Origin: Candidatus Aenigmatarchaeota archaeon
GTDB taxonomy: Archaea; Aenigmatarchaeota; Aenigmatarchaeia; CG10238-14
DNA length: 64,000 bases
Reading direction: 5' to 3'
Assembly (NCBI GenBank): GCA_030018415.1
Contig: JASEGC010000004.1
Location: forward strand, 10,470-74,469
Positions 1-64,000 of this stretch are shown here, piece by piece. Within the stretch, counting starts at the first letter, position 1. Each line of letters begins with the position of its first letter. The notes beneath the pieces are model-generated. The model worked only from the letters and a program-made list of their open reading frames with translations, searched no databases and was not told where the DNA came from. The translations under genes and the position numbers were made by a program.

Positions 1-3000
1 GTAACTACACTTGGCAGACTGGTTGTCCTGGTTCAGGTTTTGATTCAAAGTTGGCTTTGTACCCACTCAACGTTACTTTAAGTGGGAGTGCATCTCCTTA
101 CTACATTATCGAAAGGAATGTGAGTAATACTAACGTAACATTGAAAGATAATTTGAACGTGACTGTAATTAGACCCCTTCCAAGCCAGATAATCCATGAG
201 CAGGAGAATGTCACTCTGAATTCCACGGTCTCAGATTCTTGCGGTGCTCCGAGTGAGAGTTACACAGTAACTTGGTATGGACAAAACACAAAGGCATGTA
301 CTCTGACGAATCCTGTCGCTACAGGCGATAACACAACCTGGCAACTTCCAGATGTATGTGTGCCACAAGTTTTAACTATAACAGCAAATGCAACTGGAGG
401 ATTCTACAATTCAAGTCAAAAGAGTGTTCAAATCTACTTGTATGGATGGTCTAGAGTGAGCATAAAAGACCCTCTTAACAACACAGAGATCAATAGGTCA
501 GCATACGGTGAAAAATACAATGTTGTTTGTTTTGTAGAGGACGTTAATCTTTCGAGTGGTATTGGTAGTTACTCAGTCAATTTCTGGTATTCCAATTCCT
601 CTGGAACTTATACCATGGGCAGTAATGCCACTACGTCAAACGGAAACGCTACACATGCATGGAACATCTCTAATTTTGCTCTATCAGAGGGATTTTACGA
701 TGTAAAGTGTAACATCTCAGATGACCCAAACCTTTACTACAATGCTTCTCTACCCGAAGATGTATCAAGAGATGTGAGGATAGTCGGAAGTTCTGACATT
801 TACCCACCAGAATTTTTGGAAGTTATTGCAACCTCTGCTAAACAATACGTTGAAAACGTTACCATAAACGCAAACATCTCTGATTTTTATGGAATCGATA
901 AAGTCTGGGCTTACATAACCTTTCCGAACAAGACTTTTGCTATCCACAGTTTAGCGAATACTTCTTCTAACAATAAAAAAGGTATATGGAACATATCTTT
1001 GAACTTTACAGACTTGGGAGATTATGATTTTATTCTTTACGCAAACGATACTAGTGGAAACAATGCCAGTGCCACAGGATGGTTTGAAGTATACCCAGCA
1101 ACAGTTCAATTCTACGGTAATACAACAGATACCGATGGAAATAAAGTATCTGTTGAGTTCATTTTCTACAGAAACGGAACTAATTCAATAATTCATACCA
1201 ATAGAACCACCACATCAAATGCGGAATATAACTTCACGATACGTAAAAGGATATACGATATAGAAATAAGAGTGTTTAATCATACTATTAAGTTCTTGGA
1301 AGTAAACATAACCAACAACACTGCAAATTCTGTAAGGGATTTCGATACTTTCACTGCTACGGTCGGTGACATAATAGGGGTCAGAAATTATCTCAAAACA
1401 TTGACGGTCAGGAGTACACTCAATTCCAGTAATGTAAACCTTACTATGAATTACTCAGATGTTATTGGTATTTATACAGACCCCACCTATCCTTATACGT
1501 TCAGAGAGACTGATTTAGATGTTTACAAATGTAGTGATTTTAATTTGACTGGAGAAACTTGGACTTGTTCTGGAGGTTGGACAAATCTAGATGGAAGTCC
1601 TGTTTTAGCTTCTGATATTATCACTATAACAACTAGTAGTCTTTCGGGATTCATATTGGGAGATACAGCCAATCCTAATGACGGCGTATGCGACAGGGGT
1701 GAAACCTGTGCCTATGATCCTACCTGTTGTGGTGGGCCGCCTGGTCAACAAGTTATTGGTGGTGGAGGAGGTGGAGCTGCAGCAAGACCTGAGTGTGGAA
1801 ATGGTATATGTGAACCAGGTGAAAATCGAGATAACTGTCCACAAGACTGTGGGACACCAGAGACACTCTTCAGTCTGAGAACAAATTTAACCGACATCCA
1901 ACTCGACCCTGGACAAGAAGAAACTTATGCGCTCTGGATAACCAACAACATAAACACTAACATAAACGCCTCTATCTCCATATTCGGAACTGCCAGCAAG
2001 TTCATCACTCTTGAAAAAACATCTGTAATGATAGAATCTAAAAAAGAGGAAATCGTCAAAATCTACGTTAAGATTCCTATCGATGAAGGCATGGCCACAT
2101 ACTCAGGACAGATATCCGTAACTTCTTACAACAAAACTCAAACACTTCCTGTAACTTTAAAAGTTTCTGCTAAGGGCGAGAAAGAGCTAGATGTGATAAT
2201 AAATGCATTGGACAAGAAAGTTGGTGTAAACGATACTGCAAAATTCCAAATTACAATATACAACACAGGATACATAAGAAAATTCTACGCAGACTTTCTC
2301 TATATAATAAAGGATTATTCGACTGAAGAAATTGCTTACATGGAGAATGAAACTAAATACATAGAAAGAACACAGTCATTTGTTAAAAACATTGATTTGT
2401 CTCAAATAAGTCTAAAACCTGGGAGATACTTCTTAGAGTTAAAGATAAAGTATGACGATAAAGAAACAACAGCATCAGACGACTTTGAAGTCATAGTATC
2501 TTTCTGGACCACTCGACGCATCAATCAAATAACTATCATTGTTCTGACCACGACATCTATAGTCTCCATACTCTACGCAAGGAAAAGATACTTTGAATGG
2601 AAGATCGCTAAGGCAAGGTACATTTTCCCGATAGATTTCGGAAAATTACCTAGAGGCAAGATATGGTTGGGTAAGATAGCTGAAACCGAGAGAAAGACGT
2701 ACTTCGACATGAATGAACTCAAAACTCATGTTTTAGTGGCAGGAGCAACTGGTGCTGGAAAAACAGTATCTGCCAGCATTTTTGTAGAGGAATTGTTGAG
2801 AGAAAAAATTCCAGTGATAGTGTTCGACCCGACAGCACAATGGACTGGATTTGTGAGGCCGTGTAGAGATACCAACCTATTGAAATACTACAAAGAATTT
2901 GGCATGAGTATAAACGATACGAGACCTTACACTGGGATGATATACGAAATAACTGATCCTAACGTACAGATAGATTTCAAGAAGTACATGAACCCAGGAG

Positions 3001-3692
3001 AGATAACGGTCTTCACACTCAACAAACTTAAACCAAGACAGTATGATGTTGCTGTGAGGAATATAATAGATACTATATTCGCACAGGGTTGGGAGGAATC
3101 GACAAAACTGAGGATGGTTGTGGTTTTTGATGAAGTACATCGTTTGTTGGAGAAGTATGGTGGTACAGGGGGGTACATTTCTCTAGAAAGAGCATGCAGA
3201 GAATTCAGAAAGTGGGGTATTGGACTAATAATGGTTTCACAAGTTTTGTCAGACTTTAAAGAAGCAATTAAAGGTAATGTTTTAACAGAAGTGCAATTAC
3301 ACACAAAATCATTGGGCGACTTAGCTAGGGTCGAGAAGAAATACGGCCTTGAGTATGCAAAGAGAGTGACAAAGTTAGAAGTTGGTGTTGGCTTAGTTCA
3401 GAATCCGAAGTACAACGAAGGTAGGCCATACTTTGTCGCTTTTAGACCGACTTTACACGAGCCACATAAGATTTCCGATAGAGAATTGGAGACTTACAAA
3501 GAATACGCTTCGCTACTCGAAATCATAGAATCCAACATTGAAGCGATAGAAAAAACTGGCGAAGACACATTCGAACTCAGAACCGAGCTCAAGCTTGCTA
3601 AGGATAAGTTAAAGAAAGGTAGGTTCAGGATGGCTAAAATATATATTGATTCTTTGAGAAAACATTTAAAGATAGGTGAGGAAAATACCTGA
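1..3692 (+). CDS. Large membrane-anchored surface protein, 5' end cut by the window edge. It has a sequon-rich ectodomain, Cys-rich modules, one TM helix and a C-terminal cytoplasmic HerA/FtsK-like (DUF87-type) P-loop ATPase.
   Basis: The frame of ORF 51..3692 stays open back to nt 3, so the N-terminus lies outside the window. There are dozens of N-x-S/T sequons and a CGNGICEPGENRDNCPQDCG module (~1790-1855). The hydrophobic helix INQITIIVLTTTSIVSILYA lies at ~2520-2580. Walker A is VAGATGAGKT (~2740-2770) and the Walker B-like motif is MVVVFDEVH. Confidence 0.75.
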   Translation, partial: NYTWQTGCPGSGFDSKLALYPLNVTLSGSASPYYIIERNVSNTNVTLKDNLNVTVIRPLPSQIIHEQENVTLNSTVSDSCGAPSESYTVTWYGQNTKACTLTNPVATGDNTTWQLPDVCVPQVLTITANATGGFYNSSQKSVQIYLYGWSRVSIKDPLNNTEINRSAYGEKYNVVCFVEDVNLSSGIGSYSVNFWYSNSSGTYTMGSNATTSNGNATHAWNISNFALSEGFYDVKCNISDDPNLYYNASLPEDVSRDVRIVGSSDIYPPEFLEVIATSAKQYVENVTINANISDFYGIDKVWAYITFPNKTFAIHSLANTSSNNKKGIWNISLNFTDLGDYDFILYANDTSGNNASATGWFEVYPATVQFYGNTTDTDGNKVSVEFIFYRNGTNSIIHTNRTTTSNAEYNFTIRKRIYDIEIRVFNHTIKFLEVNITNNTANSVRDFDTFTATVGDIIGVRNYLKTLTVRSTLNSSNVNLTMNYSDVIGIYTDPTYPYTFRETDLDVYKCSDFNLTGETWTCSGGWTNLDGSPVLASDIITITTSSLSGFILGDTANPNDGVCDRGETCAYDPTCCGGPPGQQVIGGGGGGAAARPECGNGICEPGENRDNCPQDCGTPETLFSLRTNLTDIQLDPGQEETYALWITNNINTNINASISIFGTASKFITLEKTSVMIESKKEEIVKIYVKIPIDEGMATYSGQISVTSYNKTQTLPVTLKVSAKGEKELDVIINALDKKVGVNDTAKFQITIYNTGYIRKFYADFLYIIKDYSTEEIAYMENETKYIERTQSFVKNIDLSQISLKPGRYFLELKIKYDDKETTASDDFEVIVSFWTTRRINQITIIVLTTTSIVSILYARKRYFEWKIAKARYIFPIDFGKLPRGKIWLGKIAETERKTYFDMNELKTHVLVAGATGAGKTVSASIFVEELLREKIPVIVFDPTAQWTGFVRPCRDTNLLKYYKEFGMSINDTRPYTGMIYEITDPNVQIDFKKYMNPGEITVFTLNKLKPRQYDVAVRNIIDTIFAQGWEESTKLRMVVVFDEVHRLLEKYGGTGGYISLERACREFRKWGIGLIMVSQVLSDFKEAIKGNVLTEVQLHTKSLGDLARVEKKYGLEYAKRVTKLEVGVGLVQNPKYNEGRPYFVAFRPTLHEPHKISDRELETYKEYASLLEIIESNIEAIEKTGEDTFELRTELKLAKDKLKKGRFRMAKIYIDSLRKHLKIGEENT

Positions 3693-4872
3693 AGAAAAGA
3701 AATCTAAATTTGGAAAATTTCTTGGTATGTTTAAAGGTAAAGAAAAAACTGAAGTAAAACCTGTTCTTGAAGAACCTGAAATAGAAGTTGAAGAAATGCC
3801 AGAATTTGAAGAAAAAGAAAGTCCGGAGAAACCAAAAGAAGAATCTGTAGAAACAGAAGTAGAGAAAACTCCTGAAGAAATGCAAAAAGAAGAGGAAGAA
3901 AAATTAAAAGAAGCTGAGAAAGAAAAGAGAAAAAAAGAAGCAGAAGAATTAAAGAAAAGATATGGTGTGATTAAAGAAATACCCGAGAGAAGAGTAGAAG
4001 AAGAATACATTGAAAAACCTGAAGGAGTGAGAGAGGAGTTTGAGGCTGAAACAGACATACCTGCCTTGCTTCTAAGGATGGAGAAGATCGATGGTAAATT
4101 GGAAATCTTAGATAGGTCAAGGGATGATATGACTGAAAGGATCATGCAGCTGGCTGGAGAGATAGGAGAGTTGAGGACGATGATAATGGAAAGGGAAAGA
4201 TCTTTCGATGAAATAAAATCCGATTTTGAAAAGGTCAAAGATACAGTAAGTGGGCTTGAACCGATAAGAATAAAGAGAGATTTCGAGAGGAGAAAGATGG
4301 AGATACTAGAGAACAAAGCTAAGATCGAACAATTAGAAACTTTGGTTAAAGCCTTGGGAGAGGAGAGCAAAAAATTCAGAGAACTCATGGAAAAAATAAA
4401 GAGTTTCGAGAACATCATAAACATTTCCTACGACATCGACAGAAAAGTTTCAGAGATCAACGAGATAAAAGATTATGCGAGCAAAGTTGGTTCAAAGGTT
4501 GAGAGTATATTCTCCGAGTTGAACGCGAAGGTAAGCGAGCTCGAGAGTCAGAGGGAGAAGATAGAAAAACTCGATGAGTTGACGGTTGAGATAACTAAGA
4601 TGTTGGATGAGATCAGCGTGAGGTTCACAAGGTTTGTGGAAGAGAAAGATTTGAAAGATTTTAAGAAAACTATAGAAGAGGATGTGAAAAAAATGTTGGA
4701 GAGTAAGGCACCAGTAGTGAAGATCAAAGGGGATCAGGTGATACAAGATCAAATATCACAATTGTCTACTCGTCTCTTAAAGTTGAAATCTGTAGTGGAG
4801 AGTCAGAATACAGTAATAAACAACATCATCGATTATCTGAGTGGGGGAGAGGCAACTCCAGCAGAAGCTTAG
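3676..4872 (+). CDS. Glu/Lys-rich coiled-coil protein
   Basis: 398-aa ORF with heptad-like E/K/L-rich composition throughout. GTG 3676 overlaps the upstream ORF by 17 nt; an alternative in-frame ATG is at 3727. Confidence 0.6.
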   Translation: MRKIPEEKKSKFGKFLGMFKGKEKTEVKPVLEEPEIEVEEMPEFEEKESPEKPKEESVETEVEKTPEEMQKEEEEKLKEAEKEKRKKEAEELKKRYGVIKEIPERRVEEEYIEKPEGVREEFEAETDIPALLLRMEKIDGKLEILDRSRDDMTERIMQLAGEIGELRTMIMERERSFDEIKSDFEKVKDTVSGLEPIRIKRDFERRKMEILENKAKIEQLETLVKALGEESKKFRELMEKIKSFENIINISYDIDRKVSEINEIKDYASKVGSKVESIFSELNAKVSELESQREKIEKLDELTVEITKMLDEISVRFTRFVEEKDLKDFKKTIEEDVKKMLESKAPVVKIKGDQVIQDQISQLSTRLLKLKSVVESQNTVINNIIDYLSGGEATPAEA

Positions 4873-5107
4873 GTTAATCACACAAAAATTATTCAATTTT
4901 TTTAGTCTCATGTTAATGGAGGTGATTTAATCCCGACGAGTAGGATAAAGGTTGATGTCAAGAGTGAAGTCTTGACTAAGGAAATGGAAGAATTAATCGA
5001 GAGAGTGATGATAGACATCGGTTTTGTCTTGATAAAGTACGCTGAAAGATGGAAGAATTTAAGTTCTGAGGCTGTTAAGGTTCAATAAAATCTACTAGAG
5101 TTTTTCA

Positions 5108-5191
5108 CGCCGAGACTGGGATTTGAACCCAGATACCCCGAGGGGAACTAGCTCTCCAAGCTAGCGCACTACCTGATTATGCGATCTCGGC
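5108..5191 (-). tRNA. tRNA-Ser (anticodon GGA), class II with long variable arm, no encoded CCA
   Basis: The reverse complement reads GCCGAGA..CTAGC-TTGGAGA-GCTAG..CCCCTCGGGG..CTGGGTTCAAATCCCAG-TCTCGGC-G. It has a 7-bp acceptor stem, a perfect 5-bp anticodon stem, a T-loop TTCAAAT and a long variable arm. Confidence 0.85.
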
Positions 5192-5557
5192 TTAAAGCCA
5201 TTTCTTAGTCATGTTCAATAATAAATCTATTCCTGCAACTATTATAGCTATTTCTAAACCTAAATTACTTAAAATTAATATCACGAAAACAGCTAAAGGT
5301 TTTAACACTGAATCCAAGAAAGATTTTACGAACAAAAATTTTGTCACTATCTCAGCTGCTACTAACAGTAATAAAATCCAACCTATTCCTATGCCGAGAA
5401 AGTAGTCTATTCCGAAGACTACAAATTTTACTAACAATGAGACCATGTCAAAGCCTAGTATGAATAAGACGATGCGAAACTTTATCCCTAAATTTAAAGG
5501 GTCAAACCACGCTAATACGATTAAAGCTAGACCGATTGTCTGCCTCAATAAACCCAT
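5192..5557 (-). CDS. Small polytopic membrane protein (hypothetical)
   Basis: 121-aa ORF with about 4 hydrophobic segments. Its TAA stop (5192-5194) directly abuts G1 of tRNA-Ser. Confidence 0.45.
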   Translation of the reverse strand: MGLLRQTIGLALIVLAWFDPLNLGIKFRIVLFILGFDMVSLLVKFVVFGIDYFLGIGIGWILLLLVAAEIVTKFLFVKSFLDSVLKPLAVFVILILSNLGLEIAIIVAGIDLLLNMTKKWL

Positions 5558-5588
5558 GATAATATTCCTTCGAGTATTAAATTCAAGA

Positions 5589-6350
5589 TTATCTTTTAAT
5601 CAACTTTCCAACAAACCTTTTAATCTTAGATGGTTTTTTATACTCAACTCCGATTAAATTGGCAGCAACTTCCATGAAATCATGACAAACTTTAGATTTA
5701 GGTTTATAATCAAAGATAGGTATGCCCAACGCAGTACTATCCATCACATCTTTGGTGAAAGGGACTGATCCAAGGATTGGGACATCAAAGAAGCTTTCTA
5801 AATCTTTCATCTTCACTTCAGACTTACTTTTTCTGATCATGTTAAAGACTATCTTAATCTTCTTGTCTTTCATACCACTCAAGTATTCTGCACATCTAAT
5901 CATATCGGTAAGGTTTGGTATGGCAGGAGTAGTGACGAGCAGTATCTCTTCTGCAGTTCTCAGGACAGATACCGCTTCATTTCCCAGACCAGGAGCGGAG
6001 TCTAGGATTATGAAATCGAAATTTCCTTTTTTTGATAACTTTTTAATGTAACTGTTTAATCTTTCAAATTCGATGTTCATGTCTTTCAATTCTTCAGAGG
6101 CTGGGATGAACAAAACGCCATCATGACTAGTAGGAGCAAACTTTATGTCTACTTCATCCCTGAAGACGTTGCTCAGGTTTATAGAATAGTTATCCACTCC
6201 AAGATAGTAAGCCACGTGTGGCGTGGTTATGTTGCAGTCTATTATCAAAACTTTTTTTCTGAAACGGCTCAATGCGATTCCTAAATTAACTGCGAATGTA
6301 GTTTTCCCTATCCCACCTTTACCAGAAACAATGCCTATAACTCTAGTCAA
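5589..6350 (-). CDS. minD: MinD/ParA-family P-loop ATPase
   Basis: Deviant Walker A SGKGGIGKTT, DCN/D motifs, and a basic amphipathic C-terminus KIKRFVGKLIKR. Confidence 0.85.
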   Translation of the reverse strand: MTRVIGIVSGKGGIGKTTFAVNLGIALSRFRKKVLIIDCNITTPHVAYYLGVDNYSINLSNVFRDEVDIKFAPTSHDGVLFIPASEELKDMNIEFERLNSYIKKLSKKGNFDFIILDSAPGLGNEAVSVLRTAEEILLVTTPAIPNLTDMIRCAEYLSGMKDKKIKIVFNMIRKSKSEVKMKDLESFFDVPILGSVPFTKDVMDSTALGIPIFDYKPKSKVCHDFMEVAANLIGVEYKKPSKIKRFVGKLIKR

Positions 6351-6437
6351 ATTATTCCCTCAGTCGATTTTTCTGATAATGAATTGGTTTTTTTTAAAAG
6401 TTAAGTATTTATCTCTTTGATAGTCTAGTTTAGAATT

Positions 6438-7481
6438 TTATGCTTTTATCACATTGTAGCCAGACGCTTTCTTTAATCTGTTCATTATAGCAAGTCCCAT
6501 ACCGCTTGTTTTCACACCCTCTGCGATGATCACATTTACTCTTTCTTTGTCGAATTCCCTGAAAATCCTGAACAAATTTTTAGCGATAGTTGTCAAATCT
6601 TTCCCAGCAAATTTGATCACATCAGAATCATAATCGTGCTTACTTATAGTTATGATTCCCACTTTCTTCTTTTCACTCTTATATTCGTTCACTAGCTCCT
6701 GAATTTTTCTTCTTACCGCTCTTTCTTTTCCTTCGACTACAATTAAATCTGCTTCCGGAGCGTAATGTCTGTATTTCATTCCGGGTGATTTGGCAGTGAT
6801 TTTTCTTATCTCCCTCTCTGCTTTTACGACAGGATGTAGCTTGATTTTTCCTAACACACTTTCCAGTTCTTCTAGAGTAATCCCACCAGGTCTCAAGAGG
6901 GTAGGTGGATGAGTAGTCAAGTCGAGGACAGTTGACTCCACACCAATTCTCGTCTTTCCAGAATCTATGATAACATCTATCTTTCCGTACAAATCATTTA
7001 TCACGTGTTCTGCTGATGTTGGGCTTGGCTTTCCAGCAAGGTTTGCACTCGGCGCAGCGATCGGTACTTTAGATTCTTTTATCAAAGCTGAAGCAATTTT
7101 ATTATCAGGCATCCTGATCGCTACCGTATCCAAGCCAGCAGTGGCTACGTCTGGCACTACTTTAGATTTTTTAAAGATGAGGGTTAAAGGGCCTGGCCAG
7201 AATTTTTTCATCAATCTTTCAGCTTTGACTGGTATTTCGGATGCTAGTTTGGAAACATCTTTTTTATCTGCGATATGAACTATAAATGGGTTGTCTTTGG
7301 GTCTACCCTTAACTTCGTATATTTTCTCGACAGCTTCGATGTTAAAAGCATTCGCTCCGAGACCGTAAACAGTTTCTGTAGGAAATGCAACGAGACCTCC
7401 ATTTATTATGGTCTCTACGGCTATCTTAATTTCATCGATTTTGAAGCTTTTTTCGCTAAGTTTGATTATTTTTGTGATCAT
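6438..7481 (-). CDS. sua5: L-threonylcarbamoyladenylate synthase (Sua5/YrdC family, with C-terminal Sua5 domain)
   Basis: The YrdC-domain motifs FPTETVYGLGANA, KGRPKDNPFIVH and APSAN are present. The 347-aa length fits the two-domain Sua5 form. Confidence 0.9.
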   Translation of the reverse strand: MITKIIKLSEKSFKIDEIKIAVETIINGGLVAFPTETVYGLGANAFNIEAVEKIYEVKGRPKDNPFIVHIADKKDVSKLASEIPVKAERLMKKFWPGPLTLIFKKSKVVPDVATAGLDTVAIRMPDNKIASALIKESKVPIAAPSANLAGKPSPTSAEHVINDLYGKIDVIIDSGKTRIGVESTVLDLTTHPPTLLRPGGITLEELESVLGKIKLHPVVKAEREIRKITAKSPGMKYRHYAPEADLIVVEGKERAVRRKIQELVNEYKSEKKKVGIITISKHDYDSDVIKFAGKDLTTIAKNLFRIFREFDKERVNVIIAEGVKTSGMGLAIMNRLKKASGYNVIKA

Positions 7482-7531
7482 ACCTATTAAAAACTAAACA
7501 ATAGATTAAAAAACTTTTTCCCACCTAGATT

Positions 7532-7846
7532 TCAATGAGAAATGCCCAATCGAGAACTTAAACGGCGCATCAAGTCGGTTATCTTAGGGGTTGAAATTAT
7601 CATGAACCAACTTCCGATTATCCCTCCAGTAATGGTAAAGCCCAATGCTAAATCCATTACCCAGTTCTCACTTATTAAGAATAGTTCGCCGTTCCATAGA
7701 TGATCTATTATCCCGAAGAGTGCACCACCTAGAAACATCAGATTGAGTGAGTTTTTATGAATTTTACTCTTTCTTCCTCTCAAAAACTCAATTGTTGCAG
7801 CTAACGTTGGTACAACCCAACAAACCATAGACATCACCTCCCCCAA
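7532..7846 (-). CDS. Small membrane protein (hypothetical)
   Basis: 104-aa ORF with 3 hydrophobic segments; no recognisable motif. Confidence 0.4.
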   Translation of the reverse strand: MGEVMSMVCWVVPTLAATIEFLRGRKSKIHKNSLNLMFLGGALFGIIDHLWNGELFLISENWVMDLALGFTITGGIIGSWFMIISTPKITDLMRRLSSRLGISH

Positions 7847-7919
7847 ATAAGTTTTGATGCACTAATTATTTTGATTTCCATATAAAAATATACTTCATAG
7901 GCTCGTGCTGAAAGTAAAC

Positions 7920-8330
7920 TTATTCAATTCCAATTACATTTATTCCTTTTACTTTAACAAAGTCTTTATCAAAGGTGGCAATATTTTTGATGCCCATTCT
8001 TTTCATTAAAGAAATAGTTGTACAATCAGTAAAGCTGAAATCAGTCTCTTTTTGTTTTTTGAATATCGTCCAAGCTTCTTCAAAATTAGAACTTGTAACT
8101 TCTAAAAGTTTTGTAGATCCTCTCAAATACCTCCCAATATTAACAGTTTTCGTCAAATTTTTTAAGCGGATGAAAATAACAGTTATAGTCTCATCAAAGA
8201 TATAATCAGAAATGTGAAGAAATCCGAATTTGCCTTTAATTATATCTGGCATTAAATTCCTTGCTTTACTATGATTTTCATCTCTGACATTATAAAAAGA
8301 TACTATGAAACTTGTATCTAAAATTATCAT
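7920..8330 (-). CDS. vapC: PIN-domain toxin (VapC-like)
   Basis: IILDTSF (acidic D near the N-terminus), FDETI, FTDCTT and ATFDKDF together match the PIN acidic-residue pattern. It has a 4-nt overlap with the upstream small ORF. Confidence 0.8.
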   Translation of the reverse strand: MIILDTSFIVSFYNVRDENHSKARNLMPDIIKGKFGFLHISDYIFDETITVIFIRLKNLTKTVNIGRYLRGSTKLLEVTSSNFEEAWTIFKKQKETDFSFTDCTTISLMKRMGIKNIATFDKDFVKVKGINVIGIE

Positions 8331-8605
8331 CTTTTCTTACCATATAGAATTTCATCAATTTCTTTGCTTGTTTTTTCAGTTCCTGGGCCCCAATCAAAAG
8401 GCTTTATTTTTAACAAATTTCTAGGATTAATTCCTTTTCCTTCCCTTCCTTTTTTGATCCATTCCCTCATCGCTAAAGTTAATGCTTCACCAACCTTCAT
8501 TCTTTCCGCTAGAGCTTTTTCTCTGAATTTCATGTAAGTTTCTTCATCTATACCTCTTATTGCGTGTAGTTCTTTTTTTTTCATTATGTATAACATGTAA
8601 AACAT
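8327..8605 (-). CDS. Putative antitoxin (VapB/RHH-like) paired with the PIN toxin
   Basis: Small ORF overlapping vapC by ATGA. The pattern IRGIDEETYMKFREKALAERMKVGEALTLAMREWI is ribbon-helix-helix-like. The real start is probably the internal MKKKEL. Confidence 0.6.
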   Translation of the reverse strand: MFYMLYIMKKKELHAIRGIDEETYMKFREKALAERMKVGEALTLAMREWIKKGREGKGINPRNLLKIKPFDWGPGTEKTSKEIDEILYGKKR

Positions 8606-8610
8606 TATAT

Positions 8611-9021
8611 TTAAACTTTTCCCTTAACAGTTTTCCAAAGGAATAGGTACTTCATCGGCATGAAAGACTCTAGATCAGTAGTGTAACCACATCTCCTACA
8701 AACATAACCGATATGAATTTTCTTGTTTAACAAATTCTTACCATATATCTTACTCACTTTTTTATCACAAACAGGGCATTTATCTAGTTTTGTCATCTTA
8801 GGAATTTTTTTAGTCTTTGCCTTTATCTCCACGTTTGGAATCTTTATCACAAGTTCTTTTACTCTTCTCGGCGAAAGTACGTATTTTTTATCGTATTTTT
8901 TCAATCCATCCAAGACATGATAGCAGAGATCTTCTTGCGATTGAACCACTCCTCTCTTTCTAAGAACTTCTTTTATTAAATTTATCACAAAATCTTGTTT
9001 AGGAATCTTCTTAGTTGGCAT
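8611..9021 (-). CDS. Zinc-ribbon protein (hypothetical)
   Basis: The CPVCDKK...CRRCGY four-Cys pattern is present; the N-terminal half is basic. Confidence 0.5.
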   Translation of the reverse strand: MPTKKIPKQDFVINLIKEVLRKRGVVQSQEDLCYHVLDGLKKYDKKYVLSPRRVKELVIKIPNVEIKAKTKKIPKMTKLDKCPVCDKKVSKIYGKNLLNKKIHIGYVCRRCGYTTDLESFMPMKYLFLWKTVKGKV

Positions 9022-9060
9022 ACCATCTATTAATATTTATTCAAAACTTTTAATAATGTT

Positions 9061-9468
9061 TTGACTGATAGAATGATGATAAGGGAATGTCGTATAGAAG
9101 ATTTGAAACCTATGGAAAAAATGTCATCTACTTCTCTAAAATCATTCCTCCCTCAGGAATATTTCAAGAAAAATTTAAAGAATATCTTAGTTGCAGTCAA
9201 GAGTGGGATGACGGTCGGCTTCATAGTTTTCAAGAATGAGAACGTTTTAAACATAGTTGTCCATCCTGATTTCAGAAGGAGAGGAATTGGAAGAAGTTTG
9301 ATCGAGGAAGTGATAAAAAAATTCAAAAGAGTAAGATTAAGAACGAGAGAGAATAACAGGGATGCGATCAATTTTTTGAAGAAATTGGGGTTCAGTAAGA
9401 GGAGGATAATAAAGGAATATTACTCGGATGGAGAGAATGCAATAGAATGGGAAATTTATTCTAAATAA
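9061..9468 (+). CDS. GNAT-family N-acetyltransferase (RimI-like)
   Basis: The acetyl-CoA motif A is RRRGIGRSLIEE, and the size is typical of GNAT proteins. The start codon is uncertain (TTG 9061 or a downstream ATG). Confidence 0.8.
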   Translation: MTDRMMIRECRIEDLKPMEKMSSTSLKSFLPQEYFKKNLKNILVAVKSGMTVGFIVFKNENVLNIVVHPDFRRRGIGRSLIEEVIKKFKRVRLRTRENNRDAINFLKKLGFSKRRIIKEYYSDGENAIEWEIYSK

Positions 9469-12146
9469 ATACCAGGCTTCCCATATTTAGCTCTGATAGA
9501 CTTGTTTTGTGGGTCATATTTTTTAGAGTCTCTTACTAAGAAAACCTTTACCTCCTTAAAGCCAAATTCTCTCTTCAAGAAACTCGATGCTTGTTGGAGA
9601 TACAACATTTCTTTCTCCGTTATCACATAGAGATAAAGATCTTTATTCTTCTTAGAGAGCTTGATTGTTTGTTTGATATCTTCACATATATTCTTGAAAG
9701 TCTCTTCTTGTTTGAGAACATATTCATCTATTTTCTTTGGATCAAACTCAGGCCACTTCTCAAGAGAAATAAAACGCTCTTTATCCATCATATTCCATAT
9801 TTCTTCTGAGATGAATGGAGAATAAAGACTCAACACTTTTGTCATCACTTCCAGAGCATAATTTACGATTGTCTTATTTCTCTCTTCACTTCTCTTTAAA
9901 TACCATTGCAGATCATTAACCATTTGATGGAAATATGTCAATGCAGACCTGTTTTCGGCCTTCTCCAAATGATCAGTTATCATCTTGATGTAGTTTTGGA
10001 ATCTTGATACTAACCAAGCATCTATAGGCCTCTTTAACATCAATTTTCCTTTATCATAATATCTTTTAACTAATCCGTAGAATGATGATAGTTTATTTTT
10101 CCAAGCCAGAACATCTTTTTCTAACCAGTTAGCATCATTTAATCCTTCAGCAGAATCCATGAGAGCAATTCTTGTTGCGTCTGCACCATATTTTTCTATC
10201 GCATCCTTCAACAAAATGAAGTTCCCTTTCGATTTGCTCATCTTCTCTCCCTCTACATTGAGCATACCATTAATTGCAAAAGCTCTTGGCCAATTTTTCT
10301 CATTAGGCCATACAGCAGTGTGATGGAAGATGCAAAAGGTGAGGTGATTCGGAATAAGTTCTTTAGCCGATCCTCTTATATCAAATCCATACCAGTATTC
10401 GAAACTACTTCTCATCTTCTGGAGAATTTCTTTACTGATTCCTCGCTCTTCTGAAATTTTCTTGACATCTCCCTCACCATGAAAAACATACTCGAATACA
10501 TCATCATTCAACTGATCTGGCTCAATCTTCTCAGAGTTGATATAGTTTGCGATCGTATAATATGACATGTATATAACGCTATCCGACAACGTTTCAACAA
10601 TCCAATCCTTATCCCAAGGCAATCTCGTCCCAAGTCCAGATTTTCTTGCACAGGCTTTTTCCTGTAACCATTCGATTGTGGATTCAAAGTTTTCTCTCGC
10701 CTCTTCTGGATAGATTTTCATTCTTCTTAGACATAACCTTGCTTTTTCCTTCCATCTTTCATCAGAGAATTTCAAGAACCATTGATTCTCCAAGATCTTG
10801 ACATGACATTTAGTCCCACACCTGCATACGACTCCTCCAGAAAGTTCCCACATGGTTGTAGCCGCGTTGACTTTTTGAAAATCTTTCGATAGATCTTCTT
10901 TAACTTGAGACACTCTCATGCCTTGGTGTTCTCCACAAACTTCTCTCAAAATACCTTGATGGAATTCTTTCTTGTACAGGAAGTTAGTTGCCTTATCTAA
11001 TTTCTCGACTTCATTCTGGTTTTTAACCTCAAGTTTTTCGCACAAATCAACAGCAGGATGTTCACCCAAACCTTCAGTCTTTACAACAGATATTGGTTTA
11101 ATTTCACTCACTTCATCCAAACTTATTCCATATTTTTTCAGAAAACTTGGATTATACATTAAATCTTTTAATCCGATCCAATCGTACGGAGCATGTGAGG
11201 GAACTGACATTACCAAGCCAGTTGCACTCTTAGGATTTACAAAACTTGCTGGCAATATAAGGACTTCATTCATTAATATTGGGTTGATACAACGTTTGCC
11301 TATCAGTTCTTCACCCCTTATTTTTCCTTTGATCTGAACAGAGTGCATCTGATCTTTTAATTTTTCTGTGCAACTTTCGCTTATTATCCAGATTTCATTA
11401 TCAACTTTCGCTTTTACATATTCAACATCAGGATTTATCCAAACGTTCGTTACGCCGTAAATAGTCTCTGGTCTCAACGTTCCCATGGGCAATATCTCTC
11501 CAGAAGGAAGTTTGAAGTTAAAAAGAATGTAGTTGATAGGACCTTCTCCTCCTCCTTGAAGTCTGTCATGATCACCAGTTGGGCTTTTGCAATTGGGACA
11601 CCAAACTACAGGATGAGTGCCTTGAACAACATAGCCATTATCTTTTAGTAATCGATATTGCCATTCGATGAAACGGTTGAACTCGGGATCGATTGTAGTA
11701 AAGCTTCTTCGCCAATCTACAGCTATACCTAATCTATTTACATCCTGTTTAATTCTTTTTTGCCAGTATCTGACTAAGTATTTAGGGTCTTTGAACTTTT
11801 TTATTTCCCTTTCTGATACTCCCGCATCTGTTAACATTTTAATTTGGTCTGAATCGTCTTTTTCGATTCTTTTGGCTACCCCAACTATTGGCTCTCCCGT
11901 TGCATGGAAAGCGAATGGGAAAAGAACATTATAACCCTGCATTCTCTTGAACCTTGCGATCACGTCCATTCTAGTATAAGTAAAACCGTGACCCAGATGA
12001 AGACAAGAATTAACGTAAGGGAAGGGCGAATTCACGAACCATTTTTTTCTTTCGTCTGGATTTGCTTCAAATATTTTAGCATCTGCCCATTTCTGACGCC
12101 ATTTATCTTCTATTGCTTTGAAGTCTAGGTCAACGATTTTAATCAC
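9456..12146 (-). CDS. leuS: Leucyl-tRNA synthetase, archaeal type
   Basis: HIGH-type motif CLHLGHG, KMSKS motif EKMSKSKGN, a CP1 editing region, 896 aa. Confidence 0.95.
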   Translation of the reverse strand: MIKIVDLDFKAIEDKWRQKWADAKIFEANPDERKKWFVNSPFPYVNSCLHLGHGFTYTRMDVIARFKRMQGYNVLFPFAFHATGEPIVGVAKRIEKDDSDQIKMLTDAGVSEREIKKFKDPKYLVRYWQKRIKQDVNRLGIAVDWRRSFTTIDPEFNRFIEWQYRLLKDNGYVVQGTHPVVWCPNCKSPTGDHDRLQGGGEGPINYILFNFKLPSGEILPMGTLRPETIYGVTNVWINPDVEYVKAKVDNEIWIISESCTEKLKDQMHSVQIKGKIRGEELIGKRCINPILMNEVLILPASFVNPKSATGLVMSVPSHAPYDWIGLKDLMYNPSFLKKYGISLDEVSEIKPISVVKTEGLGEHPAVDLCEKLEVKNQNEVEKLDKATNFLYKKEFHQGILREVCGEHQGMRVSQVKEDLSKDFQKVNAATTMWELSGGVVCRCGTKCHVKILENQWFLKFSDERWKEKARLCLRRMKIYPEEARENFESTIEWLQEKACARKSGLGTRLPWDKDWIVETLSDSVIYMSYYTIANYINSEKIEPDQLNDDVFEYVFHGEGDVKKISEERGISKEILQKMRSSFEYWYGFDIRGSAKELIPNHLTFCIFHHTAVWPNEKNWPRAFAINGMLNVEGEKMSKSKGNFILLKDAIEKYGADATRIALMDSAEGLNDANWLEKDVLAWKNKLSSFYGLVKRYYDKGKLMLKRPIDAWLVSRFQNYIKMITDHLEKAENRSALTYFHQMVNDLQWYLKRSEERNKTIVNYALEVMTKVLSLYSPFISEEIWNMMDKERFISLEKWPEFDPKKIDEYVLKQEETFKNICEDIKQTIKLSKKNKDLYLYVITEKEMLYLQQASSFLKREFGFKEVKVFLVRDSKKYDPQNKSIRAKYGKPGIYLE

Positions 12147-12192
12147 CTTACACTAAGAATAAATAAAAGAAAATAAAAAACTAATGTATTCT

Positions 12193-12801
12193 ATGGTTGT
12201 GAAACACGTGACAGTAGCTATAGCACAATTAAACTTAACTTCCAGCATCAAAAAAATATAAAAAATATTTTATCAAAGTTGCCAAGATTAAAAAAAGCCG
12301 ATATCGTTTGTTTTCCTGAAACCTCTCTAAAGGGAGCCATAGATATAAAAGATCCCAAAATAAAAGAAATTTTCGCTGAATGTAAAAAATTCTATTTGGT
12401 GTATTATCGGGATTTCATTAGAGAGAAAACATACTTTGGGAGCTACTTATCCAAACGCTTTATATTCTATGGCCAAAAAAACAAGCAGATATAATTTTTT
12501 GTCCTATGTACTGGTGTTACGATATATGGATGCATAAAAAGAATCACTTAGTAATGGAGAAAAAAATATTACAATCTTTAATACTCACAAGGGCATACGA
12601 AAATTTGGTTTATGTAGTTTTTTGCAATCTCTTCGTGAAAAATGAAAAAAACTCGTATCATATTCAGCGGTAGCAGAACCACACAAAATAATAAAGGAAA
12701 TATTTAATAAAGAGGGATTAATAATCGCTGATCTTAGCATTCCCAAGTTACATAAAATTAGACAGAGATACAAGAAGTATTATAGAAAACAATTATTTTG
12801 A
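12193..12801 (+). pseudogene. Carbon-nitrogen hydrolase (nitrilase superfamily) pseudogene
   Basis: Fragments lie in three frames: MVVKHVTVAIAQLNL.., ..KKADIVCFPETSL.., ..ADIIFCPMYW..LTRAYENLVYVV.. and ..EGLIIADLSIPKLHKIRQRY. There is a frameshift in an A7 run (12250-12256), several stops, and the middle part that should carry the catalytic Lys/Cys is missing. Confidence 0.7.
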
Positions 12802-12814
12802 TATTCCACATCTT

Positions 12815-13207
12815 TCATACCTGTTTGTTCCCAAGTTTATCATTAAATTCTTCGAAGGTTTTCACTCTTCCCATGCATAACCCTTTATCTGAAAATACCG
12901 CTTTTATTACGACCGGACCTTCTACCAAGATTTTTTTCTTATTGTAATTCGATTTCTTCGGGATGAGATAGGTTAACGGTGTTGGTATTTTATGTTCTAA
13001 GCATTCGAGATAGAACATCCACTTATCTTCTTGATAATAAAAAGAGTGGCTGGAATTAATGACTTTTACTCCAAACTCTTCGAATGTTTTTCTAAAGGAA
13101 GTAATATTAGATTAAAACTTCTTTTTAGTAGTTTAACTAAAATTTTTATCATCAAGACTTTTATCTGATTCGGGATAAACGTACCCGATAGTATACTTTT
13201 TTACCAT
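12815..13207 (-). pseudogene. Unidentified gene relic (possibly the N-terminal part of an ATP-grasp enzyme)
   Basis: A single frame reads MVKKYTIGYVYPESDKSLDDKNFS-TAA-TTKKKF-TAA-SNITSFRKTFEEFGVKVI...ILVEGPVVIKAVFSDKGLCMGRVKTFEEF. It has two in-frame TAA codons and ends after ~130 codons. The family assignment is tentative. Confidence 0.35.
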
Positions 13208-13270
13208 ATAAGATATTTTAATTTTTTATAGTATATTAATAACTTAAAATGTTATCATCTATAGTGGACA

Positions 13271-13360
13271 GGGCCTGTAGCTCAGTTTGGATGCAAACGA
13301 GCCAAAAAGAGTAGGTGGCTTCTAACCACAAGGTCGAGGGTTCGAATCCCTTCAGGCCCA
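13271..13360 (+). tRNA. tRNA-Arg (anticodon TCT) with a ~15-nt non-canonical intron in the D-loop (model: intron 13293-13307)
   Basis: The 7-bp acceptor is GGGCCTG/CAGGCCC, the T-arm is GAGGG-TTCGAAT-CCCTT and the anticodon loop is CTTCTAA. The D-stem GCTC/GAGT only forms after removal of an insert between GGAT and AGAGT. The mature length would be 75 nt. Confidence 0.75.
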
Positions 13361-13583
13361 TTGTTAGAATTGTGTGAAAATCTCCTCCAAGAATAAAAGT
13401 CTTCTGTGACATGTGTATCCACAAAAAGTGATGATTAATTATTGGACTATAAACCTTTTTCATTTGGATTATTCTTGATTGTCTGACTACTTTAAAAACC
13501 AGAACTATCAAAAAATAGAAAGTGATATGTTTAAATAGTTTGAGTGTGATTAATTCTCAGAAAATAAATACGGTGAAAACAAA

Positions 13584-13655
13584 ATGCCAAAGTATGAAGA
13601 AGAATGGGAAGAGGAAGAAGGCGAAGAGGAAGAAGGCGAAGAGGAAGAGTGGTAA
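13584..13655 (+). CDS. Candidate 23-aa hyper-acidic microprotein MPKYEEEWEEEEGEEEEGEEEEW
   Basis: ATG preceded by GGTGA (13572-13576). It contains an internal direct repeat of gaagaggaagaaggc and is followed by a strong oligo-T tract. No homology can be claimed. Confidence 0.3.
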   Translation: MPKYEEEWEEEEGEEEEGEEEEW

Positions 13656-13679
13656 CGACTTAAGATTGTAATTGAATCG

Positions 13680-13717
13680 TTTTTATTTTTTTATTTTTTT
13701 ATTTTTTTATTTTTTTA
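13680..13717 (+). terminator. Tandem oligo-T tract, T5A followed by (T7A)x4; likely archaeal oligo-T terminator and/or AT-rich promoter spacer
   Basis: Read directly as tttttatttttttatttttttatttttttattttttta. Archaeal RNA polymerase terminates at oligo-T runs. Confidence 0.5.
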
Positions 13718-13793
13718 AAATTTCTGCTTGAAAATTAGATTAATATTTCTAATACAGTTAAGCTTAAGGCTAAAAAAGAAAAATAATTATTGA

Positions 13794-14570
13794 ATGACAA
13801 GGTTGATTCTTCTCACTTCTGGTAAAGGTGGAGTCGGTAAGACAACTTTAACCTCTAATCTAGCTGCTTCTTTAGCCGAGTTTGGTGAGAATGTGATAGC
13901 GATGGATGCCAACCTAACGACGCCAAACTTAGGTTTACAGCTTGGTATGCATTTGACTCCACACACTCTCCATGATGTTTTAAAGGGAAAGAGCAGGTTG
14001 CAAGATGCTATATATCCCCATCCCCTTGGTTTTAGAGTGATACCTTCCAGTTTAGGGTTGGATGATATTAAAGGTGTGGATGTGGGAAGACTCCCTGAGA
14101 TAAGTTTTAGTTTACTTGGAAAGGCTGATTATGTCATCATGGACTCTGCTGCTGGTATTGGTAGAGAAGCTTTATCAGCCATTTCTGCTACTGATGAGAT
14201 AATCATCGTGACGAACCCAGACTTACCAGCTGTGACGGATGCTTTGAAAATGTTAAAAATTGCTCAAGAACCGAACATAAAGATCATCGGGACTGTTGTC
14301 AACAGAATGAAAGGAGAAAAACATGAGTTGATGGCCGAAAAAATCGAGGAAATACTTGGTATTCCGATAATTGCAGAGATACCAGAAGATGACAACGTTG
14401 CCTTGAGCATAGCGGCAAAAAAACCTTTGGTTAATTATTCTCCTAATTCACCTGCAGCGATCGAAATAAAAAAATTGGCTGCATGGTTGAGTGGAAGAAA
14501 ATATGAGAAAATCAAATCGAGAAGGAGTATGAATTTATTGCAGAGGTTTGTTGCTTGGCTGACGAAATAA
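13794..14570 (+). CDS. minD: MinD/ParA-family P-loop ATPase (second copy)
   Basis: Deviant Walker A SGKGGVGKTT, the MDSAAG motif, and an amphipathic C-terminus LLQRFVAWLTK. Confidence 0.85.
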   Translation: MTRLILLTSGKGGVGKTTLTSNLAASLAEFGENVIAMDANLTTPNLGLQLGMHLTPHTLHDVLKGKSRLQDAIYPHPLGFRVIPSSLGLDDIKGVDVGRLPEISFSLLGKADYVIMDSAAGIGREALSAISATDEIIIVTNPDLPAVTDALKMLKIAQEPNIKIIGTVVNRMKGEKHELMAEKIEEILGIPIIAEIPEDDNVALSIAAKKPLVNYSPNSPAAIEIKKLAAWLSGRKYEKIKSRRSMNLLQRFVAWLTK

Positions 14571-14613
14571 ATCATCCACGAATAAAATACCTGAATTAAA
14601 TCTTTAAATGAAA

Positions 14614-15390
14614 TCAGCGTGCGACTGTACTTGAATGTTTTGTTATCAAAGTTTTTATCTTGTCAACAATCCTAAAGAATTTTTTATCTCTTTCGTGCTT
14701 CATCCTGGGTCTAGGTATCTCCACTTCTACATCGCCTATAATCTTTCCTGGTCTTGCTGATAGAACAATCACTCTGTCTGCCATAAAAACGGCTTCTTCT
14801 ATTGAGTGTGTAACCATGATGAAAGTGTTGGTAATGTTTGTTTTATCGTTCCAAATATCTAGTACTTCTTTTCTTAGTACTTCAGCAGTTAAAGCATCCA
14901 AAGAAGAAAATGGCTCATCCATCAAAAGAATTTCAGGTTCTAATGCTAAAGCCCTAGCAATACCAACTCTCTGTTTCATGCCTCCAGAAAGGCCATGAGG
15001 ATAGACATCTATAAAATCTTCCAAACCAACATCTTTCACGAAACGCATCGCTCTCTCTCTCCTTTCTTTCGGGCCAAGACCCTGTATTTCCAGAGGTAGT
15101 TCAATATTCTCTAGAAGAGTCTTCCAAGGCAATAAGCCAAAGTGTTGAAATACCATAGTTATTTTTAGTGTTGGTGCGAGTAGGGGTTTACCATGGAAAA
15201 GAATTTTACCAAAATCTGGAGTTTCAAGGCCTGCGATTATTCTCAGCAGAGTAGACTTTCCACAACCAGAAGGGCCTACTATTGCTAGGAATTCATCCTC
15301 ATTTGCCTCAAAACTGATGTTGTCTAAAACAAGAATTTTCTTCTCATTCATAAAACTTTTTGTTACGTTTTTTACTTCTAACAGTGCCAT
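14614..15390 (-). CDS. ABC transporter ATP-binding protein (NitT/TauT nitrate/sulfonate/taurine-like family)
   Basis: Walker A GPSGCGKST, signature LSGGMKQR, Walker B LLMDEPFSSLD. Confidence 0.9.
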   Translation of the reverse strand: MALLEVKNVTKSFMNEKKILVLDNISFEANEDEFLAIVGPSGCGKSTLLRIIAGLETPDFGKILFHGKPLLAPTLKITMVFQHFGLLPWKTLLENIELPLEIQGLGPKERRERAMRFVKDVGLEDFIDVYPHGLSGGMKQRVGIARALALEPEILLMDEPFSSLDALTAEVLRKEVLDIWNDKTNITNTFIMVTHSIEEAVFMADRVIVLSARPGKIIGDVEVEIPRPRMKHERDKKFFRIVDKIKTLITKHSSTVAR

Positions 15391-15392
15391 GT

Positions 15393-17027
15393 TTAAGTCT
15401 CCAATTCATATTTTTCGGTTTTTTTAAGCAATTTTCTCCAAACAAACCATTCCATCAGTATGACAATACTTGATATAATGGAAAGTATGAAGATAAGCAT
15501 TATAGTGTTACCTTCTTCATAACCTACTTTATCAAGAAAAGAACCTAAACCCGGAATAGAAAGAACTTCTTTGCCATAAGGCATATACTCTGAAAATATT
15601 ATGGTATTCCAACCAGTACCCCATGCTAGAATACTACCTGTTACTATCGCAGGCACTATGGCAGGAAGAATTATATGTTTAATCCTTTTCATCCCCTTAA
15701 AACCAAAAATTTTTGAAACTTCTCTCATTTCCTCAGGTATACTCTTCACAGCAATGGCGATATTCAGAAACATATACCATATCATATCCAAAACAAGCAT
15801 GGTAATTGCAGTTATCTCAAGGCCCAATCTACCACCAAAAGTTTGACTGAGACATACGAACAGTATAGGAAATAAAGCTAGAACCGGAATTGCCTGGCCT
15901 ATATCATACAATGGATAGAATATCATCGCAAACTTCTTTTTCTCGGCTGCGAGTATCCCCATAAAGATTGCTATCGCTAAAGCAATAATATATGCTATAG
16001 TCAATCTGGATAGGGTAAAGAAAGTGTATATGGGTAATTTACTAATTTCTGGGATGAAGATAGATTTTTTGATATCTTCAAGAGTAGGCACTTTGATAGA
16101 AAAAATTACCAGAATGAAAATGATGATTACAATAATAATCGATATTATCCTTTGATAGGATGTGTAAATTCTTCGTTTTGACTTCGATAAAATATGGTGC
16201 CTAAACTTAAATTGAAGTGTAAAACGTCTTTTCTTGATCTTCTTATCGTGTGGTATAGTGAAAAATCCTAATTTTATCAGAGGCATGTAAGAGCTGACTT
16301 TTTCTGTCAACCTATGCCATGTCAAATAATTAATAAAAATCACAAGAAACGTAACCACGATTAGAATGATTATTGATAGGTTAACATCATTGTAGACATA
16401 AGTGGATTTTGCTAAGAATGATCCCAAACCAGGTAGGGAACGAACCTGTCCAGCATAAGATATGTATTCAGCAGCTATCATGAAGAACCATCCATCACAC
16501 CATGCTAAGAAACTCCCGGAAATTATAGCTGGCATGATCGCAGGTATCATTACATGCCTTATAAATTGAAAGCCCTTTATATTGAATGACTTTGCTGCAT
16601 CGAGTATGTTTACTGGAATACTTTTTGCAGCATCAAAAACACCAAAAAATATTGCCCAGACCATTGAAGTGAATAAAAGGAAAATAGAAGCCAATTCCAA
16701 GCCTATCGCACTTGGAAATATTGCGATGAATATCATTATAGCCACTGGAAAATACCCCAGTATTGGAATTGATTGAAGTATATCAAATGTAGGTGTTATT
16801 ATTGATGAAAATCTTTTATTCATTGAAGCCAGGATACCAAAAGATAGACCAAAAACAAGAGATAGAATATAGGCTGTTGTTATCCTCAATAAACTCCTGA
16901 AAGTATAATAAGGTAAGTTTCCTATCTCTGGATTTTTTACATTAGTCATCACATATGTGTATGAAAGTATCAGCAGAACAAGCCCGATAATAAAGCCGAC
17001 TAAATATCTCTTCGTAGATTTTTTCAT
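15393..17027 (-). CDS. ABC transporter permease, internally duplicated (two fused permease domains)
   Basis: 544 aa made of two homologous halves, for example ...AAKSFNIKGFQFIRHVMIPAIMPAIISGSFLAWCDGW and ...VSKIFGFKGMKRIKHIILPAIVPAIVTGSILAWGTGW. Its stop is adjacent to the ATPase gene start. Confidence 0.85.
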   Translation of the reverse strand: MKKSTKRYLVGFIIGLVLLILSYTYVMTNVKNPEIGNLPYYTFRSLLRITTAYILSLVFGLSFGILASMNKRFSSIITPTFDILQSIPILGYFPVAIMIFIAIFPSAIGLELASIFLLFTSMVWAIFFGVFDAAKSIPVNILDAAKSFNIKGFQFIRHVMIPAIMPAIISGSFLAWCDGWFFMIAAEYISYAGQVRSLPGLGSFLAKSTYVYNDVNLSIIILIVVTFLVIFINYLTWHRLTEKVSSYMPLIKLGFFTIPHDKKIKKRRFTLQFKFRHHILSKSKRRIYTSYQRIISIIIVIIIFILVIFSIKVPTLEDIKKSIFIPEISKLPIYTFFTLSRLTIAYIIALAIAIFMGILAAEKKKFAMIFYPLYDIGQAIPVLALFPILFVCLSQTFGGRLGLEITAITMLVLDMIWYMFLNIAIAVKSIPEEMREVSKIFGFKGMKRIKHIILPAIVPAIVTGSILAWGTGWNTIIFSEYMPYGKEVLSIPGLGSFLDKVGYEEGNTIMLIFILSIISSIVILMEWFVWRKLLKKTEKYELET

Positions 17028-17052
17028 GAATAATAACTTGTTTTTTAATGGT

Positions 17053-18270
17053 TTATAATTTCCTTAATTTTTTTCTCATGAACTCTTCTAATTTACTGAA
17101 AGCTTCCTCCATCATCTCAATTGGCGGTAAGATAACAGAACGGAAATGATCTTTACCATAAATTGGATCGAAGCCAGAACCATAAGGTATTACTAAGCCG
17201 GTGTTTTCAAGAACATCCAAACAGAATTCTTTATCATCTTTCCATTTTCCCCCTAAGTCTACTCTTGGAAATATGTAGAATGCACCTTCTGGTTTTTGTG
17301 TTTGTATACCATCGATCTCATTCAACCTCCTGTGAGCAAATTCAGCCCTTTCCTTAAGTTTCCTGTTCATTTCTTTTACATGATCTTGTGGTCCTTTGAA
17401 AGCTGCAGCACAGGCCTTCATTATCGGAGTGCATGCACATAGTCTTTGCCTGGATTCAGCGAAGATTGCATTTTTTAAGTCAGTCAATTTATCAGTGGGA
17501 TCATGGAAAAACATGTAACCACATCTCCAGCCAGGAACCAGGTAATTCTTTGAAAACCCATTCAGCCCAATCACAGGAACATCTTTTGATAAAGAAGACA
17601 GTCCAACATGTGGAGTATCACTAAAAATCAGCAAATCATAAATCTCGTCTGAAATTAATAGAAGATTGTTTTCTGTAGCTATGTCGACTATTTTTTTGAG
17701 TGTAGATTTATCGTAAACAGCACCAGTAGGATTGTTTGGGTTAATCACGACAATGGCTTTAGTTCTATCTGTAATTTTTTTTCGTAAATCATCAACATCT
17801 AGTTCCCAACCTTTTTCTTCATTCTGTCTGAAACCTACGGGGGTTCCGTCTAAGAATTTTATCCATTCTATATATGGGGGATAGGCCGGTCCTGGTAGAA
17901 GAATTTCATCACCGCTTCCGTTTTCAATCAAGGCGCCGAACAAAAATATTAAACCCTCACTGATACCCTCTGTTATTAGGACATCATCGCTTGTTAAATC
18001 CAATTTATTCTTTTTATTCTCTCTTTCAACTATAGCTTCAATTAAAGAAGGATCGCCTTGCGAATCTGAGTAAAAACCAGACGTACCTTTCACAATCTTA
18101 AATAACTCTTCTTTTAGGTATTGAGGGACATCGAAATCGAATTTGTTGGGATCACCGGTGTTGAAATAATAAATCTTCTTTCCTTTGGCTTCTAATTTCT
18201 TTGCTATTACGACCATATCTCTTATCGGTGACTGGAGATTCCTGGAGCGGGAGCTAGGTTGCATAAACAT
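17053..18270 (-). CDS. Class I/II PLP aminotransferase (alanine/aspartate aminotransferase-like)
   Basis: Motifs NPNNPTG and NGFSKNY (PLP-lysine context), plus N-terminal IRDMV...YYFNTGDP resembling archaeal AlaAT. Confidence 0.85.
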   Translation of the reverse strand: MFMQPSSRSRNLQSPIRDMVVIAKKLEAKGKKIYYFNTGDPNKFDFDVPQYLKEELFKIVKGTSGFYSDSQGDPSLIEAIVERENKKNKLDLTSDDVLITEGISEGLIFLFGALIENGSGDEILLPGPAYPPYIEWIKFLDGTPVGFRQNEEKGWELDVDDLRKKITDRTKAIVVINPNNPTGAVYDKSTLKKIVDIATENNLLLISDEIYDLLIFSDTPHVGLSSLSKDVPVIGLNGFSKNYLVPGWRCGYMFFHDPTDKLTDLKNAIFAESRQRLCACTPIMKACAAAFKGPQDHVKEMNRKLKERAEFAHRRLNEIDGIQTQKPEGAFYIFPRVDLGGKWKDDKEFCLDVLENTGLVIPYGSGFDPIYGKDHFRSVILPPIEMMEEAFSKLEEFMRKKLRKL

Positions 18271-18373
18271 ATATTATAGTGGTTAATGTTTAAGAATTTT
18301 CTATTAAAAATGAGGATAATTTATAATTCTTCTTTCGGAAAGCATTTGAATTTAACCACCTAAAAAAAATCAT

Positions 18374-19423
18374 ATGACAGTTCCATCAGTTGACTTAAAA
18401 ACCAACCTTGATTTCTGGATTGATGGTAGATTCGCTCCATTGGACGAACCATGTTTTTATGCTGATGAACATTTTGCAAATTATGGTACTGGAGGTATAG
18501 AGGGTGCTTGTACTTATCGAAGACCAAATAATGTTGTAATCTTCAGACCAATTGATCGTTTTGTTAGGTTTCGTGAAGAAACAGCAAAAGAACTATTCTT
18601 AGAGGTGAAATGGACACCTGAAGAGCTCACAGAAATAACAAAAGAATTGATTAGAAGAAATGAGGCCAAAATTAAGAGTGGAGAAGTTATAAGAACAATG
18701 TTCAGAGGAGAAGTATTAGAATTTAGAGAACCCCCTGATCGATGGTACATTAGACCGCATGTGAGACATCGTGCCAGATCGTTGGGGGTTTATACACCTC
18801 CTGATACCGGTGTTCTCATTTTTATAGAACCATTCGATAAATATCATGGAGAAGAAGCTTTTAAAAAAGGTGCGGCATTGAAAATAGTTGATGAGAGAAG
18901 AATTGATCCACGTTCGTTATCTTCTAAAGCTAAGTTAATACCATTTTATACAGTTGGATATAAGGCAGCTAAAAAAGCTAAAGAAGCTAATGCAACGGAA
19001 GCTATCTTACTTGATATGTGGGGTTATGTTGCTGATGGTTCAGGAGGAAGTATATCAATGATAAAAAATGGGGTCTTATATATTCCTCGTAAACATTCGT
19101 CACTTGACGGAATCGTAAGAAAATCCGTGGCTCAATTGGCAAAGAAAGAATTAGGGATGAAAGTAAAACGAACTGATTTCTCCCCCAAACAACTCTATGA
19201 AGCTGATGAAGTACTTTTAACTGGAAATGCAGCTGAAGTTATGCACGTTAGAGAAGTTGATGGCCATTTGATAGGAGATGGCTCAATTGGACCGTATGTT
19301 AAACAACTCCAGAACATGTTTTTTGGTATTGTTTACGATGATCCTAATCTATTTCCGAATTGCGGTAAATATCAACATTGGATGGAGCCAGTGTACTCTT
19401 ATAAGACTTCTGAGGTAATATAA
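18374..19423 (+). CDS. Class IV aminotransferase (branched-chain amino-acid aminotransferase-like)
   Basis: Overall IlvE-like pattern (...EGACTYR..., LLDMWGYVADGSGGSI, LTGNAAEV). No search was run. Confidence 0.7.
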   Translation: MTVPSVDLKTNLDFWIDGRFAPLDEPCFYADEHFANYGTGGIEGACTYRRPNNVVIFRPIDRFVRFREETAKELFLEVKWTPEELTEITKELIRRNEAKIKSGEVIRTMFRGEVLEFREPPDRWYIRPHVRHRARSLGVYTPPDTGVLIFIEPFDKYHGEEAFKKGAALKIVDERRIDPRSLSSKAKLIPFYTVGYKAAKKAKEANATEAILLDMWGYVADGSGGSISMIKNGVLYIPRKHSSLDGIVRKSVAQLAKKELGMKVKRTDFSPKQLYEADEVLLTGNAAEVMHVREVDGHLIGDGSIGPYVKQLQNMFFGIVYDDPNLFPNCGKYQHWMEPVYSYKTSEVI

Positions 19424-19519
19424 TTTTTTGTGAAGTCCAATTCTTCATGTGTTAATGGTAATAGTTGTTTAAAATCTTCGATTTCGCCTTGCTTCAATTG
19501 AATCGGTGATCCATCTACC

Positions 19520-19816
19520 TCACTTCTTTAACTGGAATCCTTTATTCTTAGAATTTCCAGCAGTGATTAAATTAAAATATACTAATTTCTTTAAATTCCA
19601 TCTCAAAGTAGAAGGAGGAATATCATGTTTGTCAGAAAGTTTTTCTATTAAGTTAGTGGCTGAAACATAATGTCCGTTGATTTTCAACTCATTCAGAATG
19701 AGAATTTGATACCTAGTTAGAACATCGAGTAAAAGTTTTTTCAGAACATCTGTTTGTATTGGCTTCGAAAACCTGTGAATTGGCTTGGCATCACCATCAC
19801 TTCTATAATGAACGAA
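19520..19816 (-). pseudogene. Winged-HTH regulator-like ORF lacking a canonical start codon
   Basis: The open frame FVHYRSDGDAKPIHRFSKPIQTDVLKKLLLDVLTRYQILILNELKINGHYVSATNLIEKLSDKHDIPPSTLRWNLKKLVYFNLI... opens right after a TAA. The only ATG/GTG/TTG inside leaves 57 codons. ATG codons lie in a neighbouring frame (19800-19810 region). Confidence 0.4.
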
Positions 19817-19854
19817 TTACTATTTAAGCCTGGTGTGCAACAAAAATTGCATAT

Positions 19855-21162
19855 TTACTTTACCATTTCATTAACTTTCGTATAGAATTGCATGTCCAAG
19901 AATCCATGACCAGATATGTTCATCGCTATTATACATTCTCTATTCTCTTTTTTTGCTTTCAATGCCTCATCTATTGCCGCCCTAACTGCATAACAAGATT
20001 CTGGTGCTGGTAAGAAACCCTCGTTCTTAACAAATAAGCTCGCTGCTTCAAACATTGATTTTTCATCACTAGGATAAGCCACAGCTTCTATTAAATTATG
20101 TTTTCTGAGTAGACTAATTATAGGAGCAGCAGCATGATACCTTAATCCCTCTGCGAATATCGATGTCCCGACATGTTTATGACCAAGAGTGAACATTTTC
20201 AACAAAGGAGTTTGTTCAGCATGATCGGCGAAGTCATACCTGTATTCTCCGTTGATGAGGCTAGGTGCAGATTCTGACTGTGCAGCAATAAACCTAATTT
20301 TTCTTTTACCCTTTATTACTTCCCCAACAAATGGTAGTACAAAACCACCAAAGTTTGAACCACCACCAAGACAACCCGTCATTACATCAGGTTCTTCGTC
20401 TATTTTTTCAAACTGTTTCATCATTTCTAAACCGATAATAGTCTGATGTAATAAAACATGATTTAACACACTACCAAGACAGTAAACAGACTTTTCACTA
20501 TTCAATACATCCTCTATCGCTTCAGATATTGCTATCCCTAATGAGCCAGGATGTTTTGGATCTTTCTTCAACAATTCCCTTCCACATTTAGTCCTGTTGC
20601 TGGGTGATGCAAATATTTCTGCACCAAAAGATTGCATTAAAGCTTTTCTTTCGGGTTTCAGATCGTGTGCTGCTCTTACCCAATAAACTGTACACTTTAA
20701 ACCCATAAGACTAGCTGCATAAGCCAAAGCAGAACCCCATTGTCCTGCTCCAGTCTCAGTGACGACCTTTTCATAACCCTGTTTTCCCACGAAGAAAAGT
20801 TGTGCTAATGCTGTGTTGACTTTATGTGAACCGGTCGGTGAAAAAAATTCTGATTTATAGTATAACTTGACATTTTTTGGTAATTTTAATGCTCTTTCCA
20901 ATCCTATAGCTCTGAACAAAGGTCGAGGTCTTCCTGCTCTCAAGAGCAACTCTCTAATTTCTTCCGGTATTGTTATCCAATTTTCTGTCGACATCTCCTG
21001 CTTCAAACAAACTGGGTTAAAGATTTTTGGTAACAGTTTTAATCTTGATTCTCCCTCTTCTGGATCTTTCGGTCTTGGTAGTTTTTCTGGTAAGTCTGGA
21101 ATTATGTTGTACCATTTTCTTGGAATTTCTTCTGGTAATAGATTTATTTGTATATTTTTCAT
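19855..21162 (-). CDS. TrpB2-type tryptophan synthase beta-like PLP enzyme (stand-alone)
   Basis: The PLP-lysine motif is TGSHKVNTA. A GGGSN loop is present, and there is an N-terminal extension typical of TrpB2. No other trp genes are in the window. Confidence 0.85.
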   Translation of the reverse strand: MKNIQINLLPEEIPRKWYNIIPDLPEKLPRPKDPEEGESRLKLLPKIFNPVCLKQEMSTENWITIPEEIRELLLRAGRPRPLFRAIGLERALKLPKNVKLYYKSEFFSPTGSHKVNTALAQLFFVGKQGYEKVVTETGAGQWGSALAYAASLMGLKCTVYWVRAAHDLKPERKALMQSFGAEIFASPSNRTKCGRELLKKDPKHPGSLGIAISEAIEDVLNSEKSVYCLGSVLNHVLLHQTIIGLEMMKQFEKIDEEPDVMTGCLGGGSNFGGFVLPFVGEVIKGKRKIRFIAAQSESAPSLINGEYRYDFADHAEQTPLLKMFTLGHKHVGTSIFAEGLRYHAAAPIISLLRKHNLIEAVAYPSDEKSMFEAASLFVKNEGFLPAPESCYAVRAAIDEALKAKKENRECIIAMNISGHGFLDMQFYTKVNEMVK

Positions 21163-21215
21163 GGCAATGATTTGTGAATCAAACTATTAAATCGTTATTG
21201 GTCAATTTTTGTTCA

Positions 21216-22883
21216 CTAAATCAAACCCAACAAATCAACACAAAACTCGCATGCAGCAACAGGCATCTCTAATTCCCAATTTTCGATGACAGAAGGATGA
21301 ATTTCCCCGAATCTACCAAGATTCTTTCCATCAACAACCACTTTAGCGCATCTTCCAGGAATAAAACAAGGTAGAGTAGATTCTTCAATCTTGTAAGCCT
21401 CTATACCTAAATTACTCAGAATGCTTTCAACCAAAGACTTTATTTCAGAAAAGTTTGCTTTCGAATGACATAACACAATTCCCAACTTTCTCACAGTTTT
21501 CGCTCCGGTATCAGAGTAAGGATCCAATTCGGTCACATCTCCAACCTCAAAAATATTCTGTGGGTATTCTCTATGTCTATTCCTCCAGAGTATTTCCATC
21601 AAACTTGGCAACAACCAATTCCTAACAATAGAATATTCTTCTGTTTTAGGATTAGCAGTTTCAATCACATCTTTTTCTTCCATCAACATCTTCTTGTATA
21701 AATTCTCTCTGTTGGTGAGCATGAAAGTAACAACTTCCTGTAAACCATATCCAACTAACAATGTCCTTAATTTTGTAGAAAATGTTTCCAAGGGATTTTC
21801 TTCTCCTATCGTCGATATGTTTGGAATCTCTGGTTCAAACCCATCATAACCATAAGCGATAGCGATATCTTCAACCAAATCTATCGCATGCATGATGTCA
21901 GTCCTGTAACAAGGAATAACGACTTGTAGGTTCTTTCCCACTTCAACTGCATCGAACCCCATCTTCTGTAAATACTCAATCATTTCATAATTCGTCAACT
22001 TCAATCCTAACAATTTGTTGACGTAGGTTGATTCTAAGTTCATCATACTCGTTTCAAGTTTAGGTGTTTCTATTTCTCTTTCGGGATATTTTATTTTGAC
22101 GAGTTGAATCCTCCCACCTCTATCAGCTAAGGAAGTTACGATAACATTCAAGACTTCATTTATAGTTTTCTCATCCATGCCAGTGATATCGATGAAAAGA
22201 TTCTTTGTTTTTTCTTCGACCATCGTGTGTATTGAGTTTATTATCGGGGGCATCGCCATGACTTTGTTGTCTGAATCCATCAGAATCGGATATCTGTCCA
22301 TTCCTTTCAAGATCCAACCGTAATCCTTTCCCTTTGAAGTGTGTTTTAGAATGTTATCTAGAGTCATTTCTTTTTGTTCTCCCAACGGAATGAATTTAAA
22401 TGAGGGGTCTTTAACTGTGTATAAAGCAGGAAACTTTACTTTGTCTAGATCATGCACACCTATTGCTGCTTTTCTTCTCTTTCTGCAATGAGTGATATGT
22501 AATTTTTCTTGTATCTGCATCAAGGATTTTATGAATTCATCTGTCATTTCAATTCCAGTCACAACGGCAGAGGCAATGTACGGTCTTATCGGTTTAGTTA
22601 CAGGATCGACTCTAACCATGTAAATAGATTTTTCGGCTTTGTAAGTCCTCAGTCCAGTTTTTATGTTCATGAACGATGAGAATGCTCTTGCAAGCCCTTC
22701 TACTGATAGCATGTCAGGCCTGTTGGGATTAACTTCAACTGAGAACTCATCTTTTTCTATACCTTCCCATCCCACCCCAAGCATCGGTAATTTTTCTTCT
22801 ATTTCTTTCATGGAGATATCTTTTCCTACGAGTTTACAGAAATCTTTTACATCAACAGTTATTACTGGCATAATTAAAATCAC
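21216..22883 (-). CDS. pheT: Phenylalanyl-tRNA synthetase beta subunit (archaeal)
   Basis: N-terminal MPVITVDVKDF...NPNRPDMLS (B3/4 domain pattern) and the archaeal PheT length. The likely true start is the internal MPVIT. Confidence 0.9.
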   Translation of the reverse strand: MILIMPVITVDVKDFCKLVGKDISMKEIEEKLPMLGVGWEGIEKDEFSVEVNPNRPDMLSVEGLARAFSSFMNIKTGLRTYKAEKSIYMVRVDPVTKPIRPYIASAVVTGIEMTDEFIKSLMQIQEKLHITHCRKRRKAAIGVHDLDKVKFPALYTVKDPSFKFIPLGEQKEMTLDNILKHTSKGKDYGWILKGMDRYPILMDSDNKVMAMPPIINSIHTMVEEKTKNLFIDITGMDEKTINEVLNVIVTSLADRGGRIQLVKIKYPEREIETPKLETSMMNLESTYVNKLLGLKLTNYEMIEYLQKMGFDAVEVGKNLQVVIPCYRTDIMHAIDLVEDIAIAYGYDGFEPEIPNISTIGEENPLETFSTKLRTLLVGYGLQEVVTFMLTNRENLYKKMLMEEKDVIETANPKTEEYSIVRNWLLPSLMEILWRNRHREYPQNIFEVGDVTELDPYSDTGAKTVRKLGIVLCHSKANFSEIKSLVESILSNLGIEAYKIEESTLPCFIPGRCAKVVVDGKNLGRFGEIHPSVIENWELEMPVAACEFCVDLLGLI

Positions 22884-22887
22884 TTTT

Positions 22888-23544
22888 CTATACTTTTAAA
22901 AATTTGGGAAGGTCAGAAACAGATTTTATTATATTCTCAACCCCCATTTTTTTCAGTTCTTCTTCAGTTGAAACACCAGTTAAGACAGCAACAAAATTAA
23001 CGTTAGCAGATTTGGCAGCTTCGTAGTCGAATCGAGAATCGCCAACAAAAATAACCTCTTCTGGTTTTAATTTTAATTTTTTGCACGCGAGTAATATGGG
23101 ATCAGGATTGGGTTTATGATTTTTTGTGTCTTCACAGGATATTATGATATTAAACCAATCCATATCATAACCAGCTTCTCTCAGATGTTTTTCAATGGAA
23201 AACCTTAACCTACCAGAAACTATAGCTAACTTGAAACCAGATTTTTTCAGTATACGTAAAGCTTCTACACTGCCATCAAAAGGAAGTATTACTTTATTAA
23301 CAAATTGTTCTCTGAATGTTTTTGCAAAGAGGTCTACATCAAAATCAGGCCAGAAAATTTTTATGCTTTTATTTAAAGGTACACCAGCCATTTCTTTTAT
23401 TTCTTTATCTGTTGGGACCCTCAATTTGAAGTTTCTAGCGACTTTTTGAAATAGTTCTATTATTATCCTATCACTGTCTAAAAGTACACCGTCAACATCG
23501 AATATTATTGCTTTTATTTTCATTCTCTCATCCTTTAAGGCCAA
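22888..23544 (-). CDS. HAD-superfamily hydrolase (phosphatase-like)
   Basis: Motif I is FDVDGVLLDS, motif II is IVSG and motif IV is VGDSRFD. Confidence 0.8.
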   Translation of the reverse strand: MALKDERMKIKAIIFDVDGVLLDSDRIIIELFQKVARNFKLRVPTDKEIKEMAGVPLNKSIKIFWPDFDVDLFAKTFREQFVNKVILPFDGSVEALRILKKSGFKLAIVSGRLRFSIEKHLREAGYDMDWFNIIISCEDTKNHKPNPDPILLACKKLKLKPEEVIFVGDSRFDYEAAKSANVNFVAVLTGVSTEEELKKMGVENIIKSVSDLPKFLKV

Positions 23545-24403
23545 ATCGTTTTGCTAGTTCTTTAAACCTTTCCATAACTCTTTCTCTTCCTGCAATATTC
23601 CTCGTTCCAAAATCTTCAACGACGAATGAGGCAGCAGCAGAAGCAAACAAACCAGATTCTAATGCATTTTTACTTTCAGAATATCTTATTGCAAACGCAG
23701 ATGCAAACACATCTCCTGAACCAGTCTTGTCGACTAGAATAGTCTTGTAAGCAGGAATCCTATGAATTTCTTCCCCAGCTATTATCGAACCATTTTCACC
23801 TAGAGTTAATTCAACAACTTTCACCCCAAGACTTCTCAATTCTTCGCAAACTTTTTCATAATCGCATTCTTTCGATACAGAACTTATCTCATCTTTTCCA
23901 ACCTTCAATAAATCAATATACTTTAAGAATTCTTCACTCTCGTTCCAAAACTTCTTCATAACTTCCCTTTTTTTAGTTGTTCTGACAAAACCTTGCACAT
24001 CCAAGGAAAGAATTTTACAATCCTTTCTTGCTTTCTTTACGCATTCCAGAGTTATTTCATTGAAGACAGGACCTAGAAGAGTGACATCAACCTTACCAAA
24101 GTGCTTATGATTTATCTTTCCAGCATCACTCAACACATATTGCTTTCTTTCACCTTCTGTATAATCATTAACGAAACAAGTAACATCTTCACTTTCTTGT
24201 AACTCAACGTTTATTCCATGACTTTTCAAGTTTTTAATCCATTCAATGAGTTCATCATTGCCTCTACTCAGGACATGAGTTTCACAGCCCAATTTTGCGG
24301 CAGTTATAGAACCATAACTAGCGATTCCACCAAAAGCATATCTTTCTTCCTTTCTCGTTCTAATGATATCTTTTGTTATGTTTCCTATGACTAAGAATTT
24401 CAT
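23528..24403 (-). CDS. PfkB-family carbohydrate/nucleoside kinase
   Basis: C-terminal signature DKTGSGDVFASAF and N-terminal GGIASYG. Confidence 0.8.
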   Translation of the reverse strand: MKFLVIGNITKDIIRTRKEERYAFGGIASYGSITAAKLGCETHVLSRGNDELIEWIKNLKSHGINVELQESEDVTCFVNDYTEGERKQYVLSDAGKINHKHFGKVDVTLLGPVFNEITLECVKKARKDCKILSLDVQGFVRTTKKREVMKKFWNESEEFLKYIDLLKVGKDEISSVSKECDYEKVCEELRSLGVKVVELTLGENGSIIAGEEIHRIPAYKTILVDKTGSGDVFASAFAIRYSESKNALESGLFASAAASFVVEDFGTRNIAGRERVMERFKELAKRFGLKG

Positions 24404-24412
24404 TCCTAAACA

Positions 24413-24667
24413 TCAGGTTTTTGCAGATTTATATTTTACTATCCAATATAAAACGAGAATTAAGGGAATCACTACTAATGGCAGTCCTATCCAATTTTTT
24501 GGACTAACTCCTGAAACTACATATCCTGTTGGCATGGATGTATGGGTTAAAAAGATGATACCGAATGTAAAGGATAAAAACAGGATGACTGATATTCCTA
24601 TTCTGAGTGGTGTTTTAGGCCCTGAATATTTTTTAATTTTTACGTATTCTTCTCTTTTTTCTTCCAT
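24413..24667 (-). CDS. Small membrane protein (hypothetical)
   Basis: 84 aa with two hydrophobic helices. Confidence 0.35.
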   Translation of the reverse strand: MEEKREEYVKIKKYSGPKTPLRIGISVILFLSFTFGIIFLTHTSMPTGYVVSGVSPKNWIGLPLVVIPLILVLYWIVKYKSAKT

Positions 24668-24772
24668 GATTTATTATTGTTCATTTGTTTTTAAGATTTT
24701 ATTCTAGCATGAAAATTAGTACTTTTTAGCCATACAAAAACATATAAAAATGAAATTGAAGATGATTTTTTT

Positions 24773-25303
24773 ATGATAGAAGTCCGTTTTCATGGAAGAG
24801 GGGGACAAGGAGTAGTTACCAGTGCTTACTTACTCGCCCTCGCAGCCTTTAAGGAGGGAAAGTTCTGCCAAGCCTTTCCATTCTTCGGAACAGAGAGAAG
24901 AGGTGCTCCTGTCACATCTTTTGCTAGGATAGACAAAAAATTCATCAGAACAAGAGAGCGTGTCTATAACCCGGATTATGTCGTTGTTTTAGATTCAACT
25001 CTTTTGGATGTTGTCGATGTCGATGAAGGCATAAAGGAGAGGGGAATGATAATTATTAATACGAACAAAGATGTTAATCTACAGACGAAGGCTACTGTAA
25101 AGACTGTCGATGCAACAGATATAGCTCTAAGAGTCATCGGCAAACCTTTCGTTAACACATCGATGATTGGGGCATTAGTAGGAGCTACAGGTATAGTAAA
25201 ATTGGAGTCTGTTATCGATGTGATAAGGGAAAGATTTCCGGAAGAGATAGCCAACAAAAACATCGAAGCCGAAAAACAAACTTATGAGAAAATTAGGGGA
25301 TGA
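24773..25303 (+). CDS. porG: Pyruvate/2-oxoacid:ferredoxin oxidoreductase gamma subunit
   Basis: The N-terminus is RFHGRGGQGVVTSA, and it is the first gene of a four-gene por cluster. Confidence 0.9.
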   Translation: MIEVRFHGRGGQGVVTSAYLLALAAFKEGKFCQAFPFFGTERRGAPVTSFARIDKKFIRTRERVYNPDYVVVLDSTLLDVVDVDEGIKERGMIIINTNKDVNLQTKATVKTVDATDIALRVIGKPFVNTSMIGALVGATGIVKLESVIDVIRERFPEEIANKNIEAEKQTYEKIRG

Positions 25304-25304
25304 T

Positions 25305-25559
25305 ATGGAACCTGGAGGAGTAATAAAAGACGTTGGGAGTTCAAGAAAAGTTAAGACTGGATCCTGGAGAATTTTTAAGCCTATAGTTATCGATAAATGC
25401 ACTGGTTGTGGTATCTGTGTTCAATTCTGTCCTGAGGGTTGTATAATGATAAACGAGGACAGAAAGGCTGAAGTTGATTATGATTATTGTAAGGGTTGTT
25501 TGATCTGTGTTAATGAATGCCCTATTAAAGCCATAAAAAGTGAGAGGGAGGTTAAATAA
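25305..25559 (+). CDS. porD: Pyruvate/2-oxoacid:ferredoxin oxidoreductase delta subunit (2x[4Fe-4S] ferredoxin-like)
   Basis: The two cluster motifs are [12 protein letters not shown] and [15 protein letters not shown] 25305 lies just after the porG stop, and the stop overlaps the porA ATG (TAATG). Confidence 0.9.
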
Positions 25560-26735
25560 TGGTAAGACACATCATGGAAGGCAGCAAAGTTGTAGCGGAA
25601 GCTATCTTTCTTTGCAAGCCAGATGTGGTTAGTGCCTATCCTATAACACCGCAAAGCATTCATTCATTTTGAATGGTGCGCGGATACTCATATAGTCGAG
25701 GAACTGGCTCAATTGATAGCTGATGGAAGAATTAAGTCTAGGTTTTTGGAAGTTGAGTCGGAGTTTTCAGCGATATCAAGCGTTGCTGGTGCTGTTGCAG
25801 CTGGATCAAGAGCTTTCACTGCTACATGCTCCCAAGGTCTGGCGTTGATGCATGAAGTTTTATTTGCAATAGCAGGGATGAGGTTACCTGTAGTAATGGT
25901 TGTTACTAACAGAGCATTGTCTTCACCCATCAATATTTGGAATGATTGCCAAGATTCTATCTCTGAAAGGGATTCTGGATGGATCCAGTTGTACGTCGAG
26001 ACTGTTCAAGAAGCTGTCGATACCATAATTCAGGCTTACAAGATAGCTGAGGACAACAGAGTTCTCTTACCAGTCATGGTTTGTATGGATGGTTTTATCT
26101 TGACTCATACTGTTGAACCTGTTGAATTGCCAGATGATGTGGAAGTTAAAAAATTCTTACCAAAGTACAAACCAAACCATGCATTCTTGGACCCAACAAG
26201 ACCCATGACACTCGGACCATTCACCTATCCTGAGCCTTATTTCAAGTTGAGAAAGGAACTTTCCTTAGCTATTGATAACTCAAAGATTATCATATCTGAA
26301 GTCAATGAAGAATTCGGGGAGATGTTCAAGAGAAAGTATGGCAACGGCCTGATAGAGGAATACAAGAATGATAAGAAGATAGCTATAGTTTCCATGGGTT
26401 CTGTCTGCGGGACGATAAAATGTGTTGTTGATTCTAGGAAGGATACTGGTTTAGTGAGGATAAGATGCTACAGACCCCTCCCGAAAGAAGATTTGATTGA
26501 AGCCTTAAAAGGAAAAGAAATCGTGATCGTCCTCGACAAGAATATCTCTCTCGGCCTTGGCTCTGGGAGTGTTTTTTCTGAAGTTCGTGATGTTTTGTAT
26601 AGTTTGAAAGATAGACCAAAAGTTGTCGGATGTGTTGCAGGTTTAGGTGGAACAGACATCAAGAGTAAGGACATCAATAGATTGATCGATGAGTCTAAGA
26701 AGATGAAGGACGGAGAAGTGGTGTGGTTGATATGA
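25559..26735 (+). CDS. porA: Pyruvate/2-oxoacid:ferredoxin oxidoreductase alpha subunit, interrupted by a 31-nt intervening sequence (exons 25559-25654 and 25686-26735)
   Basis: Exon 1 reads [32 protein letters not shown]. Exon 2 reads [31 protein letters not shown]...[13 protein letters not shown]. The two frames differ by +1 and are rejoined by removing 31 nt. Unspliced, the ORF stops at TGA 25670-25672. Confidence 0.85.
25655..25685 (+). other. Candidate bulge-helix-bulge (relaxed HBh') intron within the porA mRNA
   Basis: A 4-bp helix forms between 25649-52 CCGC and 25680-83 GCGG. It is flanked by 3-nt unpaired AAA (25653-55) and ATA (25684-86). An internal hairpin forms from GCAT/GTGC plus CATTCA/TGAATG. 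Cleavage after the second bulge nucleotide on both sides restores the frame. Confidence 0.55.
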
Positions 26736-27625
26736 ATGATGATTTGATATCTCCAGGACACAGGACGTGTGCAGGCTGTGGTTCCATCCTTGCAGCCAGA
26801 CATATGTTAAAAGCAACTGGGAGGGATGTCATCATATGTGAATCAACAGGATGTCTTGAGGTAACATCCACTCAATACCCGTTGACGTCGTGGAAAGTCC
26901 CATGGATTCATGTTCTGTTTGAGAACGCTGTCTCTGTTGCCGTTGGTGTGAAGGCAGCGCTATGGGCACAAGGGAATGAACACACACAAGTGATCGCGTT
27001 TGGCGGTGACGGTGGAATTGTAGACATTGGTTTTGGGGCAGTAAGCGGAGCTTTGGAGAGGAATGATGATATCATGATAATAACTTACGATAACGAGGCT
27101 TATGCCAACACTGGGATACAGAGGTCTGGTGCAACACCGTTTGGAGCAAGTACAGGCACATCTCCTCATGGTAAAGTGTCTATCGGTAAAAAAGTATGGA
27201 AGAAGAATGTGCCGATGATCGCTGTGGCGCATGGTGCTGGGTATGTTGCTTCTGCGAGCATTGCCTATCCTAAAGATTTGCAGGATAAAATCAAGAAAGC
27301 TATGTCGATAAAAGGAACAAGATACATTCACATCCATACTCCTTGTCCTGTGGGATGGGGGTTTGATTCTTCCAAAACCATAGAGATTGCTAGGTTGGCT
27401 GTTCAAACTGGAATGTGGATTCTTTTTGAGATAGAAGATGGGAAATTCAAGAAAATGTTTAGACCGACAGAATTGATGCCTGTTGAGAATTATTTGAGGA
27501 TGCAGAAGAGGTTTGAACACCTGAAAGAAGAAGAGATAAAGATCATTCAAGACCATATCAACCAGACTTGGAAGGAATTGGATAATCTGGAGAAGAGTGG
27601 GGTTAATTTAAGGACTATACTGTAG
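26732..27625 (+). CDS. porB: Pyruvate/2-oxoacid:ferredoxin oxidoreductase beta subunit (TPP-binding)
   Basis: The Cys motif is CAGCG...C and the TPP motif is GGDGGIVDIG...YDNEAYANTG. ATG 26732 overlaps the porA stop (ATGA). Confidence 0.9.
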   Translation: MNDDLISPGHRTCAGCGSILAARHMLKATGRDVIICESTGCLEVTSTQYPLTSWKVPWIHVLFENAVSVAVGVKAALWAQGNEHTQVIAFGGDGGIVDIGFGAVSGALERNDDIMIITYDNEAYANTGIQRSGATPFGASTGTSPHGKVSIGKKVWKKNVPMIAVAHGAGYVASASIAYPKDLQDKIKKAMSIKGTRYIHIHTPCPVGWGFDSSKTIEIARLAVQTGMWILFEIEDGKFKKMFRPTELMPVENYLRMQKRFEHLKEEEIKIIQDHINQTWKELDNLEKSGVNLRTIL

Positions 27626-27823
27626 ATATAAAGTTCTTATCTGTTTGATCAGCTTCAATTTTAATCTATCTCGAATTTTTCTGCTCGGATAAAAATGTAT
27701 CCTTTCACATCTTCGATTTTACTGGGATAACTTTTAACAGTTAAAGATAAAAATGCTTGTGTAAATTATTAACAGAGGTGACGCAAATTTAACGCTGAAT
27801 CTTTAGTCAAGCTGAGAAAACTC

Positions 27824-28993
27824 TTGAAGACTCTAGAGACTTTCAGGGGAAGACATACTGAATTAATTTCTCTCTATATCCCATCTGGTCACAACATTCA
27901 AGAAATCATGAACATGCTAAAACAAGAGTATGCTTTAACTCAGAACGTTAAATCCAGAACAACAAGACATAATGTTTTAAACGCATTGGAGAAAACGATG
28001 AATCACTTAAGATTGTTCAAGAAAACACCACCAAACGGCTTAGTCATATTCTGCGGTAATGTTTCAAAAACAGAAGGACAGCCTGAAATCAAACTATGGT
28101 CTGTAGAACCACCTCAACCACTAGCTCAGAAGATTTACTGGTGTGACCAGAATTTTGTCTTAGACCCTTTGAAAGACATGATCAGGGAAAGGGAAGTTTA
28201 TGGCCTAATCGTCATTGATACTAGTGGTTCTGACATTGGACTGTTAAAAGGTAAAAAAGTGATTCTAGAAAAGCATATAGACTCTTTAGTGCCAGGAAAA
28301 ACGAGTAAAGGGGGTTGGAGTCAACAACGTTATCAGAGGATCAGAGAAGAAGCCAAGAATGAGCATTTGAAGAAGACTGGAGAGGTCGCATCAAAAATTT
28401 TCAGCGAAGAAAAAGATTTAAAAGGTGTGATAATCGGAGGCCCAGGTCCTCTGAAAGAGAGGTTCAAAGAAGGTGAATACTTGGATTATCGATTACAGAA
28501 TAAAGTTTTGGGCGTCGTTGACACCAGCTACACTAGCATACAAGGACTACAAGAAATTATTCAAAGAGGGGAATCTTTGATTCAAGAGGCATCTGCAACC
28601 AAAGAAAGACACATAATGGAGGAATTCTTCGAGCATCTGAAGAAAGATGATGGCTTATCTGTTTATGGTTTAGAGGAAGTCGAGCATGCATTAGATTATG
28701 GAGCAGTCAAGACTCTATTGATTTCAGAAGGGTTCAATTGGACCAGAGCAAAGCTGACTTGCTCATGCGGATACAGCGTTGAGAAGGATGTCAACCTTGA
28801 CAGGGTAGAAAAATGTCCTAAGTGCGGAAAAGAGATGACGATAGAAGAGGAGAAAGATTTGATTGAAATGCTATCCGAAAGGGCAAAGAGTTTGGGATCA
28901 GAAGTTGAGATAATCTCGATAGACAGCAGAGAAGGTGAACAGTTCAAAGAGATTGGTGGGATTGGAGCGATTTTAAGGTATAAAATTGTCTAA
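27824..28993 (+). CDS. prf1: Peptide chain release factor aRF1
   Basis: Motifs TELISLYIP, NIKS-like region TQNVKSRTT, and GGQS-loop equivalent KGGWSQQRYQR. A C-terminal Cys4 insertion (CSCG...CPKCG) is also present. Similarity seems to extend a few codons upstream of the first usable start (TTG 27824). Confidence 0.9.
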   Translation: MKTLETFRGRHTELISLYIPSGHNIQEIMNMLKQEYALTQNVKSRTTRHNVLNALEKTMNHLRLFKKTPPNGLVIFCGNVSKTEGQPEIKLWSVEPPQPLAQKIYWCDQNFVLDPLKDMIREREVYGLIVIDTSGSDIGLLKGKKVILEKHIDSLVPGKTSKGGWSQQRYQRIREEAKNEHLKKTGEVASKIFSEEKDLKGVIIGGPGPLKERFKEGEYLDYRLQNKVLGVVDTSYTSIQGLQEIIQRGESLIQEASATKERHIMEEFFEHLKKDDGLSVYGLEEVEHALDYGAVKTLLISEGFNWTRAKLTCSCGYSVEKDVNLDRVEKCPKCGKEMTIEEEKDLIEMLSERAKSLGSEVEIISIDSREGEQFKEIGGIGAILRYKIV

Positions 28994-29097
28994 GGTTCGA
29001 TTTTCTATCAAAACGAAAAGAATCGATTTAAACATCGCTAAAAAGTCTATCAGAAACGCATTTATCTTTAAGCTTTCTTTTTCTTATCAGTGATAGA

Positions 29098-29883
29098 TTG
29101 AAAGTCAGAGAAATTCTTGTCCACAAACCTGGAAATGAGATAAATGTAGTAGAGTATAAACCCAGCAAATGGGGATTTATCGATTTTCCAAGGTTGATTA
29201 TCATGCAGAGAGAGCATGACGAACTCGTGAAAACCCTCCAGGATGAGGGCGTTAAAGTGCATTATTTGAGGAGAATAACTCAAAACAAACCAAGACTTTA
29301 CATCCTCAGAGACACTGCGGTAGTTTTAGACGGTAAAGCTGTCTCATGCCATTTGTCTCAGTCTATCAGAAGAGGAGAAGAACAGATGGTTAAGATAAGG
29401 CTTAAAGAACTCGGAGTAAAAATACTCGGTCACATCTTCGCTCCTGGGTTCTTGGAAGGAAGTGATTTGTTCTTCATCGATAAAAGTCATGCCTTCGCTA
29501 TCTTAGGGCCAAGGTCGAATGAAGAGGGAATAAAACATCTGGAAGAAATCCTTAAAATAGATGTGACACCGATAGAGATGGATATTTCTAGCACACAATT
29601 CAACACACTGAACGATATAGCCATCATCGATGAAGAATTAGCTTACGATCGATTGTACAATATCTTGAAGGAGAGAGAATATGATTTAATGATTGCTACG
29701 AAAAAACAAGTGAACGAGATGGGACTAAACTTCTTACAGATTGACGATAACAAGATAGTGAACGTTAGGTCAGACATAAACAGAAAATTAAAGATGATTG
29801 GATTCGATGTGATTGAAGTAGAGATAAGAGAATTGATGAAAGGAAATACTGGCATAAGAAATATGTGTTTGCCGTTCTACTGA
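29098..29883 (+). CDS. Guanidino-group-modifying enzyme superfamily protein (amidinotransferase/DDAH/arginine deiminase-like)
   Basis: Pattern REHDELVKTLQDEGVKVHYL, LRDTAVV, EGSDLFF and a C-terminal catalytic-Cys context GIRNMCLP. The substrate cannot be assigned. Confidence 0.6.
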   Translation: MKVREILVHKPGNEINVVEYKPSKWGFIDFPRLIIMQREHDELVKTLQDEGVKVHYLRRITQNKPRLYILRDTAVVLDGKAVSCHLSQSIRRGEEQMVKIRLKELGVKILGHIFAPGFLEGSDLFFIDKSHAFAILGPRSNEEGIKHLEEILKIDVTPIEMDISSTQFNTLNDIAIIDEELAYDRLYNILKEREYDLMIATKKQVNEMGLNFLQIDDNKIVNVRSDINRKLKMIGFDVIEVEIRELMKGNTGIRNMCLPFY

Positions 29884-29950
29884 TTTTTGATTAAAAAATT
29901 ATACAAATTCTTTTAAATCTAAATATGGATAATTTGTCCAGGTTCTAAAA

Positions 29951-30889
29951 ATGCAAAAATTAGTTTTTAAAAACAAGGATCCTTTTGAGCCAGAAGTAAA
30001 GTTTGAAGATTTTGTTTCTGAAGAGAAAAATCCTCTGAGAGAAGCCTTATCAAAACTTTTTGGATCGCTTGTAATGACAGAACTGGAACAAGAAGAAAGA
30101 GGAATGGAAATAGAAATAGATGAAGAGAAGAAAATGATAAAGTTCAAAGTCGAGAAAAGAAAGAGGAAGAGGAGGCTTGAAAAAATAGGAAACACATACA
30201 AACTTCGGAAAGAATTAGAGAGGGATGTTCTTACACTCGTTTATAATCTACCAATCCAAGAAACAGCACGACCATTCGAGAAGCCTGAAATCATAGATAG
30301 ACAAAAAATGCATGCTAAGCTTTTTTCGGCAGGAGCAATTCAATCCAAGCAAATTGTTGATGATATCCATGTTAAAGAAGAATCCACTCCGCAGATCAAA
30401 TCCATCGAAATACCACAAGAATTTGATGTTTACAAGGAAACATACGACAAGAAGTTCAACACGTTAAAGAACGATGGGGGTTACGACATGAAAATTTCAT
30501 ACGAGGAAATGGGAGAATCCGTACATTATGAAAACCCACAAAAATTCTTTGAAAGTGAATTAACCTGGGTTCAATTGCCTGAAGCTCAAGAAAGCAGACA
30601 ATTAACAGTTTATAGGATAATTGCGTTGCAAGGCGCGAGAACTGGCGAGACTGTTCTCGATCTTTTATGGAGATCAGGTTATAGGTTTAGTTTTAGCGTT
30701 GACAAGAGGTATGGAGTACTTATCACATCAATAGATGGTATACCAAACGGCTATAACGGAGCTAATTGGGAGTTTTACGTGAACGGAAAATTAGCAAATG
30801 TTGGAGTGAGTAATTATGTTCTTAAAGATGGAGATGTAGTAACATTCAGATTAATGAAAGGAGGCCCTTGTTCTCAAGCATTGTCTTGA
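29951..30889 (+). CDS. Protein with an E/K-rich N-terminal half and a C-terminal DUF4430-like (transcobalamin-like) domain; no signal peptide
   Basis: The C-terminus is GVLITSIDGIPNGYNGANWEFYVNGKLANVGVSNYVLKDGDVVTFRL. Confidence 0.55.
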   Translation: MQKLVFKNKDPFEPEVKFEDFVSEEKNPLREALSKLFGSLVMTELEQEERGMEIEIDEEKKMIKFKVEKRKRKRRLEKIGNTYKLRKELERDVLTLVYNLPIQETARPFEKPEIIDRQKMHAKLFSAGAIQSKQIVDDIHVKEESTPQIKSIEIPQEFDVYKETYDKKFNTLKNDGGYDMKISYEEMGESVHYENPQKFFESELTWVQLPEAQESRQLTVYRIIALQGARTGETVLDLLWRSGYRFSFSVDKRYGVLITSIDGIPNGYNGANWEFYVNGKLANVGVSNYVLKDGDVVTFRLMKGGPCSQALS

Positions 30890-30908
30890 AGATCATGAAG
30901 ATAGTGGC

Positions 30909-30915
30909 TTTTTTT
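30909..30915 (+). terminator. T7 run downstream of the 29951..30889 gene
   Basis: ggcttttttt lies 20 nt after the stop codon. Confidence 0.4.
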
Positions 30916-31003
30916 CATGATGAGACATATGTCTCATATTGAATTCCAGAAACATTTACAGTAAAATTCTCGAGAATGTTATGTCATCTCAATGATCTGA
31001 TTT

Positions 31004-31585
31004 TTAAGTCAAAGATAAAGCAACTGCTATAGAAGCATCGTCTGACTTTTTTCTGTCAGACGCTGAACCGATTATTATCACATCCCCATCTTTTATCCTG
31101 AATTTTTCACGGAGAACTTGCTCTAAATCGCCTATATCCTTATTACATCCAGGAAAGATTAATCTTCCATTCTCGCAGATTAAAGTAGTTGCACCACTGG
31201 CTCCTATTTTTATGGCCTCATCCCTCTGTTCTACTCCGAATTTGATTTTTTTCGAAGAATTTTTGACTAGGATGGCAGTGCTGTATTTTCCCACAGAATA
31301 TTCGTTAGCAGTTATTTCTATCGGCCTTGAAATTTTTTCAAGAATTTTTTTCACCAACGCATTTCCTCTTTTTGTCAATAAATTACCTTTTGTTGAACTC
31401 TTTATCAGTCTGCTATCTTTTAAACGTTTTATGAGCGTTTTGGTCGTGGCCTCTCCTAGCCCCAACTCTTTCATCAGTCTAAGCCTGCCCATGGGTTTTT
31501 CAGGGAGTAAAAAAAGAATCTTAACTATATCAACAGAGGAATAAGAAGCTCTTACATCTATCAAACCTTTGAATATGTTAATCAT
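31004..31585 (-). CDS. Winged-HTH transcription regulator with C-terminal ligand-type domain (DUF4443-like, tentative)
   Basis: The N-terminus PMGRLRLMKELGLGEATTKTLIKRLKDSRLI is a wHTH. The C-terminal domain is ~110 aa. Confidence 0.55.
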   Translation of the reverse strand: MINIFKGLIDVRASYSSVDIVKILFLLPEKPMGRLRLMKELGLGEATTKTLIKRLKDSRLIKSSTKGNLLTKRGNALVKKILEKISRPIEITANEYSVGKYSTAILVKNSSKKIKFGVEQRDEAIKIGASGATTLICENGRLIFPGCNKDIGDLEQVLREKFRIKDGDVIIIGSASDRKKSDDASIAVALSLT

Positions 31586-31647
31586 GTATATTCTATGATC
31601 AAAAGACTTAAAAAATTAAAACTGGATAATTTATCCATGATTATATC

Positions 31648-32364
31648 ATGGAACAAGAATTAAAACAAAAGAGTGAACAGAAAACTTTGCTTTTATCTAC
31701 CCAAAGGACGATGTATTCTCTGAAAAGAAAATTGTTGTTAATCATGGCTTTAACTTCTTTAGGAATCTTAGGAAGGGCTGCATTCCAATTTATACCGAGT
31801 GTTGAACCTCTGACACCTTTGACGATATTAACTGGCTTTTTACTTGGCCCGATTTCTGGTTTCATTTCTGGTGTGGTTGGTTTTTATTTGTCTAATTTCC
31901 TTGTTTGGGGTCTTCAAGGCCCCTGGACTATATTTCAATGCCTAGGCGCGGGTTTAGCAGGTTTCATCGGTGGTTTAATCGGAAAATCGGGAAAGAAATC
32001 TAGAATAAAATTTTTGATATCGACGTTCATCGGGATAATCGTTTATGAAATAATCGTGACAGTCGGGATGGGAGCAATTTTTGCATTTCCTTTCCTGCTG
32101 TTTTACATAATAACCAGCATTCCATTCTCTTTTGTACACTTGACTAGCAGCTTGGGATTCTCTATTTCATTCTATGAGTTCAAAGAGCAGATAAAAAAAC
32201 TGAGGGGGGGTTTGATTGAAAAAGAGATACTTGGTCTCAGGACTGTTGATAGTGGTATTGGCAAGCCTGGCAATAAACTTGTACCTTACCTTTACTTCAG
32301 AAAGATATCCAGAAAAGATAAGGGTAGAAGCAAGGATAGATTTTGGTACTTCAGAAAAGAATAA
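31648..32364 (+). CDS. Polytopic membrane protein (ECF S-component-like, tentative); 3' end probably wrong
   Basis: About 5-6 TM segments. The last ~50 codons overlap the next gene out of frame and follow a G7 run (32204-32210). A +1 or -1 change there gives a stop by ~32218. Confidence 0.5.
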   Translation: MEQELKQKSEQKTLLLSTQRTMYSLKRKLLLIMALTSLGILGRAAFQFIPSVEPLTPLTILTGFLLGPISGFISGVVGFYLSNFLVWGLQGPWTIFQCLGAGLAGFIGGLIGKSGKKSRIKFLISTFIGIIVYEIIVTVGMGAIFAFPFLLFYIITSIPFSFVHLTSSLGFSISFYEFKEQIKKLRGGLIEKEILGLRTVDSGIGKPGNKLVPYLYFRKISRKDKGRSKDRFWYFRKE

Positions 32365-32623
32365 AAGAGTAGAAGTTCAGAATGGTACAACAGTATTCGA
32401 AGTTTTGAAGAGTATTGCAACTGTAGAATATAAAGAATATGCTGGTATGGGTAAATTTGTGACATCGATAGATGGTGTCGCTCAGAACTCAACGCATTCA
32501 TGGATGTATTATGTGAATGATGAGTATGCACAAGTTGCTTGCGATAAATATGCTTTGACGGAAGATGCTTCCTTTACTTTCAAGTATATGTCGAATGAAG
32601 AAGCTATGGGATATGTAAGTTAA
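32216..32623 (+). CDS. Membrane-anchored DUF4430-like (transcobalamin-like) domain protein
   Basis: N-terminal anchor LVSGLLIVVLASLAINLYL, then GKFVTSIDGVAQNSTHSWMYYVNDEYA...LTEDASFTFKY. The TTG start is preceded by GAGGGGGGG. Confidence 0.6.
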   Translation: MKKRYLVSGLLIVVLASLAINLYLTFTSERYPEKIRVEARIDFGTSEKNKRVEVQNGTTVFEVLKSIATVEYKEYAGMGKFVTSIDGVAQNSTHSWMYYVNDEYAQVACDKYALTEDASFTFKYMSNEEAMGYVS

Positions 32624-32669
32624 TTAGATAGATTTTTGTTCCAGGAAGAGAAAATAATTTTTAGAGAGA

Positions 32670-33026
32670 ATGCCCTACTATTTCACTGAGGGAGAAGGCA
32701 ATAACGTTGCTGTTGTCCTTATAGGAATGGTTGACATAATCGCTGGAATAATCATCTTCTTCAGTAGGAGTTGGCATCTTTCCTCAAACTCTGTTGTTGC
32801 ATTTCTAACATTCTTCTATTTCTGCTTGGGGGTCTGGTCCTTAGCTACTAATATGATCAGAAAAAACTTCTTCGACTGGAGAGGCGTAGTTGACATCATG
32901 AGTGCTGTTTGTTTACTCTTGATATTCTATGGAAGTGTATACGGGATATTTGGAGTATTGGGGATAATCATAGTCATAAAAGGAATACTGGGAATATTCT
33001 TGATGACGACAAAAGAATATCCTTGA
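32670..33026 (+). CDS. Small membrane protein (hypothetical)
   Basis: 118 aa with 4 hydrophobic segments. Confidence 0.4.
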   Translation: MPYYFTEGEGNNVAVVLIGMVDIIAGIIIFFSRSWHLSSNSVVAFLTFFYFCLGVWSLATNMIRKNFFDWRGVVDIMSAVCLLLIFYGSVYGIFGVLGIIIVIKGILGIFLMTTKEYP

Positions 33027-33087
33027 ATGTTGTAAACATTTATTAAAGGCAAAATTTAAAAAACAAGATTAAGGAGGGGTTAGAAGA

Positions 33088-33801
33088 ATGGTAAATTATG
33101 GAGAGGCTATAAGGAAACCTTTCACTGACCTTGCAAAGTTAGTGATTGGCATAGTATTGACTTTGATTCCAATCGTACACTGGATTGCAAAGGGTTTTAT
33201 ACTAGAGAGTTCTGGAATGGGTAAAACCAAGCCTTCCAAAACCATGCCTGAGTGGAAGAATTGGGGCAATCTCTTCGTCAAGGGACTATTATCAGACATA
33301 ATATTACTCATATACGCGATTCCAGCCATCGTTGTGTTCATAGTGGGAGCAGAGTTTAGGATAATGACTTTGATTAGTGGCTTCCTTAGTTCAATAATAA
33401 CGCCAGAACTGTTGGGTGAGATGAAAACTGGCGAAGTCTCATCTGAAGTGATAAGTCAAATAATCTCACAAAACTGGGCAATGGCTCTTCCAACACTGAT
33501 GACTCTAGCACCAGTCATTCTGTTAGCATTCATTCTGTTGATAATAGCATTCTATTTAACACCGATAGCTGTTCTAAACTACATTAAAACAAACGAATTC
33601 AGTGAAGCATTCAGGCTAAGCATAGTCTTGAAGAAAGCGTTGACAGGGAAGTATTTTGTGGTTTGGATAGTGACGATAATAATCACAGCGATTGCCGTGG
33701 CAATACTCGCGTTCATACCAGTCTTAGGTTTAGCGATAGCCATCTTTGTGAGCGGAGTGATAGCTTACAGTCTTTACGGTCAAATCTACAGGGAAACCTG
33801 A
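33088..33801 (+). CDS. Polytopic membrane protein (DUF4013-like, tentative)
   Basis: N-terminal YGEAIRKPFTDLAKLVIGIVLTLIPIVHWIAKGF followed by multiple TM helices. Confidence 0.45.
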   Translation: MVNYGEAIRKPFTDLAKLVIGIVLTLIPIVHWIAKGFILESSGMGKTKPSKTMPEWKNWGNLFVKGLLSDIILLIYAIPAIVVFIVGAEFRIMTLISGFLSSIITPELLGEMKTGEVSSEVISQIISQNWAMALPTLMTLAPVILLAFILLIIAFYLTPIAVLNYIKTNEFSEAFRLSIVLKKALTGKYFVVWIVTIIITAIAVAILAFIPVLGLAIAIFVSGVIAYSLYGQIYRET

Positions 33802-33813
33802 CCCTTTTCTTTT

Positions 33814-34299
33814 TTATTTAGGCTTATAAGTCGCATTCACTTGTTTAGTCTGGACTGAAATCTCAGAAAAGTCTTTATTCCAGTCTGTTTGAACTATAGT
33901 AACTTCTCCAGATTTTAGGGGATCTTTGGGTTTATTGGTTATGCTGGTAGTTTGATTGTCGATAAAAATTGTTGTGTTAGAGACTTCAAGCTTACCGGTG
34001 TTAGCGACTGCGATTAATAGATTGTTCTGTGAATCTCTGTTTACCTCTAAGATGTCAATGCTGTAGAATATGTCCTTTATAGCTATTATTACTTCCTGAG
34101 GAGTCGTAGGTATTTTTGGAAAAAATTTGCCTATGAATGGGATTTCTCTAAAATTTGGGATCGAGCCGAAGATTAAAAAAGATGCTATAACAATCAGGAC
34201 TATGAAGACTATTCCCATCAGAATGTTTTTCAATATCTTAAAACCGATGTAGATTGCTATTAGGAACAAGATTATTCCGATGATTATAGGGATTACCAT
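33814..34299 (-). CDS. Membrane-anchored protein with a small extracytoplasmic domain (hypothetical)
   Basis: Two N-terminal TM helices and a ~90-aa C-terminal soluble part with N-x-T sequons. Confidence 0.4.
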   Translation of the reverse strand: MVIPIIIGIILFLIAIYIGFKILKNILMGIVFIVLIVIASFLIFGSIPNFREIPFIGKFFPKIPTTPQEVIIAIKDIFYSIDILEVNRDSQNNLLIAVANTGKLEVSNTTIFIDNQTTSITNKPKDPLKSGEVTIVQTDWNKDFSEISVQTKQVNATYKPK

Positions 34300-34330
34300 G
34301 TTATAGTATTTGTTAAGTTAATTAAAATAT

Positions 34331-34537
34331 CTAAATAAGTCCTTTTCCAGAATTAATTACTATTACTTTGTCTTTACTATCTATACTTAACTCAGGTAAC
34401 ACTGCGAAAACCACAGAAGAACTTGGTTCACAAGAAATTACATGTCTAACTTTCTCATAAGCATCTTTAATTTGTTCTTCTGAAAGTTGAATATACCGAT
34501 GTCCTTGCCTTTCGTAAGTGTGCTTCTCAAATATCAC
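34331..34537 (-). CDS. Hypothetical protein
   Basis: 68-aa ORF only; no motif recognised. Confidence 0.25.
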   Translation of the reverse strand: MIFEKHTYERQGHRYIQLSEEQIKDAYEKVRHVISCEPSSSVVFAVLPELSIDSKDKVIVINSGKGLI

Positions 34538-34604
34538 GAATGAGAGATTTGGAAAGGTATACTTGTAAAACTTGACGAAATCTAACGCTATGTTAAATAT
34601 AAAT

Positions 34605-34640
34605 ACTAATCATCTATAAATTAGTGTTTAAATACACTAA
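34605..34640 (+). promoter_or_regulatory. Three ACTAA/TTAGT half-sites forming overlapping inverted repeats across the TTTAAATA box upstream of hsp20
   Basis: ACTAAT at 34605-10 pairs with ATTAGT at 34620-25, and TTAGTGT at 34621-27 pairs with ACACTAA at 34634-40. The spacer TTAAAT is TATA-like. The SD-like GGGGTGA lies at 34645-51 and the ATG at 34656. Confidence 0.4.
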
Positions 34641-34655
34641 AATTGGGGTGATGTT

Positions 34656-35105
34656 ATGGTTTTTGAAGATTGGGACCCGTGGGAAGAAGAAAGAAAATTG
34701 AGAGAATTCATCATAAGAATGATTAGGGATGCATGGAGTCCATTCAGAAGGCCGTGGAGAGAATTTAGAGAAGAGTTAAGATACGAGGGTTTTCCTATAG
34801 ATCTTAGCGATACTGATGGTGAGCTAGTATTATACGCAGATTTACCAGGTTTTGAAAAAGATGATGTCAGGATTCATGTAACAGAAGACACGATCGATAT
34901 AAGAGCAGAGAAAAGGAGGGAGAAGAGAGTCGAGACAAAAACTATGTACAGACAAGAGAGAGCTATGGGAACTCTTAGAAGGTTCATGAGTCTACCAGTT
35001 AAAGTCGATCCAGAAGGAGTGGATGCAGAATTTAAAGATGGAGTGTTAACTATAAGAATGAAGAAGAAAGAAGTTAAAAAAGGTAAAGAGGTAAAGATTA
35101 GATAG
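34656..35105 (+). CDS. hsp20: Small heat-shock protein (Hsp20/alpha-crystallin family)
   Basis: The alpha-crystallin domain reads ...LVLYADLPGFEKDDVRIHV...RFMSLPVKVDPEGVDAEFKDGVLTIRMKK. Confidence 0.9.
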   Translation: MVFEDWDPWEEERKLREFIIRMIRDAWSPFRRPWREFREELRYEGFPIDLSDTDGELVLYADLPGFEKDDVRIHVTEDTIDIRAEKRREKRVETKTMYRQERAMGTLRRFMSLPVKVDPEGVDAEFKDGVLTIRMKKKEVKKGKEVKIR

Positions 35106-35106
35106 A

Positions 35107-35724
35107 ATGTTCGAGTCGAAAAAATGTAGAAGATGTGGGAAAGGGTTGAAAAACGATTGGATAGTTTGTCCTTACTGTGGAGAGGGCGTGAGAGAGAAAA
35201 AACCTTATGATATGTTCGAGGACATAGAAAGAGAATTCGAGAGGATAGACAAAGTCTTTGGTCCGAGATTCCTTAAATTCCCAAGGATTGACATAGAATC
35301 TCCCTTCAAGAGTGGTGGCATAAGCATTACGATAAGAAGCGGGAGGATGAAGCCCCAGGTTGATGTCAAGACTACCGGAGAATACAAGAAGCTCGAACCT
35401 GAGATTAAGAGGAGGCTAGGTGTAGAAGAAGAAGTAGAAGAAGTCAAAGAAGAAAAGCCAGAAAAAAAAGTAAGAATTCCAAAGATGACAGAGGAACCCG
35501 AGACGAAAATAGAGAGAGTTGGAAATAGAGAAACTATTAACATTAAGTTATCCGATGTCAAGAACCCCGAGGATATTGAAATAAGAAAACTTGAACAATC
35601 TTTGGAGATAAAAGCTTTTGCTGGAGATAAGGCATACTTTAAACTCATTCCAATTAGACCTAACGCACAAATATCAGACAAGAGTTTCAAGAATGGCAAT
35701 TTGAAGATAGAAGTCCTAGAGTGA
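35107..35724 (+). CDS. Zinc-ribbon protein with a C-terminal alpha-crystallin-like domain
   Basis: The N-terminus is CRRCGKGL...CPYCGE. The C-terminus is INIKLSDVKNPEDIEIRKLEQSLEIKAFAGDKAYFKLIPIRPNAQISDKSFKNGNLKIEVLE. It starts 1 nt after the hsp20 stop. Confidence 0.55.
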   Translation: MFESKKCRRCGKGLKNDWIVCPYCGEGVREKKPYDMFEDIEREFERIDKVFGPRFLKFPRIDIESPFKSGGISITIRSGRMKPQVDVKTTGEYKKLEPEIKRRLGVEEEVEEVKEEKPEKKVRIPKMTEEPETKIERVGNRETINIKLSDVKNPEDIEIRKLEQSLEIKAFAGDKAYFKLIPIRPNAQISDKSFKNGNLKIEVLE

Positions 35725-35962
35725 TTTTATACCGAGGAAAAAAAACACACATTCAAACAGTAGAAAAATTGTTCGCGGATATAAAGAAACTCGTCAGTTA
35801 TTTAAAGGAATTCGAGAAACAATTTTTAGAATGTTGATAGAATGCCAAGAAAACACAAGAGAAAAACGTTGAGGTCTAAAGCAATAAAGTTTAGGTTGAG
35901 AAAAAGGCTTGAAAGTAAAGAGCATTTTTAAGATTTAATTCATCAGAAACTAATATTATGTT

Positions 35963-37192
35963 ATGTTTTGGAGAATCTTCTCAGGACGCAGAGCAAAAAG
36001 TATCGTTAAAAGGACTAAAAAATACTGTATTGAGACGACTTTCGCTTATCCACTCGTGATCAAAAAAGGGGAAGGTTGCTTTCTTGAAGATGTAGATGGG
36101 AATGTTTACTTAGATTTCAACTCTAACGTCTGTACTTGTAACATTGGCTACGGACATCCAGAAGTGATGGAGGTTATAAGAAACTTTGGTCAAATAAGTG
36201 CTCATAAAATCGCGGGCCAGGAGTTTTTCAGTGAAGAACAAGTTAAATTAGCTGAAAAAATTCTTAAAATAACTCCAAGAAACTTGACAAGAGTTCTCTT
36301 CACAAACAGCGGGGCAGAGGCTGTTGAGAATGCTATAAAGTTTGCTTACAGGAAGAAAGGACCTTTGGCAGGGGTATCATTCTTCGGAGCGTTCCATGGC
36401 AGGACTATCGGTGCTCTGTCTTTCACGGACAGCAAAGCTGTTCAGAAGAAGAATTATCCTGAAGTCAACAACGAGCTGTTAAAGTTCTGCACGGATGATA
36501 ACGATCCAGACATAAATCAGCTAGAAGAATTGATAAAAAGAGAGGCAGAACCTGCTTTTGTCATCGTCGAATGTGTACAAGGCGAAGGAGGATACAGACC
36601 GGCGAGTAAAAAATTCGTAAAAACGTTGAGAGAAGTAACAAAAAAACATGATATACCCTTGATAATGGATGAGATACAATCAGGAATAGGAAGAACTGGA
36701 AAGTGGTGGTCATTCGAACATTATGGAGTTGAGCCGGATATAATGACTGCTGGCAAGTCTTTGCAAGTGGGCGCAGTAGTATCATCAAAAAAATACGATC
36801 CAAATGAACCCGGAGCCGTCTCTTCTACTTGGGGTGGTGGACACAGGATTGATTTAGCTGTTGGTTTAAAAACGATAGAAATTATAGAGAAAGAAAAACT
36901 AATCGAGAATGCAAACAATATGGGAAATTACATCATGAAACGGTTGAATGAATTGAAAGAAAAATATCCAGAAAAAATCGTCGATGTCCGTGGATTGGGT
37001 TTAATGATCGGAGTTGAGTTTGAGAATGAAAAACAGAGAGATTTTGTTGTTCAAGAAGCCTTCAAACAAAGGTTGTTGCTGCTAGGTTGCGGTTTCAAGA
37101 CTATTAGAATCGCACCACCTTTGATAATAAAAGAAGATGTCGCGGATCATGGGCTATATATTTTTGAGGATGTAGTGAAGGATCTCAAATGA
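35963..37192 (+). CDS. Class III PLP aminotransferase (acetylornithine/GABA aminotransferase-like)
   Basis: Motifs NSGAEAVENAIK, DEIQSGIGRTGKWW and TAGKSL (PLP lysine). Confidence 0.85.
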   Translation: MFWRIFSGRRAKSIVKRTKKYCIETTFAYPLVIKKGEGCFLEDVDGNVYLDFNSNVCTCNIGYGHPEVMEVIRNFGQISAHKIAGQEFFSEEQVKLAEKILKITPRNLTRVLFTNSGAEAVENAIKFAYRKKGPLAGVSFFGAFHGRTIGALSFTDSKAVQKKNYPEVNNELLKFCTDDNDPDINQLEELIKREAEPAFVIVECVQGEGGYRPASKKFVKTLREVTKKHDIPLIMDEIQSGIGRTGKWWSFEHYGVEPDIMTAGKSLQVGAVVSSKKYDPNEPGAVSSTWGGGHRIDLAVGLKTIEIIEKEKLIENANNMGNYIMKRLNELKEKYPEKIVDVRGLGLMIGVEFENEKQRDFVVQEAFKQRLLLLGCGFKTIRIAPPLIIKEDVADHGLYIFEDVVKDLK

Positions 37193-37605
37193 AGATAAGA
37201 TTAAGGAAAAAAAGGTTCACCAGATACTTGATCAAGAGTTTGATGAGAGAAAAAGTAAAGAACGTAAAGATAAAGAACGACTGGATTTCTCTGGAGTATG
37301 ATGGAGAGAAGATAAAGAATAAAATAGTTATTAAAAGGCATGAATGGTTCGTGGGGAGCTGGGCTAAGACAAGGGATAAAGTCTACATCGATGACGACCT
37401 GAAGGGAAAGAAAAATAGAGATGCCATTGCAGTTCATGAAGTGATTGAAAAATTCGTTGCCCAAAAATATGGTTTAGACGAGGACACTGATGCCCATAAG
37501 ATTGCTACTGAGAAAGAAAGAGAATACTTTGAAAAAATTGGAGGGAACTGGAGAAGCCATCAGATGAAAGTTACCAGAGTTTGGATGCGCGAAGGGAAGA
37601 AATGA
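37189..37605 (+). CDS. Basic hypothetical protein
   Basis: 138-aa ORF overlapping the upstream gene by ATGA (operonic). No secure motif. Confidence 0.4.
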   Translation: MKIRLRKKRFTRYLIKSLMREKVKNVKIKNDWISLEYDGEKIKNKIVIKRHEWFVGSWAKTRDKVYIDDDLKGKKNRDAIAVHEVIEKFVAQKYGLDEDTDAHKIATEKEREYFEKIGGNWRSHQMKVTRVWMREGKK

Positions 37606-37638
37606 AAATTTATAAACAGAAAATATAAACTTTAAGCA

Positions 37639-38292
37639 ATGACATTCATCGAAAAAGTCAAGACAGCGTCGTTAAATCCAAACATGTTCTATCAGAGAAT
37701 AAAGGCTGAAGTTGGAATTATTGAAGCATTCAAATACCTAATAATTCTCTCGATCGGATACACTATAATGAGTTTTGTTTCTTCTTTGTTCTTGAGTTAT
37801 TTTTTGTTTTCAATTTTTTATGGAATTGGTTACCCTTCTATAATACCTGTCTACGGCATCTTCGGCTTCGGATCGTTGATAAGGAGTGGATTTACGTTCG
37901 TTGGTCTTATGATCGGCCCCTTCATTTCTGCGGGTATTATGCATTTATTCACTAAGATGTTTGGAGGTAAGAACGATTACTCTGCAACATACAAAGTTAC
38001 AGTTTACAGCAGCACTCCTACTCTAGTAATTGGTTGGATTCCTTATGTTGGTTGGCTTGTGTCTTTTTACAGTTTATATTTGTTCATAAAAGGACTTTCA
38101 ATATTGCACGATATCAGCATGAGCAGGGCATTCTTGGTGATACTGATCCCCATAATAATAGTCGTTATAATAATGGGTGCAATCGCTTTTTTCTGGTTGA
38201 CTAGTATTCTCTATACTTATAGAACTCCCATTGATATGATTCCTACTGGGCAAATTTACTCAATACTCTCTAAATATTTTGACATTTATTGA
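37639..38292 (+). CDS. Polytopic membrane protein, Yip1/DUF1282-like (tentative)
   Basis: 5 TM segments. The motifs AGIMHLFTKMFGG and GLSILHDISMSRAFLVILIPIII are shared with the 40771-41497 paralog. Confidence 0.55.
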   Translation: MTFIEKVKTASLNPNMFYQRIKAEVGIIEAFKYLIILSIGYTIMSFVSSLFLSYFLFSIFYGIGYPSIIPVYGIFGFGSLIRSGFTFVGLMIGPFISAGIMHLFTKMFGGKNDYSATYKVTVYSSTPTLVIGWIPYVGWLVSFYSLYLFIKGLSILHDISMSRAFLVILIPIIIVVIIMGAIAFFWLTSILYTYRTPIDMIPTGQIYSILSKYFDIY

Positions 38293-38302
38293 GAGGTCTG
38301 AT

Positions 38303-38959
38303 TCATTTTATTGCCTTAGTCATCTGAGCAGTGCCCCAAATTCTTGACATCCCTTCCAGGAACCCGTATCTTTCATACTCTCCAACTGAGTACGGACCTA
38401 TCAAACCTGTAGCTTGTGGTAACATTACCATAAATATGATCCCACAAATCAAGACTAGAGCTATTGCTTGACTATCGTTGAATTGATGAGTTATTCTGAG
38501 ACCATAGTAAAAATATACTGCTCCGAGTAAGCAACCTAGTAGAATGACTCCTCCATTAGTCGCTTGCAAGATTCCATACGCAGTTTTGTTTATTCCCATC
38601 AATGTCAATAGAATACCACCGAACACTAGGGTGAAAGTACTCATCATTAACATGCCTGCGAGCATTATCGCTATAGTTTCTTTGTAACCCCCTTTACAGC
38701 CTAGCATTATCGCAAGAAAATGATAAGCTGGTGATGAAAAGAGGATTGTTAACAAGAACGTTGCTGGATATTTTATCATGTCTCTCAAAGCCCAATCGAC
38801 ATCCATGTTGTTCACGAAGTAGCCATAAATAAGACCATAGATACCCAAGGACACGATTGTGTATATGACGATTTCTTGGAGAATTAGTCTAGATTTGACC
38901 CTGTCTGCCAACCCTTTGAATAATTTCTCTCTGTCGAAAAACTCTCTAAACACTCCCAT
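38303..38959 (-). CDS. Polytopic membrane protein (possibly a distant Yip1-like paralog)
   Basis: About 5 TM segments; AYHFLAIMLGCKGGYKETIAIM resembles the H..F(G)GKG.Y motif of its neighbours. Confidence 0.45.
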   Translation of the reverse strand: MGVFREFFDREKLFKGLADRVKSRLILQEIVIYTIVSLGIYGLIYGYFVNNMDVDWALRDMIKYPATFLLTILFSSPAYHFLAIMLGCKGGYKETIAIMLAGMLMMSTFTLVFGGILLTLMGINKTAYGILQATNGGVILLGCLLGAVYFYYGLRITHQFNDSQAIALVLICGIIFMVMLPQATGLIGPYSVGEYERYGFLEGMSRIWGTAQMTKAIK

Positions 38960-39033
38960 ACCTCCGTTTCTTTATATATTTAATGGGAAAGAGTCGATAT
39001 AAAACTTTTATTGTGAGAAATTGATTAATCATT

Positions 39034-40728
39034 ATGAGAAATTTTTTTCTGTTGGGAGTACTTTGTCTATTAATAATTCAGCCAATAGTTAAAGCAGATG
39101 GGATGCCTCATCCCAGTATAAGGCCTCAAATCAGGGAAGAACATCAAATTGTATCGGTAGAAGTAAGAGACGGAGAAATCCTCACGACATTGGATCTTGG
39201 AATTAGGAATAGGCCAGAAACAGTGTTTTCTGTTCTCGATAACTCTATTAACATAAATGAGATGAATCCTTTCTGGCTGAAGACATTTCTTTTACCTTCT
39301 GATTTTGAACCAAAAAATCTTTGTATTAATTCTTATGATCTTGGCTATTATTGGACTGAAATTTCACCAGTGAAAATAAGTATAAACGAGAATACTGTAT
39401 ATCTTTACACTCCTATGCAGTGTACAAATAATGCTCAATGTTCTCAAGCTTGTGACAATCTTGGTATAGATTTTCACTGGAGTGGAACAGGAAATAATTA
39501 CAAATCTTGGACTGGTACATGTCCTTCAAATGTTTATGGTTGTATGACAGGTCAATGTTGCATAGGGCAATGTGAAGAAGGCACTTGTGAATGTAGACAA
39601 ACAAATGTAGTGGATATTTATGGTAATGTTTGTCCAGTTGGAACTACATGTGGATCTGATTGTTATTGCCATCCTATTAAAAATTTAACAAAAACTGTTA
39701 TGACTGAAGAGTTAACAAAGGCTCGTCCTGTAGAACTCGTTCGCATTCCATACGAGAAAAAACATACTTATTGTCAATTCATGAAGAATGAAAAAATTTC
39801 TGAACCCCAATTCGTTGATATATCATCCTATCTTAAGCCTGGGCAATATAACACGATCGAGATAAGAAGCAATGTAGCGTATAGAAGTTTTTCTGTAAAT
39901 AAAATCTACTTGGCAAGTAAAACGAAAGAAATGGTAAAGATAATAATTCCTTTCAAGAACATGCCGAAGTCAGTCGAAGTCGGTGGCACTGGCTTAAATA
40001 TATGGGAATTGGATCAACCATTCAAAAAAGAACCAGGATACTGGTATGGTTATTACGGAGGAAGATTATTAACGACAAAAGAGGCCCCAGCGATAGCCAG
40101 TATAGCTCAAAATGTAGAGGCATCGATAAAATCTCAAGTAACACAGACTCAAATCACAACTGATGTAGTGGGTAGTTTTGAAGGAAAAGTATCTGACATA
40201 CTTTCAACGGTGAGTTTATCTAAGCATTCATTCCAATCTAAAAGTACAGTTCTAAGGCTTGCTGGTGCATCTGATGTTGAATCTGTTTATGAAGCATACA
40301 TGGGAGATTATGGCTACGTCATCGAGTTAGAAATCCCACCTTATGAGCTTAAAAGAATCACTGTCAAGTGGATAGAAGATATAACGAATGATGAAAGGTT
40401 TGGATATTACTATCCTTTGGGAACAGGAAAGACATGGTTTGATAATATATCCTACACTGCCATTTATGTAAAACTTCCTAACAAGTATACGATAAATTAT
40501 GCAAGCATTCCTGGGAGAGAAAAAGCAGAGGATGCCAGTTATTACTATTACAGATGGAAGTTCGTTGAGAGTAGTCCTAGTGAAGATTTGAATATAGATA
40601 TGAAGAAAATATCAAGAGCAGAAAGATTCTTCTTGTCAACTTATATTCCTATAATTGGGTTGGCTGCTTTTATCTTTATAATAATAGTTTTAACACGAGT
40701 AAAAATTCCAAGTAGATACAGTCTATGA
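39034..40728 (+). CDS. Secreted, C-terminally membrane-anchored protein with a Cys-rich module
   Basis: The signal peptide is MRNFFLLGVLCLLIIQPIVKA. A Cys-dense stretch runs from CTNNAQCSQACDN to CGSDCYCHP. The C-terminal TM is IPIIGLAAFIFIIIVLT. Confidence 0.6.
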   Translation: MRNFFLLGVLCLLIIQPIVKADGMPHPSIRPQIREEHQIVSVEVRDGEILTTLDLGIRNRPETVFSVLDNSININEMNPFWLKTFLLPSDFEPKNLCINSYDLGYYWTEISPVKISINENTVYLYTPMQCTNNAQCSQACDNLGIDFHWSGTGNNYKSWTGTCPSNVYGCMTGQCCIGQCEEGTCECRQTNVVDIYGNVCPVGTTCGSDCYCHPIKNLTKTVMTEELTKARPVELVRIPYEKKHTYCQFMKNEKISEPQFVDISSYLKPGQYNTIEIRSNVAYRSFSVNKIYLASKTKEMVKIIIPFKNMPKSVEVGGTGLNIWELDQPFKKEPGYWYGYYGGRLLTTKEAPAIASIAQNVEASIKSQVTQTQITTDVVGSFEGKVSDILSTVSLSKHSFQSKSTVLRLAGASDVESVYEAYMGDYGYVIELEIPPYELKRITVKWIEDITNDERFGYYYPLGTGKTWFDNISYTAIYVKLPNKYTINYASIPGREKAEDASYYYYRWKFVESSPSEDLNIDMKKISRAERFFLSTYIPIIGLAAFIFIIIVLTRVKIPSRYSL

Positions 40729-40770
40729 AAATGATAACTTTTTTTCATGCAAAAAACAAAAGGATATTAA

Positions 40771-41497
40771 ATGTTCGAAGAATTTAGAGACATACTCTTC
40801 AAGACAAAGGAATTTTTTGAGGATGCTGGTCCACAGGACTATTTCCCACTCTGCAGGTTTTGGGTACTGATGTCATTAATCCCAGCCATAGAATTCACTG
40901 TGATAGCTTTCATCTTCAAGATACCGATAAACTTTCCCTACGAGGCGAGTGGGATTCTGTTATCGATAATACTCTTCATCACTTCATTCCTGTCCCTTGC
41001 CAGTGGAGGCCTATTATTCAACTTCATCTACGCTGGGATAATCCATTTAGTCTCTCGCCCGTTCGGCTGTCATGTGGCTCTGGTCTCTTGTAATAAACAT
41101 AATAGGAATGTCGACCTTACACGAGATTTCCTTCATTAAAGCGACTGTATCAGTGTTCATCATTCCTTTGATAATCGTCGGGAGCGTTACGGCTTACGTG
41201 ACTAGGTTGTCCCTTGATTATGTTAAAGATATTTTAACATCACATATGATGCCGATCTCGATAAAATCTGCTTCTTGTGTCAACAGACGGATAGTGATTG
41301 ATTTGGTCAATGAAATAGATAAGACTTTGGATAGCGATCGTATAAAACTTTTCATCGATGGTGTTGATGAAAGCCAATACTTCCATTTCGAGAATATAAA
41401 GCCTGGAGAATCTAGGTCAACGATGAGCATTAAACTCGAGAAGTATCCTCCTGGAAAGCATAAGGTAGAAGTTGAATATAACAAAAAAAATGGTTAG
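40771..41497 (+). pseudogene. Yip1-like paralog split into two frames (40771..41139 and 41051/41072..41497) with an internal deletion
   Basis: The first frame ends ...AGIIHLVSRPFG then junk and a stop. The second frame resumes ..VMWLWSLVINIIGMSTLHEISFIKATVSVFIIPLII. Compared with the 37639 paralog, about 26 residues are missing at the junction. Confidence 0.5.
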
Positions 41498-41499
41498 GG

Positions 41500-42441
41500 C
41501 TACAGTCGAGTGCTGAGGGGCCCACGCCCTGAAACCATCATCTTAACTAACAATGCTTTTTGTACTGGAAGTCTATTGCCAGCCTGATCAAACACTATTG
41601 AACGTGGCCCGTCGATGATATCCGAAGTCACTTCTTTTCCTCTATAGGCAGGTAATGGATGCATAAAAACTACATCTGATGCAGCAATTTTAAATAGTTT
41701 ATTGTTAATTTGATACTTTGGTTTAAAAATTCTAATTCGTTCCTTTTTTTCACTTTCTTGACCCATCGAAACCCAAGTGTCTGTATAGATTATGTTTGCA
41801 TCTTTTACCATTTCTTTAGGCTCTGTCCCTACGATGACTCTGGACTTTGATACTTTCGTATAATTTCTTGCTAATTCAATGGTGTTTCTATTTGGCTCGT
41901 ATCCCTTCGGACAAGCAACAGCGATATCTATTCCAACCTTCGCACAGCCTAGAATTAAGGAATTACACACGTTATTTCCGTCACCAATATAAACCAACTT
42001 CAAAGATTCGAAATCATGGAATCTTTCTCTTATGGTCAGAAGATCCGACAAAATCTGACAAGGATGTTCCAAATCAGATAGTGCATTTATGACGTGTGCA
42101 TTGGTGTGCTTTGACATTATTTCCAACGTTTTGTGTGAGAATACTCTTGCTATTATCGCATCAACATACCTATCAAGAACTTTTGCTGTATCTTCTACAC
42201 TCTCTCCTCTTGATATTTGGGTAGTAGTAGCGTCTAGGTAGATTGCACTTCCACCTAGCTGATTGATGCCGCTCTCGAACGATACTCTCGTTCTCGTGGA
42301 AGGTTTCTCGAACAATAAACACAATACTTTTCCACTCAATAGGTTTCTGATTGGTTTTTTCTTCAATTCAACTGCCAAGTCTAGGACATTAAAGATTTCA
42401 TTTTTTGTTATGTCATCGATGCTTAAAAAATCTTTCTTCAT
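41500..42441 (-). CDS. argF: Ornithine carbamoyltransferase-like transcarbamylase
   Basis: Motifs STRTRVSFE, HPCQ, TDTWVSMGQE and HPLPAYRGKEV. Anabolic versus catabolic role and exact substrate are not decidable. Confidence 0.8.
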   Translation of the reverse strand: MKKDFLSIDDITKNEIFNVLDLAVELKKKPIRNLLSGKVLCLLFEKPSTRTRVSFESGINQLGGSAIYLDATTTQISRGESVEDTAKVLDRYVDAIIARVFSHKTLEIMSKHTNAHVINALSDLEHPCQILSDLLTIRERFHDFESLKLVYIGDGNNVCNSLILGCAKVGIDIAVACPKGYEPNRNTIELARNYTKVSKSRVIVGTEPKEMVKDANIIYTDTWVSMGQESEKKERIRIFKPKYQINNKLFKIAASDVVFMHPLPAYRGKEVTSDIIDGPRSIVFDQAGNRLPVQKALLVKMMVSGRGPLSTRL

Positions 42442-42722
42442 TTTGCCCCCTTCTTTAAATTTATGAATTTGTCTAATTTAAATGTTTCTCGTCAAAATTA
42501 TACATCTGCAACAATTTTTTAAAAAAACTATTGATTCTCTAAATATTTTTTAAAAGGACCGTAGCTATCATAACGTTTATCCCATCTCTCTTTGTGGATT
42601 TTTTGATGAGAAAACCATTCGATTATGGTCACGCAATCCTACTGGAATATTCTTTGGTACGTTAGTCTTCCTGATCCGTTACTTTTAAACTCAGAAAATT
42701 GGAAAATCATAACTCAATCTTT

Positions 42723-43553
42723 CTAGCATGGATGTACAGTCTTGTCCGTGTCCCTACTCGGAAGGCTGAAGTATAAGCCAACACAGAGTATGAACAAATA
42801 GACGATGAAATAGGGAGAACGAACTGCGTCAGAGATTATAGGCAATAAATTTTTAATCGTAGTTTGTGGTTCAACTCCAACTGGAGTTAGCAATCTAGGC
42901 ATACCCACCCAACCTATAACAAAGAACAGTAAAGGTGAAGCAAAAATTGCAGCTACTATCAAGCTTATTATCCCCATTACTAACCAAGTAACAAAAGTCT
43001 CCAAAGGATACCTGGAGAAAATGTTGAAACTCTTCTTGAAAGAATCTATGCATCCTTTTCTGTCGACTATTATCGCTGGATACAGAAAGAAAAGGAATAG
43101 ACTAACGACAAAAGATATAAGAGAGCCGATATAAGGTGGAGAAGAGGCTATAGCAATTATTATACCATAGAGAATCGAGGCACAGAGCAGAGTTAAATAC
43201 CTTGACCCAGAATACCCAAAACTCTTGGCTAGAGATCTTCTTTTTGGATAGTATTTTGCTTGATCTATTATTGCTCCATTGACCCATAAGTAGACTAAGC
43301 CGATTAGGATGAAAATTGGTAAATAAATGCCCAGAAAAAGAAAAATACCAAAGATTCCAGGTCTCATCGTGATGAGATCAAAGATTCCCATAAAAAACTG
43401 AATTAAAGTGTAACCAATTATCAAGTCGAGAATCAAATAAGGTACGATAACTTTTGGAGAAAAAGCAAACCTTATTCCTTCACTCAAACTCTTCAGGATC
43501 ATGATTATAGTATGTGAATAAATGTTTAAATATTCTGACTGGCATATTCTCAA
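42723..43553 (-). CDS. Polytopic membrane protein (hypothetical)
   Basis: 6 or more hydrophobic segments. The likely start is the internal MILKSLSEG. Confidence 0.45.
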   Translation of the reverse strand: MRICQSEYLNIYSHTIIMILKSLSEGIRFAFSPKVIVPYLILDLIIGYTLIQFFMGIFDLITMRPGIFGIFLFLGIYLPIFILIGLVYLWVNGAIIDQAKYYPKRRSLAKSFGYSGSRYLTLLCASILYGIIIAIASSPPYIGSLISFVVSLFLFFLYPAIIVDRKGCIDSFKKSFNIFSRYPLETFVTWLVMGIISLIVAAIFASPLLFFVIGWVGMPRLLTPVGVEPQTTIKNLLPIISDAVRSPYFIVYLFILCVGLYFSLPSRDTDKTVHPC

Positions 43554-43580
43554 AACTATAAATACTAATTAAACCTAATA

Positions 43581-43781
43581 ATGGCATATACTTCCTATTC
43601 TGAGGATGTTAAAGGGTTGAGAGATATGTTGACGAGGTTGAATAAAGATAGGTTAAAAAACATAGAAAGATTAAGAAAAGATAAAAACCTGAAAAAGGTT
43701 AGGATTAAGAAGGATTTACCCCTCGGTATAAGACTCGGACTCATGAAAATGGGGTTTGACGTCGAATATAAGGAGAATTAA
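43581..43781 (+). CDS. Small basic protein (hypothetical)
   Basis: 66-aa ORF; its 3' end overlaps the rtcA stop region by 4 nt (convergent). Confidence 0.3.
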   Translation: MAYTSYSEDVKGLRDMLTRLNKDRLKNIERLRKDKNLKKVRIKKDLPLGIRLGLMKMGFDVEYKEN

Positions 43782-44815
43782 GCCTTAAAACCAATCCCCT
43801 CTACAGAAATCTCTCTTTTGTCTTTATCGACTTTAAATTCAACCGGCAATATTTCCTCTATAACTTGAATGTTCGTTCGACAATGATCTGTTATTTCCTC
43901 AACTTTAATTCGAGATTCACCCTTAGCTAAGGCAAGAAAGACGAGTATTTGATCTGCCATGAACTTATCCAAGGCAGCCCCAGATTTTAAAGATTTTAAC
44001 AGTTCTTCTGCTGCTTTCTCCCCTACAATCTCTGCTCTCACTCCTCTTTCACCAAGACAATCTCCCCCAAGGATAGAATTTTCGCAAACAGCATAACAAG
44101 TTATGCTAGTCCCAGGACTCAAAGATTCGACAGATTTATAACTCATGAAAACTTCTGTGTTGGGATAATGATACTGAATCGTCCTCAATGCCGATCGACC
44201 CTGCCTTTCTGCTATATCTTTTGGCAAACTGCCACAGACAGAGTAGATTTGAATGTTAAGGATATCCCCCCTATCTAAACGATTGAACGGAATCAATTTT
44301 TTCGTTGGTTTGGATCTGACTATTACCTTTCCTCCTCCTTTCGGGTAATAACCATGCTTGATTATATCCAGACTCAAATCTGTCCCCATCATGTTCAGAA
44401 TTGGATAAGTCACGTATTTTATGTATTGGATGGTGGGAGACCATCTCGTCTCTGTCCCGCCGATTATTTCGAGAGTAATAGGTTTATCGTTGAAAATCAA
44501 GAGTGGAGTGATAGTTTGAAGGAGAAGACCTATGCTGCCTGCTGTGCCAATATCAATTCTTCTATCGCAGACTTTAAATTCTTTGGGTGTGAACTCAACT
44601 TCAAGAGAAGATTCTTCCAAACCCTTTATCTCGGCTTTGCAAAATTCACCCAAGACTTTAATTCCCATGAGATGTTGGGGTCTTAAACCAGGCTTACCTC
44701 CTTTTTTCCCTTTTCTTATATCGATGATCTTGACAGGTTTTGATGTTAATGCTGAAAGTCCTATTGCTGTCCTAAGTAATTGACCTCCGCCTATAGATCC
44801 GTCTATGATTATCAT
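43778..44815 (-). CDS. rtcA: RNA 3'-terminal phosphate cyclase
   Basis: N-terminal IDGSIGGGQLLRTAIGLSAL and GLRPQHL, 345 aa. Confidence 0.9.
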   Translation of the reverse strand: MIIIDGSIGGGQLLRTAIGLSALTSKPVKIIDIRKGKKGGKPGLRPQHLMGIKVLGEFCKAEIKGLEESSLEVEFTPKEFKVCDRRIDIGTAGSIGLLLQTITPLLIFNDKPITLEIIGGTETRWSPTIQYIKYVTYPILNMMGTDLSLDIIKHGYYPKGGGKVIVRSKPTKKLIPFNRLDRGDILNIQIYSVCGSLPKDIAERQGRSALRTIQYHYPNTEVFMSYKSVESLSPGTSITCYAVCENSILGGDCLGERGVRAEIVGEKAAEELLKSLKSGAALDKFMADQILVFLALAKGESRIKVEEITDHCRTNIQVIEEILPVEFKVDKDKREISVEGIGFKA

Positions 44816-44884
44816 GAAATAAATATTGGAGTTTTATAGGTTATTTTTATCGTCAATAAAAAAAGAAGAAGAGGGGGATGAAAA

Positions 44885-45166
44885 TTATCTTCCCAAATCT
44901 TTTAAGACTTCAGAAGCATAATCTGATATCTTTTTGTTGATACTTAACTGAGCCCTCTCTAATTTTTCCTTGATTTTTGGGTCGTTTCCCATTGTTGACT
45001 CTATAACCCATAACATCAAGAGATTGTTCTGCAATTCAAGCCAAAAAAATGCCTTACTCAAGAATTTTTTTATCTCCTCCGGAGTCTCGGCTTTTAAAGC
45101 TTCATTCTTCCAGATATTGTAATGCGTTGAGCATGTCTTTATGATCTCTCTTGGTTCCATTTTCAT
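44885..45166 (-). CDS. Hypothetical helical protein
   Basis: 93-aa ORF only. Confidence 0.3.
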   Translation of the reverse strand: MKMEPREIIKTCSTHYNIWKNEALKAETPEEIKKFLSKAFFWLELQNNLLMLWVIESTMGNDPKIKEKLERAQLSINKKISDYASEVLKDLGR

Positions 45167-45319
45167 ATGTTACTATTTTGCAGTAGTAGTATTTAAAATG
45201 TTACTACTCTAAAGTATCGAAAAACTTATAAATGTTTGTTACTACTGAAAAGTATTTATATTTTTAAATAAAATGAAACCTTTAAAAGACGAAAACAAAA
45301 AATAAAATAGGTGTAAAAA

Positions 45320-45664
45320 ATGGCCAACTATGGAAGCTGGGCTTTCATAATAGGAGTAATACTAGCGATAATCTTAGGACTATTCGGACAAGTCATGGTA
45401 GGCTACAAGGGTTACATAACAGCGATCTTAGTGATAATCGGGTTGATCGTGGGGTTCGCTAACATTACGGAAAAAGAGGCAACAAATTTCCTCATAGCCG
45501 CTATTGCACTTTTGGCAACCAATACAGTAACTCAATGGACAAGCTTGTTGGTGGTAGGCGACTACATAGCAGGAATCCTAGGTGGTATTGGAACTTTTGT
45601 CGCACCGGCAGCAGTCTTAGTAGCTTTGAAAGCCATATACGACTTAGCTTACAAGAAAAAGTAG
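45320..45664 (+). CDS. Small membrane protein (hypothetical)
   Basis: 114 aa with 3-4 TM segments. Confidence 0.45.
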   Translation: MANYGSWAFIIGVILAIILGLFGQVMVGYKGYITAILVIIGLIVGFANITEKEATNFLIAAIALLATNTVTQWTSLLVVGDYIAGILGGIGTFVAPAAVLVALKAIYDLAYKKK

Positions 45665-45709
45665 GATTAAATTGTTCGCTTTCTTTTCTTCTTTCTTTTT
45701 TTAGACTGA

Positions 45710-46987
45710 TTATTCTACAGTATAGATCTTATCATCTTTAGGAGCCAAAGCATCAAAACCGTGTTCTTCTCTCAATTCTTGTGCAAACCTTTGAGTGTTG
45801 TCTCCATGTACGCAGAAGACTTTGTCTGGGTTCGTTCTCTTCACAAAATTGAACAGCTCTGTTCTTGATGCATGAGAGCTAAAATCGAACTTCCTGACAG
45901 ACATCTTCAGTTCTAAATCCAGATCTTCATGAATGTACCTTCCTGTCTCCAAAAGAGTTGCTCCCTCTGTGCCAGGAACTTGAAAACCAGTTAAAATCAG
46001 GGTGCATTCCTCCCTATCGAACATTTTCTCTATGTAATGGGTAACAGGACCTCCAGTCAACATCCCACTAGTTGTAACGATAGCACAAGGTTTTTTAATG
46101 ATTTTTTTCCTCATCGCGGAATTGGTTATCGACTTTACCTCAAGTCTTACCAATGCCTTTTTCACACTGTTGTACTCTCTCTGTAACTCTGGGTAGGAGT
46201 TTATTATGTTCGTTGCTTTCTTACCCATACCGTCCAAGTAGATCGGACAACCCAACTCATACTCATCCAAAGTTAGGATAATCTCTTGCGTTCTAGCGAT
46301 AGCAAAGCAAGAAATCAAAGCTACGCCATTGTTTGCCAAAGTTTCTTCTACGGCTTCAACCATCTTTCTCTCTTCTTTTAGGCGATCAGGATGTTCTCTA
46401 TCGGAATAGGTACTCTCTGTTATCAGAACATCAACTTCTGGTATGTCTTTATCTGCTCCTGAGATAAGCCTGGTGTCAGACAGCCTAAAATCACCTGTAT
46501 AAAGTATCCTCTTGTTCCCAGTCTCCAGCAGGATCATACCAGAACCAGGGATGTGACCAGCATCTAAAAAGGTTACTCTCACCCTACCAATCTTAAAAGG
46601 TTTTTTGTACTCGACAGCTTTAAAGTGTCTAACAGCAATATTTATATCCCTTTTCTGATATCTCTCTGGCTCTTCTTCATGTCTCGAGATTTTGTAAGAA
46701 TCGATTAAGAGCATTTTAGACAGAGGACGGGTTATGTCTAACGCATAGACAGGACAGGGTTGATGTTGATGGTATAGCATAGGAATTGCACCACAATGGT
46801 CTAGATGAGAGTGAGAAAGTAGGATTGCATCCAGTTTTGTTTTAACTTCTTTCGGATATTCCGTCGGCTTGACGTTTATTTTGACGCCATAATCCAACAA
46901 CAACCTTTCTGAGTCAGTATCGAGAAGAACAGCAGATCTTCCCACCTCCCTTGTGGCTCCTAAAAAAGATAATCGCATCTCTCGCAC
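45710..46987 (-). CDS. Metallo-beta-lactamase/beta-CASP ribonuclease (aCPSF2-like, no KH domains)
   Basis: MBL motif LSHSHLDHCG; downstream beta-CASP region with conserved D/H (ESTYSD, FSSHA, VHGD). Confidence 0.85.
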   Translation of the reverse strand: MREMRLSFLGATREVGRSAVLLDTDSERLLLDYGVKINVKPTEYPKEVKTKLDAILLSHSHLDHCGAIPMLYHQHQPCPVYALDITRPLSKMLLIDSYKISRHEEEPERYQKRDINIAVRHFKAVEYKKPFKIGRVRVTFLDAGHIPGSGMILLETGNKRILYTGDFRLSDTRLISGADKDIPEVDVLITESTYSDREHPDRLKEERKMVEAVEETLANNGVALISCFAIARTQEIILTLDEYELGCPIYLDGMGKKATNIINSYPELQREYNSVKKALVRLEVKSITNSAMRKKIIKKPCAIVTTSGMLTGGPVTHYIEKMFDREECTLILTGFQVPGTEGATLLETGRYIHEDLDLELKMSVRKFDFSSHASRTELFNFVKRTNPDKVFCVHGDNTQRFAQELREEHGFDALAPKDDKIYTVE

Positions 46988-47000
46988 ATCCTAATATTAT

Positions 47001-47693
47001 TTGTTTATGAGAACTTACACTCTTATTCTTTTTTTTCTTTTTGATAATTATTTATGGAGAAAATCAAAAATTATATCAGGGGAAAAAGTGAAAACTTGGT
47101 TTCGTGTTGCTGTCAGTCTTTGTGTGATCTTTGGGGCGTTGGGACTACTATTTTTGTTTAAGACTTTACAGATCCCAACAGATGCAACCGGAGAGTTTAT
47201 ATTGATAACGGGAGCGGGCACTTTAATAATCGGAGGAATTCTGTTACTTATTCTCACTTCATTGAGTGTTATGTCTGCTCGAATAGCAGTTGAGAAAGAA
47301 AAACCCATAGAAGGAATGATAAAAAGTATCGAAAGTAAACTTTTACATGACATTTACAACATGGAACCTGAAAACATAGAAGGAAAATTTGCATGGAATA
47401 TCGGAGCATATGCTGTGTATCTAAGGAGTCAAAAGGTGAAAAATTTATCAGTTTATAAGGCTTTTGTATCTGCGATTAAAAACGTTGCTCAGCGCTTAAA
47501 AGATTATCTGATGAAAAATACCCCAAAACTAGAGATTTATACTTTGGACGATTTATCAAGTAGTGAACCCAAGACGATTAGTTTAATTGACAGATTTTAT
47601 AAGTTATATTTAGCCATTCAACAGGCAGGTAAATATAGGCGTGGATACAAACCAGAGTTTATACCAAGACGATACTTAAAAAGTGTTCTCTAG
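47001..47693 (+). CDS. Membrane protein (hypothetical)
   Basis: N-terminal TM segments then a soluble C-terminal half. The start is uncertain. Confidence 0.4.
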   Translation: MFMRTYTLILFFLFDNYLWRKSKIISGEKVKTWFRVAVSLCVIFGALGLLFLFKTLQIPTDATGEFILITGAGTLIIGGILLLILTSLSVMSARIAVEKEKPIEGMIKSIESKLLHDIYNMEPENIEGKFAWNIGAYAVYLRSQKVKNLSVYKAFVSAIKNVAQRLKDYLMKNTPKLEIYTLDDLSSSEPKTISLIDRFYKLYLAIQQAGKYRRGYKPEFIPRRYLKSVL

Positions 47694-47729
47694 AAGAATA
47701 TTACCTTTTTATTCCTTCTTCATCTAAAA

Positions 47730-49061
47730 TTGATTATGAACTCTTTAATGAAAGGCGCTAGAATGGCGGTTAAAGAATACATGAACATTAAACCAAAAGA
47801 AAGCGTAATCATCATAACTGACAATAAAATGCCAAGAGAGCTCTCTGATGCCTTGTTCAAAGCAGTAAAAGAATTAGGAGCTAGCTGCACATTAAAATTG
47901 ATGGAGCCTTTAAAAAGAAATGGGCAAGAACCTCCTGAAGAAATAGCGGAATTGATGAAGAAGCCAGATGCGTTATTCTTACTTACGTATAAATCCTTAT
48001 CCCATACTAAAGCGAGGAGAGATGCTTCTAAGGCTGGTGTGAGGATTGCTTCGATGCCTGGTGTGACAGAATTTTCCTTCACGGAAGGAGGATTAACTGC
48101 GAATTGTAGGACAGTGAAAGAGTTAACGGAGAAAATGTATGAAAAGGTACAAAATTCTAAGACTGTTAGAATAACTTCTGAGAATGGAACTGATTTTACT
48201 GCTGGTGTGGAAGGAAGAGAATGGAAAAAAGACGATGGGATAATTCATGAAAAAGGAAAGTTTGGTAACCTTCCGGCTGGAGAGATTTGTGTTGCTCCTG
48301 TAGAGGGAACTTCTAGCGGAGTAATAATCATTGATAGGATGGCTGATTATGGGAATCGGGTAAAATACACAGTAAAAGATGGTTTTGCAAGAAAAATTGA
48401 AGGGTCTGAATTGCTCGAGAAAGAAGTTGATAGATTAGGATTGAAAGCAAGGAATATCGCTGAAATAGGTATTGGCACTAACCCTAATGCAAAGATCATT
48501 GGTAATGTTCTGGAGGATGAAAAAGTATTTGGAACAATCCATGTCGCACTTGGCGATAACTTATCTTTTGCTGGAAACATAAATGTGCCTCTGCATGTCG
48601 ATGGAATAATATTAAACCCGACGCTAGAAGTGGATGGGAAGATTCTTATCAAAGATGGAAAATGGGTTTTCTTAGAGGAAGACGAGCCTGAAAGAGAAAA
48701 TCCTGATAAAGCTAGAGTAGAAATTTCAGAAATCTTGAATTCTCAAGTAGATGCTCCTGGTAAAGTTGAATCACACTCTTTATTCGGGTACGAACCTCAA
48801 GAAACTAAGAAAAATCCATATGAACCTTACATCGTGAGAGAGCCTCTAGAATCGCATTATTTTGATCCTTGGATAGGCGGTTGGACTAGGTTGAACAACA
48901 GATTTGTCATCAATCCTCAATTGTATGGTTATTGGATAAAGATCGTGGAGATACATGAAAAAATTCATAATATCTACAAGACTGGTGACGAGGCTTTTGT
49001 CGAGAGAGTAACTTGGCATTATTTCAGAAACGGTTATCTAAACTTGAGTAGTTATTCTTAG
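47730..49061 (+). CDS. M29-family aminopeptidase (AmpS/aminopeptidase T-like) with a ~110-aa C-terminal extension carrying HExxH
   Basis: M29-like pattern throughout the first ~330 aa (...GNLPAGEICVAP...EIGIGTNP...HVALG...). The extension contains IVEIHEKIHNIYK. Confidence 0.7.
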   Translation: MIMNSLMKGARMAVKEYMNIKPKESVIIITDNKMPRELSDALFKAVKELGASCTLKLMEPLKRNGQEPPEEIAELMKKPDALFLLTYKSLSHTKARRDASKAGVRIASMPGVTEFSFTEGGLTANCRTVKELTEKMYEKVQNSKTVRITSENGTDFTAGVEGREWKKDDGIIHEKGKFGNLPAGEICVAPVEGTSSGVIIIDRMADYGNRVKYTVKDGFARKIEGSELLEKEVDRLGLKARNIAEIGIGTNPNAKIIGNVLEDEKVFGTIHVALGDNLSFAGNINVPLHVDGIILNPTLEVDGKILIKDGKWVFLEEDEPERENPDKARVEISEILNSQVDAPGKVESHSLFGYEPQETKKNPYEPYIVREPLESHYFDPWIGGWTRLNNRFVINPQLYGYWIKIVEIHEKIHNIYKTGDEAFVERVTWHYFRNGYLNLSSYS

Positions 49062-49267
49062 AGTGGTTTTAAAGTTTTATTAAAAATATTAATCTTTCTT
49101 CTAATTCATGATATACCAATTTTGTTAAAGAAGATTTTTGGATCCTGGATAGGCATCTTATATTCCAGCTCTCTAATGATGGATCGGAGGTCCATTTTGA
49201 ACGCTAGACTATTTTTGATGAAAAATATATAACTCTCATTCCTAAATTTTAAAAATAGGTCAGCCTT

Positions 49268-49984
49268 ATGTTAATAGCAGCAGTAAGTGACATTCATTCT
49301 CCTCGATTCTTTGATCAGTATGTAAAGGCAGTTGAGGACTTGCAAGAAAAGCCAGATCTGTTCCTCTTGTCGGGAGATATAATCTATCATGGAAGAGTTG
49401 AAGAATACCAAAAAGCCTACAATGTCTTGTTCGGTAAGATAACTTGTCCAATAATAGCTTGTTTCGGCAATGAGGAGCATGGACAGGAAACAAAGATGCT
49501 GATAGAGAATCAAAATCCCGACATAAAATTCTTGGATGATGAGAGTTTAGTCCTTGAAATTGGTAGCAAATCTGTTGGTATTGTCGGTAGTATTGGAAGC
49601 TTGGATAGGCCAACTTTCTGGCAGAGAAACAACATTCCTGGAATCTACGAAATTTACAAGAATAGAGTTGAAACAGTGGAAAAATTGTTGGCAGATTTAA
49701 AGACAGATATGAAAATTCTGTTGATTCATTATGCTCCAACTTATAAGATAATGGAAGGAGAAAACCCACAGGCATATCCAGAATTAGGCTCTAGAGCTTA
49801 TGAGAGAGTTATCATCGAACAGAAACCTAACCTAGTCATAACTGGACATTCTCACAAAGGAAGGAAAGAGGCTTGGGTAGATACTGTTCCTGTGTTTAAC
49901 GTGGCTTTTCCGTTGAACAGACAGATTGTTGTTATAGATACTGAGAAAGACTTGAAGCCTGGTTTAGAGAAGTTTCTAGAATAG
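49268..49984 (+). CDS. Calcineurin-like metallophosphoesterase
   Basis: Motifs AAVSDIHSP, LSGDI, GNEEH and TGHSH. Confidence 0.8.
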   Translation: MLIAAVSDIHSPRFFDQYVKAVEDLQEKPDLFLLSGDIIYHGRVEEYQKAYNVLFGKITCPIIACFGNEEHGQETKMLIENQNPDIKFLDDESLVLEIGSKSVGIVGSIGSLDRPTFWQRNNIPGIYEIYKNRVETVEKLLADLKTDMKILLIHYAPTYKIMEGENPQAYPELGSRAYERVIIEQKPNLVITGHSHKGRKEAWVDTVPVFNVAFPLNRQIVVIDTEKDLKPGLEKFLE

Positions 49985-50023
49985 TTTAAATCTTTAACTT
50001 TCGAACTATTCTATCTGATAAAA

Positions 50024-50452
50024 ATGCAGTCAGTGTCTTCAGATCCTGTAGGATACAGAATGAGAGTGTACACTATTTTAGATGGAATCGATATTGTAAT
50101 AGAGGTATGGCGTAAACTTGTACGTGAGGGTTCTTCTTCTCCCTATTATGTGGGAAGATGTCCAGTCATGCCAGGAGGACCTCCTTGGTATCCTGCTGTT
50201 TTCAAATTAACTGATAACTATAAAGAATCAAATCGAAATTTTTCGAATAAATTTATGGCGATACTTCATCAGGAAGGCTTGCCTTGTAAAAAAGTAGGGA
50301 TAGACATTTTACTACATAATTTACGAATGGATCATAAATATCTCCCCATGAAACCTTGGGATAACGAGAAAGAAGGAAATCAAAAACTCGACGAATTTGC
50401 TGATAAATTAGCACAAATGCTTATTTCTAATGAAGAATTGTCCGTGGATTAA
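50024..50452 (+). CDS. Hypothetical protein
   Basis: 142-aa ORF; no motif recognised. Confidence 0.4.
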   Translation: MQSVSSDPVGYRMRVYTILDGIDIVIEVWRKLVREGSSSPYYVGRCPVMPGGPPWYPAVFKLTDNYKESNRNFSNKFMAILHQEGLPCKKVGIDILLHNLRMDHKYLPMKPWDNEKEGNQKLDEFADKLAQMLISNEELSVD

Positions 50453-50588
50453 TAAGGAAAGTGTACCATGATTGTTTTATACCTCGTGAAGAGACGACTC
50501 TTCATTTATAATTACAAGTATCATACATGTAGAACAAGTTCATATTTTTAAGTCTTAATTTCCTATTCTATTAATTGTTTAAGGTGGT

Positions 50589-52925
50589 TTGGTGAAGTTT
50601 AAACCAAAGATCAAGGAAAAGAGATGGAATCCCGAACTAGAAAAGAAGATAAGAAATATGTGGGATAAAGAAAAAATTTACGCTTTCAACAGAAACACTA
50701 AGAAAAAAATCTTCTCGATCGATACCCCACCCCCATACGTCTCGGGAAGGCCTTGGCATATAGGTGCAGCAGCACACTATTCTCAAATAGATATGGTGGC
50801 AAGAACAGCGAGAATGATGGGTTTTGAAGTCTTTTTCCCCATAGGTATAGACAGGAACGGATTGCCAGTTGAATTGTACACAGAGAGGAAGTATAGAATC
50901 AGTTTGCATGAGACTCCAAGAGAAAAATTCATGGAATTGTGTACTTATGCTCTCGATGATTTAGAGGCAGAGATGATACAGATAATGGAAATGATGGGAA
51001 TGAGTGGTGATTTTGATGATTATTACAGAACAGATTCAGAAGAATACAGAGCATTGACACAAGCGACCTTTATCGAATTATGGAATATGAGCTTGATTTA
51101 TGAGGCAACTAGACCGAACAATTATTGCATAGATTGTGGGACGACGATAGCAGATGCTGAAATCGAATATAAAGAATTACCGAGTGAATTAATCTACATC
51201 AAATTCAAACACAAAGAAACTGGTGAGAATTTAATTATTGCAACAACAAGACCTGAACTACTTTGTTCTTGTGCTTGTGTTCTATTTAACCCAGACGACA
51301 AAAGATATAAACACCTTGAGGGCAGCCATACAATCATCCCTTTTTATGACTTGGAAGTTCCTATTCTTCCCCATCCCTACGCAAAAGAAGAGTTTGGAAC
51401 TGGTTTAATGATGGTCTGCTCTTATGGAGATTATTCCGATGTCAGATTGTTCAGGGAGTTAAAGTTGAAGGAGATTATCGCAATAACCCCAGACGGTAAG
51501 ATGGGTAGGAATGCAGGTAAGTATGCTGGACTATCAATCGAAGAAGCTAGAAAAAGAATAATCAAAGATTTAGAAAAAGTGGGGTTAATAGAGAAAAGAG
51601 AAAAAACAATGCATAGAACTCCGATTTGTCCTAGGAGTGAGACCCCGATAGAGATCGTCCCGATGAAAGAATACTACTTAAAACAACTCGATTTTATCGA
51701 TGACTTAAAGAATATTGCAAAGAAGATGAAATTCTTCCCTGAAAGGCATAGGCAGATTCTACTCGACTGGATTAATTCTTTGAGCATCGACTGGCCGATA
51801 TCTAGAAGAAGATATTATGGGACAGAGATACCGATTTGGTATTGCAAGAACTGTGGGAAGGCTTGTTTACCTAAGCCTGGAAAATACTATCGGTCTTGGA
51901 AAGAAAATTCACCATTCAAACGATGTTCTCACTGTAACTCTGATAAAGGTTTTGAGGGAGAAGAAAGAACATTCGATACTTGGATGGATTCCAGCATTTC
52001 GCCTCTATTCATCTCAAAATATAAGGAAGACGATGATTTCTTCAATAAGACCTTTCCGTCTAGCATAAGACCCCAAGCCAAGGATATAATCAGAACTTGG
52101 TTGCATTACACTATCCTAAGATGTTATCAGCTGACGAAGAAGCCGGCATTTGAAAGAGTATGGATTATGGGCTATGGAGTTGATGAGAAAGGAGAGAGGA
52201 TGAGTAAGTCGAAAGGAAATGTTGTTGATCCTTTACCAATTCTAGAGAAATACGGCGGTGATATATTTAGATTCTGGAATGCTGCTGAAGCCAGTTTAGG
52301 CTCAGACTTCAGGTATTCCGATGATCGAATAAAGGGTTCAGCGAAATTCTTGACTAAACTTTGGAATATTTCTCGATTTATTTCGATGTTCCCAGAACCA
52401 AAAAAGGCAGAATTAACAGCAACAGACAAGTGGGTACTCTCAGAACTTAACGAATTGATTAAAGAATGCATGAAAGGTTACGATAATTTTGATTTCTTCA
52501 TTCCTTCGAATGCAATAAGGGACTTCACTTGGAATCTGTTTGCTTCACATTACATAGAAATGATAAAATCGAGGGCATATGGAGAAGGTTTCAGTGAAAA
52601 AGAACAGAAGGCTGCTTGGTATACTCTACATCTTGTTTTAAAGAATTTACTCAGGTTATTTGCGCCTATCGCTCCCTACATTACAGACTATGTTTGGAGA
52701 GAGTTATATGGAAAGAAGAGCATACACTTAGAGCTATTGCCTAAGTCTGAGTGGGGATTTGGACTAGAAAAGTTGACAGGGCAGATAACAGAATTCAACA
52801 TGAAGATTTGGAAAATGAAGAAGGATAGAGGGTTAAGCTTAAAGGCTGAGATTGAAATTAAAATACCGAAAGAATTGAGACAATTCGAGAGGGATCTAGT
52901 GAAGATGCATAATATTAGGACTTAA
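50589..52925 (+). CDS. valS: Valyl-tRNA synthetase (compact, 778 aa)
   Basis: Motifs PPPYVSG..HIGA, editing-domain TTRPELL and GTGLMMVCSYGD, and KMSKS-type ERMSKSKGN. The fourth residue of the HIGH motif is Ala. Confidence 0.85.
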   Translation: MVKFKPKIKEKRWNPELEKKIRNMWDKEKIYAFNRNTKKKIFSIDTPPPYVSGRPWHIGAAAHYSQIDMVARTARMMGFEVFFPIGIDRNGLPVELYTERKYRISLHETPREKFMELCTYALDDLEAEMIQIMEMMGMSGDFDDYYRTDSEEYRALTQATFIELWNMSLIYEATRPNNYCIDCGTTIADAEIEYKELPSELIYIKFKHKETGENLIIATTRPELLCSCACVLFNPDDKRYKHLEGSHTIIPFYDLEVPILPHPYAKEEFGTGLMMVCSYGDYSDVRLFRELKLKEIIAITPDGKMGRNAGKYAGLSIEEARKRIIKDLEKVGLIEKREKTMHRTPICPRSETPIEIVPMKEYYLKQLDFIDDLKNIAKKMKFFPERHRQILLDWINSLSIDWPISRRRYYGTEIPIWYCKNCGKACLPKPGKYYRSWKENSPFKRCSHCNSDKGFEGEERTFDTWMDSSISPLFISKYKEDDDFFNKTFPSSIRPQAKDIIRTWLHYTILRCYQLTKKPAFERVWIMGYGVDEKGERMSKSKGNVVDPLPILEKYGGDIFRFWNAAEASLGSDFRYSDDRIKGSAKFLTKLWNISRFISMFPEPKKAELTATDKWVLSELNELIKECMKGYDNFDFFIPSNAIRDFTWNLFASHYIEMIKSRAYGEGFSEKEQKAAWYTLHLVLKNLLRLFAPIAPYITDYVWRELYGKKSIHLELLPKSEWGFGLEKLTGQITEFNMKIWKMKKDRGLSLKAEIEIKIPKELRQFERDLVKMHNIRT

Positions 52926-53202
52926 ACATCAATAATTGATAGATTTCAAGATAATTTGGGCGAAACTTTATAATTTTCCCCTCCATAGTTTGTAGGATGT
53001 ATGATCAAAAAGACGACGGATTTGGGAAAAGAAGTGGTAAATTGGGTATAATTGCGGATATTTTAGAAGTAGCATAGAGCAAGAAAAACTTATTTTATGG
53101 ATTTTGCTTGGTAATTCATGAAAATTTTTGAGATGATTAAAAAATCATTATTTTTCCTTAAATATAAAAACATTTAAAACTGTAACTTTATAGTGAAAAA
53201 GT

Positions 53203-54234
53203 ATGATTGGTATTGTGGGATATGGTGGATACATCCCGAGGTTCAGGATTAAAGTAGAAGAAATAGCATCTGTCTGGAATGCTGATGCTAAGGCTATTAA
53301 GAGTGGCCTGAACATAGAAGAAAAATCTGTTCCTTCGATGGATGAGGACACAGCGACGATAGCAGTAGAAGCTGCTTTAAACGCCTTAAAAATGGCTGAG
53401 ATTGATCCTAAAGAAATTGGCGCGATATACGTGGGTTCAGAATCACACCCTTACGCGGTCAAACCGACAGCCACGATAGTCGGGGAGGCGATAGGATGCG
53501 GGGCAGAATTCACTGCTGCAGACACAGAATTCGCCTGTAAAGCTGGAACAGCAGGGATACAGATGGTTATGGGACTGATAGAAGGTGGTTACATTAAGTT
53601 TGGTCTAGCGATAGGATCTGACACGGCTCAAAGCAAGCCTGGTGATGCTTTAGAATACACGGCATCAGCAGGTGGAGCAGCGTTCATACTCGGTAAGAAT
53701 AACGTAATAGGTGAGATAGAAGGAACCTTCTCTTTTTCGAGTGATACACCAGATTTCTGGAGAAGGGATGGGATTGAATACCCAAGCCATGGCGGTCGTT
53801 TCACTGGGATTCCTGCATATTTCAAGCACGTTGTTTCCGCAACACAAGGCTTGATGAAAAAACTCGGTTTAAAATCATCTGACTTTGATCATGTTGTTTT
53901 TCACATGCCCAACGGTAAGTTCCCGATAAATGCTGCGAAGATGTTGGGTTTTGACCTAGAAAAGTTGAAAGCAGGTTTTGTTGTTTCAAAGATAGGTAAC
54001 ACTTATTCTGCTTCATCCTTGCTTGGTTTAGCCGCGATTCTTGACGTCGCAAAGCCAGGTCAGAGGATACTGATCACATCCTACGGTTCTGGGGCTGGCA
54101 GTGATGCATTCAGCATAAAAGTCACTGATTTGGTGGAAGAAAAACGAAAAAAAACCAAGAAGATTCAGGATTACATCGACGATAAAGAATACGTCACTTA
54201 TGCCCATTACACGAGGTTGAGGAGAGGTATATGA
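53203..54234 (+). CDS. Hydroxymethylglutaryl-CoA synthase (archaeal type)
   Basis: [12 protein letters not shown]..., catalytic Cys context TEFACKAG, and a 4-nt overlap with the thiolase gene. Confidence 0.9.
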
Positions 54235-55382
54235 AGGTTGCTGTCATAGGCATCGGTGTAACCAAATTCGGGGAACATTGGGACAAGAACTTGAGAGAAC
54301 TGGCGATAGAGGCTGGAGCAAAGGCAATAATGGATGCAAATATCAGGGGTAGTGACATAGATGCCATCTATCTAGGCAACATGTCCGCTGGAAGGTTTGT
54401 GGGACAGGAGCATGTCGCAGCCTTAGTTTCAGGAGAATTAGGTCTGTCCATTCCTGCTGTGAGAGTTGAAGGTGCTTGTGCTTCTGGTGGTATTGCCCTA
54501 AGAGAGGGTATTTTTTCCATATTGTCTGGCCAGAATGATATAGTCCTAGTAGGTGGGGCTGAGAAGATGACTGATTTGATGACTGATGGTGTCACAACTG
54601 CCTTAATGGGAGCGGCCGATCAGGAATGGGAGGCTTACTATGGCCTAACATTCCCAAGCCTGTATGCGATGATTGCAAGAAGGCACATGTTCGAATTCGG
54701 GACGACAAGAGAACAGATGGCTAAGGTTGCCGTGAAAAACCATCATAACGGTTCTCTTAATCCTATAGCTCAGTTCAACAAAGAGATAACTGTTGAAGAA
54801 GTCTTGAACTCAACCATGGTCGCTGATCCTTTAACACTCTTGGATTGTTCTCCGATAACTGACGGTGCAGCTGCTTTAATACTTTGCAAGGCTGAATTGG
54901 CGAAGAAGTATACTGATGATCCTGTGTATATAATAGGTTCTGGTCAGGCATCTGATACTCTTGCCCTGCATGACAGACGTTCTTTAACGACGTTAGACGC
55001 GACCGTGAAAGCAGCTCGAGAAGCTTATAAACAGGCTGGGATTACTGTTAAAGATATAGATGTGGCTGAAGTCCATGATTGTTTTACTATAGCTGAGATA
55101 GTGGCAACAGAGGATTTAGGTTTTTGTAAGAAGGGTGAAGGTGGTAAGCTAATAGATGAAGGAGCAACAGAATTGAACGGAAGGATACCGATAAACACTT
55201 CTGGAGGCTTGAAAGCTGTAGGACATCCTGTCGGTGCGACTGGTATCAAACAAGCCGTAGAAATTGTTTTGCAATTAAGAGGACAGGCTGAAAAAAGACA
55301 AGTTAAGGATGCTAACATCGGGTTAACGCACAACGTTGGAGGTTCTGGAGCAACTGCTGTAGTCCACATATTCTCAAGGTGA
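54231..55382 (+). CDS. Acetyl-CoA acetyltransferase (thiolase)
   Basis: VEGACASGG (active-site Cys), C-terminal [10 protein letters not shown], 383 aa. Confidence 0.9.
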
Positions 55383-55386
55383 GATT

Positions 55387-55791
55387 ATGGGTCATGAATC
55401 TAGCGTTCCGTTGTTCTGGCGTTTGATTAAACCAAGGTATCAACTCATAGGAACTAAATGTACAAGTTGTGGTAATGTGTTCTATCCACCCAAATTTTTA
55501 TGTCCTGTCTGCAGAAAAGAAGGAAAGTTGGAAGAAATAAAGTTGAGGAAGACGGGAAAGATATTGACCTTTTCCATTATTCGTTCTGCCCCAGCGGGTT
55601 TTGAGAAAGAGACACCTTATCCTGTTGCGATAATAGAGTTGGATGATGGACCTAAGTTAACATCGCAAATAGTTGACTACAAAGAAGAAGATTTGAAGAT
55701 TGGAAGAAGGGTTGAGGCGTGCTTCAGAAGGATTTACACTGACGGGAAAGAAGGAATTATCAACTATGGTTTGAAGTTCAGGCCTGCATAA
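55387..55791 (+). CDS. DUF35 OB-fold/zinc-ribbon protein, partner of thiolase and HMG-CoA synthase
   Basis: The zinc ribbon is CTSCGNVFYPPKFLCPVC, followed by an OB-fold region. This is the canonical third gene of the archaeal trio. Confidence 0.85.
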   Translation: MGHESSVPLFWRLIKPRYQLIGTKCTSCGNVFYPPKFLCPVCRKEGKLEEIKLRKTGKILTFSIIRSAPAGFEKETPYPVAIIELDDGPKLTSQIVDYKEEDLKIGRRVEACFRRIYTDGKEGIINYGLKFRPA

Positions 55792-55827
55792 ATAACCTTA
55801 AAACTTTTATGTTCGATATAACGATCG

Positions 55828-57048
55828 ATGAGATATAAGTGGAGAGAAGAATTAAAAACATTGAGAGCAAGTTTATTCTACTTTGAACGTTGCTCAGATG
55901 AACTGATTAAAACAGTTGATAACCAGTGGGATGCGATTGAATACATGATATCATGCGTTATTAACAGCAGACTTTTTTGTGCGGGAGGTGGTAGGACTGG
56001 AAAGTCTTTAAAAATACTACCGTATAGAATGAAGAATTTTTTGGGTTATGATGGTAGAACTCGACCATGTACCTACATGATAGGTGAAGACGAAAATATT
56101 CCCAGCCACAGGCATGATGATGTGGGAATCGTTGCCACTGGGTCTGCAACAACGTGGCAAGCAATTCAAGCAATGAAAACTTTAACTGCAAACAAAGTTA
56201 AAACATTCCTCTTAACTTATACTCCCCTCGAAGAAATAAGAGAAAGACAAAAAAAAGAACACATAGAATCTGTTTGGGATTATTTTAGTCAACAAGAAGA
56301 TTATAAGAAGCGTGTTATCTTCCTTCCTATGAGAGAAGCAAGCGAGAAGGATGATAAAAAGAGAGCAACACTTGCTCCTTTGGGTTCAAAATTCGAGATA
56401 AATACTGCTAATTTTTGTACTGGTATGACAGACTGCATTCAAGATTATCACTTGAGATGTGAGGGTTCAGACACAGTTCCACTGAAAACTATGTCATATA
56501 CTCTCAACTACTTTAAAAAGTACCTATCGAACCTTCTCATACCAGGTTGCTATAAGTATCAAGATGAAATCTTTGATTTCGTTAACGACATTATGGAGTC
56601 TAATCATATCAAGATAGTTGCATCAGGAGAAGCTGATATGGTCGGCAGCTGTTTCGTTACTAGACTTGTGCACTGCGGTTTTGACGGTTATCTTAAGAGT
56701 GTACACATGATAAGATCTACAGATTATGGACCTCCTGGTAGCTCTAACATAACATCAGATGACTTAGTCGTAGGACTATCGATAAGTGCAGAAAGTGCAC
56801 ATACACGTGCTATCATGAAGGAGGCCGTGAAAAAAAAAGCCAAAAAGATAGTTTTGATCACTTCCAACCCACATCCTGATTTAGAGGTTGACAAAGTCAT
56901 AATAATTCCTCCTACGTATGCTGGTTACAGAGGGGAGTTGGCTCATCTCGGTCTTTATGTTTTACTTGACGGAGTTATATCTCAAGTAGCTAAGAATAAG
57001 AATATTGACGAAAAAGATATGATAAGATTACACAGTCGATACAGTTAG
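55828..57048 (+). CDS. Double SIS-domain sugar-phosphate-binding/isomerase-like protein (tentative)
   Basis: There are two SIS-like units. The first is RLFCAGGGRTGKSL...GIVATGSATT. The second is IKIVASGEADMVGSCF...LVVGLSISAESAHT...IVLITSN. Confidence 0.45.
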   Translation: MRYKWREELKTLRASLFYFERCSDELIKTVDNQWDAIEYMISCVINSRLFCAGGGRTGKSLKILPYRMKNFLGYDGRTRPCTYMIGEDENIPSHRHDDVGIVATGSATTWQAIQAMKTLTANKVKTFLLTYTPLEEIRERQKKEHIESVWDYFSQQEDYKKRVIFLPMREASEKDDKKRATLAPLGSKFEINTANFCTGMTDCIQDYHLRCEGSDTVPLKTMSYTLNYFKKYLSNLLIPGCYKYQDEIFDFVNDIMESNHIKIVASGEADMVGSCFVTRLVHCGFDGYLKSVHMIRSTDYGPPGSSNITSDDLVVGLSISAESAHTRAIMKEAVKKKAKKIVLITSNPHPDLEVDKVIIIPPTYAGYRGELAHLGLYVLLDGVISQVAKNKNIDEKDMIRLHSRYS

Positions 57049-57117
57049 CGGAAAAACTCTTTAATTTTTCCGACTTACTATTACAATATCTTCAGAATTA
57101 TTTTCATCAAACATTTC

Positions 57118-57867
57118 TTAGACTTTTAATCTGCTCATATGATAATCAGTTTTTCTATCCCAATAAGTTGGTAGTGTTAAACGGCATTTTTCTTCTAATG
57201 GGTAGTGTTCTCTGACACCATATGTCACAAAAAGTGATTCTTCGAGTAGTTTTGGACAATATTTCTTTAAACTTGACTTTAAACAATTTAATGCCTTTTC
57301 TTCCTCTGGCCACACTACTGACATAAAAAATGCTGGTTTGTTAAGACTATAACGGCTATAGTCCCTTTCTTCTAATGCATCTCCTTGGATTGTTCCTAAT
57401 TCAACGCCAGTTCTTTCAGTTATCAGCTTTTGAATATTTACCAATTCCTTAGAATATTCGACACCATAACTTCTTAGGCCGATTGAACTAGCAAAATATT
57501 GTATTCTACCATCACCAGCAAACAAATCCACAACTTCCGTTGCACCTAGGTCTCTTACTACTCTTGGTAATATCATTGCTGTTAGAATCCAAGCTGGCAT
57601 AAAAGGTTGGTCTTTATGCTTAAATCCTTCTGGCTGATTATAACTTACATTCAAGAATCTATGTCTCGAAAAATTAATACAATTATCATATTGTGGTTTT
57701 TTGACAACTGAATTTTCTCTCACAAATTTGATTATATAATCTACATCTTTCGGATGTATATCGAGTTCTGGGATAGACTCCATCGGAATGAGTTCCCCAC
57801 GAATAAGATTATTACTACAGAAATCTACAATATCTGAAACAAAACTTTGTGCATCTTCAATTTCCAT
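57118..57867 (-). CDS. Class I SAM-dependent methyltransferase (substrate unknown)
   Basis: Motif I-like VVDLFAGDGRIQYF followed by an acidic residue (GVEYS). Confidence 0.55.
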   Translation of the reverse strand: MEIEDAQSFVSDIVDFCSNNLIRGELIPMESIPELDIHPKDVDYIIKFVRENSVVKKPQYDNCINFSRHRFLNVSYNQPEGFKHKDQPFMPAWILTAMILPRVVRDLGATEVVDLFAGDGRIQYFASSIGLRSYGVEYSKELVNIQKLITERTGVELGTIQGDALEERDYSRYSLNKPAFFMSVVWPEEEKALNCLKSSLKKYCPKLLEESLFVTYGVREHYPLEEKCRLTLPTYWDRKTDYHMSRLKV

Positions 57868-57901
57868 ATTTAGAACAAGGATGAAGTTAATTATATAAAC
57901 T

Positions 57902-57988
57902 TTATCCTGTCCAAACTTTTGCTTCTCTCAACTGTTTCAAGTCATTCCAGTACATCTCACGTATATCCTGTATGTTGTAATTGACCAT
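57902..57988 (-). pseudogene. Relic copy of the last 28 codons of pheS
   Basis: It translates to MVNYNIQDIREMYWNDLKQLREAKVWTG-stop. The functional PheS C-terminus is MINYGIEDIRMLYWNDLDHLRKAKIWLK-stop. 17 of 29 aligned positions are identical, the stops align, and a 12-nt block gtcattccagta is shared. Confidence 0.75.
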
Positions 57989-57991
57989 TTT

Positions 57992-58258
57992 TTATTCTGG
58001 CAACATCCAACAAGAACTATCACTATTGAAATTGTAAAAAGACTTTTCTTTTATTAAAATCTTCAATCTACATAACACTCTGATATAAGTTGACGTTGTT
58101 CTTTTCTTAATTTTTAACCGTTTAGCTAAATCATTAGCGGTGAATTTTTTCATTCGTCTTGATACATTTATAACTCTTTTGATTTTCGATCTAGGAAATA
58201 ATTTAGCTATCTCATCTACTCCAACACGAAATGAATTGATGTTACTTTTTTTCAACAA
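57992..58258 (-). CDS. HTH DNA-binding ORF, probably the former C-terminal domain of the LAGLIDADG protein
   Basis: The HTH pattern is FTANDLAKRLKIKKRTTSTYIRVLCRLKILI. It is in the same frame as the upstream LAGLIDADG fragment, separated only by a TAG, and in the same frame as the pheS relic, separated by TAA-AAA. Confidence 0.5.
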   Translation of the reverse strand: MLKKSNINSFRVGVDEIAKLFPRSKIKRVINVSRRMKKFTANDLAKRLKIKKRTTSTYIRVLCRLKILIKEKSFYNFNSDSSCWMLPE

Positions 58259-58315
58259 TTTTAGACAAATCTTTGTTCTAAACCATTTATCACTTCCACT
58301 TTCAAAGTATTTCAG

Positions 58316-58824
58316 CTATTTTTTATTTTCACCTATGCCTTTAACACTGTAAAATTCTCCCTTCTTTTTGATACACACATTGAGATTGTCTCTCTTTAGA
58401 ATATCATAGATCGATTCTGCGAGTTTTTTACTTCTAACAAATAAATCTTGGGTAAAATCAATTCCTATTGATCCATCAGATGTCAAAACACCTGTAGCGA
58501 AGGCCCTTCTCATACTTTTAGATGAGTTTTTTATGATTCCTGGCTCTTCTCCAATGTGAGGTTTATTTCCATAAGGAATTCCGAAAATTTTTGTAAAAAC
58601 CTGTATGAGTTCCATTCCCCTGAATTTCTCTTAATTATCAAATTGCCATCAGCTAAGTGAGCTCCCATTATTTTAGCTAAAGGAATCGTTAATTCTTTGA
58701 CAGCTTTTGCTCTATTTCCACCGCCAATATTCGTCGATAAGTATTCAACATTTTCCATAATTTTTTGTTTAATTTTATCTAATTCTTCTTCATTCACATT
58801 ACATACATCTTTGTATGTGTCCAA
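58316..58824 (-). pseudogene. Double-motif LAGLIDADG homing endonuclease gene, frameshifted
   Basis: Motif 1 is LAKIMGAHLADGNL (fragment 58531..58824). Motif 2 is RRAFATGVLTSDGSI (fragment 58316..58615). The two frames overlap around a C4 run (58617-58620). Confidence 0.75.
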
Positions 58825-58991
58825 TATCTTAATAACGACTGGTATGGGTACAGGGATATCCCGTTAAATAGGTTATAAATGCATGAATTTAATCTACTGT
58901 ATGATTTATAATTCAGTAAACTAGCTAACGTATGAGTTGTGATGAACGTTGAAAAGAAATAAGAATAATAGCGATCTAGAGTGAAAGAATC

Positions 58992-60515
58992 TTATTTTAG
59001 CCAGATTTTTGCTTTTCTGAGATGATCTAGGTCATTCCAGTAAAGCATACGAATATCTTCGATGCCATAGTTGATCATTACTAATCTCTCGAAACCAGGA
59101 CCCCATGCCAAGACAGGAATATCTTTTCCAAGTAGTGGTTTAACTACTTCTGGTCTGAACATGCCAGCACCACCTAATTCTACCCACTTTTTATGAGTAG
59201 GATGAAATACCTCTATCTCAGTCGACATTTCTGTGTATGGAAAGTAAGAGGGTCTAAATCTCGCTTTAGGGAAACCCAACTTCGTGAAAAATGTCTTCAA
59301 ATATCCTAATAAATGACGGAAAGTAACTTCTTCTCCAACAACAATACCATCAGTTTGATAGAATTCTGCTAAGTGTTGCCAATCTAAAGTCTCGTTTCTG
59401 AAACATCTACCGACAGAGAAATATTTTGCAGGTAAAGCTTCTTTATCAAGATCTTCTCTAAGTTTTGCCAGAGTTCGGGCTGATAATGACGTTGTATGCG
59501 TTCTCAAGATACACTCTTTTGATAATTCAGTATCCCATCTATACTGCCAGCCAGTGGAATTACAAGTCCACCCATACTCATGCGTGGCTTGAACTGCTTT
59601 CACTATTTCATCTCCTGGTAACTTTCCTTTTTCAGGTGTCTTCATGTAGAAAGTATCAGCCAAATCTCTTGCAGGATGATCGGCAGGTACATAAAGAGCA
59701 TCGAAATTCCAAAAAGAAATTTCTAAGATAGGACCAGTCATCTCTTTGAAGCCCATCTCGAGCCAGATTTGTCTTATGTATTCGATGACCTGAGTCATGT
59801 AGTGTTTCTTGCCTGGGTATACGTTCGCAGATGGTATAGAGATATCGTAAGGTCTCATAGGTTTTTTTCTCCACTCTTTAGAGATGATCATCTCAGGAGT
59901 CAACTGTCCGATTTCTTCTTTTATCTTAACTTTTGGTGAAATCTTCTTTCCTAAATCTGTCAAGGAGATGAATTTCTTACTTTCGATTCTTTTCTTTATC
60001 AAACCTCTCTTTTGAAGTTTGTTTAGAACATTTCCATCGAATTCATCAGAACGCTTCCTTCCAGATGCCAAGGCAGAGATGACCTTTTCTTCTGGTGTTT
60101 TTTTGGTCAAAACACTCTTTCCTTTACCTGTGATGTACAAGAATCCTTTTTTGATGTCAACCCAACCATTACTCTTAACCCAGACCAAACCGATAGAGAA
60201 TTTTTTCACTTTTTTTCTGAGATTCTCTATACTTCTCTCGCCTCTACTCACAAGAGTTATCAGATTTCTCTCTGGTAAACCATCTTTCAGGTATTCTAAT
60301 CCTTCTTTTGTCAGTTCAACGAACTCAGAGATATCTTCTTTTATGTTGACTGCGCCTTTAACTTTAGCCCAGAGCAAAGCCTTTTCTATCGCATCTTTAA
60401 CTAACCCAGTCTCTACTTCCAATTCTTGAACAGTAGCAGTCCCTTTATCCTCTAAAACCTTTATAATCCTCTTTTCATTCTCGTGTAATTTTTTAATTAT
60501 CTTTTCATCTGTCAT
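58992..60515 (-). CDS. pheS: Phenylalanyl-tRNA synthetase alpha subunit (archaeal)
   Basis: Class II motif 2 is GRCFRNETLD...H and motif 3 is GAGMFRPEV...GFERLVM. wHTH repeats are at the N-terminus. Confidence 0.95.
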   Translation of the reverse strand: MTDEKIIKKLHENEKRIIKVLEDKGTATVQELEVETGLVKDAIEKALLWAKVKGAVNIKEDISEFVELTKEGLEYLKDGLPERNLITLVSRGERSIENLRKKVKKFSIGLVWVKSNGWVDIKKGFLYITGKGKSVLTKKTPEEKVISALASGRKRSDEFDGNVLNKLQKRGLIKKRIESKKFISLTDLGKKISPKVKIKEEIGQLTPEMIISKEWRKKPMRPYDISIPSANVYPGKKHYMTQVIEYIRQIWLEMGFKEMTGPILEISFWNFDALYVPADHPARDLADTFYMKTPEKGKLPGDEIVKAVQATHEYGWTCNSTGWQYRWDTELSKECILRTHTTSLSARTLAKLREDLDKEALPAKYFSVGRCFRNETLDWQHLAEFYQTDGIVVGEEVTFRHLLGYLKTFFTKLGFPKARFRPSYFPYTEMSTEIEVFHPTHKKWVELGGAGMFRPEVVKPLLGKDIPVLAWGPGFERLVMINYGIEDIRMLYWNDLDHLRKAKIWLK

Positions 60516-60556
60516 AAACTTTCTTGATCAAAATTAGAATTTGGAAATACAAAAAC

Positions 60557-61858
60557 CTATTTCATAACATTCTTTAATTTAATTACAGCATTCTTTCCAG
60601 ATAGTATTGCTTTATCCATGTTGAGATATTCCCACTCACCAAACCTACCTACTGGTATTATATTTTTCTCTTTTAGGAATTTATGGATTATTTCAACATT
60701 TTTTTTGTGTTTTAAATCATGGATGACATAGGCATATCTAAAATAAGAAGCATCACAAACATCTATTTCATCATTTTCCTTCAAAATATCAGCATCGATT
60801 AAACCATTTATAACTCGCTCTTTTATTCCCTCTAGATCAATCCTGCTATTTTTCTCATACGTTATTTCTACGAGTATCGAACTTTTACCTTTCGGTGTTG
60901 TAAACCTAGAAAAATTCATAGGAAAGCTAATGCGGTTGAAAATAATTTTTTTTTCAGGGAAATAAACCCAGTGCTTGTCCGAAATTCCAGCTCTTTTTAT
61001 GCCAATGTTAATGCAAACTAAAGAATTATGAACTAAAGCTTCAGATACTTTAATAACCTCTTCCGAGGCATCATCAAACATCTTTATGATATCAGGTAAT
61101 GGTAAAGTTGATACAACATGCTTTACATTCATTTTTTTGGTTTTTTTATCTTTTTCGTATCCTATCTCCACCTCGTCTTTTTTGTGTTTAATTCGAGTAA
61201 CTTTCGAGTTTAAAGACAAACGTAATTTATTTGAAAAAGCTTTCACTATAGCTCCCATTCCTCCAACCTTTGGGTATAAAAATTGAGCATTAGGACCGAA
61301 TTCCTTATCTTGTTGCCCAGAAGCACCTTTTTTTATTTCTTCTACTGTCGGTGCAGGGACTCTACCAGAAATCCAGTCTAAACTAATCTCTGACAAATCA
61401 TACTTCCACATCTTCTCGTTGTAGGGAATGAGATAATGTTCTGCAATACCCCTTCCAAAAGTAGCATAAATCCATTCTTTAAAATTTTTAGGTTCTTTAT
61501 CATCTCTATTCAACATACTGTCAATACATTCTGATATCACATCTCCTGGCAGAACACTCAAATTTGCCTCAAAAGGGTATTTTACGTAAACATTGTTCAA
61601 GTAAATGTACGCTCTTCTATCTTGTTGAATCAAATTATTTCCGAGTAGTTTGTTAATGAGTGATAAAACATATTCATTTTGCGTGAAAAAAACATGTGGT
61701 GCGTAATCAAAAGTGTAACCTTTGATTTGAGTGCTTCTACACAAGCCACCTGCTTGATTCTCTTTCTCTAGGATCAAATAGTTATTGCCATTCAAATGAT
61801 ATGCAGCACTTAACCCAGCTAATCCACCACCGAGTATGGCTATCATCATATGATTCAT
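60557..61858 (-). CDS. FAD-dependent oxidoreductase, UDP-galactopyranose mutase/amine-oxidase-like
   Basis: Dinucleotide-binding IAILGGGLAGLSAAYHL and C-terminal GRFGEWEYLNMDKAI. Confidence 0.6.
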   Translation of the reverse strand: MNHMMIAILGGGLAGLSAAYHLNGNNYLILEKENQAGGLCRSTQIKGYTFDYAPHVFFTQNEYVLSLINKLLGNNLIQQDRRAYIYLNNVYVKYPFEANLSVLPGDVISECIDSMLNRDDKEPKNFKEWIYATFGRGIAEHYLIPYNEKMWKYDLSEISLDWISGRVPAPTVEEIKKGASGQQDKEFGPNAQFLYPKVGGMGAIVKAFSNKLRLSLNSKVTRIKHKKDEVEIGYEKDKKTKKMNVKHVVSTLPLPDIIKMFDDASEEVIKVSEALVHNSLVCINIGIKRAGISDKHWVYFPEKKIIFNRISFPMNFSRFTTPKGKSSILVEITYEKNSRIDLEGIKERVINGLIDADILKENDEIDVCDASYFRYAYVIHDLKHKKNVEIIHKFLKEKNIIPVGRFGEWEYLNMDKAILSGKNAVIKLKNVMK

Positions 61859-61873
61859 CTGAAAGATTCAAAA

Positions 61874-62563
61874 TCATCGGATTGCTTTATAATTTTTAAA
61901 ACCTTTTCCTGTCAATTTGTAATAGAAGAAAAAAGCAATCCAATAGATTGTCCAATAAGCACTGCTTTTTTCAAATCTTCTCATGTCAGTCAAAGCAAAT
62001 GTATCAGTACAAAATACACTTTTGCCGACCTTGCTTATCCTCTGAGTGAAATCAATATCATCACCTGCACTCAAGTCTTCTCGAAAACCGTTGATCTTAT
62101 CAAAAGCAGATTTACGAACCATGATACATGCTCCACAGAAAATAGGTCTTTTATACTTGTTTAATGTTTTTGGTATGAACTCCCATCCAATTTTCGTGAG
62201 TACATAGTGTTTGAACTTCATTTGTAGAGGGTATAGGGGTAGAGAGGCAATAACAACTCTTTTTTTGTTAAATTCTTTAGAGAGTTTTTCTATCACATTT
62301 GGCAATAAAAGTGTATCGGCATCGAGGAACAATAACAATTCAGAACTAGCTTTAGAAGCTCCAATATTCCTTGCTTGAGCAATGTTTGATTTTGATTTAA
62401 TGACTTTTGCATATTTTCTTGCTATCTCCACTGTTCTATCTTTGCTGAAGTTATCCACAACCAAAATTTCCTTGGGGGATTTTGTTTGTGACCTAACTGC
62501 CAATAAAGTAGTTTCGATGCTTTTTCCCTCATTGTAAGTTGGTATGATTACTGAGACATCCAT
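61874..62563 (-). CDS. GT2-family glycosyltransferase
   Basis: Motifs VSVIIPTYNE and FLDADT (DxD), 229 aa. Confidence 0.85.
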   Translation of the reverse strand: MDVSVIIPTYNEGKSIETTLLAVRSQTKSPKEILVVDNFSKDRTVEIARKYAKVIKSKSNIAQARNIGASKASSELLLFLDADTLLLPNVIEKLSKEFNKKRVVIASLPLYPLQMKFKHYVLTKIGWEFIPKTLNKYKRPIFCGACIMVRKSAFDKINGFREDLSAGDDIDFTQRISKVGKSVFCTDTFALTDMRRFEKSSAYWTIYWIAFFFYYKLTGKGFKNYKAIR

Positions 62564-62647
62564 GTTATATTCATTTAGTATAAATAATTTAAAAACTCAT
62601 ATTCTTTTAAACTAACACTTATTAACGTGTCGGTATACCATATCTCT

Positions 62648-62898
62648 ATGTTAATCGAATTACTAGATGAGAAAATCTTTTTTCCATTACGATTTAAATG
62701 GTTAACTGAAATTTTGAAGCCCCTTTTGAAAGATTCAAAAAATATTAGATATTGGTACGTCTTGTGGAAGATTAGCTTACATTCTGTTAAAACATGCTGA
62801 CTATATTGGCAACAAGCCGTATGGCATTACCATATAACTTTAAGAACCCAAACAATGGAATAGATTATTTAATCAAAATAATCTCAAACTCCTCTTAA
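62648..62898 (+). pseudogene. SAM-methyltransferase relic
   Basis: MLIELLDEKIFFPLRFKWLTEILKPLLKDSKN, then, in another frame, ILDIGTSCGRLAYILLKHADYIG (motif I), followed by stops. Nothing resembling the rest of the fold follows. Confidence 0.4.
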
Positions 62899-63053
62899 TG
62901 AAAAAATTCAGGTTTGTTTGATTTTTTGTACTTTGCGATTACATTTGATGGATATTAACCAGATTATGGATGTTGGGTTGTTTGTTATTATCTACTTTAG
63001 TGAGTACCTTTTTGGCATGAATTATTTAAACTTGTGATAATGAAAATCTGTCA

Positions 63054-64000
63054 TGAAAATCAATTTTCTTGTGGAAAATTTTGGATATTTTAAGTACTTA
63101 GGTAGTTATACTGCGAGTGTAAATCTTGCTAATGCTTTAAAAAAAAGAGGGATTGATGTTCAGTTTAACACAAGTAATCAAGGATTCGATATAGTTCATG
63201 CTCATACTTTTGGTCCGTTAGTCTTAAAGAGATTTATAGGTAGAAAGGAGGTTTTTGTTCTAACCGCTCATTCCATACCCTCTGTTAATGTAGGAAATGT
63301 AATCGGAGGACAAAAACTATGGAATTTTGTTTATCGAAAAATTTACAATCTTTTCGACCATATAATTGCTCCTACTAATTTTTCAAAAAATGAATTGGAA
63401 TCCATGGGGATACATAAGGAAATTACAGTGATTCCTAACCTTATCTACTCAGAAAATTTTAGATTCGATGAAGAAAAAAGGCAAAGATTCAGAAATTCGA
63501 ATAGTATAAGTGATGACGATATTTTAGTTTTGATGGTTGGCCAAAAAACACCAAGAAAGGGTGTCTACGATTTCATAGAGATTGCAAAAAATCTTCCTGA
63601 GTTTAAGTTTATTTGGGTTGGAGGTATACCATATAAATACTTCTCATCAGATTACAACAGAATTAGAAGAGTAACTAATCGAAAAACAAATAACCTTAAG
63701 TTCCTTGGTTTTGTGAAAGATATAACAGAAGCTTATTGTGGAGCTGATATTTTTCTCTTTCCTTCTTATGCAGAAATTTTCAGTTTGGTACCGTTGGAAG
63801 CTAGTTCTATCGGTTTACCTATATTGATGAGAAAACTTAAAGTATATGAAGAGGTTTATGGAAATTTGCCAGCTTATTGTTCTAACATTACAGAATTTAT
63901 TCAGACTTTAAAACAACTTGAGAATGAGAATACCAGAAAAAAATTGGCAAAATCCTGCAAAAAAATCTCTATAAAGTATTCAGACAACAATGTTGTTGGA
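63054..64000 (+). CDS. GT4-family (GT-B) glycosyltransferase, 3' end cut by the window edge
   Basis: Not in the ORF track because no stop occurs before the edge. Read by eye: MKINFLVENFGYF...DIVHAHTFGP...LVLMVGQKTPRKG...FLFPSYAEIFSLVPLEASSIGLPIL (E-x7-E region). Confidence 0.75.

Follow-up and report, generated by a model that had tools for sequence, protein, structure and literature searches.

The porGDAB operon and its interrupted porA gene

The porGDAB operon for pyruvate:ferredoxin oxidoreductase (PFOR) lies on the forward strand of the window, i.e., the 64-kb stretch of DNA analyzed here, as do all window features described below. The gene for the gamma subunit, porG (24773-25303; Pfam POR, E = 3e-40), is followed by porD (25284-25559), which encodes the delta subunit (2 x 4Fe-4S; Pfam Fer4 families and sequence). 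The TAA of porD overlaps the ATG of porA at 25559 (TAATG), and porB (26723-27625; Pfam TPP_enzyme_C), the gene for the TPP-binding beta subunit, overlaps the end of porA. An earlier reading of this DNA, made from the sequence only, had described porG, porD, and porB as intact, and all three have Pfam matches.

The reading frame of porA is disrupted. Exon 1 (25559-25654) comprises 32 codons by reading-frame check and ends in YPITPQ, with CAA as the Gln codon. Without splicing, the frame runs on as SIHSF to a TGA at 25670-72. Exon 2 (25686-26735; frame and Pfam) comprises 349 codons plus the stop and starts with THIVEEL. Its frame is closed upstream by a TAA (25644-46), and a TTG at 25713 is the earliest codon that could serve as a start. 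The codons for THIVEELAQ are placed between this stop and this start and would therefore be untranslatable without splicing. The candidate intron is the 31-nt segment at 25655-25685, AGCAUUCAUUCAUUUUGAAUGGUGCGCGGAU, proposed from its fold, the reading frames, and homologous inserts of 20-36 nt at the same site in relatives. Its removal leaves 381 codons with the junction YPITPQ|THIVEEL; the junction-spanning peptide of the predicted spliced PorA is AYPITPQTHIVEE. Excision of 25656-25686 would give an identical product. In the restored protein, Pfam POR_N matches residues 15-239 and is unbroken across the junction. The disruption, the TGA, and all coordinates given in the sequence-only reading were correct when checked against the sequence, and so was its statement that the exact 31-nt deletion restores PorA.

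Fold of the insert

The minimum-energy structure predicted by RNAfold for the insert is the one drawn previously, with a z-score of -2.1. The central helix H pairs CCGC (25649-25652), i.e., the Pro codon and the first base of the Gln codon, with GCGG (25680-25683) inside the intron, as supported by RNAfold and the alignment. On the 5' side follow the AAA bulge (25653-25655), with a predicted cut after 25654, and the abutting intron-internal hairpin h' (25656-25679; GCAU-U-CAUUCA / UGAAUG-GUGC). On the 3' side, the AUA (25684-25686), with a predicted cut after 25685, forms the splice-site "bulge" within a 7-nt unpaired stretch (25684-25690). The distal outer helix h, in which CUAUA (25641-25645) pairs with UAUAG (25691-25695), is displaced from the bulges by 3 and 4 unpaired nt. 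The helix, the AAA bulge, the inner hairpin, and the displaced outer helix of the earlier drawing were thus recovered by RNAfold. As a refinement of this drawing, the 3' site is placed in a 3 x 7 internal loop (ACA opposite AUACUCA) and is no clean 3-nt bulge. In the relatives, the 3' trinucleotide likewise lies in an internal loop instead of a true bulge.

The insert shares the 4-bp central helix of the canonical hBHBh' motif and lacks its two 3-nt bulges with both flanking helices abutting. It has a central helix, one well-formed bulge with an adjoining inner helix, and a disrupted second site, the features of the relaxed HBh' motif (PMC5829648). This assignment, already proposed from the sequence, agrees with both RNAfold and RNAalifold. 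The cut rule assumed at the time is also the right one, since cleavage between the second and third bulge nucleotides is known from cbf5 (PMC2738675). Applied in silico, cuts after the second bulge nucleotide give the 381-aa PorA with the same junction as natural intron-less alleles. When the 31 nt were shuffled 10^6 times, 203-490 of the shuffles (2-5 x 10^-4) gave a 4-bp helix and an adjoining inner helix at frame-restoring positions, and the motif occurs a single time in the 64-kb window. No core of a group I or II ribozyme was found; the inserts measure 20-36 nt, and Rfam gives only two tRNAs in the window.

Comparison of porA alleles

The alignment of porA from relatives, suggested in the sequence-only reading as a check, bears the intron out: the insert is found at the same codon, with covariation, purifying selection, and precise intron-less alleles. 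It is carried by thirteen distinct alleles, taken from assemblies of JGI, ENA, Logan, and NCBI, between YPITPQ and THI(V/S)E, with lengths of 20, 31, 32, 34, 35, and 36 nt. Intron-bearing alleles include L081 (SRR14699980), L082 (JGI 3300032797), and L088 (JGI 3300032069). An in-frame stop is reached 2-6 codons into every insert, and all share the helix-bulge-hairpin layout. Four further protein clusters begin with an out-of-frame N-terminus, as is typical of this interruption. As homologous inserts occur in separately made assemblies, which come from four sources and a large number of samples, an assembly or sequencing artefact, for which nothing specific speaks, is effectively refuted and has next to no probability.

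Searching the genome collection with the restored PorA was of little use, as it gave mainly remote porA genes of methanogens and bacteria, as well as L008 (82%), which is without its N-terminus. A DNA-pattern scan of metagenomes gave 27 matches, 8 of them true porA introns and the others matches by chance. The conceptual spliced PorA of ten alleles was looked up exactly in a collection of 15 billion proteins, which was to stand in for transcript-derived assemblies, and none was present there, a result that is uninformative as to splicing.

All 4 bp of the central helix are formed in 11 of the 13 alleles, while L090 and L092 have a C.A mismatch. At pair 18-53 of alignment A1, which belongs to this helix, G-C occurs in 10 alleles and A-U in 3. 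The helix thereby varies between CCGC/GCGG and CCAC/GUGG, so a synonymous change of the exon's Pro codon goes along with a matching change on the intron side. The 5' bulge is AAA in 13/13 alleles and falls in unpaired columns in RNAalifold. The 3' trinucleotide is AAA in 12/13, AUA being restricted to the window allele. The inner hairpin closes directly on the bulge in every allele despite differing sequences. Support for the outer helix is moderate because its pair 9-66 is unpaired in 4 alleles and paired in the rest (A-U in 4, U-A in 4, G-C in 1). In an unfitted MAFFT alignment, 84.5% of the cells are paired, compared with 27-49% in slid controls. The covariation score is 0.366 vs 0.05-0.16. 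An independent prediction by RNAalifold contains the central helix and the 3-nt bulge as well as the base of the inner helix, and 5/8 pairs are compensatory; since the alleles are phylogenetically related, these covariation counts are not independent events.

At the junction, the intron-bearing alleles have Gln as CAA in 13/13, Pro as CCG or CCA in 13/13, and Thr as ACA in 12/13. Of 61 intron-less alleles, 75% use CAG for Gln and 62% use CCT or CCC for Pro. The constraint on junction codons is therefore limited to intron-bearing alleles.

Ribosomes might instead skip the insert by translational bypassing, as known from phage T4 gene 60 and the mitochondrial "byp" elements, and a short insert with a hairpin and an early stop codon would suit this mechanism. 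Nonetheless, the take-off and landing codons mismatch (CAA vs GAA or GAU) in 13/13 alleles, and the stop does not follow immediately after the take-off codon. A covarying exon-intron helix and two fixed A-rich trinucleotides are, moreover, foreign to bypass elements, which leaves bypassing very improbable.

Similarly, porA could be a split gene whose 37-aa exon-1 peptide assembles with a separately initiated C-terminal PorA without any joining of RNA. Gene callers do report an ORF of 339-350 aa further downstream in each allele. Their starts are, however, not conserved (TTG, GTG, or ATG at varying codons), and exon 2 of the window has no start before codon 10. The untranslatable THIVEEL codons are still conserved, and the compensatory changes in the exon-intron helix would be left unexplained. 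We give this reading a very small chance.

Across the 13 intron-bearing alleles, pN/pS is 0.275 for exon 1 and 0.225 for the first 60 codons of exon 2, at a pS for the exons of about 0.7-0.8. These ratios place both exons under purifying selection. The frameshift and the stop in the DNA reading frame would fit a pseudogene in a decaying operon. The lesion is kept, however, in at least 13 alleles, the most divergent being 61% from the window PorA, and neither exon has a further lesion. With pN/pS at 0.23-0.28 and porG, porD, and porB intact, the comparative data effectively refute a pseudogene, and we consider it extremely improbable.

The nearest neighbors of the intron-bearing alleles are intron-less ones with 86-97% protein identity, in some cases 94-97%. 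Two of them, L121 and L122, join exactly at Q|T. An extra in-frame segment of 51 nt in porA of L121 showed no BHB evident by eye. The porA insert thus resembles the cbf5-like pre-mRNA introns in being short, lying in a conserved coding segment, sharing its site among alleles, and having intron-less relatives.

Other BHB candidates and splicing enzymes

A first scan of the window for BHB motifs that join ORFs was far too permissive, and a strict version was used. It gave porA as the only convincing case; the remaining matches, which either connect neighboring genes or combine helices of A and T only with inner stems of 2-3 bp, were rejected. On 331 kb of related loci, the strict scan again found porA only.

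A second relaxed site is found in a tRNA gene. The tRNA-Arg(TCT) at 13271-13360, detected with Rfam and ARAGORN, carries a 15-nt intron in its D-loop (13293-13307). The layout, GCUC AGU UUGG AU|G CAAACGAG CCAA AA|A GAGU, is relaxed as in porA. The Rfam match has a 22-nt D-loop insert, and ARAGORN detects the tRNA only once 15 nt are removed by the porA-type cut rule. The genome would therefore need a splicing endonuclease which accepts such relaxed sites, an indirect hint that the host may have an EndA of broad specificity.

A Pfam search of the 64-kb window found no genes for EndA or RtcB. This result and the non-canonical 3' site would suit RNA-level excision by other machinery, e.g., a hairpin-recognizing endonuclease, with the likeness to a BHB being coincidental. 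Yet the conserved features are those defining a BHB, i.e., a helix of 4 bp, a bulge of 3 nt, and a cut position following the second bulge nucleotide on either side, and a tRNA of the same genome requires the same cut rule. Excision by other machinery is consequently judged improbable.

Proposed splicing of porA and its significance

Taken together, 25655-25685 is very likely a relaxed, HBh' bulge-helix-bulge-type (BHB) archaeal intron in porA of what is probably an Aenigmatarchaeota-like DPANN archaeon. We infer that it is spliced in vivo. In the porGDAB transcript, the CCGC at the end of exon 1 would pair with the GCGG at the 3' end of the intron into the 4-bp central helix. The AAA bulge and the intron-internal hairpin would set the 5' site, and the A(A/U)A stretch immediately 3' of the helix would set the 3' site. 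The tRNA-splicing endonuclease (EndA) would then cut after the second nucleotide of each trinucleotide. An RtcB-type ligase would presumably join CAA|ACU, giving the 381-aa PorA with ...YPITPQ|THIVEEL... at the junction. The sequence-only reading had called splicing an obligatory switch for PFOR expression. Removal is indeed obligatory for a full-length PorA, but a regulated switch is not supported, and the intron more probably travels along as a passenger, either selfish or neutral.

If spliced, porA would be the second archaeal protein gene family with a BHB intron, and the mechanism would be no curiosity of one gene. The case also concerns DPANN archaea and a core enzyme of energy metabolism. 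Among the 120 protein clusters closest to the window PorA, 16 were called as N-terminally truncated or mis-started because of the intron. Hence, metabolic reconstructions of DPANN archaea may wrongly score PFOR as broken. The question of the origin of such mini-introns was raised for cbf5 by Yokobori et al. in 2009 (PMC2738675). With intron presence and absence at 94-97% PorA identity and a linked LAGLIDADG gene, their origin, spread, and loss become directly testable.

A LAGLIDADG gene beside porA

In at least six intron-bearing lineages, a gene for a LAGLIDADG homing endonuclease lies directly upstream of porA. It is encoded on the opposite strand and lies outside porA, at a distance of about 100-170 nt upstream from the intron. 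Neither the window nor three close intron-less lineages have the gene. Between the lists of the two families, four apparent co-occurrences of endonuclease and PorA were noted, and in 4/4 the PorA is intron-bearing.

The linked ORF scores above the cut-off for Pfam LAGLIDADG_3 and has two LAGLIDADG motifs. Its catalytic acidic residues, D120 and E215, are invariant in 26 family members; the endonuclease family comprises 36. The structural model (pLDDT 92.5) matches the folds of I-DmoI, I-Tsp061I, and intein endonucleases. By its motifs, acidic residues, and modeled fold, the ORF qualifies as a LAGLIDADG homing endonuclease, and the gene is apparently active. A sequence search against the PDB gave no significant match, the likeness having come from the fold search. 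No significant similarity was found either to the intein of the PorA P0042, so the endonuclease and this intein are independent elements. Scans of viral contigs for the endonuclease family and the intron pattern found nothing, which speaks against both being viral elements.

The upstream linkage hints at endonuclease-assisted mobility of the intron. It is conceivable, though on balance doubtful, that the mini-intron and the free-standing LAGLIDADG gene form one mobile unit. In that case, the endonuclease would cut intron-less porA at or near YPITPQ|THIVE, the intron would split the target site and so protect its carrier, and repair would copy the endonuclease gene together with the intron into the recipient. 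Alternatively, the endonuclease could home on its own at the porD-porA junction, with the intron hitch-hiking, or the gene could encode a domesticated, WhiA-like regulator. If the mobile unit is real, collaborative homing would here, for the first time, involve a BHB intron that is spliced by proteins. Archaeal mRNA mini-introns would gain a concrete origin, and the window allele would represent a stage after loss of the endonuclease.

Comparison with known splicing and homing systems

To our knowledge, no archaeal protein gene family other than cbf5 of some Crenarchaeota has been reported since 2002 to require BHB splicing. The pre-mRNA introns of cbf5 are reportedly the subject of papers by Watanabe in 2002 and Yoshinari in 2006. 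The claim that BHB introns in protein genes are essentially those of cbf5 agrees with the literature searched, in which only cbf5 is mentioned for pre-mRNA (PMC2738675; PMC5829648; PMC12397907). The cbf5 introns of Crenarchaeota are 16-44 bp long, have a relaxed motif cut between the second and third bulge nucleotides, and have been studied experimentally (PMC2738675). Like them, the porA introns (20-36 nt) are short and interrupt a highly conserved coding segment, and the unconventional, relaxed BHB and the cut rule are common to both. Removal is needed for the protein in either case, and gain and loss are patchy among close relatives. In contrast to cbf5, which encodes an RNA-modification enzyme in Sulfolobales or Desulfurococcales, porA belongs to central carbon and energy metabolism and the case comes from DPANN archaea. 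Splicing of cbf5 has been demonstrated, whereas that of porA is predicted from the DNA. A link to a LAGLIDADG gene, only speculated for cbf5, is physical for porA in several lineages.

The non-canonical HBh'/hBH introns in tRNAs of Crenarchaeota, Nanoarchaeota, and ARMAN are cleaved only by EndA types of broad specificity (PMC5829648; PMC12397907). They share their motif class with the porA intron, and the D-loop of the tRNA-Arg in the window carries one. The porA substrate differs in being an mRNA within an operon transcript, in which the exon side of the helix is constrained by codons.

An analogous case outside archaea is the unconventional splicing of HAC1/XBP1, carried out by Ire1 plus RtcB/Trl1. 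There, too, a protein endonuclease cuts at stem-loops to release a small intron that changes the reading frame, and a tRNA ligase joins the exons. The system is, however, eukaryotic, uses another nuclease, and is stress-regulated, while porA has no known regulation.

As for the linked gene, the BHB introns of archaeal rRNA encode LAGLIDADG endonucleases, e.g., I-DmoI and I-Tsp061I. A BHB intron is thus associated with a double-motif LAGLIDADG endonuclease in both settings, and the porA-linked protein is predicted to fold like the two named enzymes. At porA, however, the endonuclease gene lies outside the intron and the host is a protein gene. Collaborative homing was described for the group I intron of cyanophage psbA with the free-standing F-CphI (PMC6083498) and as trans-homing for mobE of T4 (PMC2790892). 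There, the intron-less allele is what the endonuclease cleaves, and the intron travels with the endonuclease gene (PMC6083498; PMC2790892). Those are self-splicing group I introns of phages, whereas the archaeal porA intron is predicted to be protein-spliced; common to both is an endonuclease-free intron adjoining a free-standing endonuclease gene.

Interruption of porA and its restoration

The 31-nt insert at 25655-25685 in porA, the pyruvate:ferredoxin oxidoreductase alpha gene of the porGDAB operon, is very probably a bulge-helix-bulge (BHB) type intron, judged by comparison with its relatives. The ATG of the gene, at 25559, overlaps the stop codon of porD (TAATG), and exon 1 comprises 32 codons ending in YPITPQ (CAA 25652-54). 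Read onward, it gives SIHSF and then a stop (TGA 25670-72). The conserved continuation THIVEELAQ runs from 25686 in a different frame, in which a TAA lies at 25644-46 and the first possible start is a TTG at 25713. Therefore, the unaltered DNA offers no way to translate the THIVEELAQ codons. Deleting the 31 nt in silico yields a PorA of 381 aa, on which the Pfam domain POR_N spans residues 15-239 without a break at the junction. The sequence-only reading had described this disruption and its exact repair, and the sequence bears it out on both; its statement that porG, porD and porB are intact was confirmed by Pfam search.

The RNAfold minimum-energy structure of 25630-25710 is also the one drawn in that reading. 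On the forward strand, it has a central helix (CCGC 25649-52 with GCGG 25680-83), a 3-nt 5' bulge AAA (25653-55), an inner hairpin (25656-79) and a distal helix (CUAUA 25641-45 with UAUAG 25691-95); seven nucleotides are unpaired 3' of the central helix. Compared with shuffled sequence, the fold has a z-score of only -2.1, and thermodynamics by itself therefore counts for little. More weight attaches to the register: when the insert was shuffled 10^6 times, a fraction of 2-5 x 10^-4 yielded a 4-bp helix with an adjoining inner helix at the exact frame-restoring positions. The cut applied in the earlier reading agrees with the rule for cbf5 introns, which are cut between the second and third bulge nucleotides (PMC2738675). 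Since a clean bulge is lacking at the 3' site, the insert belongs to the relaxed HBh' form in the terms of PMC5829648 and not to the canonical hBHBh' form, as had been cautioned.

The same insert in related porA genes

Relatives were collected by searching protein sequences with the restored PorA, retrieving the contigs of the matches and running one metagenome pattern scan. The protein search returned close relatives of full length (381 aa, identity about 86%), in which YPITPQTHIVE is uninterrupted, and a series of PorA calls of 339-350 aa, all starting just past this motif. The alignment of relatives proposed earlier places an insert at the same codon boundary, between YPITPQ and THI(V/S)E, in 13 distinct alleles. 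The inserts measure 31 nt (six alleles), 32 nt (three), and 20, 34, 35 and 36 nt (one each), and every one has a stop codon 2-6 codons in; even the 36-nt insert, which preserves the frame, contains a stop. Four more protein clusters begin with an out-of-frame translation of exon 1 and are thus also insert-bearing; overall, the interruption affects 16 of the 120 nearest PorA clusters. Some of the more distant intron-bearing alleles carry a Nanoarchaeota label. As for the window, every named homologue of its PheRS alpha subunit, at 55-67% identity, bears an Aenigmarchaeota or Aenigmatarchaeota label. An exact look-up of ten conceptual spliced PorA proteins found none, a result uninformative on splicing.

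All 13 alleles share the layout ACA-CC(G/A)C-AA↓A-(hairpin)-G(C/U)(G/A)G-A(A/U)↓A-CNC (arrows mark junctions). Eleven of them have a perfect central helix; the related alleles L090 and L092 have a C.A mismatch in it. In three alleles, CCAC/GUGG replaces CCGC/GCGG, a synonymous change of the exon Pro codon being paired with a compensating change at the 3' end of the intron. The inner hairpins are diverse in sequence (GCAU..., GCGUUAUUC..., UUGCUCAG..., GCAC..., UUCAAUAA...) and close directly on the bulge in every allele, so that at least five clearly distinct intron sequence types have one architecture. In a plain MAFFT alignment not fitted to structure, 84.5% of the cells were paired, against 27-49% in controls whose partners were shifted by 1-3 columns; covariation scored 0.366 against 0.05-0.16, counted over alleles related by descent, whose events are not independent. 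Run unguided, RNAalifold called the central helix and the 3-nt bulge, as well as the foot of the inner helix; five of its eight pairs show compensatory changes. In the distal outer helix, one pair covaries (A-U in four alleles, U-A in four, G-C in one), with non-pairs in four; such a helix is possible, not established.

Constraint on the exons

Across the 13 alleles, pN/pS is 0.275 in exon 1 and 0.225 at the start of exon 2, with synonymous sites near saturation (pS 0.68-0.79). Exon 1 is therefore still translated. At the junction, intron-bearing alleles use Gln CAA (13/13), Pro CCG or CCA (13/13) and Thr ACA (12/13). By comparison, 61 intron-less alleles, mostly distant relatives from genome-collection scan loci, have Gln CAG in 75% and Pro CCT or CCC in 62%, and their AT-rich subset follows the same pattern. 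The fixed codons are not required by the protein, and are what would be expected of a helix and bulge made partly of exon bases.

A pseudogene is excluded by the shared insert in relatives, the covarying structure and the exon constraint. An assembly artefact is likewise ruled out, as homologous inserts with the same structure and exon constraint occur in independent assemblies from JGI, ENA, Logan and NCBI. Ribosomes bypassing the insert during translation is a highly improbable explanation, the take-off and landing codons being mismatched in all alleles (CAA vs GAA or GAU). A PorA made as two polypeptides is hardly credible either: the second piece has no conserved start, and the conservation of the untranslatable THIVEEL codons and of the exon-intron helix would be left unexplained. 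Removal from the RNA by some other, unspecified system is very unlikely, and nothing in the data calls for one.

Probable splicing capacity of the host

Rfam detects a tRNA with a 22-nt insert in its D-loop (13271-13360, +), which ARAGORN misses in the unspliced form. The sequence there reads GCUC AGU UUGG AU↓G CAAACGAG CCAA AA↓A GAGU, the same relaxed helix-bulge layout as in the porA intron. Removal of the 15-nt intron 13293-13307 by the porA cut rule leaves a 75-nt tRNA-Arg(TCT) accepted by ARAGORN. Hence, the genome depends on an endonuclease that handles short, relaxed-motif introns at non-canonical positions. Cleaving such sites is a trait of broad-specificity types of the tRNA-splicing endonuclease EndA, found in several DPANN lineages (PMC5829648, PMC12397907).

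A Pfam search of the 64-kb window found no gene for EndA or the ligase RtcB. The window encodes an RNA 3'-terminal phosphate cyclase (RtcA, 43781-44815, -) and a beta-CASP/RMMBL ribonuclease (45713-46987, -), RNA-end processing enzymes pertinent to RtcB-type ligation chemistry, not splicing enzymes themselves. It also holds three overlapping same-strand ORF pairs: 51-3692 and 3676-4872 (+; a 1213-aa HerA/DUF87-like protein, then 398 aa without Pfam match), 31648-32364/32216-32623 (+) and 40771-41139/41072-41497 (+). These could be frameshifts or normal overlaps; a strict scan of the window revealed no convincing BHB joining them.

Gain and loss of the probable intron

In the natural intron-less alleles L121 and L122, the junction is exactly CA(A/G)↓AC(N). 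One 90%-identity cluster holds both an intron-less (P0123) and an intron-bearing (P0102) PorA. In a neighbour-joining tree built from 119 PorA sequences, the intron-bearing tips, 15 in number, are dispersed and require 15 changes by Fitch parsimony, and the sequences nearest to them, at 86-97% identity, lack the intron; intron sequence types still track PorA groups. This pattern suggests that the intron is old and was lost precisely many times, that it spread among relatives by gene conversion, or both. AAA at both junctions forms a 3-nt direct repeat, which alone could permit precise deletion of the intron from DNA.

Other insertions occur in these genes. The intron-less porA of L121 has an extra 51-nt in-frame segment (SSRSASRNSKPSEPCSE) near its C-terminus (about 4036-4086), not present in the 94%-identical L093; no BHB is evident in it by eye. 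In the Nanoarchaeota-labelled distant clade (L090, L092, L093, L121), one to six ORFs are inserted between porA and porB, e.g., NTP_transf_2/HepT toxin-antitoxin pairs, asparaginase and RidA, and porG and porD are lacking upstream where the contig covers that region. L095 and L101 (protein P0042, 642 aa) have the 31-nt intron plus an intein (Hint plus LAGLIDADG) at another conserved site, NIW↓C(D/N)H.

A LAGLIDADG endonuclease gene beside porA

Six intron-bearing lineages (L081, L116, L084/85/105, L087, L088/89/100, L106) have a 404-431-aa ORF on the opposite strand between porD and exon 1, directly upstream of and divergent from porA: L081:1523-2788, L116:8676-9941, L084:520-1815, L087:1598-2812, L088:1604-2833 and, as a truncated 205-aa remnant, L106:4725-5342 (all -). 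The annotated upstream genes of L081 include no porG or porD. In five lineages, the starts of the ORF and of porA are separated by AT-rich sequence of about 20-70 nt or less; in L106, the distance is 195 nt. The ORF is absent from the window. Further mobile-element genes lie near the por operons of relatives, namely a reverse transcriptase (RVT_1) upstream (L081:1-187, -) and, immediately after porB, an HNH endonuclease (L086:3094-3549, -).

The ORF scores above the curated cut-off of Pfam LAGLIDADG_3 and is of the double-motif type; residues D120 and E215 at the catalytic positions are invariant in 26 members. Its structure model (pLDDT 92.5) matches the cores of two intein endonucleases, TliVMA and PI-PfuI, and the intron-encoded archaeal I-Tsp061I and I-DmoI; the match to WhiA is weaker. 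The product is thus predicted to be a free-standing double-motif LAGLIDADG homing endonuclease. It has no detectable relatedness to the P0042 intein endonuclease. Its family comprises 36 clusters in 5.8 billion, and all taxonomic labels carried are DPANN.

The more alike two lineages are in PorA, the more alike are their endonucleases (endonuclease/PorA identity 85/90%, about 63/72% and about 57/63%), so the association is old. Three close intron-less lineages have no endonuclease gene, with porD and porA adjacent. Most endonuclease-bearing loci were reached via intron-bearing porA, a source of ascertainment bias; in a less biased check, four family members coincided with a PorA cluster in exact longest-contig size, and all four were intron-bearing (by chance roughly (16/120)^4). 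ENA sample ERZ27275860 contains L085, with intron and endonuclease gene, alongside L123, with neither, and potential homing donors and recipients therefore co-occur. In collaborative homing, an intron shields its carrier from a free-standing endonuclease that cleaves the intron-less site, and the two elements are copied together (PMC6083498, PMC2790892). The linkage pattern is as this model would predict, and the intron and endonuclease might, by analogy, form such a unit, a tentative reading. Ordinary free-standing homing, with the intron carried by co-conversion, fits the pattern equally well; a domesticated regulator fits too, less well. The earlier suggestion that splicing acts as a switch is supported by no evidence, and it is simpler to regard the element as selfish or neutral.

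Comparison with known introns

Papers of 2009, 2018 and 2025 on EndA and archaeal introns (PMC2738675, PMC5829648, PMC12397907) cite no pre-mRNA substrate other than cbf5. [quoted passage not shown] What is novel is the gene, the archaeal group and the involvement of a central-metabolism enzyme; the kind of intron is already known, and in its working the porA element resembles both the cbf5 pre-mRNA introns and the non-canonical tRNA introns.

What the first reader, a model, noticed from the sequence alone, without database searches (positions are those of the whole stretch)
57989..58991. Degenerating LAGLIDADG homing-endonuclease cassette inserted at the pheS 3' end; three ORF pieces and the relic tail share one frame
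Between the pheS stop (58992) and the relic tail lies a two-motif LAGLIDADG gene, with motifs LAKIMGAHLADGNL and FATGVLTSDGSI. It is split by a frameshift near a C4 run (58617-20). Its second half, the following HTH ORF and the pheS relic are all in the same reading frame, interrupted only by TAG (58316-18) and TAA-AAA (57989-94). The ancestral state was therefore probably one long endonuclease-HTH ORF running into the old pheS tail. The layout is host gene with imported tail, then endonuclease ORF, then displaced original tail. That layout matches what has been described for some organellar (fungal mitochondrial) homing-endonuclease ORFs that invade gene 3' ends rather than riding in introns or inteins. 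I am not aware of it being described for an archaeal chromosomal aminoacyl-tRNA synthetase gene. The lesions fit the late, decaying phase of the homing cycle.
Basis: partly seen in the sequence, partly recalled or inferred. Interest (0 to 1): 0.7.

Follow-up and report, generated by a model that had tools for sequence, protein, structure and literature searches.

The report
Decayed homing-endonuclease cassette at archaeal pheS end
A selfish endonuclease gene, now broken, invaded the end of the phenylalanyl-tRNA synthetase gene of a DPANN archaeon and brought a replacement gene end with it, a habit previously described, as far as I could find, only in fungal mitochondria, and its relatives do the same to other archaeal genes.

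Summary
On the minus strand, pheS (58992..60515) is followed by the wreck of a 416-aa ORF and then by an 87-nt relic pheS tail (57902..57988).

- **Relic versus working tail.** The relic is 100% aa and 95% nt identical to the working pheS tail of the closest ORF-less relatives, which are true empty sites. The tail pheS now uses is only 69% identical to the relic and groups with the tail of another occupied allele.
- **Intact copies.** An intact ORF sits at the same place in five metagenome contigs.
- **Protein family.** Neither that ORF nor the window pieces hit Pfam LAGLIDADG. The family (366 clusters) does hit by profile, and an AF2 model (pLDDT 95.5) matches I-DmoI, PI-PkoII and PI-PfuI. 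Both catalytic acidic residues are kept in 50 of 50 members.
- **Transfer.** The last 0.5-0.75 kb of pheS switches phylogenetic partner, which is the signature of co-conversion.
- **Lesions.** The window copy carries four lesions, not two: a 218-nt 5' deletion, a 1-nt deletion, a 145-nt deletion (not a C4-run slip) and TGG>TAG.
- **Relatives.** Other family members flank duplicated ends of nre, ftsY and ydjM.

This is a new variant of a known kind. Cleavage is untested.

The parts
58992..60515 (-). pheS (phenylalanyl-tRNA synthetase alpha subunit, archaeal type, 507 aa), intact
   Evidence: Pfam tRNA-synt_2d at 5.9e-86. Orthologues are 67-82% identical in Aenigmatarchaeota MAGs.
58992..59743 (-). 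3' part of pheS that shares ancestry with the other endonuclease-bearing allele (the co-conversion tract). Its 5' limit lies somewhere between about 59743 and 59516.
   Evidence: Quartet-informative sites switch from 70:11 for (window,L007|L001,L008) to 17:57 for (window,L001|L007,L008). Max chi-square is 63 and 0 of 1000 permutations reach it. dS to L001 is 1.0 here against 2.2 in the 5' part.
58992..59078 (-). Imported replacement tail of pheS (MINYGIEDIRMLYWNDLDHLRKAKIWLK*), the one now translated
   Evidence: It is 69% nt identical to the relic, 66.7% to the L007 native tail and 81.6% to the working tail of L001 (alignment).
58935..58991 (-). Spacer between the pheS stop and the endonuclease remnant. 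It is homologous to the spacer of the intact cassette (shared GTTCATCACAACTC).
   Evidence: Alignment A4. Two Logan contigs of SRR23186779 meet here with a 30-nt overlap at 58943..58972.
58933..58934 (-). Lesion 1: junction of a 218-nt deletion that removed the promoter-proximal spacer, the start codon and about 55 codons
   Evidence: Alignment with L001. tblastn of P0001 begins at residue 56.
58863..58864 (-). Lesion 2: 1-nt deletion causing a frameshift in the N-terminal helical domain
   Evidence: Alignment A4 column 356. The tblastn pieces change frame here.
58639..58680 (-). LAGLIDADG motif 1 (LAKIMGAHLADGNL). The catalytic Asp is retained.
   Evidence: The corresponding D150 is invariant in 50 of 50 family members.
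58597..58598 (-). Lesion 3: junction of a 145-nt deletion between TTTAC repeats. It removes about 48 codons of the core of LAGLIDADG domain 1 and shifts the frame.
   Evidence: Alignment A4 columns 623-767.
58466..58501 (-). LAGLIDADG motif 2 (FATGVLTSDGSI). The Asp is retained. The conserved Phe is replaced by Ser.
   Evidence: Position 256 is D or E in 50 of 50 members and position 255 is F in 46 of 50.
58316..58318 (-). Lesion 4: nonsense codon TAG where the intact copy has TGG (Trp)
57992..58315 (-). C-terminal winged-helix/HTH part of the endonuclease ORF, with its own stop codon TAA at 57992..57994
   Evidence: Weak HTH/MarR-type Pfam hits. 73.7% identity to P0001 residues 212-416. The family profile hits wHTH proteins in PDB. 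The same TAA ends the intact ORF.
57902..57988 (-). Relic (displaced native) pheS tail, MVNYNIQDIREMYWNDLKQLREAKVWTG*, untranslated
   Evidence: 100% aa and 95.4% nt identity to the L007 working tail, and 90.8% nt to L010.

Best explanation
The region is the decayed remnant of a free-standing, two-domain LAGLIDADG homing-endonuclease gene. It entered the chromosomal pheS gene of an Aenigmatarchaeota (DPANN) archaeon about 29 codons before the stop.

The mobile unit is a cassette of three parts: a diverged replacement pheS tail with its stop codon, a short spacer with the ORF's own expression signals, and a 416-aa ORF. The ORF consists of an N-terminal helical domain, two LAGLIDADG core domains and a C-terminal winged helix.

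Inferred mechanism:
1. The intact enzyme recognises the conserved sequence around codon 479 of endonuclease-free pheS alleles (...GFERLV|MVNYNIQ...) and cuts it.
2. The break is repaired from an occupied allele. Homology comes from the pheS body upstream and from the relic tail downstream.
3. The cassette is copied in together with 0.5-0.75 kb of upstream pheS (co-conversion).
4. pheS stays functional because it now ends in the imported tail. The occupied allele is immune because the target is split and the imported tail differs at 13 of 42 positions around the junction (my own count by eye on alignment A3; not computed). The native tail is left behind as an untranslated relic.
5. After fixation nothing maintains the endonuclease. 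In this genome it has acquired four inactivating lesions.

Shown here: the anatomy, the family and fold, the empty and intact alleles, the mosaic pheS and the lesions. Inferred: cleavage, the exact target and the repair pathway.
For: **Anatomy and duplication:**

**Intact copies and empty sites**
- The intact 416-aa homologue P0001 sits at the same place after pheS. A relic tail follows the same TAA. It is seen in five contigs from five samples.
- The ORF is absent from all 80 pheS loci fetched from GTDB genomes, including the closest relatives at 67-82% pheS identity.
- The window relic equals the native tail of L007 and L010. The L001 relic ends like the tail of its own nearest relative, L008 (KLWI-).
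- Four more native-type tails were found among close pheS proteins, and no further imported-type tail.

**LAGLIDADG identity**
- 366 representative clusters at E<=1e-3.
- 29 of 50 members hit LAGLIDADG_3.
- The family profile hits PI-PfuI, TliVMA, PI-PkoII, I-Tsp061I and I-DmoI.
- AF2 model with pLDDT 95.5 and pTM 0.93.
- Foldseek probability 1.0 and TM 0.70-0.73 to I-DmoI.
- D150 and D/E256 are conserved in 50 of 50 members.

**Horizontal movement with co-conversion**
- Recombination breakpoint in pheS.
- dS of the ORF (0.5-0.9) matches the pheS 3' part (1.0), not the 5' part (2.2).

**Decay:** lesions, and dN/dS of 0.17-0.26.

**The same lesions in a second assembly:** L171, 99.97% identical to the window.

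**The habit is general in the family**
- P0003 (44% identical to P0001) also sits directly after pheS.
- Duplicated gene ends flank members next to nre, ftsY and ydjM. 9 of 67 loci score z>6.5.

**Precedent:** fungal mitochondria (PMC3630166).
Against: - No cleavage assay exists for any member of this family, so nuclease activity and target are inferred.
- The window pieces and P0001 itself do not reach any Pfam, NCBIfam or PDB sequence match on their own.
- WhiA, a non-catalytic LAGLIDADG-plus-HTH regulator, is also among the fold hits.
- The donor lineage with the imported tail as its native tail was not found.
- The recombination signal rests on four sequences from MAGs and contigs. It could in principle come from recombination unrelated to the endonuclease.
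- In the only other assembly of this population, the pheS contig and the remnant contig meet at a graph branch point with just 30 nt of overlap.
Confidence: 0.85

Rival explanations
1. Domesticated or never-mobile DNA-binding protein. The ORF would be a WhiA-like LAGLIDADG-plus-HTH regulator, for example of pheS/pheT expression. It happens to lie after pheS and has been lost in this genome. The tail duplication would be a by-product of a local rearrangement.
For: - WhiA structures (8dy9, 3hyi) are among the Foldseek hits.
- The C-terminal wHTH and the N-terminal helical domain add DNA-binding modules.
- Two lineages only 44% identical both sit after pheS.
Against: - Both catalytic acidic residues are kept in 50 of 50 diverse members, whereas WhiA lacks them (the WhiA point is my own knowledge).
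- Presence/absence polymorphism occurs among close relatives, with precise replacement of the tail.
- pheS is mosaic.
- Relatives sit at the ends of unrelated genes (nre, ftsY, ydjM), in both orientations.
- The gene is dispensable here.
Confidence: 0.07
2. In-situ tandem duplication of the pheS 3' end followed by divergence. An unrelated gene later landed between the copies. There was no import of a foreign tail and no homing.
For: The two tails are homologous and share a 12-nt identical core.
Against: - The relic has stayed identical in protein to the relatives' native tail, and all 4 nt differences from L007 are synonymous.
- The working tail groups with the tail of a different lineage's occupied allele: 81.6% against 69%.
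- The switch of phylogenetic partner extends 0.5-0.75 kb upstream of the duplication.
- The same ORF-relic junction (CCAGAATAAAAAAT) is found in two pheS backgrounds.
Confidence: 0.03
3. Remnant of an intein or intron. The endonuclease would once have been part of a self-splicing element inside pheS, and the present layout is what remains after loss of the splicing parts.
For: - The best structural and profile matches are intein-borne endonucleases (PI-PkoII, TliVMA, PI-PfuI).
- The ORF and the relic are in the same frame in the window, in L001 and, for nre, in L099.
Against: - pheS has its own stop codon, and a 57-90 nt spacer precedes the ORF in every copy.
- The intact ORF has its own start and a 115-aa N-terminal domain.
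- No Hint or intein Pfam hit appears in 50 members.
- No Rfam intron family is found in the window.
- An intein would not need a duplicated host tail.
Confidence: 0.03
4. Assembly chimera. The pheS contig and the remnant-plus-relic contig were wrongly joined.
For: In the Logan assembly of SRR23186779 the two parts are separate contigs that share only a 30-nt (k-1) overlap at 58943..58972. That marks a branch in the assembly graph.
Against: - The spacer on both sides of that overlap aligns with the spacer of L001, where pheS, spacer and intact ORF are contiguous in four independent assemblies.
- The remnant contig carries the relic pheS tail, which makes sense only next to pheS.
- Both Logan contigs are 99.97-100% identical to the window.
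Confidence: 0.02

Closest known systems
Mobile endonuclease ORFs (mORFs) that create 'gene hybrids' in fungal mitochondria: Allomyces macrogynus atp6; Glomus sp. atp6, atp9, cox2 and nad3; Rhizopus oryzae atp9; Mortierella cox2 (PMC3630166, which cites Paquin et al. 1994)
   Same: The layout is identical: host gene body, inserted foreign C-terminal, LAGLIDADG (or GIY-YIG) ORF, then the native C-terminal left as a relic. The relic is nearly identical to the close relative's tail (91-98% nt there, 95% here). The inserted tail is divergent (64-81% there, 69% here). Horizontal origin is inferred in the same way.
   Different: Here the host is an archaeal chromosome, not an organelle, and the target is an aminoacyl-tRNA synthetase gene. 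The ORF is separated from the host gene by a stop codon and a spacer rather than fused in phase. The endonuclease belongs to a different, larger architecture (N-terminal helical domain plus C-terminal winged helix) related to archaeal intein and intron enzymes.
Archaeal two-domain LAGLIDADG endonucleases: I-DmoI and I-Tsp061I (rRNA introns); PI-PfuI, PI-PkoII and TliVMA/PhoVMA (inteins)
   Same: They share the fold of two LAGLIDADG core domains in one chain (Foldseek TM 0.70-0.73 to I-DmoI; profile E 2.7e-14 to PI-PfuI). One acidic residue ends each LAGLIDADG helix.
   Different: Those enzymes ride in self-splicing introns or inteins, which make the insertion harmless. This one is free-standing and makes the insertion harmless by carrying a spare gene end. 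Sequence identity is only 13-20%. It has extra N- and C-terminal domains.
Free-standing homing endonucleases of T4-like phages (seg and mob genes; 'intronless homing'). Stated from my own knowledge; the review PMC2988022 was listed but not read.
   Same: A free-standing endonuclease gene spreads by break repair with co-conversion of flanking markers. Immunity of the carrier comes through sequence differences at the target.
   Different: Those are GIY-YIG or HNH enzymes that sit between genes of phage genomes. No replacement gene end and no relic is involved.
WhiA (bacterial LAGLIDADG-plus-HTH transcription factor)
   Same: Two LAGLIDADG-like domains are followed by a C-terminal helix-turn-helix. 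It appears among the Foldseek hits (8dy9, 3hyi).
   Different: WhiA has lost the catalytic acidic residues and is a conserved host gene (own knowledge). Here both acidic residues are kept in 50 of 50 members, and the gene is patchily present and decays.

Membership tests
LAGLIDADG homing endonucleases (single-chain, two-domain type) | Two LAGLIDADG helices, each ending in a conserved acidic residue (Asp/Glu) followed by Gly | tested here: met
   The window has GAHLADG and VLTSDG. In the family alignment D150 is 50/50, G151 is 50/50 and position 256 is D 39 / E 11.
LAGLIDADG homing endonucleases (single-chain, two-domain type) | Alpha-beta-beta-alpha-beta-beta-alpha core fold, present twice | tested here: met
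   Met for the intact homologue P0001: AF2 pLDDT 95.5, and Foldseek to I-DmoI gives probability 1.0 and TM 0.70-0.73. The window copy itself has lost about 48 codons of domain 1, so it can no longer form the fold.
LAGLIDADG homing endonucleases (single-chain, two-domain type) | Match to a curated LAGLIDADG sequence profile | tested here: inconclusive
   The window pieces and P0001 give no hit. 29 of 50 family members hit PF14528 LAGLIDADG_3 (best 7.2e-10), 4 hit LAGLIDADG_WhiA and 2 hit the PI-PfuI subdomain. The family profile hits PDB LAGLIDADG enzymes down to 2.7e-14.
LAGLIDADG homing endonucleases (single-chain, two-domain type) | Site-specific double-strand cleavage of the element-free allele | not testable with these tools
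   Needs expression of the intact ORF (L001 4102..5352) and an in-vitro cleavage assay on L007/L010/L008-type pheS DNA.
Homing (mobile) genetic element | Presence/absence polymorphism at one precise site in a conserved gene among close relatives | tested here: met
   Occupied: the window and L001-L005. Empty: L007, L010, L008 and L009, plus four further native-type tails.
Homing (mobile) genetic element | Co-conversion of flanking host sequence, seen as phylogenetic discordance next to the element | tested here: met
   Breakpoint within pheS. Informative sites go from 70:11 to 17:57, and 0 of 1000 permutations reach the observed chi-square. dS pattern.
mORF-type gene hybrid (C-terminal replacement) | Host gene ends in a foreign tail, and the native tail persists downstream of the endonuclease ORF | tested here: met
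mORF-type gene hybrid (C-terminal replacement) | The relic is more similar to the relatives' native tail than to the inserted tail | tested here: met
   95.4% and 90.8% to L007 and L010, against 69.0% to the window's own working tail.
mORF-type gene hybrid (C-terminal replacement) | The relic tail is not expressed as protein and the hybrid gene is expressed | not testable with these tools
   Needs transcriptome or proteome data. From the sequence alone, the relic follows the ORF's TAA and has no start context of its own.
Intein | In-frame insertion within the host protein, flanked by Hint splicing blocks, with no stop codon between host and element | tested here: not met
   The pheS stop at 58992..58994 and a spacer precede the ORF. 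No Hint or intein family appears among the Pfam hits of 50 members.
Group I/II or archaeal bulge-helix-bulge intron | An RNA structure that is spliced out of the host transcript | tested here: not met
   No Rfam family other than two tRNAs reaches threshold in the window. The insertion lies after a complete coding sequence and so needs no splicing.
WhiA-like regulators | LAGLIDADG-like domains without catalytic acidic residues; conserved single-copy host gene | tested here: not met
   The acidic residues are kept in 50 of 50 members. The gene is patchy and pseudogenised.

The most novel reading that the evidence does not exclude
A large, unannotated family of free-standing LAGLIDADG endonucleases (366 clusters at 50% identity) spreads through archaeal, mostly DPANN, chromosomes. 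It homes into the ends of conserved protein-coding genes: pheS, the DNA-repair gene nre, ftsY and ydjM. Each element carries a spare copy of the gene end, usually the 3' end, once the 5' end, and in either orientation. This would be a third way for a homing endonuclease to enter a coding region harmlessly, besides introns and inteins. It has been described only in fungal mitochondria so far.
Probability: 0.6. Interest if true: 0.75.

Novelty: new variant of a known kind. Interest (0 to 1): 0.68.

Why it matters
- **Where free-standing endonucleases can go.** The introduction of a 2026 paper on LAGLIDADG homing endonucleases (PMC13619312) states that free-standing homing endonuclease genes are generally limited to intergenic targets, because they would otherwise break the host gene. 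This locus and its relatives show a working alternative in cellular chromosomes of archaea: the element brings its own copy of the gene end.
- **A marker of gene flow.** The pheS alleles here are mosaics with 0.5-0.75 kb of foreign sequence. That gives a natural, datable marker of DNA exchange between DPANN lineages, whose capacity for recombination is poorly known.
- **Phylogeny.** aaRS genes used as phylogenetic markers can be chimeric for this reason.
- **A pool of new enzymes.** The family offers hundreds of untested rare-cutting enzymes whose targets can be read directly from the empty sites.
- **Annotation.** Short 'orphan' ORFs and duplicated gene ends next to such cassettes should be called as relics.

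Tried and rejected
- **Direct searches of the window pieces.** Pfam on the three pieces and on a spliced construct gave no LAGLIDADG hit, only faint HTH hits. phmmer of the spliced construct against PDB gave nothing meaningful. NCBIfam on four family members gave nothing above noise.
- **C4-run slip as the cause of the frame change.** Rejected. The homologous stretch has equal length in L001, and the real cause is the 145-nt deletion.
- **Ancestral read-through of the ORF into the pheS tail.** Rejected for this lineage, because the intact copies keep the TAA. The shared frame of ORF and relic recurs in L001 and L099. With a one-in-three chance each and shared ancestry, that is not significant.
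- **Metagenome scan with the 50-sequence alignment.** It failed because no stretch was conserved enough. It was repeated with six sequences.
- **Donor of the imported tail.** The search among 80 GTDB pheS loci and 120 listed pheS proteins found none.
- **Downstream synteny between the window and L007/L010.** Not conserved, so the empty-site argument rests on pheS itself and on the upstream 433-aa gene (78.6% identity in L007).
- **Other copies.** tblastn found no other copy of the endonuclease family in the window.
- **The P0003/L087 locus.** No close endonuclease-free relative was among the fetched loci, so its relic was not resolved.
Full report
**1. What is in the sequence**

All features are on the minus strand. 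pheS occupies 58992..60515 (507 aa, Pfam tRNA-synt_2d 5.9e-86). After its stop come three short ORFs:
- 58531..58824, carrying LAKIMGAHLADGNL
- 58316..58615, carrying FATGVLTSDGSI
- 57992..58258, HTH-like

Then come TAA-AAA and an 87-nt stretch (57902..57988) that reads MVNYNIQDIREMYWNDLKQLREAKVWTG*. That peptide is clearly homologous to the end of pheS, MINYGIEDIRMLYWNDLDHLRKAKIWLK*. The local alignment of the two scores 108. In 200 codon shuffles the score was 29.4 +/- 4.0, with a maximum of 55. The 12-nt core TACTGGAATGAC occurs nowhere else in the window.

**2. An intact copy exists, and the window copy is more damaged than reported**

A protein search with the spliced pieces found P0001, a 416-aa protein. 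tblastn puts it at 63-74% identity to the window pieces. P0001 is encoded directly after pheS on five contigs from five samples (L001-L005). There too, a pheS-tail relic (KIIDIRELYWNDLKQLREAKLWIK*) follows the ORF's TAA in the same frame.

Aligning the window with L001 shows four inactivating lesions:
1. A 218-nt deletion at 58934/58933. It removed part of the spacer, the start codon and about 55 codons.
2. A 1-nt deletion at 58864/58863.
3. A 145-nt deletion at about 58598/58597 between TTTAC repeats. It takes out about 48 codons of the first LAGLIDADG domain and shifts the frame.
4. TGG>TAG at 58316..58318.

The C4 run at 58617..58620 is not involved. The TAA at 57992..57994 is the ORF's own stop, so the ORF did not originally run into the pheS tail.

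A second assembly of the same population (Logan, SRR23186779) carries the same remnant at 99.97% identity. In that assembly the pheS contig and the remnant contig meet at a 30-nt overlap (58943..58972). This is a graph branch that I could not resolve. The spacer on both sides of it aligns with the contiguous L001 spacer, so a chimera is very unlikely.

**3. What the protein is**

Neither the window pieces nor P0001 hit Pfam, NCBIfam or PDB sequences directly. An exhaustive HMMER search with P0001 found 366 representative clusters at E<=1e-3. The evidence from 50 aligned members is:
- 29 hit Pfam LAGLIDADG_3, with a best E-value of 7.2e-10.
- Their profile hits solved LAGLIDADG enzymes: PI-PfuI 2.7e-14, TliVMA 1.3e-12, PI-PkoII 1.9e-7, I-Tsp061I 1.3e-6 and I-DmoI about 5e-5. 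Its C-terminal part hits winged-helix regulators weakly.
- An AlphaFold2 model of P0001 built on this alignment is confident (pLDDT 95.5, pTM 0.93).
- The model matches PI-PkoII, TliVMA, I-DmoI (TM 0.70-0.73 on the target) and I-Tsp061I with probability 1.0. It also matches WhiA, less well.
- The acidic residue ending each LAGLIDADG helix is kept in all 50 members: D150 in 50/50, and D or E at 256 in 50/50.

I therefore file the family as two-domain LAGLIDADG endonucleases with an extra N-terminal helical domain (about 115 aa) and a C-terminal winged helix. Catalysis is inferred, not shown.

**4. Empty sites and the origin of the two tails**

A scan of one genome per GTDB species with the window's pheS returned 80 loci. 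None encodes the ORF. The closest are Aenigmatarchaeota-type MAGs, so the window is a DPANN archaeon of that group. Their pheS identities to the window are:

| Locus | pheS identity |
|---|---|
| L010 | 82% (partial gene) |
| L007 | 79% |
| L008 | 72% |
| L009 | 67% |

In L007 and L010, pheS ends in exactly the window's relic peptide. Nucleotide identity of the relic is 95.4% to L007, where all four differences are synonymous, and 90.8% to L010. The tail that the window's pheS now uses is 69.0% identical to its own relic and 66.7% to L007, but 81.6% to the working tail of L001.

The L001 relic ends KLWIK, like the native tail of its own nearest relative L008 (KLWIS), not like L007 (KVWTG). Both occupied alleles share the same ORF-relic junction, CCAGAATAAAAAAT. 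A further protein search found four more native-type tails and no other imported-type tail.

So the relic is the native tail. The working tail came in with the ORF. Two different pheS backgrounds were invaded.

**5. Evidence of horizontal movement with co-conversion**

I built a codon alignment of pheS from the window, L001, L007 and L008.
- The first ~770 nt support (window,L007 | L001,L008) by 70 informative sites to 11.
- The remainder supports (window,L001 | L007,L008) by 57 to 17.
- The maximum chi-square is 63, and none of 1000 permutations reaches it.
- In 150-nt bins the two signals are level (6:6) in 751-900 and the switch is complete by about nt 1050. The tract therefore begins at window coordinate about 59743-59516.

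Synonymous divergence between the window and L001 fits this picture. It is 2.2 in pheS codons 1-320, 1.0 in codons 321-507, and 0.5-0.9 in the endonuclease remnant. The endonuclease and the last 0.5-0.75 kb of pheS therefore share a younger common ancestor than the rest of the gene. This is what break repair from an occupied donor predicts. dN/dS of the remnant against the intact copy is 0.17-0.26. Most of the divergence happened under selection, and the window's decay is recent.

**6. Mechanism (inferred)**

- The enzyme should recognise the conserved stretch of empty alleles spanning the junction (L007: GGGTTTGAAAGGTTGGTT|ATGGTCAATTATAACATACAGG).
- In occupied alleles this stretch is split by the cassette. 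At the working tail it differs at 13 of 42 positions. That count is my own, made by eye on alignment A3, not computed.
- Repair uses the pheS body on one side and the relic on the other.
- The replacement tail keeps pheS intact, which stands in for the splicing that introns and inteins provide.
- After fixation the endonuclease decays, as seen here.

**7. The habit is general in the family**

P0003 is 44% identical to P0001. It sits 4 nt after a 439-aa pheS in a 527-kb contig, followed by a 172-aa ORF and pheT. A metagenome scan gave 80 further loci, and only the P0001 and P0003 lineages are next to pheS.

I ran a six-frame test for similar peptides on the two sides of the endonuclease gene. 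9 of 67 testable loci scored z>6.5. The flanked genes were identified by Pfam:

| Flanked gene | Loci | Note |
|---|---|---|
| pheS | L091 | Same contig as L002 |
| nre, 3' end (Nre_N + Nre_C) | L099, L137, L135, L142, L124 | Endonuclease on the same strand (L099, L137) or the opposite strand (L135, L142, L124) |
| ftsY-like gene, 3' end (SRP54 GTPase domain) | L126 | |
| ydjM-like gene, 5' end | L102 | The relic head lies upstream of the endonuclease |
| Not identified | L162 | z 7.1 |

Gene-end replacement is therefore a recurrent strategy of this family.

**8. Comparison with what is known**

The layout is that of the mobile-ORF 'gene hybrids' of fungal mitochondria: Allomyces macrogynus atp6, and Glomus atp6, atp9, cox2 and nad3. 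There an inserted C-terminal and a LAGLIDADG or GIY-YIG ORF displace the native C-terminal, which stays close to that of the sister species (PMC3630166).

The differences here are:
- an archaeal chromosome rather than an organelle
- an aaRS gene as the target
- a stop codon and spacer instead of an in-phase fusion
- a different endonuclease architecture, related to archaeal intein and intron enzymes

Seven full-text searches found no description of such an arrangement in archaea or bacteria. The library lacks most subscription journals, so this is not proof of absence. The introduction of a 2026 paper on LAGLIDADG homing endonucleases still says that free-standing homing endonuclease genes are generally limited to intergenic sites (PMC13619312).

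**9. Verdict**

The number and nature of the lesions and the supposed ancestral read-through need correcting. It is a new variant of a known kind. Its value lies less in this one pseudogene than in what it led to: intact copies, empty sites, measurable co-conversion, and a large unannotated endonuclease family using the same trick on several archaeal genes. The missing piece is biochemical, namely cleavage of the empty site.

Noticed in passing
window 13271..13360 (+): A 90-nt tRNA is called by Rfam (58 bits) but not by ARAGORN, even with the intron option. About 17 extra nucleotides follow the D-arm region, which suggests an intron or insert at a non-canonical position.
   Followed up: partly
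window 53203..55791 (+): Three adjacent genes read like HMG-CoA synthase (343 aa), thiolase (383 aa) and a DUF35-type zinc-ribbon/OB protein (134 aa). They lie in a block of 0.42-0.47 GC, against 0.30-0.35 around it. The names are my own reading and were not profile-tested.
   Followed up: no
L087 5980..7770 (contig Ga0315282_10000011, 527 kb): pheS, endonuclease P0003, a 172-aa weak-HD ORF and pheT are packed with 4, 0 and 0 nt between them. The ends of the endonuclease ORF (CTGGTGAAATAAATG) and of the 172-aa ORF (ATGGTGAAATAAATG) repeat each other and resemble the pheS end (ATGGTAAAGTGA). This looks like two successive insertions at the pheS/pheT junction. In L013, pheS is directly followed by pheT.
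   Followed up: partly
L102 3620..5456: Mirror-image case. A family member is preceded by a stop-containing relic of the 5' head (MMARTHLAFGF...) of the ydjM-like gene, and that gene starts by overlapping the endonuclease's end (MLYRTHLAFGL...). The element appears to carry a replacement gene start rather than a gene end.
   Followed up: partly
L135 2100..4893 and L142; L126 3280..6153: Family members lie tail-to-tail (antiparallel) with nre or an ftsY-like gene. The relic tail lies on the far side of the endonuclease, so orientation relative to the host gene is not fixed.
   Followed up: partly
window 58943..58972: Two contigs of the Logan assembly of SRR23186779 end and begin here with exactly 30 nt of overlap. 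That marks a branch in the assembly graph within the spacer just upstream of the 218-nt deletion. It may reflect a coexisting variant allele in the population.
   Followed up: partly
window 57118..57867 (-): A 249-aa ORF starts 35 nt after the relic tail. It has only faint methyltransferase-like hits and is not found next to pheS in L007 or L010. Downstream synteny is not conserved, whereas the upstream 433-aa amine-oxidase-like gene is.
   Followed up: partly
window 21234..22871 (-): pheT lies about 36 kb from pheS in this genome, whereas the two genes are adjacent in L013 and flank the insertion in L087.
   Followed up: no
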